Below are positions 1 to 32,000 of a stretch of 32,000 nucleotides of DNA, one piece after another. Below the pieces are notes generated by a model, which had not been told where the DNA came from, did no database searches, and was given only the letters and a program-made list of their open reading frames with translations. The translations under genes were made by a program, and so were the position numbers. The stretch is from an uncultured Actinomycetota bacterium (GTDB lineage Bacteria > Actinomycetota > Actinomycetes > Streptosporangiales > Streptosporangiaceae): contig CAVYEZ010000013.1 in assembly GCA_963767685.1 (NCBI GenBank), positions 46,457 to 78,456 of the forward strand, in the 5' to 3' direction. Each line of letters starts with the position of its first letter. Positions within the stretch are counted from its first letter, which is position 1.

Positions 1-453
1 CTGATCATCACCACGCCCTACTTCGTGCCCGATGAGGCCCTGTTCCGGGCGGTGTGCGCCGCACCGCGCCGCGGCGTGACCACCACCCTGATCGTGCCCG
101 CACGCAACGACTCCCCGCTCGTCGCCGCCGCCAGCCGCAGCACCTACTCAGACCTGCTCGCCTGCGGCGTACGCCTGTTTGAGTACCCGCTTGGCCTCCT
201 GCACGCCAAGTCGATCACCCTCGACGCCCGGATCACCGTAGTCGGCTCGGCGAACATGGACCGGCGCAGCCTGGAACTCAACTTCGAGAACAACCTGCTC
301 GTCCTCGACCCCGGTCTCACCGCGACCGTCCGTCAACGACAGCTCGGCTACCTCTCCCAGTCGACCGCCGTCGAAGCCGAAACCGTCAAGGCCCGGCCCT
401 TCCGCACCCGAGTGGTCGACGACGTGATCGGCATGGCCTCACCACTGCTCTGA
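1..453 (+). CDS. cardiolipin synthase / phospholipase D family protein, C-terminal part (5' end lies outside the window)
   Basis: Frame 1 is open from base 1 (LIITTPYFVPDEAL...) to the TGA at 451-453. It carries the HKD motif HAKSITLDARITVVGSANMD (HxKx4Dx6GSxN), typical of the second PLD domain of Cls enzymes. Confidence 0.85.
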   Translation: MIITTPYFVPDEALFRAVCAAPRRGVTTTLIVPARNDSPLVAAASRSTYSDLLACGVRLFEYPLGLLHAKSITLDARITVVGSANMDRRSLELNFENNLLVLDPGLTATVRQRQLGYLSQSTAVEAETVKARPFRTRVVDDVIGMASPLL

Positions 454-1449
454 ACCCGTCGCGAAGGGACTCAGCTCGCCGGATCCGCGCTGGACGAGAC
501 GAGTCGGGATGACGATACGGCGCGACGGGGCAGAGTCACCGTCCATCCGCTGGAACAACAGGTCGGCGGCCTGCCTGCCCAGTTCGGCGGGATCCTGTGC
601 CACCACCGTCACGCGCAGGAGGTCGGCGAGCTCGAAGTCGTCGAAGCCAACCATGGCCAGCGTGGCATCCACCGACGCGAGCGCGTGCAGCGCCAGCACG
701 GATATGCGGTTGTTTCCGAAGACCAGTGCCGTAACTGGCTTGGGACCCGCGAGCATCCGTTCCAGGTCCGCCCGCACTCGGTCCTTGGTGGGCGGCCCCA
801 TGGCGATCCATGCCTCCGCGACCGGCAGGCCCGCTCCAGTCATAGCCTCGAGATATCCCTGGTGCCGTTCCCGGGCCGTAAAGATGCCGGGATTGTCGCC
901 GAGGTATCCGATCCCGCGGTGGCCGCCGGCGATCAGGTGGGCGGTCGCCTTCCTTGAGCCGCCGACGTTGTCGCTGAGCACGGTGTCGGCGTCGATCCGC
1001 CCGGCCGGGCGGTCAGCGAACACCACCGGTACCCCGGCCTGCAGCTCGGATAGCAGGTAGCCATGGTCGTCGCTGGTCGGGATCATGATCAGCCCGTCGA
1101 CCCGGCGAGCGCACAGCGCCAGGGCGAGCTCGCGCTCGGTGCCGGCATCCGCCTCGCTGGACCCGCTGAGCACCAGTGAACCGCGTGCTCGGGCGACGCC
1201 TTCCACGCCCCGCAGCAACGCCGAATAGAAGGGGTCGCCGATGTCCTCCACGACCAGTCCGACGGTCGCGGCCTGTCCGGTGCGGAGCAGGCGCGCGCTG
1301 TCGTTGCGGCGGAACCCGAGCGTCTTGATGGCTTCGCGGACCCGCTGCTCGGTTAGCGGAGTGACGCCGGGTTCGCCGTTGACGACCCGGGAGACGGTCT
1401 TGAGGCTGACCCCCGCCTCGGTCGCGACGTCCTTCATCGTGGGACGCAT
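439..1449 (-). CDS. LacI family transcriptional regulator
   Basis: N-terminal HTH MKDVATEAGVSLKTVSRVVNGEPGVT followed by a periplasmic-binding-protein-like sugar-binding fold (VGLVVEDIGDPFYS...GYLGD...VGFDD). The track ORF 439-1557 is trimmed to the ATG at 1449 (MRPTMKDV). The ATG at 1437 is an equally possible start, and no clear SD is present. Confidence 0.9.
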   Translation of the reverse strand: MRPTMKDVATEAGVSLKTVSRVVNGEPGVTPLTEQRVREAIKTLGFRRNDSARLLRTGQAATVGLVVEDIGDPFYSALLRGVEGVARARGSLVLSGSSEADAGTERELALALCARRVDGLIMIPTSDDHGYLLSELQAGVPVVFADRPAGRIDADTVLSDNVGGSRKATAHLIAGGHRGIGYLGDNPGIFTARERHQGYLEAMTGAGLPVAEAWIAMGPPTKDRVRADLERMLAGPKPVTALVFGNNRISVLALHALASVDATLAMVGFDDFELADLLRVTVVAQDPAELGRQAADLLFQRMDGDSAPSRRIVIPTRLVQRGSGELSPFATGSEQW

Positions 1450-1461
1450 GCACTGAGAGTA

Positions 1462-1497
1462 ACAAGCACTCGCCGTGCGGGCACGGCGAGTGCTTGT
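1462..1497 (-). terminator. strong hairpin between the GH92 stop and the lacI-family start (probable intrinsic terminator or insulator)
   Basis: Perfect 17-nt arms: ACAAGCACTCGCCGTGC, GG, GCACGGCGAGTGCTTGT. It lies 11 nt downstream of the GH92 stop codon (1508-1510) and 13 nt upstream of the regulator ATG. Confidence 0.5.
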
Positions 1498-1507
1498 CAA
1501 GGAGTTG

Positions 1508-4500
1508 TCATCCAGTGGTGACCGCGAAGATGTGCATGGCGGTCGTGCTGGAACCAACGCTGTTGCTTACATTCGGGAAGGCGACCGAGGCCACCGTCTT
1601 CGACGAGTCGATCGGGACCGTCGTGGCGTAGATGTACATGGTGATTGTCTGGGAGCCTCCGGTGCCCATGTTGCGGTAGGTCATGGTGGCGACTGCTGTC
1701 TCGTTGGTTCCGGGGCCGTTCGCCCAGTCGCTGGACGACAGGGTCTCGGTTGTCGATGTGCCGTCGGTGTAGGTAATGGTGATCGGGCCGGAGCTCGAGC
1801 CGTTCGTGGACGACTCGAGCAGGCCGAGCTTGCTCGCCCCGGCCGTTCCGTTGACTAGCATCGTCTGCCCGGCGGCGAGGATGTTGTCGTTCGCGCAGGA
1901 CGCGACGTTGGGCCAGGTGAACGTGAGCCCGTCGGCGCTGACGGTGCCGCCCGGTGTCAGCCCGGCCGCCGACAGGGCCTGCGCCGAGTAGCTGTACCCG
2001 TCGCCGTCGTAGTTGGCGCACGAGGTGTTGGTGTCGTCGGAGATGCCGGCGTTGTTGTAGTAGTCGGCTGGGTTGGCGGTCGGTGTGATCGCCAGTTCGG
2101 GACTGGCGGACATGTGGCCCGAGTTGTCGACCACGGTCACCGACGCGGGCGTGCCCGCCCAGACGTGGTACTCGCCGTTTGTCCCGCTCGGGGTCGGCAC
2201 GGTGAAGGTGATCGCCGTGTCGCTCCAGCTGTCGACGGTGAAGGTGGCGGTGTTGCCGGGTGAACCCCAGTTCACCCCGTTGTCGCTGAAGGCGACGTAA
2301 CCGTTGCCCTGCGAGGCGCCGAAGCCGGAGCCGTTGATCGTCACCTGCTGGCCAGCCTGGGCGCTGGTGGCGCTCAGCGAGGTGACGACCGGGCCGGTCA
2401 TCGCGGTGGCCGACGTGCCGAAGGAGAAGATGTGCTCCGTGCCGCCGGACGTTCCGTTCGGCAAGGTCACGCTGGTCAGCGTCTTGCCCGGGTTGACCGG
2501 GACCGCCGCGTAGAACACGTAGGTGCTTCACCGCCTCCCGGCCGCCGGAGCATCCCGCGCAGTCCCGGTAGGCCGTGGTGGCGGCCACCTGGTTGCCGAA
2601 CGACGGCGTGCTCCGCCGCCGCTCGAGCGTCCAGTCGCTGAAGCCGAGCCAGTACTTGCTGGTGCTGCCGTCGGAGTAGTTCAGCGTGACGACGCCGGAG
2701 GCGTCTCCGCCGGTGGCCGACCCGAGGAACGCCAGCGTCCGGGTTCCCGATGCGGCGTTTACCGTGACTGCTGTCCCTCGGGCATGGTGTTGTCCGGGAA
2801 GCCGGCCGACGGCTGCGGCCAGGCGAACGTCACGCCGTTCACCGTCACGGTCTGCCCGGCGGTGAGCCCGGCGGCAGCCAGTGCCTCGGTGGAGTAGGCG
2901 TTGCCGTCGCCGTCGAAGTTCGCCGGCGGCGGCGTCACTGTCGTCGGCGATGCCGGCGTTGTTGAACGTCGACAGCAGGCTGCCCGGACTGGCGACCAGG
3001 ATGGTCTGGTTCAGCGACTGAGTGGCACCGGTGCCTTCCGTGGTCAGCGTGACGGGCGCCGAGTAGAAGTTCTGCGTGGTGCTCGCGGCCGCAGTCACGG
3101 TCAGCTTGGTGGTTCCCGTGCCGTGCGGCGGGACCGTCGATCGTGGCCGAACTCGGCGAGATCGTGACGCCCGGACGGCGCGGTGATGCTCACCTCCACC
3201 TTCTGCGGGCTGCTGGTGGCGTTGTTGGCGCCGACCGTGAGCGTGCTGGAGCTCCCCGGCGCGACCGTCGGCGGTCTGGCTGGCCAGGTAGCCCACCGTC
3301 GCCGAGCTGCCCGGGGTGTAGGACGGCGGCGCGTCCTGCGGCGCGCTGCCCCAGCTGGTCGCCTTCGGGCTGAGCGTCCAGTCCAGGGTGGCGCCCTTGC
3401 TCAGGTCGCTGAACGTCGTGTAGAGCTTCTGGTCGGGCGTGCCGTTGATCTTCAGCGAGCTTACGTAGTACTCGCTGGAGGCGTTCGGCGCGTTGACGGT
3501 GATCGTCTGGCCGTTGGCCAGCGAGATCTGCTCGTGCGGGAATCCGGGGCTGTTTAGCAGCAGCGTGCCCGTGCCCGGGTTCTCCGGGTACAGCCCGAGC
3601 ATCTGCCACAGGTAGGAGGAGCTCTCCGCGCCGAGGTCGTCGTTGTTGGCAAGTCCGCTCGGCCCGGGCAGGTAGACGGTGTTCTCGATGTTGCGCACGG
3701 CGGCCTGCGTCCCGGCCGGGTCGCCGGCGTAGTCGAGCGCGAACTGCTCGCCCAGGTCGAACTCGTTGGCGATCTCGTCATACATGCCGTACGCCGTTCG
3801 GCTGGGACAGGTATGACTGGAGCGCCGGGCACGACCTTGGAATCGCCGCCGAGCAGGTTGAACAGCGCCTGGTAGTTGTTCGGCACGTCCCACAGGTACT
3901 CGTAGGCATCGCCTTCGACGTAGTCCGGCTCGTTGTTCTGCTGCGTGGTCGGGACGATGCCCTGCTCGAATTGCCCGTTCTCGTAACGCGCGGTCAGCAG
4001 GTCGTTGTTCGGGTCGAACGTGTTCTCCCAGTTGTTCGCGCGCTGCTCGAGCATGGCCGCGTCGGCGCGGGTCGCCGAGCGAGCTCGCGAATTTCGACAG
4101 GGCGAGGTCCGCGTTGTCGTTCTCCAGCATGCTGGCGACGACACCGTGGAAGTTGCAGCAGCCGTAGGTCCCGTCCTCGGGCAGGTAGCCGTACTTCTGC
4201 TCGAGCGCCTCGCCGGGCCGCACGTCGTTGACTGTCGTGGCCTGCTTCAGCATGTCGGCCAGCGCCTGCTTCGTGTCGAAGCCGTGAGCGCCGAACGCGT
4301 AGTAGTCGGAAATGATCGCCTGCGACGGGTCGCCGACCATCACGTAGTTGTTGTCTTGCAGGTAGCCCCACTGCTGCAGGAGGCTGTCCTCCGAGTAGTA
4401 GTTGACCTGCGACTGCGCCTGGTCTGAGGCGGCCGACGGGTCGAGCATGGCCTGCAGCTGGGCGAGCGTGTGATAGATGTCCCAGCCCGAGTAGATGCCG

Positions 4501-5798
4501 TACTGGTTCTGCTGGCCGCTGGCCAGCGTGTGGACCTTTTCGTCGGCCCCCATGAACTGGCGGTTGACGTCGCTGGTGACGTTCGGCTGGATGAAGTCCT
4601 TGTACAGCAGGCTGTAGAACTCCTGGGTCTGGGAGTAGCTGCCGCCCCAGACCCTGATCTTGCCGAGCAGCTTGTCCCAGCTGGTCTGCGCGGCGGCCTT
4701 GACCGCGTCGAAGTTCCAGCCGGGGTTGTCGGTCTGCCAGTTCAGCTGGGCGTTCGCCGCGCTCACGTAAGAGATGCCGACCTTGGCCTGGACGACCGGG
4801 TTGGACGTGGTGTCGAAGCCCACGTAGACCGCGGCCGGGTCGGTCTGGCCCGAGTTCGTGATCACCTGCGACGAGGTGAACGGCGCGCTGAACTTGATGT
4901 CGAAGTACACGGTGTACAGCTGGGACTGGCCGTCATTGGTCGACTCGCCGCAGAAGTCGCCGGTGGTCACCGAGCCCTGGACCTCGTCATTGCCGACGAT
5001 CTGCGCGCTGTCCGCCGTGTCGGTGGTCTGGCTGCCCTGGAGCTTGATGTCGAAGCCGGCGGTGGTCGTCGACGGGAACGTGAACCGGGCCATCGAGCTG
5101 TGCGTGGTCGCGGTGAACTCCGACGTGACGGCGCTGGATCCGTTGCTCTGCGCGGAGTAGTAGCCCGCCTGTGCGACCTCGCCCGTGTGGGTGAGCGGGG
5201 TGGTCACGTTGTTCGGGTCCGTTCCGGACGGGAGCGCCCCGGTGACCGGCAGGATCGGCACGTCCTCGGCGGCGCCGCACCCGGGCCCGGAGATGTGCGT
5301 CAGGCTGTAGCCGTCAGCGTCGTGTCGGTGTAGCTGTAACCGCCGCCTGCGTTGCGGTCCGGCAGCGGTGTCGGGGGACCACTGCACCATCCCGTACGGC
5401 ACTTCCGCGCCGGGGAAGGTGTTGCCGCCGCCAGTGGTCCAGGTGCGGGCGTCCACGAGGGAAGCCAGATCCTGGACCGGGCTGCCGACAGCGCCGGTGT
5501 TCCTGGCACCAGCCGGGAGCGCGTCCTTTGCGACGGGCCGCTGGCAGTCAGTGAGGCGCCCCTTGTTCGTCACCGAGCAGGTGCCGCCCTTCTTGCCGCC
5601 ACTTCGCGACGCTGCGGACGCCGAGGCGGAAGGCGGGGCGGACGCCCGGACGGTGGCGGAGGGGTTGGGTGACGCGCTAGCGCTTGGAGTCGGGGTGGTG
5701 CTTGCCGTGGCGACTCCGCTCAGCGCGAGCGTGCCCGCGGCCGCCGCGGCGATCACCGCCGACCATTGGCCGATGCCTGACGTTCTCTTCCGTTTCAA
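1508..5798 (-). pseudogene. secreted glycoside hydrolase family 92 (alpha-mannosidase-like) protein with C-terminal carbohydrate-binding-type modules and an IPT/TIG domain; reading frame broken at least 11 times
   Basis: TTG start at 5798 lies 7 nt after GAGGAGG and precedes a signal peptide (MKRKRTSGIGQWSAVIAAAAAGTLALSGVATA). GH92 N-terminal signature GGGNTFPGAEVPYGMVQWSPDT...GYSLTHISGPGCG, plus YGYLPEDG...MLENDNADLALSKFA. The sensible protein sequence hops between all three minus frames, using track ORFs 1497-5969, 5300-5509, 3554-4144 and 1508-2518. Approximate junctions are 5375, 5311, 4067, 3828, 3793, 3272, 3170, 3135, 2921, 2770 and 2530. The C-terminus has two NNAGI(A/S)DD...DGDG.YS..AL.AAGLT modules and a TIG-like GPVVTSLSATSAQAGQQVTINGSGFG. 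Confidence 0.8.
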
Positions 5799-5943
5799 CG
5801 TTGGACCTCCTCGGCAGATCCGACGTTGCCACCGCGCCGGCGCTCGCCAAGGGGCTCGCGGTATCAGCGCCCGGGAACCGGGGGTTCTGGGCCGCTGACC
5901 ACCACTGTTTGATCTTGACTGGAGTCGCCGGGCATCCTCGTCG

Positions 5944-5959
5944 ATGACAACGTTGTCAT
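5944..5959. promoter_or_regulatory. candidate LacI-family operator upstream of the GH92 gene
   Basis: Perfect 16-bp palindrome ATGACAACGTTGTCAT, 146 bp upstream of the proposed GH92 start. The same CAACGTTG core recurs at 5796-5803, overlapping the TTG start. The CG-centred palindrome is typical of LacI/GalR operators. Confidence 0.5.
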
Positions 5960-6086
5960 AGGCTTTCACGTTTCATACTGAGGAGTTTTCGCCGAACGTC
6001 AAGACGATATGTTGGATTTTCTCGTAATACCCGGAGGATGTTCGCAGGACGCGCAGAAGTGCCAGCTAACGGCGAGGGGACTACCG

Positions 6087-7163
6087 TCACCCTTCGACGC
6101 GGACCGCCTGCAGCTGCGCCTGCAGGCACAGCTCCGCCGCCCGGAAGGCGTGCTCCTGCGTCATCGCGCGCTCGGTTCCCTCGAGACAGTCAAGGATCAG
6201 CTCGCCGAAGAAGGGATAGCCGACCTTGCCGGACACCGGGATGTGGTGCTCTCCGCCGGAGTCCACCAGGTACACGTGGTTGCCCGTGCGTTCCCGGCCG
6301 ACGTCGATGTACTTGCGCAGCTCGATGCTTCCCTCAGTGCCGACGATGAACGTCCGGCCGTCACCCCAGGTGCCGAGGCCGTCGGGCGTGAACCAGTCGA
6401 CCCGGCAGTACCCGGTGACGCCGTTGCCGAGCACCACGGTGGCATCGCCGAAATCCTCGATGCCCGGGTGCTCCTTGTGCGCGTAGTTGGCGACCCGCGC
6501 CGAGGTGATGGTGCCGTCGTCACACCCGCCGTAGTAGAGCACCTGTTCGAGCTGGTGACTGCCGATGTCGCAGAGGATCCCGCCGTAAGCCTCGTGGTCG
6601 AAGAACCAGGCGGGCCGGCTGGGCGCGTTCATCCGGTGCGGACCGGTGATCAGCACGTGCACGACCCGTCCGACGGCCCCGTCGGCGATGAGCTGCCCGG
6701 CGAACACCGCGCTTTCCACGTGCAGCCGCTCGCTGTAGTAGACGGCGTACTTCCGGCCGGCTTGCGCCGCCTTGGCTCGCACCTCCGCGAGCTGGCCGAG
6801 CGTGGTCATCGGCGGCTTGTCGGTGAAGTAGTGCTTGCCGTGCTCTAGCACCCTCATGCCGAGCCCGGCGCGGTGCGCGGGGACGGCGGCGCTCGCGACC
6901 AGCTGCACCCGCTCGTCGGCCAGCACCGCCTCCTCGCTCCGCGCGGCCTCGGCGCCCGGGTAACGCCGGCAGAACTCGGCCACCTTCGCCGGGTCGGGGT
7001 CGTAGACCCAGCGGAGCTGGCCGCCCGCCTCGGTCAGCCCGTTGCACATGCCGGTGATGTGGCCATGGTCCAGGCCGACCGCCGCGAACACGAAGTCACC
7101 GGGCGAGCAGACCGGCTTGGGCGGCCCGCTCGGCGCGTAGTTCATCCCGTCGTGAGCCGGCAC
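6087..7163 (-). CDS. Gfo/Idh/MocA family oxidoreductase
   Basis: 358-aa intact ORF. N-terminal Rossmann region FAAVGLDHGHI...VYDPDPAKVAEF, the family motif EHGKHYFTDKP (EKP-type), and an alpha/beta C-terminal domain. Confidence 0.85.
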   Translation of the reverse strand: MPAHDGMNYAPSGPPKPVCSPGDFVFAAVGLDHGHITGMCNGLTEAGGQLRWVYDPDPAKVAEFCRRYPGAEAARSEEAVLADERVQLVASAAVPAHRAGLGMRVLEHGKHYFTDKPPMTTLGQLAEVRAKAAQAGRKYAVYYSERLHVESAVFAGQLIADGAVGRVVHVLITGPHRMNAPSRPAWFFDHEAYGGILCDIGSHQLEQVLYYGGCDDGTITSARVANYAHKEHPGIEDFGDATVVLGNGVTGYCRVDWFTPDGLGTWGDGRTFIVGTEGSIELRKYIDVGRERTGNHVYLVDSGGEHHIPVSGKVGYPFFGELILDCLEGTERAMTQEHAFRAAELCLQAQLQAVRVEG

Positions 7164-7377
7164 TCTCGCGGTCTCCTCTCCGCTGGCCGCTGGCCGCTGG
7201 CGTCACCGCCGCCGGCCGAACATGGCGACTAGCGTTCAACAGCCCTTCTATCATCCAGAACGGTCCGTTGGTGCCCTAGTCGCGCCCCGCGTTATGCGAG
7301 GGGCCGGCTTGTAAGATCGCGGTGATCAGTCGGGCGGCCCGGTCCAGCAGCACGGGGCCAGCGAGAGGACAGAAGCG

Positions 7378-8475
7378 GTGGGAACCGATCGCGAGTACGG
7401 CTGGGGAATCGTCGGCTGCGGGGTCATCGCGCCTACGCACGCGCGCGCCGTGGCCGCCCTGCCAAACGCGCACCTGGTCGCGGTCACCGACGTGGACCAG
7501 GGGAAGGCCAAGGCCCTGGCGGACGAGCACGGTGCCGCCTGGGACGGCGGCCTCGGCGCCCTGCTGGCCCGGCCGGACATCGACGTCGTCAGCGTGTGCG
7601 TGCCGAGCGGGCTGCACGCCGAGGTCGGGGTCCAGGCCGCCCAGGCCGGCAAGCACCTGGTGATCGAGAAGCCCATCGACGTTACCGTGGCCGCCGCGGA
7701 CCGGCTGCTCGGTGCCGCGGCCGAGGCCGGCGTAGAGCTCACGGTGATCTCCCAGCACCGCTTCGACGCCGGGGTGCGGCGGCTGCGGGAGCTGATCCAG
7801 GCGGGCCGGCTGGGCCGTCTTACCCTCGGCGAGGCCGCCGTCAAGTGGTACCGGAGCCAGGACTACTACGACAGCGGCGACTGGCGCGGCACGTGGGCGC
7901 TGGACGGCGGCGGTGCGCTGATGAACCAGGGCATCCACTACCTGGACCTGCTGTGCTGGATCATGGGCCCGGTCGCCGAGGTCACGGCGCTGTGCGCGAC
8001 CCAGGCGCATGAGGTCGAGGTCGAGGACGTCGCCCTGGCCCTGCTGCGGTTCCAGTCCGGCGCGGTTGGGCTGATGCAGGCCGCCACCGCCGTCTACCCG
8101 GGCTTCCCCGAGCGACTGGAAATCTCCGGTACCGGCGGGACGGTCGTCGTCGAGGGAGGCGCCATCCGCTCCACGGAACTGACCGATGAGCGAGGTGAGG
8201 TGGGCGCGTACGGCGCCGCCGCAAGCACGACGGCGGCCACGGCGCCCGTGGTTGAGGCGCCCGTGGTTGAGGGAACGGTGCCCGTCGCCACGGCCGCCGC
8301 CGATCCCGCGGCGGTCGCGGACGAGGCCCACCGCGCGCAGCTCGCCGATTTCCTGGCTGCGCTCGACCAAGGCGGGGAGCCGCTGGTCACGGGCGAACAG
8401 GCACGGGCGGACCTCGCGGTGATCCGGGCCGTCTACGACTCCGCCCGGCTGGGTCGGCCAGTCACGCCGCAGTAA
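7378..8475 (+). CDS. Gfo/Idh/MocA family oxidoreductase with a low-complexity Ala/Val/Thr insert
   Basis: GWGIVGCGVIAPTHARA, AGKHLVIEKP and the ...NQGIHYLDLL motifs. GTG start at 7378 follows GAGAGGACAGAAGCG. Divergent from the 6087-7163 paralogue. Confidence 0.85.
   Translation: MGTDREYGWGIVGCGVIAPTHARAVAALPNAHLVAVTDVDQGKAKALADEHGAAWDGGLGALLARPDIDVVSVCVPSGLHAEVGVQAAQAGKHLVIEKPIDVTVAAADRLLGAAAEAGVELTVISQHRFDAGVRRLRELIQAGRLGRLTLGEAAVKWYRSQDYYDSGDWRGTWALDGGGALMNQGIHYLDLLCWIMGPVAEVTALCATQAHEVEVEDVALALLRFQSGAVGLMQAATAVYPGFPERLEISGTGGTVVVEGGAIRSTELTDERGEVGAYGAAASTTAATAPVVEAPVVEGTVPVATAAADPAAVADEAHRAQLADFLAALDQGGEPLVTGEQARADLAVIRAVYDSARLGRPVTPQ
8242..8271 (+). repeat. perfect 15-bp tandem duplication (GCGCCCGTGGTTGAG x2) inside the oxidoreductase gene
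   Basis: Read directly from the sequence. It is in frame and encodes APVVE-APVVE. Confidence 0.9.
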
Positions 8476-8845
8476 CTCACCAGAGAGACCTGGCGGCTGC
8501 ACGGCCCGCGGCCGCCCAGGCTGCGTCTTCGCGGCAGCAGTTCGACTCCGCCCGCATCGTCCGAAACGTGCCGTTTATTTCCCGTCATTTCCGGGCCCCG
8601 TGGTGAATCCGTGCCGATGCCTGAGGGCCCGCTGGTCCGGATCATTTACGGCGAAGTCGGCGGGGCCGGAAAGGCGGAACCGCTCATCGAGCCATTATCG
8701 ATGGTTTTCAATGTGATTTGCACAAAAATCTACACGGAATGGCTATCCGTTACCGCCAAATTGTAGGAGCATCTGGGGCATTCAGCTGGCCGTTGGATCG
8801 CGGGAAGAGGGCGGACCCGGGATTCAGGCATCGAATGGAGACCAT

Positions 8846-11492
8846 ATGCACCGTCCGAGACACCCCCGTCGACTGCGCCTGATCGGGTCACTCGCGGTCG
8901 GCATTGCCGCCGTGACCACGGCGCTCGGGACAGCACAGCCAGGCTCGGCCGCCACGACCGGGCAACGTCCGTTGCAAGGAGCGGCCGCGCGCCAGTCAGC
9001 GCTCTATAACTTCCTCAAAACGGGCACGTCCGCCCCGGCGAGCCCGGCCCTCACTCCGGCTGCCACTCCACCGTCGCACCGACCGCTCCGACCAACACCC
9101 ACCAGGGTGACGACGGCGACCTCGCGGACACGATGGCCGCCTACAACGCCGAGCGCACCGCGCCCGCCGGGTACCTAACCGGGGACGCGATCGGCGCCGC
9201 CGCGCAGCAGGCCGCGCAGATCCCGTCGACGCCGGGCAAGTGGCAGCAGTTCACCACCCAGGCGTACAACGGCCAGCCGTCCAATTACACCGACCCGTTC
9301 TGGTCGAACGTCGGCGCTGGCTTCTCCCTCGTCGGCGGCCGGGTCACGGCGCTGGCGACCACTCGGGACGGTGCCTGGTTCGCGGGCGCGGCCGACGGCG
9401 GCGTGTGGCGCTCCTACGACCAGGGCGCGCACTGGACCCCGGTCACCGACAACCTGCCCGACATGTCCACCGGCGCCCTCGCGGTCGATCCGGTGAACGG
9501 CTCGCTGTGGCTGGGCACCGGCGAGGCCAATGAGTCGCAGGACTCCTACCAGGGCGACGGCGTATGGGTCACCACCAACGACGGCAATTCCTGGAAGGAG
9601 GTGGGCGGCAAGGCCGACCCGATCGGGCCGCGCACGATCTTCCGCATCGCCTTCGACCCGTCCGGTGACGCGTACGCGGCCACGAACAACGGCTTGTTCC
9701 GCTGGGACGCGTCCCGGCAGCAGTGGTCTGAGGTCCTCGACCCGGCCGGCCCCACCGATTTCCCGCCGTACGACCAGCAGGTGACCGACGTCGCGGTTGT
9801 CCCGGGGACGGGCGGCAAGGACGTCATCACCGCGATCGGCTGGCACGGGCCGGGCAACACGGCCTACAACGGCTTCTACGAATCGACCAACTACGGGCAG
9901 TCGTTCAGCGAGGTCACGCCGACCGGAGACATCATCGCCTCCGACATCGGCCGCACCACCTTCGCCTACTCGGCGGACGGCAGCAAGCTGTACGCGGTCG
10001 TCCAGTCGCCCGCCATGGAGGCGGCCGGAGACGAGTCCGTGCTCCAGGGCATTTTCGTCGCGTCGGGAACGGGTTCCAGCCCCGCCAGCGTGACCGGCCC
10101 CTGGACCAAGATCGGCGACGAGGCCTCGCTCGCCGCCTCCGGTTCGGCCCTGGCCGTCGGCTCCGGCTACGGCGTCGGCATCCAGGCCTGGTACAACGAG
10201 GACCTCGCGGTCGACCCGAGTAACCCCGAGCCATGTGTACGTGGGGCTTGAGGAAGTCTTCGAGTCCACCAACGCCGGCCAGACCTGGGTGGCGGCCAGC
10301 CCGTACTGGAACTACCCGTTCGCCTGCGACGCGACGAACACGTGCCCGATCACCACGCACCCCGACCAGCACGCCATGATGATCACCGACGGCAAGATCG
10401 TCATCGGCAACGACGGCGGCGTGTACAGCCGGCCGCTGAGCGACGACGCCGAGGACGGCAACTGGACCGACCTCAACACCACCCTGCACGACCTGCAGTT
10501 CTACGACGCCCGGGCCGGGCAGTTGTCCGACGGGACCACCCAGGTGGTCGGCGGAATGCAGGACAACGGCACCATGGTGGACGACACCGCGTTCACCCAG
10601 TCGGCCGAGGCGGCCGGCGGTGACGGGTTCGACGTGATCGTCGATCCGGCCAACGCCAACAACTGGGTCGGCGAGTACACCTACGGCGCGCTGTACACCA
10701 CCACCGACGGCGGCCACTCGTTCAGCCGACTACGCCAGCTTCACCTGCGCCGGCCAGGCGACGGTCGGCCAGACGCCGAACGCGAACTGCGACCCGAATC
10801 CACGGTTCGTCATGCCGCTCGTCCCGGACCAGCAGAACCCCAGCACCTGGATCGGCGGCGGCGAGGACGTGTGGGTCTCCACGAGCGGCTGGAACACGTC
10901 CTGCGCCACCGAGGCGACCTGTGACTGGACGCCGGTCTACGACACCGGGGCGGGCAACTCGGTCACGGCGCTGTCGTCAACCGGCAACGGCAAGGTCATC
11001 TACGCCGCGTGGGTCGCTGGCGGCGGAAACCCCGGCCCGACGTTCGCCTCGGGCATCGCCACCAACTACGGCGGCACCTGGCACGAGGTGAACACGGCCG
11101 GCCTGCCGGACCGGTACATCGCCGGCGTCACCGTCGACCCGGCCAACCCGGCCCACGCCTACGCGGTATTCAACGGGTACTCCCGGCGGTTCGTCCCCGG
11201 CGGCGGCACCGGCCACGTCTTCGAGACGTGGAACGGCGGCCAGACCTGGACCGACATCTCCGGCAACCTGCCGGACATCGCCTCCGACGCCCTGGTGCTC
11301 GCCCACGGCCAGCTCGCCCTGGCCACCGACGCCGGGGTGTACACCGCCGGCGAGTTCGCGGGCTCCCGCACCACGTGGCGCCACCTCGGCTCCGGCCTGC
11401 CGAACGTCGCGGTCGATGACCTGACGTCCGGCCCCGGGGGCTATATCTATGCCGCCACGCACGGGCGCGGCGTCTGGCGCTTCAGGCTCTAG
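8846..11492 (+). pseudogene. secreted BNR/Asp-box repeat beta-propeller protein (sialidase/GH74/sortilin-Vps10-like fold); three frame breaks
   Basis: Signal peptide MHRPRHPRRLRLIGSLAVGIAAVTTALGTAQPGSA after a GGAGA SD. Seven SxDxGxTW-like Asp-boxes are present: RSYDQGAHWTPV, TTNDGNSWKEV, ESTNYGQSFSEV, ESTNAGQTWVAA, TTTDGGHSFS, TNYGGTWHEV and TWNGGQTWTDI. The protein is split over track ORFs 8846-9178, 9133-10251, 10235-10924 and 10812-11492. Junctions are near 9066, near 10231 (GAGCCATGTG where GAGCATGTG would read EHVYVG) and near 10725. Confidence 0.75.
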
Positions 11493-11522
11493 ACCGTCAC
11501 CTCATAGAGAACGGAATCACCC

Positions 11523-11555
11523 GCCCTGCCCCAGGCCGCCCGCCTGGGGCGGGGC
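11523..11555 (+). terminator. probable intrinsic terminator after the BNR gene
   Basis: GC-rich stem GCCCCAGG/CCTGGGGC (extendable to 11523-11555) with loop CCGCCCG, followed by TTCCCTTTCC. Confidence 0.45.
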
Positions 11556-11617
11556 TTCCCTTTCCGGCAGCGCCCAAGCTTGCCGGGCAGGACGACAAGT
11601 TGGCCTAGATTTGTCGG

Positions 11618-13285
<1,668 letters not shown>

Positions 13286-14765
13286 AGCGCGGTGACCGGG
13301 AACAAAAGTCATCATCCAGAACGGGTTCGTGTTTCACGTCACGAGTACCGGCTTCGCGAGCGGGCACGACGCCCGTAAAGCCGGGAAAATCAGTTACGGT
13401 TCCGCTATGGGCCTGATGGCATCGGCCGGGGAGCCGGCCGCGGTGATTGAGGCCGGGACTGATCGCCTGGCACAGGCGTTCGTGGACTGCCTTCTCGACA
13501 GCGCCCTTGAGCCGGTTCTCGACGCCGCGGTTCAGCGGGGCGGGCAGGGCGCGAAGCGGAAGAAGAACGCCGGCGCTGCCACCCAGATAGATGGCGCGGA
13601 AGTCGCGCGGGCCCTGCTGGCGGTGACGGTCTGCGACCCGGCCTGCGGCTCGGGGAGCCTCCTGGTCGCGGCGGCCCGCCGGATCGCGCGGCGCGTGGCG
13701 GAGGCCCGCGAGGGGAACCAGTCGCCGGACGCGCTGCGGCGGGCGATGCGCGAGGTGGTAGGCAGCTGCATCTACGGTGTCGACGCCAGCCGCGAGGCGG
13801 TGGAACGGACGAAGGACCGCCTGCGGCTGGCGGCCGACGTCCCGGGCATGACGCCGCCTTTCCTGGACGGGCGCGTCAGACCGGGAAATGCCCTGATCGG
13901 CGCGAGTCCGGACCTGATCGAGAGCGGCATCCCCGACGAGGCATTCCGAACGGCCGACGGTGACGACCGCAGGCATGCCCGTTCCCTGCGCCGCGCCAAC
14001 GGCAAGCCGGACCCCGGGCAGGCAACCCTGTTCAGTGAGCAGGGCGGGTACTCGCACTCCAACGACGCCCTGAAAAAGTCCCTGGTGAAGATCGGGAGGC
14101 TGCCCGGCGGGGCATCGGCCGATGACCGCCGCCAGGCGGCCGAGTACCAGAAGTGGCGCGACTCGGCTGCCTTCCGCGCGAAACGCCTGATCGCCGACGC
14201 CTGGTGCGCGGCCTTCGCCTGGGCTAAGACCCCGGACGCGCCGCCCGCGATCGTCAACCGGGTCCTGCTGGACCTGCGGGAGCGGGGGGCCGAAGGGGTT
14301 CTCCCCGCCGAGTCCCTGGCGGAGCTCGACCGGCTGCGCGGTGAGCACGGTTTCTTCCACTGGGACCTGGAGTTCCCCGACGTCTTCCGTGTTCCCGAGG
14401 GCGAGACCCGGTGGCGGGGCGGCTTCAGCTGCGTCCTGTCCGCCCCGCCACGGGAGAAGATCGACCGCCGCGGGGAGAGCACGGCCTTCCGGTTCGCCAC
14501 GGGCTCGGGGGCGTATCCCGAATGCGCGGCCGCCCTGGCCGAACCGGGCGTGTCGGCGCTGGCCGCGGACCAGCTTTTCATCGAGCGGGCCATGACGATC
14601 CTCGCCCCCGACGGCCGCGCGGGCTGCGCCGTTTCCGCGGGCACCGCCGCCGCCCCCGGTGCGAGGCACCTGCTCGGCGGCCTGATGCGCCGCGGCGCGC
14701 TGGCGTCCCTGTATGACTTCACCGGTGCCGACGCCCCGTGCTGCCTGCTCACTTTCGTCGGCGGC

Positions 14766-14805
14766 CCTGTGCGCGACGGTCCTGTGCGCGACGGTCCTGT
14801 GCGCG
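14766..14805 (+). repeat. 15-bp tandem repeat CCTGTGCGCGACGGT, 2.7 copies, at the methyltransferase frame break
   Basis: Read directly from the sequence. It encodes GPVRD-GPVRD-GPVRA in the upstream frame. The frame switch lies just downstream, at about 14806-14820. Confidence 0.9.
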
Positions 14806-15354
14806 CGGGGCGCGGCCAGGTTCGCGTTCCGGCTGGACGGCCCCGCTGACCTCGGCGACGACGGCCGGTCGTTCACGCTGACGCCGGGCGAGGCCGCGCT
14901 CATCAACCCGAACACCGGCGCGCTGCCGGCCTTTCGCGGCTCTAGGGACGCCGCGCTCATCGCGGCGATCTACCGCCGCGCGCCGGCGCTCTGTATCGAA
15001 ACACGGGGAGACGAGACGCGGCCCGACGGGAACCCGTGGAAGATGAGGCTGGAAACGGCGTTCCCCCGGGCCGCCGCCGACACGGGGCTGCTCCGCGCTG
15101 ACCAGGAACTGCGCGACGAAGGCTGGGAACTGGCGGGAAGCACCCTTACCCGCGACGGCCAGTACATGCTCCCGGTCTATGAGCCCCCGATGATTGACCT
15201 GTTCGACCACCGGGTCGCGCGGCCGCGGTACTGGATCGCCGAGCACGGGCCAGTCGCCGTCAAGCGCAAAGGCGGGACCGCCCAGCGCCCCGGCGTGGCC
15301 GACCGCCTCGCGGAACTTGGCTGGAACTGGGAATGGCTGTGCGCTTGGCGCACG

Positions 15355-15399
15355 CCCGTGCGTGAACGGCCCGTGTCTGACAGGCCCGTGCCTGAGAGG
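15355..15399 (+). repeat. imperfect 15-bp tandem repeat x3 (CCCGTGCGTGAACGG / CCCGTGTCTGACAGG / CCCGTGCCTGAGAGG)
   Basis: Read directly from the sequence. It encodes PVRER-PVSDR-PVPER, inserted just before the conserved ...ERT.. segment of the methyltransferase C-terminal domain. Confidence 0.85.
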
Positions 15400-16081
15400 A
15401 CAGCCGTCGCGGTGTTCCTGCCGCGCGCGGCCACTGCCGGTTCCCTGCCCCTGATGCTGCCGCGCGTCGTGCCGCCGTTCGCCGCGGCCCTGATCGCAGC
15501 GCAGAGCTCGCTGGTCTTCGATTACGTCGCCCGGCAGAAGGTCGACGGCCCCGCCGTGCGGGCGGCCGACTGGAAGCAGCTTCCCGTGCCGGCCCCCGAC
15601 ACGCTGGAGCCGTTCCTGCCGTTCATCGTCCCCCGGGTGCTCGAGCTCGTGTACACCTCGCCCGACATGCGGCCGCTGGCCCGCGACCTGGACGATGGGG
15701 GCGAGGATCCGTTCGCCTGGGATCCCGGCCGCCGGGCCAGCCTGCGGGCGGAACTGGACGCCTTGTTCTTCCGCGTGTACGGGATCGACGACCGTGACGA
15801 CGTGGAGTACATCACCGGCGCGCTCCAGGCCGGCGCCGACGACCCAGAACCGGGCAAGAGCCGCGACGACAGAGGTCGGGGCGCCAGGGAACTCATCCTG
15901 GCCACCTACGACCGCATGGTGGAAGCCGGCGCCGCCGGAGCCGAGTACGAAACCCGGATCTTCCCGCCTCCCGGCCACGGACCCAGGAGCAGGCCCATCT
16001 GACAGCGGGCGCGGCGCGCTCAGCCGTGACACCGCTGAGCGTCGTGCCCTAACCGTTACCTAAGTCCGCGCATCTAGAGTC

Positions 16082-16297
16082 CCCGCCGATCACGACCTGG
16101 TCAAGGATGACATCCCGATCAGACTCGGACCGGTGGGGGGACGGCTGGTTGGTGAAGTCTTTGCCTCCCTGCTTCGCGGTGACCTCGCCTCGTACCTCTA
16201 CGCCCAGCCTGCGTTCACACCGATCGCGGACTTCACGCGCGGGGGAACATTCGGACTCGCCGAGCCGATCAACGTGGCCCTGGGCCGCACGCCCTGA
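16082..16297 (+). pseudogene. C-terminal remnant (about 71 codons) of a haem-peroxidase-family gene
   Basis: Translation PADHDLVKDDIPIRLGPVGGRLVGEVFASLLRGDLASYLYAQPAFTPIADFTRGGTFGLAEPINVALGRTP*. This resembles the conserved C-terminal LGPVGGRIVAEV..GLL.GD..SYL...P.W.P motif of bacterial animal-haem-peroxidase homologues, as I recall it. The frame is closed by TAA at 16061-16063, so no N-terminal part exists. Confidence 0.4.
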
Positions 16298-16303
16298 CCA
16301 TCC

Positions 16304-16447
16304 TCAGCTGATCATTGACCGGATCAGGGCGCCGCTCTCGACCTCGGCGCTGTACCGGGTGCTGAGCGCGCCGAACTCGAGCATGACGTTGGCGACGCGC
16401 TGGATATTCGGCGCCTCCACCGAGCCGGTCGTAAAATTGCTGTTGCG
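16304..16447 (-). pseudogene. unassigned 3' gene fragment
   Basis: The minus-frame translation RNSNFTTGSVEAPNIQRVANVMLEFGALSTRYSAEVESGALIRSMIS* has third-position G+C of about 90%, which is coding-like. The frame has no plausible 5' part and runs into an AT-rich stretch at 16440-16510. I do not recognise the family. Confidence 0.25.
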
Positions 16448-16594
16448 TGAGCGGTATTCGGGCGGCCGCCGCGTTGAATATGTACATGATTTGTTTAATC
16501 ACTGGCGACTTTGTGGGGCCGCTCTTGGCGCCGACGCGAAGGGTCCGCCAGGCGGCCGGGCGGCGAGGACCGGGAGGCGCCGGGTTTCAACCCG

Positions 16595-16669
16595 CTAGTC
16601 AAGCCAGCGTGGTGTTGTCAGCACGTGCGCGGTTTTGGATATGCCGGCGATATGCGCGGGCTCGTAGCC
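16595..16669 (+). repeat. copy A of a van-type intergenic/promoter module (diverged duplicate of 19584-19658)
   Basis: Ungapped hand alignment with 19584-19658 gives 56/75 identical positions. The core is CGGTTTTGGATATGCCGGCGATATG versus CGGTTTTCGATACGCCGACGATATG. It lies 8 nt upstream of the ATG of the response-regulator stub. Confidence 0.7.
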
Positions 16670-16677
16670 TCGGGAGC

Positions 16678-16701
16678 ATGCGTGTGCTGGTGGTCGAGGA
16701 T
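16678..16701 (+). pseudogene. 8-codon stub of an OmpR/VanR-type response regulator gene (MRVLVVED...)
   Basis: ATG CGT GTG CTG GTG GTC GAG GAT is the canonical receiver-domain N-terminus. The sequence after codon 8 (CPASATAS...) is not receiver-like and leads into the IS256 fragment. Confidence 0.35.
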
Positions 16702-16730
16702 TGCCCGGCGTCGGCTACCGCATCGACACA

Positions 16731-16814
16731 AAGTGGACCATGCGCTGGAAGCCAGCCCTGAACGCATTCGCGATAACCTTCGGCGACCGCTTCCCTGCGG
16801 CCGAGACCTACTAA
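16731..16814 (+). mobile_element. 3' remnant of an IS256-family (mutator-type) transposase gene
   Basis: Translation KWTMRWKPALNAFAITFGDRFPAAETY* matches the conserved extreme C-terminus of IS256-family transposases (W...RWK.ALNAFAI.FGDR). Nothing upstream of about 16705 resembles the rest of the transposase. Confidence 0.6.
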
Positions 16815-16866
16815 CCAAGACCGCCGGAAACACCGTTGGCGAGATAGTCCCGGGCTCTGCGTCACG

Positions 16867-16885
16867 GTGCGGCTGCCCGCCGCAC
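16867..16885 (-). terminator. small hairpin downstream of vanX
   Basis: GTGCGGC-TGCCC-GCCGCAC, 14 nt after the vanX stop codon. No U-tract. Confidence 0.3.
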
Positions 16886-16898
16886 AACCAGCGGGGGA

Positions 16899-17507
16899 CT
16901 ACGTGATGGGGAAATCGAAGTAGGTGTTGGGGTACGGCTCGTGTTTGAGGGTGTAGTGCCACCATTCGCGTGCGTAGGAGTCGAAGCCGCAGTCCTGCAT
17001 GATGGTGCGGAGGTGGTGCCGGTTTTCCGCTTCGGCTGACGTGATTCCTCGTGCTCCGTGATGGGACAGCGCGTCCATCAAGTCGTGGTCGCCGCCCATG
17101 GGAGCAAGATCACCGGTGGCTAGCTGGTACAGCGTCAGGTCGACGGTGCCGCCCCGGCTGTGACCTGACCTGGCGGCCACATAGCCCCGCTCGAACACCT
17201 CCGGCCTGCCGATGTTCGGGTAGTGACGTCGTTTCGTGCGGCCGTTCTCCGGCTGCCTCGACCAGCGCAGGAAGCAGTCGACGGCGCGCTGCGGGCGGTA
17301 GCCGTCCCACAGGAGCAGGCCGAAGCCCAGGGATGCGGCTTCTTCTTCGGCTCTGTTCAGGGCGGCGCACAGGGCCCTGGTGCCGACGATGCGGTTGGCT
17401 TGGTATCCGTCCACCGGTTTGCCGGTGAAGTTGTCCCAGGTGGCGTATTTGGCATCCCACCGTATGCCGGGGACGAACTCGTCGACGAAGACGAAGTCGC
17501 TGTTCAC
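16899..17507 (-). CDS. vanX: D-Ala-D-Ala dipeptidase VanX
   Basis: 202 aa, colinear with Tn1546 VanX. Shared motifs: IRWDAKYATWDNFTGKPVDGY, LLLWDGYRPQRAV, the zinc/catalytic motifs SGHSRGGTVDLT and EWWHY, and the C-terminal YFDFPI. The GTG start overlaps the ligase stop (GTGA). Confidence 0.95.
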   Translation of the reverse strand: MNSDFVFVDEFVPGIRWDAKYATWDNFTGKPVDGYQANRIVGTRALCAALNRAEEEAASLGFGLLLWDGYRPQRAVDCFLRWSRQPENGRTKRRHYPNIGRPEVFERGYVAARSGHSRGGTVDLTLYQLATGDLAPMGGDHDLMDALSHHGARGITSAEAENRHHLRTIMQDCGFDSYAREWWHYTLKHEPYPNTYFDFPIT

Positions 17508-18544
17508 CGCTTCTTGCCGTCCAGCGTCAGCGCCACCAGCCGTTCGATGACGTCGGCGAGGGACAGTCCTGCGGCGGCCATCATTCTCGGGTAGCGGCTG
17601 TAGGAGGTCATGCCGGGCAGGGTGTTGACCTCGTTGAGTACGACCGTTCCGTCGTCGGTCAGGAACGTGTCCACCCGGGCGAGTCCCTTACAGCCCAGAG
17701 CGCGGTAGATGACCTTTGCCGTCTCCTGGACTAGCGAGCGCGCCTCGGCCGGGATGTCGGCGGGCACGACGAACGCGGAGTTCTCTGAGCCGCTTTCCGG
17801 ATTGCTCTCTTGATGGATTCTGAAGAAGCCGTGCGAGAGCGCAACCCGGTCTACCTCGCCTGCGACCAGTCCGAATCGTCCCCCGAGGATGGCGCAGCCG
17901 ACCTCGCTGCCGACAACGGCCTCTTCGATCAGCACCTTGGCGTCGTACTGCCGTGCGGTCTCTATCGCACTCGGCAGTTCTTCTTGTCCAGAAACCTTGC
18001 TGACGCCGAAGGACGAGCCCGAACGGGCCGGCTTGACGAAGACGGGATAGGTAAGGCTGTCCGGGGCGATCTTCTCGTTCTCCGTGATCACCCAGTGTTT
18101 CGGTGTGGCGATTCCCGCGTTACCGGCGACGATATAGGCCAGGGACTTGTCCATGCACAGCGCCGAGCTTGGTATGTCGCAGCCCACGTAGGGAATGCCC
18201 GACAGTTCCAGCAGGCCCTGGATCGCGCCGTCTTCGCCGAGCTTGCCGTGCAGAAGGGGCAAGACCACGTCCAGACGGATCATGTCGTATCGTTCCCGCT
18301 CCAGAACGAGCAGCCCGTGGACGCTTCGGTCCGGTGACAGCACGACTGGGAGGCTGTCGCGGCTCTCCCAGTTCGAGCCCGGGCCGTCACACAGCTTCCA
18401 CGCCCCGGTGGTCGTGATCCCGATCCACAGCGGCTCGTACTTGCCGAGGTCGAGGTGTTTCGCGACCTCCTGCGCGGACTTGACCGACACCGGGTGTTCT
18501 TCGGAGCAGCCGCCGAAGATGATTCCGATTTTCAGCTTTCGCAC
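17504..18544 (-). CDS. vanA: D-alanine--(R)-lactate ligase, VanA/VanB type
   Basis: 346 aa, colinear with enterococcal VanA. Shared motifs: IIFGGCSEEHPVSVKSA, YEPLWIGIT, LHGKLGEDGAIQGLLELSGIPYVGCD, YPVFVKPARSGSSFGV, EVGCAILG, FFRIHQE (D-Lac-specific His), LARVDTFL, NEVNTLPGMTSYSRYPRMMAAAG. The GTG start lies 8 nt after AAGGAG. Confidence 0.95.
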   Translation of the reverse strand: MRKLKIGIIFGGCSEEHPVSVKSAQEVAKHLDLGKYEPLWIGITTTGAWKLCDGPGSNWESRDSLPVVLSPDRSVHGLLVLERERYDMIRLDVVLPLLHGKLGEDGAIQGLLELSGIPYVGCDIPSSALCMDKSLAYIVAGNAGIATPKHWVITENEKIAPDSLTYPVFVKPARSGSSFGVSKVSGQEELPSAIETARQYDAKVLIEEAVVGSEVGCAILGGRFGLVAGEVDRVALSHGFFRIHQESNPESGSENSAFVVPADIPAEARSLVQETAKVIYRALGCKGLARVDTFLTDDGTVVLNEVNTLPGMTSYSRYPRMMAAAGLSLADVIERLVALTLDGKKR

Positions 18545-19578
18545 GCCGTCTTCTCCTTTTCGAACGTGAGGCAGGTGATGATGGTGTTTTCCACGGCGTC
18601 ACTCAAGGCGTGGTCGGTGTAGTAGGCGGTGTGCGGGCTGATGATCACGTTGGGCAGTTGCTGCAGCCGCGTCAGCGGAGTGTTGTCGAGGCGCCTGTTT
18701 CTGCAGTCGGTGTAGAAGATCCCGTCCTCCCCTTCGAGGACGTCCAACGCCGCACCGCCTAGCCGGCCGCTTTCCAGCGCTGAAAGAAGGGACTCGGTGT
18801 CGATCAGTGAGCCGCGCCCGGTGTTGATGATGAACGCGCCGTGCTTCATCTGCCCGATACGCCGACGATCCAGGAGATGGTGCGTGTCCGCGGTGAGCGG
18901 GGTGTGGAGGGTGACGATGTCGCTCTGCTCGAGCAGTTCGTCGAGCGGAACGTAGCGGGCCCCGGTTTCCTGACGGGTGTCGTAGGCCAAGGCCCGGCAG
19001 CCGAATCCCCGCAGCCGGTCCAGGACCGCCGAGCCGATGCGTCCCGTTCCAACGACCCCGACGGTCAGGTCGCGGAGCTCTTTCCCGCGCGCGTCATGCA
19101 GCCGGTAGTCATGAGCGTCGGTCTGGCGGATGACGGATTTCGCATTCCGCACGGCCATCAGCATCAGCATGAGCGCGTAGTCGGCCACGCTGTCGGGTGA
19201 ATAGGCGACATTACCCACGCAGATGCCGACGCTCCGCGCGTAGCTAACGTCGATGTGGTTGTATCCGATACTTCGCGTGGAGACGTACCTGACGCCGGCC
19301 CGGCTGAGCGCCAGCAGGGTGGAACCCGTAACCGGGGTTTTGTGGCCGACGCTGATGCATCGGTTTCCAGACGCCAGCCCGACGTTGGCCTCGGACACCG
19401 CTGCCTCGGTGATAGTCGGCGCAACGCCGAAACGAGGCGCGACCTCCCGGAACACAGCAGCCTCGTCCGGCCCGCACCCGTACACGGTGATTCCCGTGCC
19501 TGGGACAGACGAGGAGGACGCGGACGCCATCGAGGGGGCGCGACCGGCCGCTGGCCGCGCTGGCTCGCTAGAGGTCAT
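18532..19578 (-). CDS. vanH: D-specific alpha-keto acid (pyruvate to D-lactate) dehydrogenase VanH
   Basis: Colinear with Tn1546 VanH. Shared motifs: GITVYGCGPDEA, CISVGHKT, VSTRSIGYNHID, NVAYSPDSVADYALMLMLMAVRN, GVVGTGRIG, IVTLHTPLTADTHH, NTGRG, GGAALDVLEGE, SPHTAYYT. The ATG at 19578 has GGAGGG only 1 nt upstream, which is unusually close. The internal ATG at 19530 (MASASSSS...) is an alternative start. Confidence 0.95.
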   Translation of the reverse strand: MTSSEPARPAAGRAPSMASASSSSVPGTGITVYGCGPDEAAVFREVAPRFGVAPTITEAAVSEANVGLASGNRCISVGHKTPVTGSTLLALSRAGVRYVSTRSIGYNHIDVSYARSVGICVGNVAYSPDSVADYALMLMLMAVRNAKSVIRQTDAHDYRLHDARGKELRDLTVGVVGTGRIGSAVLDRLRGFGCRALAYDTRQETGARYVPLDELLEQSDIVTLHTPLTADTHHLLDRRRIGQMKHGAFIINTGRGSLIDTESLLSALESGRLGGAALDVLEGEDGIFYTDCRNRRLDNTPLTRLQQLPNVIISPHTAYYTDHALSDAVENTIITCLTFEKEKTACES

Positions 19579-19583
19579 GCCCT

Positions 19584-19658
19584 CCAGTCAAGGCAGCCGG
19601 GTGTTGCCAGCGCGTATACGGTTTTCGATACGCCGACGATATGTTGCCGCCCGTAGCG
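19584..19658 (-). promoter_or_regulatory. copy B of the van intergenic module: probable vanH promoter with phased direct repeats
   Basis: Lies immediately upstream of the vanH ATG. On the vanH-sense strand it reads aTATCGtcggcgTATCGaaaaccgTATACg. The repeat units sit at plus coordinates 19637-19641, 19626-19630 and 19614-19618, spaced 11 and 12 bp apart, as expected for OmpR/PhoB-family activators such as VanR. Confidence 0.55.
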
Positions 19659-19669
19659 TGCGGGGACCA

Positions 19670-19710
19670 CGTCACGGTGCATCGCCGGCGAGGGCGACGG
19701 CACCGTGACG
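19670..19710 (-). terminator. hairpin between the DUF1707 gene stop and the vanH promoter module
   Basis: 11-bp perfect arms CGTCACGGTGC / GCACCGTGACG. The 19-nt loop itself contains the palindrome TCGCCGGCGA. It starts 12 nt after the upstream gene's stop codon. Confidence 0.4.
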
Positions 19711-19721
19711 GTGACCGCGCG

Positions 19722-20345
19722 TTACGCGTCTTTGTCCTCGGCCGCCCGCCTGGCCTCGCGGGCCAGTTGCCGTCGCATGATCCAGTCCGGTCGGCGGACG
19801 GTGACCGCTCCGCAGAACACGTCGCAGTTGACGACGATCACCGGCGCTCCGGGCTGAGGCTCGCCGCGCAGCTGTGACGACTTGGCGCCGAGCACCGCGC
19901 GGCCATTCATGCGCACGTCGATCCCGTCGGGCACGAAGATGGTCATCGACCCGAACCTCACGGTGGCGTCGATGGTGGTGACGTGCTGGCGGATTACAGC
20001 CTGTTGCATTTCCAGGTGGCAGTCACCCAGCACTGAGCGGACCGTAATGTGCGCGGGAACCACCCAAGGGCCCTTGCGCGACTCATTGCCCAGCACCGCG
20101 GTGATCTCTACAGGAACCGGCGCAGGGTCACCTTGCGGCAGCGCGGGAAGATCGGTGGTCAGGCCGGTCAGCTCACCAAGGGTGCGCGCGACGAGCGCGG
20201 CGTCACTCCGCTGCGAGTATTCCTCCAGGCTGAGCCGCCCCTCGGCGCTGGCTGCGGCAAGGGCCTCGAGGGTCTGCTCACGGTCGGCGTCCGAGGCACG
20301 CAGCGGGCTGTTCCCCTGCTGTTCGTGTCCGCTGTCAAGACTCAA
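19722..20345 (-). CDS. DUF1707 (SHOCT-like) protein with LiaF-like C-terminal domain (cell-wall-active antibiotic response family)
   Basis: N-terminal LRASDADREQTLEALAAASAEGRLSLEEYSQRSDAALVARTLGELTGLTTDLP matches the DUF1707 signature. The C-terminal beta-rich segment runs GPWVVPAHITVRSVLGDCHLEMQQA...FGSMTIFVPDGIDVRMNGRAVLG. I prefer the TTG at 20345, 6 nt after GGGGAGG. The track ORF extends to a GTG at 20441. Confidence 0.7.
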   Translation of the reverse strand: MSLDSGHEQQGNSPLRASDADREQTLEALAAASAEGRLSLEEYSQRSDAALVARTLGELTGLTTDLPALPQGDPAPVPVEITAVLGNESRKGPWVVPAHITVRSVLGDCHLEMQQAVIRQHVTTIDATVRFGSMTIFVPDGIDVRMNGRAVLGAKSSQLRGEPQPGAPVIVVNCDVFCGAVTVRRPDWIMRRQLAREARRAAEDKDA

Positions 20346-20500
20346 GGCCAGCCTCCCCGGCTTGTTGCTCGGTGGCCCCAGCGCGAACCGCAGCCTGGCC
20401 GATTCTCGTCGATGACAGTGTCGCGCATCAAGTGGAGGCACGGATATCGGCCAGATCGGCTGCCCCCAGGCGGCTCGCGGCCTATTACTCGCGGCCCTGG

Positions 20501-21493
20501 TTACGCGGCCTCGACCTTAGGCATGATCTCTTCCTTTAGCCGCTTGAGGTCGTCGAGCGTCTTGGAGACGGGCACGTCCTGGAACGGCGGCCAGAGGAGC
20601 GGCATCGTGAGCCCGGCTTCCTTGTAGCGCTTGAGCCTATCGGTGATCTGCGCCGCGGTTCCGGCCAGCAGGTTGCTGCCCTTGGCCATCGGCGTTTGAT
20701 CGGTCTCCTGGTCCGTGATCACGAACCAGATCATGCTGCAAATCTCGAGATCGTCGATCGAGCGCGAGCTCTCGAGCTTTTCGAGCTCCCCCTGGATGGC
20801 CGTGCGCCACTGCCGGAGCTCCTCCGGCGAGTCCTGGATACCGATCCACCCCGCCAGGCCGTACTTGGAGATCCGTCGCGCCGAGCGAGCCGGGTCCTTC
20901 AGCCCGCTGAAGAAGATCGGCGGGTGCGGCTTCTGCACCGGTTTCCAGCCGAACCCGCACCGGTCGAAGTCCGCGAACTCGCCGTGGTACTCGAACACGT
21001 CGTTCGTCCAGATGCCCTGCATGACCTCGATCGTCTCGCGCACGTGCGTGTGCCGCTTGGGGAAGATGTGGGCGGCACTGGCGGCCGCGAACTCCTCCGG
21101 CATCCAGCCGGCGCCGATGCCGACGTTCAGCCGGCCGTTCGACAGGTGGTCGACCGTGGCGAGCTCCGCGGCGAGGACGCCGGGCGAGCGGTACGGCGTG
21201 TCGGTGATGCTCATGCCGATCCGCACCTTGGTCGTTTTCGCCGCGAGCCAGGGGATCAGCGGCCAGCCCTGGTACCACTGGCCGCGGGAGGACACCGGCA
21301 GTGCCTTCGGGAACTCATCAATCATGCCGAACGCGTACTGGAGTTCCTGGCGATCGGAGGCTTCGGGGACGATGAGCCGGTCGAGCGTCCAGACGGAGTC
21401 GAAATCGAGCTCCTCGGCCAGGCTGGTGAGATCCTCGAGTTCCTTGACCGTTACGTGTTCGCGGAAGTTTGGCAGGTACAGAGCGAGCTTCAT
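20501..21493 (-). CDS. LLM-class (luciferase-like) flavin/F420-dependent oxidoreductase
   Basis: 330-aa intact ORF with TIM-barrel LLM features: MKLALYLPNF...FDSVWTLDRL, LSNGRLNVGIGAGW, HPPIFFSG. It has the lowest G+C in the window (55-58% on two hand-counted 60-nt lines). Confidence 0.8.
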   Translation of the reverse strand: MKLALYLPNFREHVTVKELEDLTSLAEELDFDSVWTLDRLIVPEASDRQELQYAFGMIDEFPKALPVSSRGQWYQGWPLIPWLAAKTTKVRIGMSITDTPYRSPGVLAAELATVDHLSNGRLNVGIGAGWMPEEFAAASAAHIFPKRHTHVRETIEVMQGIWTNDVFEYHGEFADFDRCGFGWKPVQKPHPPIFFSGLKDPARSARRISKYGLAGWIGIQDSPEELRQWRTAIQGELEKLESSRSIDDLEICSMIWFVITDQETDQTPMAKGSNLLAGTAAQITDRLKRYKEAGLTMPLLWPPFQDVPVSKTLDDLKRLKEEIMPKVEAA

Positions 21494-21647
21494 GAGACGG
21501 GCCTCCCCTTGTGTGTGCGTCCCGTCGCCTTGATGATCCCCTCCTCTGCGGTCGTCAGCAATGGAAGGCCCGTTGGAGGGGTGCGTGTTTCACGCCTTGG
21601 CCGACTGACTGCGCGCCGCATCGCGGAAATAGTGCGAAACTGGAGTC

Positions 21648-22124
21648 ATGCCTGCATCGGACGAGGATCTCCTGATCGAAGACGCGATCAGCCAGCGCAA
21701 GTCGCACAAACGCGGCTACAACCTGTTCGCTACCCTCAGCCTGGCCGCGGTCTTCGGCGCCGTCGGCTGGTTCCTGGTCTTCTGGCTGCGCCCGATGATC
21801 AAGTCGATCCCGCTCCTGCCCCTGGGGTCGGTGACGACCGGCCTGCTGGTCATCGGCCTGATCGCGTTCGCGATCGCCGGGCTGCTGATAGCGGGCAGCT
21901 TCTTCGTCGCCAACCCCTGGGCCCGGTGGGGCGACGCCGTCTCCGGCGCGTGCCCGCTGTGCGGCAAGCGCTCCCTCCGGCAAGAGAAGGTCGAGCACGC
22001 CGGCTGGGTGGAAGGTCACCCCGAGGCCGGCCCTGGGAAGGGCCCTAGGGGCATCGTGACCCTGTGCGAGACCCGGGGCTGCACCTACGCCACCGCCAAG
22101 GTCACCAGCCCAAGCGGCAACTGA
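21648..22124 (+). CDS. hypothetical membrane protein with C-terminal zinc-ribbon-like motif
   Basis: 158 aa with two predicted TM helices (LFATLSLAAVFGAVGWFLVFWL and TTGLLVIGLIAFAIAGLLIAGSFFV). These are followed by CPLCGKRS...LCETRGC (CxxC...CxxxxC). No family recognised. Confidence 0.5.
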   Translation: MPASDEDLLIEDAISQRKSHKRGYNLFATLSLAAVFGAVGWFLVFWLRPMIKSIPLLPLGSVTTGLLVIGLIAFAIAGLLIAGSFFVANPWARWGDAVSGACPLCGKRSLRQEKVEHAGWVEGHPEAGPGKGPRGIVTLCETRGCTYATAKVTSPSGN

Positions 22125-22129
22125 CGCAA

Positions 22130-22172
22130 GCCGGCGGCGGCCAGCGGTCCGGGACCGCTGGCCGCCGCCGGC
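22130..22172. terminator. bidirectional terminator hairpin between convergent genes
   Basis: Near-perfect 43-bp palindrome G-CCGGCGGCGGCCAGCGGTCC-G-GGACCGCTGGCCGCCGCCGG-C. It lies between the stop codons at 22122-22124 (+) and 22183-22185 (-). Confidence 0.6.
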
Positions 22173-22182
22173 CGCTCCGGCG

Positions 22183-23712
22183 CTACCGGCCAGCGGCCCC
22201 GGCCGCTTCTGGCTCGCCGTCGGCCGCGGGTGCTTCCGCCGCCGGGAACTCGGTTACCTCGTCGGGGACCTGGTGGCTGCCGCGCCGCAGGCCCGGCAGC
22301 GCGGCCAGCAGGCCGAGCGCCGCGACGCCGGTGATCACGTAGAGCGCCGGCCGGTAGGCCGACACCACCGCGGCGGGCGAGGTGAGCGTGTTCGCGCCGG
22401 CCGCGTCGACGACCGCGGTGACCACCGCGAGCACCACCGCGCCGCCGACCTGGAACGAGGTCTGGAACAGGCTCGCGGCCAGGCCCTGCTGCTCGTTCCG
22501 CACCCCGGAGGTCGCGGCGACGGTCAGGGCGGAGAAGCCGAAGCCGAATGCCGCGCCCAGCAGGATCACGGACGGGAGTATCACCGCCGGGTAATCCGGC
22601 GTCACGCCTGCCGTCAGGAAGACGGCGTAGCCGGCGACGAGCGAGACGAAGGCGGCGACGACCAGCGCCCCCGGGCCGAACCGGTTGAGCAGTCCGGCGA
22701 CGCGCAGCGACAGCACGAAGACGATTACCCCGGCCGGAAGGAATGCCAGCGCGGTCGAGATCGCCGACCAGTGCGCCAGCGACTGCAGGTACTGAGTCAG
22801 CAGGAACTGGAACGACACATAGCTGCCGAACAGCGTGATCGCCCCGATCTGCGCCCGGCGCAGCGATGCCGACCGGAAGATCCCGAACGGAACGAGCGGG
22901 TGGGTGCTCCGCGTCTCGATCACCGCGAACAGCCCGCCGAGCGCGATGATCGCCGCGAACGAGCCGATCGTCTGCGCCGATCCCCAGCCGACCTGCTGGG
23001 CGTTCACCACGGTGTAGACGAGCAGCAGCACGGCCACGGTGATGACCCCCGCGCCGGGCAGGTCGAACTGATGCCAGGCCCTGTTCGCGCGGTTGCCTCC
23101 CTCGCCTCGCGGGATCAGCGTCAGGGCGCCGAGCAGCACAAGGGCCGCCGCGGGCGCGGACACCAGCAGCGTCCACCGCCAGTTGATCTGCGTGAGCAGG
23201 CCGGACAGCACGAGGCCGAGCGAGAACCCGCTGGCGCCAAACACCGAGTAGATGCTGAACGCCCGGTTCCGCAGCGGGCCTTCAGGGAAGGTCGTGGTCA
23301 GCAGCGACATGCTGGCCGGGGCGGTGAACGCCGCCGCCATGCCCTTGATGATGCGGGCCGCGATCAGCAGGCCCGGGCTCGACACGAGGCCGCCGAGCAG
23401 GGACACCACGGCGAACACCGCGACCGCGGCGACGAACACCCGGCGGCGGCCGAGCAGGTCGGCCGCCCGTCCGCCGAGCAGCAGCAGGCCGCCGTAGCCG
23501 AGCGTGTACCCGCTGACGATCCACTGCAGCGATGAGGTGCTCATGTGCAGTGCGGTCCGGATAGAAGGCAGCGCGACTCCGACCATCGAGACGTCGAGGC
23601 CGTCGAGCAGCAGCGCGCCGCCGAGAACGATAAGGATCCCCCACAGCTGGGGTGTCCAGGTGGTTTCCGTTGATGTGGCCAGCGGCTCCCGCTGGCCTCG
23701 GGAAGAAGCCAT
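22183..23712 (-). CDS. MFS transporter, DHA2 (EmrB/QacA, 14-TMS) drug:H+ antiporter family
   Basis: About 509 aa counted from the ATG at 23712 (MASSRGQREP...). Motif LDVSMVGVALPSI, motif A-like GGRAADLLGRRRVF, about 14 hydrophobic segments, and a divergent MarR partner. The track ORF start at 23754 would overlap the operator region. Confidence 0.9.
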   Translation of the reverse strand: MASSRGQREPLATSTETTWTPQLWGILIVLGGALLLDGLDVSMVGVALPSIRTALHMSTSSLQWIVSGYTLGYGGLLLLGGRAADLLGRRRVFVAAVAVFAVVSLLGGLVSSPGLLIAARIIKGMAAAFTAPASMSLLTTTFPEGPLRNRAFSIYSVFGASGFSLGLVLSGLLTQINWRWTLLVSAPAAALVLLGALTLIPRGEGGNRANRAWHQFDLPGAGVITVAVLLLVYTVVNAQQVGWGSAQTIGSFAAIIALGGLFAVIETRSTHPLVPFGIFRSASLRRAQIGAITLFGSYVSFQFLLTQYLQSLAHWSAISTALAFLPAGVIVFVLSLRVAGLLNRFGPGALVVAAFVSLVAGYAVFLTAGVTPDYPAVILPSVILLGAAFGFGFSALTVAATSGVRNEQQGLAASLFQTSFQVGGAVVLAVVTAVVDAAGANTLTSPAAVVSAYRPALYVITGVAALGLLAALPGLRRGSHQVPDEVTEFPAAEAPAADGEPEAAGAAGR

Positions 23713-23727
23713 GGCCCGACTATATGC

Positions 23728-23771
23728 ATGTACGTGCAATGTTTGCAAGTACATTTAATGCGCTTGCAAGC
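23728..23771. promoter_or_regulatory. candidate MarR operators in the MFS/marR divergent promoter region
   Basis: Imperfect inverted repeat ATGTACGTGCAA-TGT-TTGCAAGTACAT (23728-23754, one arm mismatch) and a perfect 10-bp palindrome GCTTGCAAGC (23762-23771). Both lie in the 86-bp gap between the two start codons. Confidence 0.5.
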
Positions 23772-23798
23772 ATCGAGCCAACCGAGTATGCTGCGGCC

Positions 23799-24260
23799 AT
23801 GGCAACGAGTGCAGCAGCGCGGACGCGTCTGGAGCCGCCGTCGGGCGGCGCGGGGGAGTCCGAGCTCCGGGACCGCGATGAGGCGGTGAAGGCCGCGTGG
23901 CACGCGCTCATTTCCGCGAAGGTCGCGTCCTGGAACGCGCTGGAACGCGAACTCGGCGAGTCGCACGGACTCGGCGTGAGCGACTTCGAGGTGCTCGACC
24001 ACCTGGCCAGCAAGCCGGACGGATGCCGGTCCCAGAGCCTGGCCGACGCGGTGCACCTCAGCCAGAGCGCCCTGTCCCGGCTCGCCGACCGGCTGGAGAG
24101 GCACGGCCTGGTGCAGCGGGCCAACTGCGTGGACGACCGCCGGGGAATCAACCTCGTCCTCACACAAGCGGGGCAGGACAAGCACGCCCAGGCGCTGCGC
24201 ACGTACTGCGCGGTGCTGGCCACCACCCTGCCACCCGAGCTCATCGCGCGCTTCGAGTGA
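23799..24260 (+). CDS. MarR family transcriptional regulator
   Basis: Winged-helix region LGVSDFEVLDHLASKPDGCRSQSLADAVHLSQSALSRLADRLERHGLVQRANCVDDRRGINLVLTQAG. The start is trimmed to the ATG at 23799 (MATSAAART). Confidence 0.85.
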   Translation: MATSAAARTRLEPPSGGAGESELRDRDEAVKAAWHALISAKVASWNALERELGESHGLGVSDFEVLDHLASKPDGCRSQSLADAVHLSQSALSRLADRLERHGLVQRANCVDDRRGINLVLTQAGQDKHAQALRTYCAVLATTLPPELIARFE

Positions 24261-24269
24261 CCGCCCGGC

Positions 24270-24291
24270 CTCCCGCCCGCGCGGGCGGGAG
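24270..24291. terminator. bidirectional terminator hairpin (marR / amidohydrolase convergent pair)
   Basis: Perfect 22-bp palindrome CTCCCGCCCGC|GCGGGCGGGAG, located between the stops at 24258-24260 (+) and 24327-24329 (-). Confidence 0.5.
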
Positions 24292-24326
24292 CGCTAGCCG
24301 GCGGCCCCGGTTTCTCGTTAACCGCG

Positions 24327-25544
24327 TCATGACCGCGCTGGCAGCCAGCCCCAGGGGTGGGTGCCCCAGTACGGGGAGTAGGACTGCCCGGCCCGCAGGG
24401 TGTGCACGGGGACGAGGCCGTAGCCGCCGTGGAACGCCTGGCCGGTCGTATCGGTGAAGGTGAAGTCCCCGTCGACAAGGTCGAGGATCGTGATGTCGGC
24501 GTCCCGGCCGACGGCCAGGGCGCCGATCTCGCCGTCCATGCCGAGGACGCTGGCCGGCCGGGCCGTGGTCATCCGTACCACGTCGGCCAGGCGGTAGCCG
24601 ATGGCCATGAACTTGGCCATGCACTCGAGCAGGCTGTGGAAGGCCTGCCCCATGGCGGTCAGGTCGCTGCTGATCGTGTCGGGGTACAGGCCCAGCTGGG
24701 CCTGCCTGCTCGCGACCTCGTAGCCGAAGTTGCCGCGGCCGAGCGCGGAGTCCAGGATCACGCCGTTCGCGCGGGCCTCGGCGACCTCGGGGAAAGGCTG
24801 GCCCGCGGGGTCGAGCACCCGCCCGGCGTTGGGGGTGCACAGGTGGGTGAGGATGTCGCCCGGTTCCATGGCCTTGAGCAGGAACCTGGTTAGTTCCCCG
24901 GACCTGGCCGCCGCGGTCGCGGTCTTGGCGGTGAAGTCGCCGATGTGCACCATGAGCGGCACCTGGTGGTCCCTGGCCACCGCCTTGGCCGCCGTGATGA
25001 CGTCCTCGCCGAGCTCGCCCATGATCGGGCCGACGAGGCGGAGCTTTACCCCGGCGATCAGGCCCGGGTTGTGCTCGGCGCAGGACGCGAGCGCGGCCCG
25101 GTTGATGTCGCTGAGGCTGTTCACGTCGGCCGGCCCGGGCATGGTGTGCGCGTGGCTGCCCGCGTTCACGTAGGTGATCACCCGGGTGACCGCCTTCGGC
25201 AGGATGTGTGCGGGGAATACCCCGAGGTTCGCCACCCCGACGGAGCCGCAGTCCACCACGGTGGTCACCCCGGACTGCACGCCGATGACGTCGGGGTCGC
25301 AGCAGCCCATCCCGACGCCCTCGGTGACCGCGCCGTGGGCCACGTGCGTGTGCAGGTCGACCAGGCCAGGGACGACGTGACGGCCGGGGCCGCGGGCCTC
25401 GATCACCCGCGCGGCCTCCTCCGTCGGGATGCCGGCCTCGATCCGCGCGATCTTGCCGTCGTGGACGGCGATGTCCAGCGGCCCGTCGAGGCCCTGCCCG
25501 GGGTCGAGGACGTGGCCGCCCTTGATCAGCAGGTCGTAGGTCAT
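24327..25544 (-). CDS. amidohydrolase-superfamily metallohydrolase (deacetylase / dihydroorotase-like)
   Basis: 405 aa. [18 protein letters not shown]...[12 protein letters not shown] composite-domain start, metal-binding [12 protein letters not shown] (HxH), and the later MVHIGD and TH.C motifs. Confidence 0.8.
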
Positions 25545-25545
25545 G

Positions 25546-26761
25546 TCACTTACCCCAGAGCTGCCTGGTGGCCAGGGCCGCGCCCTCGGCGAGGGCCTCG
25601 AGCTTGGCCCAGGCGATTTCCTCGTGGCCGACCCGGGAGCCGATGCCGCAGTCGGTGCCGCCCTGGACGTTTTCCCGGCCGACCACCGAGGCGTAGCTGA
25701 CCAGCCGCTCGGCGACGAGTCCAGGATGCTCGACCAGGTCGGTGGCGTGCGAGACGACGCCGGGCACCAGGATCCTGCCCTCGGGCAGCTTCACGTCTTC
25801 CCAGACCCGCCACTCGTGCGCGTGCCTGGCGTTGCCTGCCTCGACCGAGTAGGCCTGGGCGTTGACGGTCACCAGCAGGTCGGCGATGTCGGCGAGCGGG
25901 ATGTCGGTGACGTGCGGCCGGTGCCCGCTGCCCCAGCAGACGTGGAACCGGACCTGCTCGGGCGGGATGCCGGCGAGGGCGTGGTTGATGATCTCCACGC
26001 ACCAGCCGAGGAACTTGCGGTACCTGGCGGTGTCCCAGTCGGGGTAGAACTGCCACGAGGTGGCGAACTCCGGCTCGTCGATTTGCACGATCAGCCCGGC
26101 CGCGGCGATGGCCTGGTACTCGCCGCGGACGCACTCGGCGACCGCGGTCATGTACTCCTCCTCCGAGGAGTAGTGCTCGTTGCGGGCCGATGCCCCGAGG
26201 CTCAGCGGGCCGAGCGCGGCCACGAACCCCTCGAACACTGTCGGCCCGTGCTTCGGAGGCCAGCGCCTTGTTCAGCGCGTCGATGTCGGCCTTGATGGCC
26301 GCCTGCCCGGTGTAGCTGACCGGTCCGGTGCACACCCGCTCCCTGGTCGGCTCGGGGGGCGCGCCGGGCGTGAAGAATCCCGGCCGAACGGGGCCGCCGG
26401 AGCCCTGGAGCCAAAGCCCCGAGGCGTAGAACCCGGGGAACAGCCGCCGTTCACGCGCGCCCACGCCGTCCCGCTTGCGCGGCTTGGCCGGGTCGACCGG
26501 CAGCACCTCCCAGCCGGTGACCCGCTGGTGGATGTACCCGGCGTAACTTCCGCCGCCCGCGGCCTTGACGTACTCGCCGTCGTTGACCACGCTGAGCCCG
26601 GCGCTAATCTGCCGGTCCACCACGTACTGCACCGCCTCCGGCAGCCGCTGCGCCGCCTCCGCGCTCACCACCGGGCCAGCCTGCAGCAACGCGTCGAAAT
26701 CGGCCGGCCGCGGCAGGTTCCCGCCGTGCGTCGTGCGGATCCCGTCGGTGCTGAACTTCAT
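25546..26761 (-). pseudogene. cobalamin-independent methionine synthase (MetE C-terminal domain)-like / UROD-fold protein; one frame break near 26250
   Basis: The N-terminal part is in track ORF 25550-26761 (MKFSTDGIRTTHGGNLPRP...VNDGEY...CTGPVSYTG). The C-terminal part is in ORF 25546-26238 (IVQIDEPEF...RFHVCWG...[18 protein letters not shown]...GGTDCGIG). The two join at ...LNKALASE / HGPTVFEGF. The stop lies 1 nt before the start of the downstream amidohydrolase gene. Confidence 0.75.
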
Positions 26762-26974
26762 TAACGGAACTTAACATGGCGCAACGTCAATAGGCGCGTA
26801 AGTTTTGGCCGCGCTGTTTGCAAGGGTCGACCGCACCGCTTGCGGTTAGCCCAGCCCGGTCGCGGGGACCTCGAAGCTGACGCCGGAGGCCGGCGGCTGT
26901 ACCTGGACGAGCCTGCCGTCCTGCCACTGGGCGGGCATACCGCTGGGATCCCGTCCGCCGACGGGCCGGGCCGC

Positions 26975-28227
26975 TCAGGCCCCGAGCCTTGGCGCCGGCG
27001 CCTCGTCGCCTGCCGCCTCGAGTACGGTCTGGGACCGCGTGTAGAAGTCGAGGTCGATCGGCCCGGCCGCCGCGCCCGGCCCGCGGCCCGCGGCCGGGGC
27101 AAGCAGGTCCCGCGGGTTGGGGGAGTTCACCCAGATGCCGGCCGACTCAATGGCCGGGGCCAGGCGGCGCGCTCGCCGCGGATCGCGGCTCCAGATGTAG
27201 GCCGCCGCCGGCTGGGCGCAGGCGTTGGCGAGCGAGGCGGCTTCCTCATCGGTGTCGAACGGCGTGACCCGCACGACCGGACCGCTGACTTGCTCGGTGA
27301 AGATGCGCATCGACGGGTCACGTCGGCGAGCACGGTCGCGGCGAGGTAGCTTCCCTCGGGCGGCCGGGCCGGCCGTCGTCCGCCGGCCGCCAGCCGCGCG
27401 CCTTCCCTGATGCCGAGCCTCACCAAGGAGGCGAGCTTGTCGTAGGCCTCAGCGTGCGGCAGCGGCCCGAGCTCCGTCGCCGGGTCGGCGGGGGCGCCGA
27501 CGCGGACGCGGTCCGCCCGCTCGGCGAGGAGGCCGACCACGGTGCCGTAGGCCGTCCGCTCGACGAGGATGGTCGAGGTGGCGGTGCGTCGCTGGCCGTT
27601 GAGCGCGAAGGCGCCGAACAGCGCGCCGTCGATCGCCTCGTTGAGGTCGGCGTCGGCGAAGATGAGGCAGGGCGAGCCCCCGGCCGCCTCGGCGGACAGG
27701 TTCTTGCCGTGCGCGGCGGCGTCGAGCGTGACCTGGTGCCGGGAGTCGGCCTGGCCGGCGAAAGACAGCCGCGCCACGCTCGGGTGGGCGATCAGGGCGT
27801 CCCGGGCCTGAGCGCCGGGAGCCTTGCGGTGCAGGGAGCCGTGCACGACGTTGAGCACGCCATCGGGCAGGCCCGCGGCGGTGGTGATCTCCCCAAGCAG
27901 CGCGGCCGGCAGCGGCGCCCACTCATCTGGCTTGAGCACGATCGTGCAGCCCGCCGCCAGGGCGGGTGCGACCGCCCGGGCCTGCGACAGGAACGGCGTG
28001 CGCCATGGCGTGATCAGCCCGGCGACGCCGGCCGGGTGCGCCACCACGTAACCGGACTGGCCCGGCGCGAAGGACGCGCCGTCGGCCAGCCGCGCCGCGA
28101 TCAGGTCAGCGACGAGGCGGAAGAACTCGCCCGCCCGGGTGGCCTGCTCCTCGGCCTGGGTCACCGGCAAGCCGGGGCCAAGCGCCTCGGCGGCGGCGAT
28201 GTCGCCCGCTCGGGCGTCGATCGGTAC
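26975..28227 (-). pseudogene. aldehyde dehydrogenase family gene: 5'-truncated, frameshifted near 27315, catalytic Cys replaced
   Basis: ALDH motifs are present: GVAGLITPWRTPF, KNLSAEAAGGSP (the ELGGKSP equivalent) and FALNGQRRTATST, where GQxCxAxSR is expected (Cys to Arg, CGC). The break falls at ...LADVT / (P)SMRIFTEQVSGPVVRV, within a GGG run at 27314-27316. Homology stops at TAG 28228-28230, leaving roughly 90-100 N-terminal residues missing. Confidence 0.8.
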
Positions 28228-28254
28228 CTAGGTACTAGGGACCTAGCCGCTAGG
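28224..28254. repeat. CTAG-rich nested palindromes at the ALDH truncation point
   Basis: GTACCTAGGTAC is a perfect 12-bp palindrome. It is followed by CTAGG-GA-CCTAG and CCTAGC-C-GCTAGG, giving four CTAG tetramers in 25 bp. With the TGA at 28258, stops fall in all three plus frames and two minus frames. Confidence 0.8.
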
Positions 28255-28506
28255 CGCTGACAAGTGCGGAGCTTCCCGGTCCGAGGTGAACACCAGGCAA
28301 GGGCCGCGTGAACGAAGGAAGCGGCCCATCGCGATTAATGCAGAGTGATTAGGCTGTGGTGGCGGGCGCGCCCGGTGGCCGCCAGGGGGAAGGCGGTCGT
28401 CTTCGAAGCCGGGGATGCGCTTGAAGATTTAACTTAATGGCTAGCTATTACGCGACCCCGGCCGGAGCGACGCGCCGACGCGGTATTTTCCGAGCTGCTT
28501 GAGGTC

Positions 28507-28713
28507 ATGGTGGCGCACCTGAGCCACCTGCCGGAGCCGGAGGCCGTCGGCCGGGCCGCCCTGACCGTCCGGTTCGCCAGCAGCGGGCTGGCCCGGTGGG
28601 AGCGCGACAGCGAGGCCGGCGTGGACGGCGTCGCGCCGCTGGCGTCGTTCACGCTGATCCTGACCGACCTCGCGGTCGCCATGCTCGACGCGCCGAGTTC
28701 CGTTCCGCCCTAG
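28507..28713 (+). CDS. hypothetical protein or gene fragment (frame open from 28438)
   Basis: The 68-aa ORF MVAHLSHLPEPEAVGRAALTVRFASSGLARWERD... has very high third-position G+C, which is coding-like. No SD and no recognisable domain. It may be the C-terminal remnant of a regulator. Confidence 0.3.
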   Translation: MVAHLSHLPEPEAVGRAALTVRFASSGLARWERDSEAGVDGVAPLASFTLILTDLAVAMLDAPSSVPP

Positions 28714-28906
28714 GCTGACGCGCACCCGCGGGATCCGTGCCCAGCCGGCCGCGGCGGGGGAGCCGAGGCCCCCTTCGGTGCAGGTCCAGCCGTATAGCGT
28801 GCACCGATACCGCCTGGTTACGCCCGGGTACGATCGGTGGGCATGCGTGCCCGCATCGGAACGCATGCTGGCAGTCAGGCTCACCGTGAGGGGAGGCAGG
28901 AACCTC

Positions 28907-29026
28907 ATGCCAAACCGGCTGCCGGACGCGTCGGCCCTGGCCCCGCGGGAGCGGGACACCGCCACGCGCGAGTTCCCGGAAACACTCACGGAAGTCGACG
29001 GCGGCGTCATGGCCGGGCGCAATTAG
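28907..29026 (+). CDS. small ORF (39 aa), unknown function
   Basis: ATG lies 10 nt after GGAGG (28892-28896). Third-position G+C is 34/39. Translation: MPNRLPDASALAPRERDTATREFPETLTEVDGGVMAGRN. The same frame stays open back to a GTG at 28778. Confidence 0.2.
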   Translation: MPNRLPDASALAPRERDTATREFPETLTEVDGGVMAGRN

Positions 29027-29224
29027 CGCCCGCGCCCCTGCCCAGATCTGTAACATCTGGTACATGTCTCGCCAGAATCATTGATATAGTTCCGAGGCGT
29101 AACAAACGGCGAGGGCGTCCCAACGGCGCGGCGCCTCCGCTGGAAGGGCGCGCCCACCCTCGTGACCGCGGGCCGGAACGTTGCCGCCGGGCATGCGCCC
29201 CTGACGATGAACGGAGCCACGGGA

Positions 29225-30160
29225 ATGACCGAAGCCAGCGAACTGCGGGTTGACTTCGGCGCAGACGGGCTGCTGCGCATCCCGTACGTCGATGTCGTCG
29301 GGGAGGCGGGTGACGGGCCGCACTTGACGGTGATCGCCGGGGTGCACGGCACCGAGTACACGTCCATCGCCGCCGCCCGGGTGCTGCTGGCCGAGCTCCG
29401 GGCCGCCGAGCTGTCCGGGACCGTCACCGTGGCGCCGGTCATTAACCTTCCGGCATTCTGGGCGCGGACGCCGTTCGTCGTCCCGCTGGACGGTAAGAAT
29501 CTCAACCGCAGCTTTCCCGGCGACGCGGGAGGCAGCGCCGCCGAGCGGATCGCCGCGGCCGTGACGGAAAGGCTAATCAAGGGCTCCGACTACCTGGTTG
29601 ACCTGCACGCCGGGGACCTTCCGGAAGCGCTCGAGCCGTTCGCGCTCTACGACGCGTCGCCGGTCGAGCGGCGGGCCCGCGACCTCGCTCTCGCGTACGG
29701 CCTCGGGCACCTGGTGCGGCAGTCGTCGCGGGGCCGGACCGTCGCCGGGAGCACCTCGGCGACCGCGGCCGACCTGGGCATCCCCGCGATCACCGCTGAG
29801 TCGGGAGAGTGCGGCATCCTCGACCCGGCGGCCGTCGAACGCCACCTCCGCGGACTGCGGAACCTCCTCCGCTACCTGGAGATTGCTCCCGGCGAGGCGA
29901 CCGCGTTCAGCCAGGCCGAGCACGAGGGGTGGACCTGGATGACGACGGACCACGCCGGATGGTGGCAGCCCGCGGTCAAGCCCGGCACGCCCGTCGCCGA
30001 AGGCGATCTCCTCGGCACGGTCTCGCCGCTCATCGGCGGCACTCCGGCCAGGATCACCGCGCCCGCCGCGGGCGTCCCGATCTTCGTCACCTCGAGTCCG
30101 GCCGTCTCCGCGGATGGTCTTCTGCTCGGCCTCGCACTCGCCTCGACGGGCACCGGATAG
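29225..30160 (+). CDS. succinylglutamate desuccinylase/aspartoacylase (AstE/AspA, M14-like) family zinc hydrolase
   Basis: LTVIAGVHGTEYTSIAAA (the HxxE zinc site), NRSFPG and DLHAGD motifs. The start is placed at the ATG at 29225 (MTEASELRV); the track ORF begins at 29162. Confidence 0.75.
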   Translation: MTEASELRVDFGADGLLRIPYVDVVGEAGDGPHLTVIAGVHGTEYTSIAAARVLLAELRAAELSGTVTVAPVINLPAFWARTPFVVPLDGKNLNRSFPGDAGGSAAERIAAAVTERLIKGSDYLVDLHAGDLPEALEPFALYDASPVERRARDLALAYGLGHLVRQSSRGRTVAGSTSATAADLGIPAITAESGECGILDPAAVERHLRGLRNLLRYLEIAPGEATAFSQAEHEGWTWMTTDHAGWWQPAVKPGTPVAEGDLLGTVSPLIGGTPARITAPAAGVPIFVTSSPAVSADGLLLGLALASTGTG

Positions 30161-30231
30161 CCCCGCAAGGGCGGCGCCGCACGTTCCCGTGACACCAATG
30201 CCCCGGGCCGGACGACAGAAAGACCACCATT

Positions 30232-31149
30232 ATGGAGATTTTCGAGGAAGGCGCGCCTCCAGAAGGAGGACCGAGCCTGGCCCTGCACGGCGGGGCGGGC
30301 GGGCGGGTGGATGAGCTGACCCTCGCGGGCCGCGCGCCCTTCGCGCAGGGACTGCGCGCCGCCTACCGGGCCGGATGGCAGGTGCTCGCGGCGGGCGGCG
30401 GGGCCCTGGACGCCGTGTGCGCGAGCGTGGAGGTACTCGAGAACGATCCGCTGTTCAACGCCGGCCGGGGCGCCGCGCTCACCGTGACCGGGCAGGCCGA
30501 ACTCGACGCGTCGGTCATGACCGGCTCGGGGCGCGCGGGCGCGGTCGCCGGGTCCAAGTACGCCAAGAACCCGGTCCGGCTCGCCCGCACCGTCATGGAG
30601 CGCACCGAGCACGTCTTCATCATCGACCCGGACGTTGAGTTCCTTGAGCGCCACGGGCTCGACGTGGTCGAGCGCGGCTACTTCGTCACCGGGCCGCGCC
30701 AGCAGCAGCTAGACCGGGTGCTGGACGGGCGCGCGGTCGCCGCCCGCTCCGGAACGGTCGGCGCCGTGGCCCGCGACGCCGACGGCCGGGTCGCCGCCGC
30801 CACGTCCACGGGCGGGATGGCCGGCCAGGCCGACGGGCGCGTCGGGGACAGCCCCATCGTCGGCGCGGGGGTCTACGCCCGCGACAGCCTCGTGGCGATC
30901 TCGTGCACCGGGCACGGCGAGGCCTTCATCCGCGGGGTCGTGGCGTACGACGTCGCCGCCCGGATCCGCTACGCGGGCGCGGGCCTCGCCGCGGCGGTGC
31001 GGGAAACCTTCGCGCACGAGCTCGCCAGGCACGGCAGCACCGGAGGCCTCGTCGCCGTCGGCGGCGACGGCCGCGCCGTCGTCGCGCACAACTCGCCGGC
31101 GATGTTCTCCGCGCGCGGCACCGGGCCCGAACCGGTACTTACGACGTGA
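30232..31149 (+). CDS. isoaspartyl peptidase / L-asparaginase (Ntn-hydrolase, plant-type asparaginase family)
   Basis: ALHGGAGG, ENDPLFNAGRGAALT, the autoprocessing site GTVGAVARDADGRVAAATSTGGM, and GDSPIVGAGVYA. Confidence 0.85.
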   Translation: MEIFEEGAPPEGGPSLALHGGAGGRVDELTLAGRAPFAQGLRAAYRAGWQVLAAGGGALDAVCASVEVLENDPLFNAGRGAALTVTGQAELDASVMTGSGRAGAVAGSKYAKNPVRLARTVMERTEHVFIIDPDVEFLERHGLDVVERGYFVTGPRQQQLDRVLDGRAVAARSGTVGAVARDADGRVAAATSTGGMAGQADGRVGDSPIVGAGVYARDSLVAISCTGHGEAFIRGVVAYDVAARIRYAGAGLAAAVRETFAHELARHGSTGGLVAVGGDGRAVVAHNSPAMFSARGTGPEPVLTT

Positions 31150-32000
31150 CGGACTCGTCGGCCGGAGAACTGCCGCTGCGGGAAGAGATCTTTCAGCGGA
31201 TGGACGAGCTCACCCCCGCCGAGCGGAAGGTGGCGCGCACCCTGCTCGCGCGCTACCCGGCCGCGGGGCTCGAGAGCACGGCCGCGCTGGCGGCCGGGGC
31301 GGGCACGAGCAAGCCAACGGTACTGCGCCTGCTGGCCAGGCTGGGCTTCGGCAGCTACCCCGAATTCCAGGAGCGGCTGCGCGCCGAGGTCACCCGCTCG
31401 ATGAGCGCCAGCCCGCTGAGCCGGGCCCAGGCCGGCCGGGCGGCGCCGGCCGATGACAGCGTTTTCCTGCGGGCGGTCGACCTGCGCGCCCGCCTGGTCA
31501 CGCGGCTGCCGGACACCGTGCCGCCCGCCGAGATCGAGCGCGCCGTGTCCGCGCTTACCACCCGCCCGCGGCACGTCGTGATATCCGGCGGGTACTTCTC
31601 GCGGCTGATCGCCCGCATGCTGGCGATGCAACTGGACCAGTTGATCCCCAACGTCGACTACGCCGACGAGCCGCTCGGCGCCGACATCGGGAAGTACCTG
31701 CGGGCCGGGCGCGACTCCGTCGCGATCGTTTTTGACCTGCGACGGCACGAGCTGACCGCTCAGGAGGTCGTCTCGCTGGCCAAGAGCGGCGGCGCCACGG
31801 TCATCCTGATCACCGACGAGTCGCTCTCCCCGTCGGCGGAGGAAGCGGACATTGTCTTGCCGGTCGCGGTCGACGGCATCCCCTTCGACTCGTTCGCCGC
31901 GATTCTCGTGCTTACCGAGGGCCTCGTGGAGGCCGTCTTCCACGGGCCGGCGGAGCGGCGCTCGAGCGGATGGCCGACTGGGAGCGGTCGGTCCGCATCG
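31146..32000 (+). CDS. MurR/RpiR family transcriptional regulator (HTH_6 + SIS domain); 3' end outside the window
   Basis: The GTG at 31146 overlaps the upstream stop (GTGA). Motifs: MDELTPAERKVARTLLARYP...STAALAAGAGTSKPTVLRLLARLGFGSYPEFQ, then SIS-like VVISGGYFS...VIFDLRRHE...VILITDES. After about 31941 the +2 frame (RAGGAALERMADWERSVRI) looks more protein-like than the current frame, so a further indel is possible. Confidence 0.85.
   Translation, partial: MTDSSAGELPLREEIFQRMDELTPAERKVARTLLARYPAAGLESTAALAAGAGTSKPTVLRLLARLGFGSYPEFQERLRAEVTRSMSASPLSRAQAGRAAPADDSVFLRAVDLRARLVTRLPDTVPPAEIERAVSALTTRPRHVVISGGYFSRLIARMLAMQLDQLIPNVDYADEPLGADIGKYLRAGRDSVAIVFDLRRHELTAQEVVSLAKSGGATVILITDESLSPSAEEADIVLPVAVDGIPFDSFAAILVLTEGLVEAVFHGPAERRSSGWPTGSGRSAS

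Follow-up and report, generated by a model that had tools for sequence, protein, structure and literature searches.

Our analysis supports the notion that the vanHAX genes of the window (the whole 32,000-nucleotide stretch of DNA analysed here) are very probably what is left of one canonical actinomycete van cluster, and that the two similar segments bracketing them, copies A and B, are its two paralogous VanR-responsive promoter cassettes. In its ancestral order, the cluster would have comprised murF, divergent from a vanH-vanA-vanX operon, followed by vanS-vanR convergent on vanX and, divergent from vanR, an accessory gene. The cluster is an ordinary decayed van cluster. The sequence-only reading is upheld in that vanHAX is an orphan whose vanRS was lost in connection with IS256; relics of one vanRS operon and one IS256 end are still present.

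The repeat itself is real. Copy A (16595-16669) and copy B (19584-19658) align without gaps at 56 of 75 positions and, by our own count, at 22 of 25 positions of the core, the same figures as had first been reported. Smith-Waterman alignment of 16500-16720 against 19540-19720 gave a score of 41, compared with 11.4±1.8 (maximum 22, z about 16.6) for 1000 dinucleotide shuffles and a maximum of 18 for about 3000 real slices of the window. Comparison with other actinomycete van intergenic regions revealed that both copies belong to a family: a module of about 75 nt is found in 155 copies in 73 of the 80 van loci of other genomes, with two to four copies per locus in 55 of them. The start of its target gene, which is vanH, vanY, vanK or murF (products identified: VanY, FemAB/VanK, MurF and an S11 carboxypeptidase), is always 3-5 nt away, and about 35 copies have a vanR start 10-15 nt behind them, on the other strand. 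In the family alignment of 150 copies, about 47 positions are conserved at 85% or more and the target ATG in 98-99% of copies, in line with the earlier observation that copy B abuts vanH and that similarity crosses the start codon. The shared polarity of the copies is likewise borne out, the module being flanked by its target gene at one end and by vanR at the opposite end, in a fixed orientation. A conserved sequence upstream of van genes, present several times per cluster and at a fixed spacing from the start codon, is what is expected of a VanR-dependent promoter. On this comparison, the repeat is to be read as two standard regulator-dependent promoters of one cluster and not as a local duplication. 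Since 55 loci carry two to four modules, it needs no second cluster.

The sequence-only reading had proposed that two van clusters, or a tandem one, with divergent vanH and vanR once lay here, and that vanRS was deleted from both and vanHAX from one. The copies are indeed direct repeats of the same polarity, and vanR is directly divergent from vanH in some loci (L011, L022, L031, L039, L068, L075). However, not only does a single cluster normally hold several modules, but copies A and B are far from each other's closest relatives, B ranking 72nd of 149 among the matches of A and A 134th of 149 among those of B. Moreover, a murF relic and not a vanR relic lies beyond copy B, and neither a second vanHAX nor accessory-gene relics were found. 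The synteny comparison also speaks against this proposal: relatives at 89-91% DNA identity carry an intact vanHAX and convergent vanS-vanR in the same order as the relics of the window, whose colinearity with a single intact cluster was seen in L012 and 15 further loci and in L085, L087, L089 and L091. vanS-vanR is convergent on vanX in 16 of the 80 loci, and the gene calls of L085 and L087 include a full histidine kinase and response regulator arranged in this way. The undeleted order was read from these relatives at 89-91%; the contigs of the closest relatives (94% DNA identity) end short of the vanRS side, so that the undeleted state of the same lineage is not directly seen. The genes flanking the cluster in the window had no synteny with the 80 GTDB loci. 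Altogether, we reject the two-cluster origin as highly improbable.

With a single cluster as the preferred origin, copy B (19583-19658, minus strand; nhmmer 75.6 bits, E=2e-21) is read as the vanH promoter. It has 0 mismatches at the approximately 47 strongly conserved positions and is 87-93% identical to vanH-upstream regions of dozens of genera. Its candidate VanR box, TATCGTCGGCGTATCG (19626-19641, minus strand), is an exact TATCG-N6-TATCG with half-sites 11 bp apart; no columns of the family alignment are better conserved than these half-sites (87-100% at each position), and the tandem box is probably the site for phosphorylated VanR, an OmpR-family dimer. Past the box come the conserved blocks CATACG, GGCAAC and TTGACTGG, and then the vanH ATG. 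Scans with the sigma-70 consensus predicted no sigma-70-like promoter in either copy, and several placements of the vanH-side -35 and -10 elements were tried of which none was settled, and the vanH transcription start was not placed. No Rfam family matches 15500-20500. A near-box inside vanH (18855-18870) was discounted as a site, being a codon-driven and only semi-conserved near match. The motif of actinomycete VanR was stated to be undetermined in 2016 (PMC5036315) and is absent from the literature found on VnlR, Dbv6 and sigma-E; the comparison of 155 copies yields TATCG-N6-TATCG as a testable candidate operator. Beyond copy B, 19659-19720 (plus strand) is a relic of the vanH-murF intergenic region and of murF codons ~17-28 (EGDGTVTVTA), recognized by DNA similarity to L082 and L087; the fragment 19690-19719 is identical to the MurF of L087 at 9 of 10 residues (tblastn). 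About 67-70 bp that included the murF start are deleted, and this relic forms the right edge of van-cluster homology.

Copy A (minus strand; nhmmer 56.8 bits, E=1.5e-15) is a partly degenerate module of the divergent type, between vanR and an accessory gene; the modules next to vanR in L012 and L087 share 84% (over 107 nt) and 85% identity with it, respectively. Copy A has 7-8 mismatches at the strongly conserved positions; since 12% of the other copies are as poor, this places it in the upper tail and does not make it unique, and decay of copy A is suggestive only. In its candidate box, TATCGCCGGCATATCC (16637-16652, minus strand), the second half-site is mutated from G to C, the one mismatch to TATCG-N6-TATCG. 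Copy A would have acted as a bidirectional cassette, the other strand driving a leaderless vanR through TAGCCT (16665-16670, plus strand), a putative -10 element whose family consensus, TAgCAT, ends 7 nt before the vanR ATG. Transcription of vanR would accordingly have started at the A of the ATG at 16678. This ATG lies 8 nt past the module and opens the MRVLVVED stub as initially described, a layout that recurs in the 35 vanR-adjacent copies, as expected of a divergent vanR promoter. On the other side, a TTG (16588-16590, minus strand) stands where the target-gene ATG is normally found in the alignment of 150 copies, and similarity to intact van clusters ends at 16591-16597 (BLAST). As van-cluster similarity stops at this TTG, the former target gene of copy A, which is vanY-like in most relatives, is lost. 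Searches left of copy A with the module-flanking proteins of the 80 loci found no accessory-gene relics (vanY, vanK, murF or other), and the left flank (16290-16600) had no match in plasmids.

These sharp edges might also be taken to mean that copies A and B are the ends of a mobile element, composite or MITE-like, that carried vanHAX, their similarity coming from transposition and not from regulation. The outer edge of copy A (16591) practically coincides with the start of van-cluster homology, and in L083 and L084 homology ends about 10 nt past the copy B box, where the neighbours differ. Nevertheless, the copies are direct and not inverted, the homology of the window runs past copy B into the murF relic, and inside clusters the module keeps a fixed distance of 3-5 nt from the starts of several genes instead of marking the borders of variable segments. 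It has no associated transposase, and neither flanking target-site duplications nor a module away from van genes were found in 88 loci. We consider such an origin very unlikely and retain the two promoters of one cluster.

What is left of vanRS lies between copy A and vanX. Codons 1-8 of vanR (MRVLVVED; 16678-16701, plus strand), supported by tblastn with the VanR of seven loci and by DNA alignment to L012, L085 and L087, are directly followed by a C-terminal vanR fragment (16702-16730, plus strand) that encodes PGVGYRIDT, the end of the winged helix, and aligns with VanR residues 210-219. This fragment is identical at 29 of 29 positions to L085 and at 96% to L012, and does not share the reading frame of the stub; between 16701 and 16702, the vanR interior has lost about 580-605 bp. 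The IS256 transposase tail that had been noticed after the stub is indeed there and extends further than was first described, to 16851 and with an inverted repeat: the 121-bp right end of an IS256-family element (16731-16851, plus strand) comprises the last ~27 transposase codons, which end in a stop at 16812-16814, and, at 16824-16851, an intact terminal inverted repeat recognized from both ends of the Mycolicibacterium rufum element. The 36-residue peptide by itself is too short for a Pfam hit; at the DNA level, 16734-16852 matches the ends of elements annotated as IS256-family transposases in 141 actinomycete plasmids with 84-85% identity, and this similarity to the 3' ends of transposase genes places it in the family. 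Of the two repeats flanking a complete element, only the right one is present, and no second inverted repeat was found in the window with up to 3 mismatches allowed. To judge from its structure, the element is a truncated and dead relic, because its left ~1.2 kb, with most of the transposase gene, is missing. It is followed by the last ~23 codons of vanS (16852-16923, plus strand; ending in GLCVTVRLPAAQPAGDYVMGKSK and the stop), convergent with vanX and overlapping its end. This relic matches the C-terminus of L012 VanS, which ends in GGLRVTVRLPAAPPGR, and a single HSP to L085 (16851-19496, 89.6%) spans both the relic and vanX without a break.

All that survives of vanR is 24 and 29 nt, and of vanS ~72 nt; the intact VanR and VanS that a complete inducible van cluster encodes with its operon are absent, and a scan of the large ORFs of the 32-kb window revealed no two-component genes, which leaves vanHAX an orphan in the window. 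The first event would have been insertion of the IS256-family element at a point about 37-70 nt ahead of the vanS stop. Its left ~1.2 kb would subsequently have been deleted along with ~1.1 kb of vanS and the tail of vanR, and a separate deletion of ~0.6 kb would have removed the vanR interior. The former gene of copy A and most of murF are lost as well. Three of the relics, vanR 16702-16730, vanS 16852-16923 and murF 19690-19719, had been overlooked in the sequence-only reading.

The operon itself is intact, with vanH, vanA and vanX in this order on the minus strand and in overlapping frames (18532-18544 and 17504-17507): the D-lactate dehydrogenase gene vanH (18532-19578; Pfam 2-Hacid_dh_C, E=3e-53), which starts at the family-conserved ATG straight after the module, the gene for the vanA-type D-Ala-D-Lac ligase (17504-18544; Pfam Dala_Dala_lig N and C domains, E=1e-58) and the D-Ala-D-Ala dipeptidase gene vanX (16899-17507; Pfam Peptidase_M15, E=2e-61). 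Identity with the homologues in the 80 loci is 74-86%, and dN/dS against close relatives is 0.12-0.35. Given that vanRS is destroyed, vanHAX could be a silent, decaying pseudocluster that looks intact because vanRS was lost recently. In favor of this, two VanH residues that are the same in all 78 homologues are changed (T135A and N335T), as is one VanX residue conserved in 97%, and the vanH dN/dS of 0.35, obtained against L083, is above that of vanA. On the other hand, all three ORFs are full length and near-invariant residues are kept at 157 of 157 positions in VanA, 92 of 93 in VanX and 105 of 107 in VanH. Copy B keeps every strongly conserved position, in contrast to copy A, whose genes are lost. 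In addition, in related contigs that share this chromosomal site and its luciferase-like neighbour, vanH and vanA are still open at a DNA divergence of 3-8%. A silent pseudocluster is therefore rather unlikely.

It is tempting to speculate further that the module, of ~100 bp, is a portable bidirectional VanR-responsive cassette shared across Actinomycetota, a possibility that we hold only tentatively. Such a cassette would combine the TATCG-N6-TATCG box with a leaderless vanR promoter on one face and, on the other, a promoter, a start codon and a leader of ~10 codons (M-T-Y-S-E-P-A-R-T-A-A-R). Genes unrelated to one another (vanH, vanY-like, vanK, murF) seem to have had this leader face grafted onto them. 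If true, this would define the actinomycete VanR operator and let VanR regulons be predicted from sequence, and the orphan vanHAX, given its perfectly conserved copy B, would be expected to remain under trans control by a VanR whose gene lies elsewhere in the genome. In any case, a repeat that brackets a resistance operon can be the operon's own paralogous promoters, which calls for caution when raw sequence is read. Gene presence would score this locus as resistance, while its expression depends on something outside the locus.

Among the closest known systems is the van cluster of Streptomyces coelicolor, whose promoters were reportedly mapped by Hong et al. in 2004. As in that cluster, vanHAX of the window would lie behind a VanR-dependent promoter, and several promoters of one cluster have sequence in common. 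There, vanR and vanJ have a divergent promoter in a short shared intergenic region (PMC6001138), the arrangement seen here between vanR and the accessory gene, and vanR (SCO3590) is listed as leaderless, with its transcription start at 3968617, exactly where the gene begins (PMC4895711, Supplementary Datasets 1 and 2), as may have been the case in the window. Unlike in S. coelicolor, vanRS was convergent on vanX and not upstream, and vanRS and all accessory genes are destroyed. An actinomycete vanHAX without adjacent vanRS is also found in Amycolatopsis balhimycina, apart from the VanRS-like system VnlRS (PMC5036315), so that in both cases control of vanHAX must come from elsewhere; no relics of an adjacent vanRS are described there, whereas those of the window prove secondary loss. 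The IS256 remnant resembles an element of the M. rufum plasmid NZ_CP103313.1 in its transposase C-terminus (ending in WKPALNAFAITFGDRFPAAETY) and right inverted repeat (84-85% DNA identity), but only 121 bp are kept in the window, deletion having taken the left end and the bulk of the transposase gene. In vancomycin-variable enterococci, insertion of an IS into vanRS, or deletion there, silences vanA clusters of Tn1546 (PMC4914660, PMC7953315). There as here, an IS and a deletion disrupt or remove vanRS and leave an intact vanHAX behind a promoter that requires VanR. These enterococci differ from the present case, in which a high-G+C actinomycete of the environment carries the cluster on its chromosome and not on a transposon, and the IS, of the IS256 family, is reduced to its last 121 bp. 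With vanHAX and a VanR-type promoter kept and vanRS destroyed, the locus is the counterpart, in an actinomycete from the environment, of the vanA clusters silenced in vancomycin-variable enterococci.

The two 75-nt segments around vanHAX, copy A (16595-16669) and copy B (19584-19658), share 56 of their 75 positions in a single ungapped register, with 22 of 25 identical positions in the quoted core (counted by hand). Smith-Waterman alignment of 16500-16720 with 19540-19720 gave a score of 41, compared with 11.4±1.8 (maximum 22) for 1000 dinucleotide-preserving shuffles and a maximum of 18 for about 3000 real slices from the same window, showing that the similarity is real. The observation made in the sequence-only reading is confirmed, and its interpretation is partly supported. 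It had proposed that two van clusters, or a tandem duplicate, once lay here. That proposal does not hold: single clusters normally carry several such promoter-like modules, no second set of van relics was found, the relics are colinear with single clusters, and the two copies are not each other's nearest relatives. Indeed, with a core identity of 70.5%, copy B ranks 72 of 149 among the matches of copy A, and copy A ranks 134 of 149 among those of copy B. Copy B is nearest to vanH-type copies from other genera, and several of the closest matches of copy A are vanR-type copies.

One genome per species was scanned with the VanA of the window, yielding 80 loci (L001-L080) in which the best VanA match reached only 81% protein identity. 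A nhmmer profile recovered 155 module copies in 73 of them; 55 loci hold two to four copies, and the seven loci without any are mostly non-actinobacterial. Copy B shows 87-93% DNA identity to segments directly upstream of vanH in dozens of genera, and copy A together with the adjoining vanR stub matches regions upstream of vanR. Read in the vanH sense, the module is followed 3-5 nt downstream by the start codon of vanH or of genes for a VanY-type M15 carboxypeptidase, FemAB/VanK, MurF or an S11 carboxypeptidase, and in 35 copies vanR (MRVL[IV]VEDEP) begins 10-15 nt behind it on the opposite strand. In the vanH sense, the consensus reads GC ATATCGTCGGC ATATCGAAAAC CGCATACGTGCTGGCAACACCACGCTGCCTTGACTGGAGGC ATG ACC TAC AGC GAA CC; conservation is highest in the columns of two TATCG half-sites spaced 11 bp apart, of CATACG, GGCAAC, TTGACTG and GGCATG. 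The first 10-12 or so codons past the module (M-T-Y-S-E-P-A-R-T-A-A-R) also recur before unrelated proteins (for example L059 6242-6320, L044 8829-8899, L021 8856-8924, L060 6797-6870; 19543-19578 in the window). VanH carries this leader in 38 copies. In up to 17 copies it precedes other ORFs, among them ones for proteins the size of VanK, MurF or VanY, and a few of these may be unrecognised VanH. The promoter cassette and this short coding leader seem to have been grafted as a unit. NCBI calls the window's VanH (P0002, 307 aa) from a start downstream of the conserved ATG.

Direct repeats with 11-bp phasing are the usual type of site for OmpR-family regulators such as VanR, and the TATCG-N6-TATCG box is therefore a candidate VanR binding site. 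A paper from 2016 described the VanR motif of actinomycetes as still undetermined (PMC5036315). The van promoters of Streptomyces coelicolor are VanR-dependent, and a "divergent vanR-vanJ promoter" has been named there (PMC6001138); in published dRNA-seq data, vanR (SCO3590) is listed as leaderless, and its transcription starts on the gene's first base (PMC4895711, Supplementary Datasets 1 and 2). A leaderless vanR fits the placement of a TAnnnT hexamer (consensus TAgCAT; TAGCCT at 16665-16670 in the window) that ends 7 nt upstream of the vanR ATG. With the start at the ATG and the hexamer so placed, the box of the vanR promoter would span roughly -42 to -27. Consensus scans of copies A and B returned no sigma-70-like promoter, and such an absence is expected in activator-dependent promoters. 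In three closer relatives of the window, the vanR-adjacent module consists only of profile positions 1-38, the half nearest vanR, which holds the TATCG repeats (L085 14410-14447, L089 3438-3476, L091 4887-4919). Since only these positions are present there, the comparison suggests that this half is enough for vanR expression. Within vanH, the minus strand at 18855-18870 reads GATCGTCGGCGTATCG, which matches 15 of 16 positions of the copy B box, spacer included. This stretch codes for DRRRI, and in homologues 7-9 of the 10 half-site positions agree with the box. The similarity probably comes from the codons, with an internal low-affinity site as a less likely reading. What can best be reused from this work is the definition, by comparison, of the module and of a candidate VanR operator.

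The order vanHAX, convergent vanS-vanR, then module was found in 16 of the 80 loci. Closer relatives were obtained by a VanH protein search and a metagenome pattern scan, and four of them (L085, L087, L089, L091) share 89-91% DNA identity over vanHAX. Gene calls in L085 and L087 contain a histidine kinase and a response regulator, both full-length and arranged exactly like the window's relics; for L089 and L091 this arrangement is implied by how far apart the matching fragments lie. In L087, murF and vanH are also divergent.

Alignment showed that the relics between copy A and vanX are colinear with such intact clusters. The module and vanR codons 1-8 (16594-16701; 84% to L012, a locus of the 80-locus set, and 85% to L087) include the MRVLVVED stub, which begins at 16678, 8 nt past copy A. 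A vanR C-terminal fragment, PGVGYRIDT (16702-16730), identical to L085 at 29 of 29 positions, follows at the deletion junction GAGGAT joined to TGCCCGGC, where about 583 bp of the vanR interior are lost (L085 numbering). The foreign DNA at 16731-16851 comes from an IS256-family element and keeps its right end, with the last 27 transposase codons and an intact terminal inverted repeat (16824-16851); the window holds no second copy of this repeat. Annotated elements from actinomycete plasmids match it at 84-85% identity. In L085 numbering, this 121-bp relic replaces about 1110 bp, comprising the vanR tail and nearly all of vanS. The end of vanS, vanX, vanA and most of vanH (16851-19496) then form a single 89.6% HSP to L085, and the vanS relic (16852-16923, …GLCVTVRLPAAQPAGDYVMGKSK and stop) matches the C-terminus of L012 VanS. 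The stub and the IS256 tail had been noted in the sequence-only reading; the vanR C-terminal and vanS fragments, which it overlooked, connect all relics into one operon. As it had also proposed, the loss of vanRS is associated with an IS256 element, and within the window vanHAX is left as an orphan: among the large ORFs scanned over the 32 kb, none is a two-component gene. With one of its breakpoints within the element, the deletion differs from a classical IS-end-adjacent one. In a close relative, the 6414-bp contig that carries the protein P0121 (JGI sample 3300050821) holds vanHAX and a convergent 393-aa histidine kinase gene, and its gene calls show no vanR in the 386-bp gap behind the kinase. 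The VanH of this relative shares a 90%-identity cluster with P0001, a protein 92% identical to the window's VanH. The internal deletion in vanR may be common to this contig and the window; in that case it would be older than the IS256 event.

On the far side of copy B, 19659-19688 aligns with the sequence between vanH and murF in L082 and L087, and 19690-19719 codes for EGDGTVTVTA, identical to MurF residues 18-27 at 9 of 10 positions, the murF start being lost with a deletion of about 67-70 bp. Thus murF, not vanR, once occupied this side. A strong hairpin at 19650-19730 (-48.6 kcal/mol, z -3.9), directly 3' of the stop of a DUF1707/LiaF-like gene, may shield vanHAX from read-through. In the closest contigs (L083, L084, L088; 94% over the van genes, 97% over the adjacent luciferase-like gene), which end short of the vanRS side, vanH adjoins the same luciferase-like gene as in the window, so that within this lineage the cluster occupies a common position on the chromosome. 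The linkage of vanH to this luciferase-like monooxygenase gene recurs in four related sequences with 97% DNA identity (window 19722-20441 and 20501-21493; L083, L084, L088). Between this gene and the module, the window has a DUF1707/LiaF_C gene, L083 a Methyltransf_19 gene and L084 only 8 bp; L084 also has a resolvase and TnpB (IS607-like) pair upstream. To the left, 14713-16293 holds a 429-aa ORF without Pfam family that ends at 16002, and a protein-like stretch in another frame to 16293, a possible frameshift or pseudogene. The next 300 bp or so (16294-16590), with an AT-rich patch at 16470-16510, had no match among plasmids or van loci. The ORF at 13329-14849 has weak matches to Eco57I, UPF0020 (RMKL-like), N6_Mtase and MmeI DNA methyltransferase domains, of which only UPF0020 exceeds the Pfam curated cut-off (22.8 vs 22.3).

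Pfam places vanX (16899-17507), vanA (17504-18544) and vanH (18532-19578) on the minus strand. Near-invariant residues are kept at 157 of 157 positions in VanA, 92 of 93 in VanX (D88N) and 105 of 107 in VanH (T135A, N335T). The VanH changes fall at positions invariant in 78 homologues and the VanX change at a position 97% conserved; they may reflect early relaxed selection or lineage-specific changes. Compared with close relatives, vanHAX has a dN/dS of 0.12-0.35. At the positions that are at least 85% conserved among the other 148 copies, copy B never departs from the consensus, whereas copy A has 7-8 mismatches: G to C in the second half-site, CATAC to CGCAC (T27 being 99% conserved), GGCAAC to GACAAC, TGG to TAG, G for C63 immediately ahead of the start codon, and TTG for ATG. 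Since 12% of the other copies are equally poor, decay of copy A is likely rather than certain. These data suggest that vanHAX and its own promoter were kept under selection while the relic promoter drifted. Such selection in turn suggests that vanHAX is controlled by a VanR encoded elsewhere, or is put to another use.

Among known systems, the vanSRJKHAX promoters of S. coelicolor are the nearest models for the module, and vancomycin-variable enterococci with IS-silenced vanA clusters (PMC4914660, PMC7953315) are the nearest for the loss of vanRS. In Amycolatopsis balhimycina, the vanHAX operon lies apart from its VanRS-like system (PMC5036315). Moreover, incomplete or pseudogenised vanRS pairs have already been reported in surveys of actinobacterial van loci (PMC8698665). 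Given these models and surveys, the cluster described here is a further case of a known situation.

Follow-up and report, generated by a model that had tools for sequence, protein, structure and literature searches.

Introduction

Environmental actinomycetes are regarded as the reservoir that gave rise to clinical vanA-type resistance. In Streptomyces coelicolor, deletion of vanRS abolishes resistance and leaves the strain glycopeptide-sensitive (cited in PMC5036315). The Amycolatopsis balhimycina regulator VnlR activates the S. coelicolor vanHAX promoter, which provides a precedent for trans-activation (PMC5036315). Actinomycetes commonly have vanRS pairs at other loci, for example vanYRS (PMC8698665), and a survey of Actinobacteria lists vanHAX-only arrangements and impaired vanR/vanS pseudogenes (Andreo-Vidal et al. 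2021; PMC8698665). According to Kilian et al., the VanR motif for actinomycetes had yet to be determined, and a literature search returned no published VanR operator for this group.

The window (the whole 32 kb stretch of DNA analysed here) contains a resistance cluster of a known kind in an arrangement that is uncommon but already documented. VanR or VanS occurs within 10 kb in 50 to 54 of 80 related loci, mostly convergent on vanX. Adjoining vanHAX in the window, vanR and vanS are present as stubs only, in place of the intact pair of a canonical VanRS-regulated cluster.

Structure and identity of the vanHAX operon

The vanH, vanA and vanX genes are three overlapping ORFs on the minus strand that span positions 16899-19578. 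The vanH gene (18532..19578, minus strand) encodes a D-lactate dehydrogenase of 348 aa that matches NCBIfam vanH_gen and Pfam 2-Hacid_dh and 2-Hacid_dh_C. It is followed by a gene for a VanA-type D-alanine-(R)-lactate ligase of 346 aa (17504..18544, minus strand), recognised by NCBIfam D_ala_D_lac and by VanA structures, and by vanX (16899..17507, minus strand), which encodes a zinc D-Ala-D-Ala dipeptidase of 202 aa recognised by NCBIfam VanX and by alignment to 1R44. By direct reading of the sequence, the vanH and ligase genes overlap by 13 nt and the ligase and vanX genes share GTGA. The ORF coordinates and both overlaps match the three coupled minus-strand genes described in the earlier note. 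The first ~29 residues of VanH (MTSSEPARPAA...) are an N-terminal extension supplied by the promoter cassette.

The HMM check suggested in that note was run with NCBIfam, and the generic VanH, D-Ala-(R)-lactate ligase and VanX models are all matched above their curated cut-offs. VanH scores 549 bits on vanH_gen (cut-off 540), the ligase 604 bits on the D_ala_D_lac model NF000206 (cut-off 550) and VanX 396 bits on NF033115 (cut-off 320). With these scores and with the checked catalytic residues intact, the operon is a complete D-Ala-D-Lac vanHAX operon, as had been claimed. Every motif that had been quoted as diagnostic is found at its residue: GVVGTGRIG (174), NTGRG (252), DVLEGE (279) and SPHTAYYT (314) in VanH, FFRIHQE (240) in the ligase, and SGHSRGGTVDLT (114) and EWWHY (181) in VanX. 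Among the VanH motifs, NTGRG, DVLEGE and SPHTAYYT carry the catalytic Arg, Glu and His, respectively, of D-2-hydroxyacid dehydrogenases. The ligase keeps E16, the omega-loop His244, E250, R290 and S316 (VanA numbering; the alignment is in register). VanX aligns to 1R44 without gaps and keeps, in register, the zinc ligands H116, D123 and H184, the catalytic E181 and R71.

Among solved structures, the ligase aligns gap-free with VanA 3SE7 (570 bits, residues 4-346) and with enterococcal VanA 1E4E (489 bits). It scores 309 bits or less against any D-Ala-D-Ala or D-Ala-D-Ser ligase structure. On the other NCBIfam models, the best Ddl score is 337 bits (PRK01966.1-4) and the VanG score is 386 bits. 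The earlier note had likened the three proteins, end to end, to VanH, VanA and VanX of Tn1546; this is correct in kind, but actinomycete van clusters are closer (570 versus 489 bits). The ligase falls below the cut-off of all allele-specific NCBIfam models (VanA, B, D, F, M, O, I, A-Sc and A-Ao2), of which VanO, VanI, VanA-Sc and VanA-Ao2 score best. It represents an unnamed allele, because its scores on the VanO (619 bits, cut-off 750), VanI (618, cut-off 700) and VanA-Ao2 (590, cut-off 700) models are under their cut-offs. Among the ligases of species representatives, the closest has 81% identity to it.

Family membership and intact catalytic residues allow the biochemistry of the operon to be predicted. 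VanH would convert pyruvate to D-lactate, the ligase would make the D-Ala-D-Lac depsipeptide, and VanX would destroy D-Ala-D-Ala. Precursors would then end in D-Lac and would bind vancomycin-class antibiotics poorly.

Promoter cassettes and relics of neighbouring genes

An intact VanR-type promoter cassette (19583..19655, minus strand) lies directly upstream of vanH. It consists of an 11-bp-spaced direct repeat (CATATCGTCGG/CGTATCGAAAA), then GGCAACACC, CCTTGACT, a GGAGGG ribosome-binding site and the ATG. The cassette model is based on 152 copies from related loci, where they lie upstream of vanH, vanY, vanK, murF and vanR. The vanH cassette has an nhmmer score of 76 bits, where the best of the 152 copies has 79, and it is a predicted VanR target. 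A second van promoter cassette (16595..16666, minus strand; nhmmer 58.6 bits) corresponds to the divergent vanR/vanY promoter and is decaying. It has lost the ribosome-binding site and start codon on its leftward side and has substitutions within the conserved blocks.

This second cassette forms part of a relic of ~300 bp (16595-16890), convergent on vanX, that contains the promoter and the first eight codons of vanR together with the 3' ends of vanR and vanS. The vanR 5' stub (MRVLVVED; 16678..16701, plus strand) was recognised by DNA matches to the related loci L012 and L085. The vanR 5' region matches L012 over 107 nt with 84% identity (E 2e-26) and L085 over 105 nt with 89.5% identity. An internal deletion of 604 bp, with its junction at 16701/16702, separates the stub from the last ~9 codons of vanR (...PGVGYRIDT; 16702..16730, plus strand), which are out of frame with it. 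These 29 nt are 97% identical to L085 and 100% identical to L032. The vanS 3' relic (16840..16890, plus strand) holds the last ~12-17 codons (...GLCVTVRLPAAQP) and is likewise convergent on vanX; 33 nt of it are 97% identical to vanS of L085. In tblastn it is matched by residues 348-364 of L012 VanS, and it is collinear with the sister loci. In L012 and L085, where vanRS is intact, the segments matched by the relic lie in the same order.

Between the vanR and vanS 3' relics, a filler (16731..16839, no strand assigned) stands in place of ~1.09 kb of vanS. It has no credible alignment to vanS of L081, L082 or L085. In a few loci, homology to the end of vanR and the start of vanS reaches ~16764. 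A vanS assignment for 16731-16850 was rejected, as its alignments are fragmentary and not credible.

A murF 5' relic (19641..19720, plus strand) is divergent from vanH and contains frame-breaking indels and an in-frame TAG. In blastn it matches the murF starts of five related loci (L059, L014, L045, L037 and L012), with 91% identity to L012 over its last 32 nt. The murF homology stops at 19720, two bases off the stop codon of a DUF1707 gene. A possible vanY-like 5' relic (16530..16594, minus strand) is continuous with the second cassette and is weak (~72% identity). It matches the vanY start regions of L016, L043, L003 and L074 in DNA and has no protein-level VanY match. Both the murF and the vanY-like stubs are detectable at the DNA level only.

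The 3' fragment of an NMT1-type substrate-binding-protein gene (16294..16431, minus strand) is a deletion scar that adjoins the island. Its identity to the last ~130 nt of the NMT1 gene, which L082 and L081 have in intact form (325/336 aa), is 91-98%. Fragments 16064-16294 and 16308-16448 have no Pfam match, and the latter is accounted for as the 3' end of the NMT1-type gene. The region downstream of vanX is deletion-prone; compared with L082, it no longer has the NMT1 gene or an 830-aa ORF.

Because the vanRS relic and the murF stub are present, the cluster formerly had the canonical actinomycete layout and its regulators have been deleted. As reconstructed from the relics, the ancestral order is murF, vanHAX, convergent vanS and vanR, and a divergent vanY-like gene, and these partners are now stubs.

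The earlier note had stated that no cognate vanRS occurs in the window. This is true of intact genes, but the vanRS relic sits at 16595-16890. The further statement that the 32 kb contain no histidine kinase, intact response regulator, vanY, vanK or vanJ agrees with Pfam searches of GC3-supported ORFs and with six-frame tblastn, which also find no MurF gene in the 32 kb. In the six-frame searches of the window, VanY, MurF, VanK and VanJ have no significant match at the protein level. Glycopeptide biosynthetic genes (NRPS, P450, halogenase or glycosyltransferase) do not occur in the 32 kb, and the co-located biosynthetic cluster that marks self-resistance in a glycopeptide producer is therefore absent from this stretch. 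Rfam and tRNA scans gave no matches.

Conservation in sister genomes

The flanking genes of the window are common to none of the 80 species-representative loci. Synteny with the window is seen only in two closer, metagenome-derived sisters, L081 and L082. In both sister genomes, vanHAX lies in the same chromosomal context at dS ~0.1, which indicates that the operon has been inherited vertically since before the sisters split. The vanR deletion is different in each sister genome, so vanR has been lost independently at least twice. In the nearest outgroups (L083-L088), vanR is intact.

The vanHAX genes have zero stops or frameshifts in the three genomes. Relative to the sisters, dN/dS is 0.24-0.33 for vanH, 0.15-0.18 for the ligase and 0.15-0.34 for vanX (dS 0.09-0.15), although part of this signal may predate the loss of vanR, because dN/dS integrates the whole divergence and the vanR deletions are undated. 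The vanHAX values match those of the flanking genes and of L085/L086, a pair with intact vanRS (0.12-0.20), with vanH somewhat above this pair (0.12). At least five disruptive events are present in 1.8 kb of vanRS, compared with none in 2.7 kb of vanHAX. By these comparisons, the cassette and vanHAX have been kept intact under purifying selection in the window genome and the two sisters.

The vanH promoter (75 nt) has 0/85 and 2/93 mismatches to the sisters, whereas synonymous sites differ by 9-15%. The relic cassette has 7/81 and 8/80 mismatches (9-10%), and the difference between the two cassettes is significant (Fisher p = 0.0007). The upstream deletions of the sisters end a few nucleotides from the first operator repeat, and the deletions on either side halt at the edges of the cassette-vanHAX unit. 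DUF1707 is deleted in the sisters, so different genes lie upstream of vanH there. As the vanH promoter is near-invariant while the relic copy drifts, the promoter is probably still in use. Its conservation could also reflect a basal -35/-10 function or an unrelated binding factor.

Nucleotide composition

The vanHAX genes have a G+C content of 64.4%, compared with 70.3% for the rest of the window. Codons ending in A or T are enriched in the van genes (per 1000, AAA 11.1 versus 0.8 and ATA 3.3 versus 0.3; counts are small). To this extent, the description of G+C and codon use as atypical stands, but the GC3 of the van genes (0.82-0.83) falls inside the range of several neighbours (GH92 0.78, LacI 0.81, DUF1707 0.79). 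In 59 of 61 related loci, vanHAX has a lower G+C content than its flanks. Low G+C in vanHAX is thus a family trait, and it was rejected as a sign of recent horizontal transfer. Because the trait is family-wide and the sisters hold the operon at the same chromosomal site, composition is not proof of recent acquisition, and the argument for horizontal acquisition that had been built on G+C and codons is weak.

Expression of vanHAX

The preferred reading, to which we assign a probability of roughly 60%, is that vanHAX is functional and selected, and that the vanH promoter is used by a VanR/VanS pair encoded elsewhere in the genome. All partners of vanHAX have been deleted to stubs, and the cassette and vanHAX alone remain intact. 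A distal VanR/VanS pair would make the local vanRS redundant and free to decay. Such a pair is the most likely user of the promoter in view of the trans-activation by VnlR, the frequency of vanRS pairs at other loci and the 88-95% identity of VanR across genera. As deletion of vanRS ends resistance in S. coelicolor, vanHAX would be silent without a trans-acting factor.

A possible but clearly less favoured reading is that vanHAX functions independently of any VanR. The operon would be expressed constitutively, either from a basal promoter in the cassette or through read-through transcription of the co-directional gene upstream, and the wall would permanently contain D-Lac. Such a wall occurs in A. 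balhimycina, in which vanHAX is constitutive and independent of the VanRS-like system (PMC5036315, PMC7325946). The upstream gene is co-directional in the window, L081 and L082, and the stretch from the DUF1707 stop codon (19722) to vanH contains no terminator-like site; the terminator scan found only one weak hairpin, on the opposite strand. Recurrent vanR loss is consistent with a lineage in which induction has become unnecessary, and purifying selection on vanHAX fits equally well. However, the direct repeats of the operator are conserved with the rest of the cassette and are not obviously required by a VanR-independent promoter. No sigma-70-like promoter was detected, in a scan that is crude for actinomycete promoters. 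The sisters keep the cassette intact though their upstream genes differ, which suggests that the cassette rather than read-through matters.

It is doubtful that the repeated, independent loss of vanR in sister genomes, with retention of vanHAX and its operator, is an adaptive escape from glycopeptide-inducible control rather than the neutral loss of a superfluous copy. Such an escape would have placed the operon under a non-cognate regulator able to recognise the same repeats, or would have established a constitutive D-Lac wall in a non-producer.

More improbable still is that vanHAX is a silent remnant, untranscribed since the loss of its regulator, in which disabling mutations have yet to accumulate. 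Every other van gene of the island is already destroyed, the region downstream of vanX is prone to deletion, and S. coelicolor without vanRS is glycopeptide-sensitive, all of which a silent remnant would fit. Against this, the 2.7 kb of vanHAX are uninterrupted in three genomes at dS ~0.1 with dN/dS of 0.15-0.33, evolution is far slower in the vanH cassette than in the neighbouring relic copy, and deletions on either flank extend only up to the borders of the cassette-vanHAX unit.

The ligase also matches generic Ddl models, but the chance that it is a housekeeping D-Ala-D-Ala ligase beside an unrelated dehydrogenase and peptidase is negligible, and this assignment was rejected, given its scores on the D-Ala-D-Lac model (604 bits versus at most 337 for Ddl models) and on VanA structures (570 and 489 bits versus at most 309), its omega-loop His244, its translational coupling to genes recognised by the VanH and VanX models above their cut-offs, and the vanRS relic and van promoter cassettes that flank the operon.

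The locus adds an unnamed vanHAX allele, with a ligase no more than 81% identical to that of any species representative. The three related genomes form a natural experiment in which the local regulator has been deleted at least twice independently and the enzymes and promoter appear to be still under selection. They raise the testable question of whether a distal VanRS or constitutive expression can keep vanHAX useful when its own VanRS is gone. For the surveillance of resistance genes, the absence of an adjacent vanRS does not imply that vanHAX is dead.

Comparison with described van clusters

The enterococcal Tn1546 VanA operon (vanRSHAXYZ) has the same order of vanH, ligase and vanX as the window and, as predicted from sequence, the same biochemistry. 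Residue by residue, the ligase and VanX can be matched to the structures 1E4E and 1R44, respectively. The ligase scores 511 bits on the enterococcal VanA allele model (cut-off 775), and its best-scoring solved structure is VanA 3SE7 from ancient permafrost DNA (570 bits). Unlike Tn1546, the window locus is high-GC and chromosomal and is without transposon genes. In Tn1546, vanRS is upstream and co-directional, whereas the ancestral vanRS of the window was downstream and convergent.

The S. coelicolor cluster (vanRS-vanJ-vanK-vanHAX; VanA-Sc) has the same three enzymes as the window, and related Streptomyces loci have the same type of promoter cassette upstream of vanH. The window differs in being without vanK or vanJ and in having vanRS reduced to stubs. 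On the VanA-Sc and VanH-Sc models, both with a cut-off of 650, its ligase and VanH reach 598 and 533 bits, respectively.

In A. balhimycina, vanHAX is apart from vnlRS and constitutive (PMC5036315, PMC7325946), and, as in the window, no functional vanRS is adjacent. A. balhimycina produces a glycopeptide and has a cluster for its biosynthesis, whereas the 32 kb of the window are without biosynthetic genes. In contrast to A. balhimycina, relics in situ document the loss of vanRS in the window, and the sister genomes show independent recurrences of this loss.

The catalogue of Andreo-Vidal et al. (PMC8698665) contains the same content class ('vanHAX'), as well as vanRS pairs that are missing a gene or include a pseudogene. 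In comparison with this catalogue, the evidence from the window is lineage-specific and consists of independent vanR deletions, purifying selection and promoter conservation.

Identity of the vanHAX genes

The three minus-strand open reading frames described in the earlier note are recovered at exactly the same positions: vanH (18532-19578), a D-Ala-D-Lac ligase (17504-18544) and vanX (16899-17507). The 13-nt overlap between vanH and the ligase gene, the GTGA overlap between the ligase gene and vanX, and all of the motifs quoted in that note are directly visible in the sequence. Its reading of a complete D-Ala-D-Lac vanHAX operon holds. The products pass the cut-offs of the generic NCBIfam family models (VanX, 396 bits against 320; D-Ala-(R)-lactate ligase, 604 against 550; VanH, 549 against 540). 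Alignment is gap-free for the ligase with VanA structures (3SE7, 570 bits; 1E4E, 489 bits) and for VanX with structure 1R44, and the residues checked are present in both the ligase (E16, H244, E250, R290, S316) and VanX (R71, H116, D123, E181, H184). A housekeeping Ddl identity is rejected by the D-Ala-(R)-lactate model match and by the structural comparison, in which no D-Ala-D-Ala or D-Ala-D-Ser ligase structure scores above 309 bits. The allele-specific cut-offs are all missed (VanO, 619 of 750 bits; VanA-Sc, 598 of 650; VanA, 511 of 775). The genes carry the defining features of the VanH, VanA-type ligase and VanX families and fall outside the named alleles and the canonical vanRS-linked clusters.

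Relics of van genes around the operon

Gene calls, the Pfam scan and protein-level searches find no histidine kinase, response regulator, VanY, VanK, VanJ or MurF in the 32-kb window. The earlier statement that no cognate vanRS is present is thus correct for intact genes, but the ~900-bp gap downstream of vanX holds a vanRS relic. It consists of three plus-strand pieces that are collinear and convergent on vanX: the vanR promoter with vanR codons 1-8 (16594-16700; 107 nt, 84% to the Dactylosporangium locus L012, E 2e-26, and 89.5% to the vanRS-intact locus L085), the last ~9 codons of vanR (16702-16730; 97-100% match to intact clusters) and the last ~12-17 codons of vanS (16851-16890; 97% to L085). 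The vanR 5' stub directly abuts the 3' relic, and the island has lost ~604 bp of vanR together with ~1.09 kb of vanS. Homology assignment was attempted for 16731-16850, between the vanR and vanS 3' relics, and none was obtained.

Upstream of vanH, DNA-level homology identifies a degraded murF 5' end on the plus strand (19641-19720), with the homology ending 2 nt away from a DUF1707 gene's stop codon. A weak DNA-level match at 16530-16594 may represent a vanY-like 5' stub. The reference layout in L012 is murF, vanH-vanA-vanX, convergent vanS and vanR, and divergent vanY. Among 80 related van loci from species-representative genomes, VanR lies within 10 kb in 50 and VanS in 54. Together, the relics and the reference layout define a van-derived island at ~16.5-19.72 kb in which everything except vanHAX is reduced to stubs.

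Sister genomes and independent loss of vanR

In a search of a large protein collection, one record (P0001) is 100% identical to the window ligase and other relatives share 90-96% identity. Ligase identity is 96% in L081 and 95% in L082, the two sister genomes, and 90-93% in the nearest outgroups, L083-L088. Both sisters have the same context as the window (aldehyde dehydrogenase, MarR, MFS, a 158-aa ORF, LLM oxidoreductase, then vanHAX), at 94-98% nucleotide identity. The outgroups lie in other chromosomal contexts with an intact, convergent vanR, several of them among NRPS genes.

When mapped on intact L085 coordinates, the vanR deletions span 13309-13912 in the window (604 bp, out of frame), 13287-13838 in L081 (552 bp) and 13262-13888 in L082 (627 bp). 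The window retains vanR 3' sequence that is absent from both sisters and lacks 5' sequence that they keep. This reciprocal retention implies two independent deletions as a minimum, with three as the simplest count. The window has lost most of vanS; L081 has the gene with a frameshift, which may be a long-read assembly error, and L082 has it at full length. In L082 (11622-12798) vanS directly follows an in-frame vanR remnant of 22 codons and the vanR promoter. It encodes an orphan sensor kinase: no cognate response regulator adjoins it. Both sisters lack the murF stub and the DUF1707 gene, and their upstream deletions stop a few nucleotides from the first operator repeat.

The DUF1707 gene (19722-20441), co-directional with vanH and directly upstream of it, encodes a SHOCT-like protein whose C-terminal domain is LiaF-like ('cell wall-active antibiotics response'). 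A remnant of 29 nt in L081 shows that the gene is ancestral; none of the other 80 loci has such a protein beside its van cluster. Past the vanRS relic (window 16043-16600, L082 13045-16862) lies a deletion hotspot, where L082 keeps ~1.1 kb of an NMT1-type substrate-binding-protein gene and ~2.6 kb holding an 830-aa ORF with no function assigned, both missing from the window. An AT-rich patch (GAATATGTACATGATTTGTTTAATCAC, ~16470-16497) separates the surviving NMT1 3' fragment from the vanY-like stub.

The closest vanRS-intact relatives (L083 1-7065 and 16107-21041, L084-L086 likewise; ligase 92-93%) are embedded among NRPS genes with AMP-binding, PP-binding and Condensation domains, near glyoxalase, F420-oxidoreductase, Lactamase_B and MFS genes. 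This region may be a peptide-antibiotic gene cluster with vanHAXSR as self-resistance. In some relatives, short MurG-like C-terminal fragments (Glyco_tran_28_C) between vanX and a truncated vanS (L083 11707-12066; L088 11706-12017) are additional cases in which accessory genes of van islands have eroded.

Promoter cassette

A 75-nt stretch before vanH shares 80-88% identity with vanH upstream sequence in many genera. An nhmmer model built from vanH upstream sequences finds 152 copies of this cassette in 73 of 81 sources. The copies precede vanH (73 copies), vanY (22), murF, FemAB-type vanK, vanJ-like and ABC transporter genes, and many are back to back with vanR. The consensus contains a direct repeat, CATATCG-N4-CATATCG, followed in order by AAAACCG, GGCAACACC, CCTTGACT, a GGAGG ribosome-binding site and ATG. 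The 11-bp repeat spacing is typical of OmpR/PhoB-family operators. Within the searchable open literature, the VanR operator in actinomycetes is described as still undetermined (PMC5036315).

The window contains exactly two copies. The copy before vanH (19583-19655) scores 76 bits (best copy, 79) and keeps all conserved blocks. The copy in the vanRS relic (16595-16666) reaches 58.6 bits; its ribosome-binding site and start codon are gone, and there are substitutions in conserved blocks.

Cassette conservation extends into the first ~8 codons of the next gene (window 19560-19582 and copies across L001-L088, for example L059 6242-6340, L066 7505-7600 and L012 8829-8899). An M-x-x-S-E-P-A-(R/S) start is common to VanH, VanK and small ORFs before murF. 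In VanH this gives an N-terminal extension of ~29 residues that lies outside the dehydrogenase domain, and ahead of murF it is an ORF of its own, 22-39 codons long. The pattern points to promoter, leader and first codons travelling together as a single module, or to a regulatory role for the leader.

Selection on vanHAX and its promoter

For the ligase, dN/dS among the window, L081 and L082 is 0.15-0.18; vanX gives 0.15-0.34 and vanH 0.24-0.33 (dS 0.09-0.15). Stop codons and frameshifts are absent from all vanHAX genes. For comparison, vanHAX of the vanRS-intact pair L085/L086 gives 0.12-0.20; flanking genes give 0.03-0.07 (LLM), 0.17-0.21 (MFS) and 0.18-0.34 (MarR). The three genomes have at least five disruptions in 1.8 kb of vanRS versus none in vanHAX (2.7 kb); assuming an even distribution of events per kb, the probability that none falls in vanHAX is ~0.4^5, or 0.01. 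Between the window and the sisters, the vanH cassette has 0/85 and 2/93 mismatches, versus 7/81 and 8/80 for the relic cassette (Fisher p = 0.0007). Given the intact, low-dN/dS genes, the skewed disruptions and the conserved cassette, the cassette and vanHAX behave as a selected unit, with deletions trimming both sides.

Composition and neighboring genes

The lower G+C of vanHAX is confirmed (64.4%, versus 70.3% in the rest of the window). The earlier note took composition and codon use as consistent with horizontal acquisition. That argument is weak, as 59 of 61 related loci have the same offset (median 62.3% versus 69.7%), making it a family trait. GC3 of the van genes (0.82-0.83) overlaps several neighbors. 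Composition by itself does not demonstrate transfer. The shared flanks show that inheritance of the locus has been vertical from the divergence of the window, L081 and L082 onward. Transfer at an earlier date is plausible, given that the flanks recur in none of the species-representative loci and that the context differs in the nearest outgroups.

GC3-guided gene calls and a Pfam scan identify ordinary actinomycete genes (PLD-like, LacI, GH92, two GFO/Idh/MocA oxidoreductases, BNR-repeat proteins, ABC-F ATPase) and, past the van genes, a DUF1707/LiaF-C protein, F420-type LLM oxidoreductase, MFS, MarR, amidohydrolase, aldehyde dehydrogenase, AstE-like protein, asparaginase and RpiR. They reveal no glycopeptide-biosynthesis genes in the 32-kb window, in which no Rfam families or tRNAs were found. 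The ABC-F ATPase (11609-13285), 3.6 kb from the van island, is possibly of the antibiotic-resistance type; its best NCBIfam match, 'ribosomal protection-like ABC-F family protein', is just below cut-off (353 bits, 380 required). An Eco57I/MmeI-like (type IIG or BREX PglX-like) methyltransferase gene (13296-16002) occupies two overlapping frames (13296-14849 and 14686-16002), probably through a pseudogenizing frameshift or an error in sequencing. In L082 the homologous region is likewise called in fragments.

Expression of the operon

Based on family membership, VanH would supply D-lactate, the ligase would form D-Ala-D-Lac and VanX would remove D-Ala-D-Ala, so that the cell's own MurF would load the depsipeptide. 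The favored reading, at a probability of roughly 0.45-0.5, is that a VanR/VanS pair encoded elsewhere in the genome would drive the conserved vanH operator. The operator is conserved, and repeated neutral loss of a redundant local copy would fit. VnlR activates a vanHAX promoter across genera (PMC5036315), and vanRS pairs at other loci are abundant in actinomycetes (PMC8698665). VanR-independent expression or read-through, by analogy with A. balhimycina (PMC5036315, PMC7325946), is rather unlikely; no terminator was found between the upstream co-directional gene and vanH, which would suit read-through. That vanHAX is a silent relic is very improbable given the evidence of selection.

Comparison with known systems

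The identification of vanHAX is textbook; the loss of regulators in these genomes is a natural experiment and a useful, testable lead. Actinobacterial operons with vanHAX only, and impaired vanR/vanS pseudogenes, are already catalogued (PMC8698665), and the window operon falls in the vanHAX-only class. Its nearest functional precedent is vanHAX of A. balhimycina. What is new here is lineage-specific detail: the relics, which prove the ancestral layout, the independent vanR deletions in the sisters and the unequal conservation of the two promoter copies.
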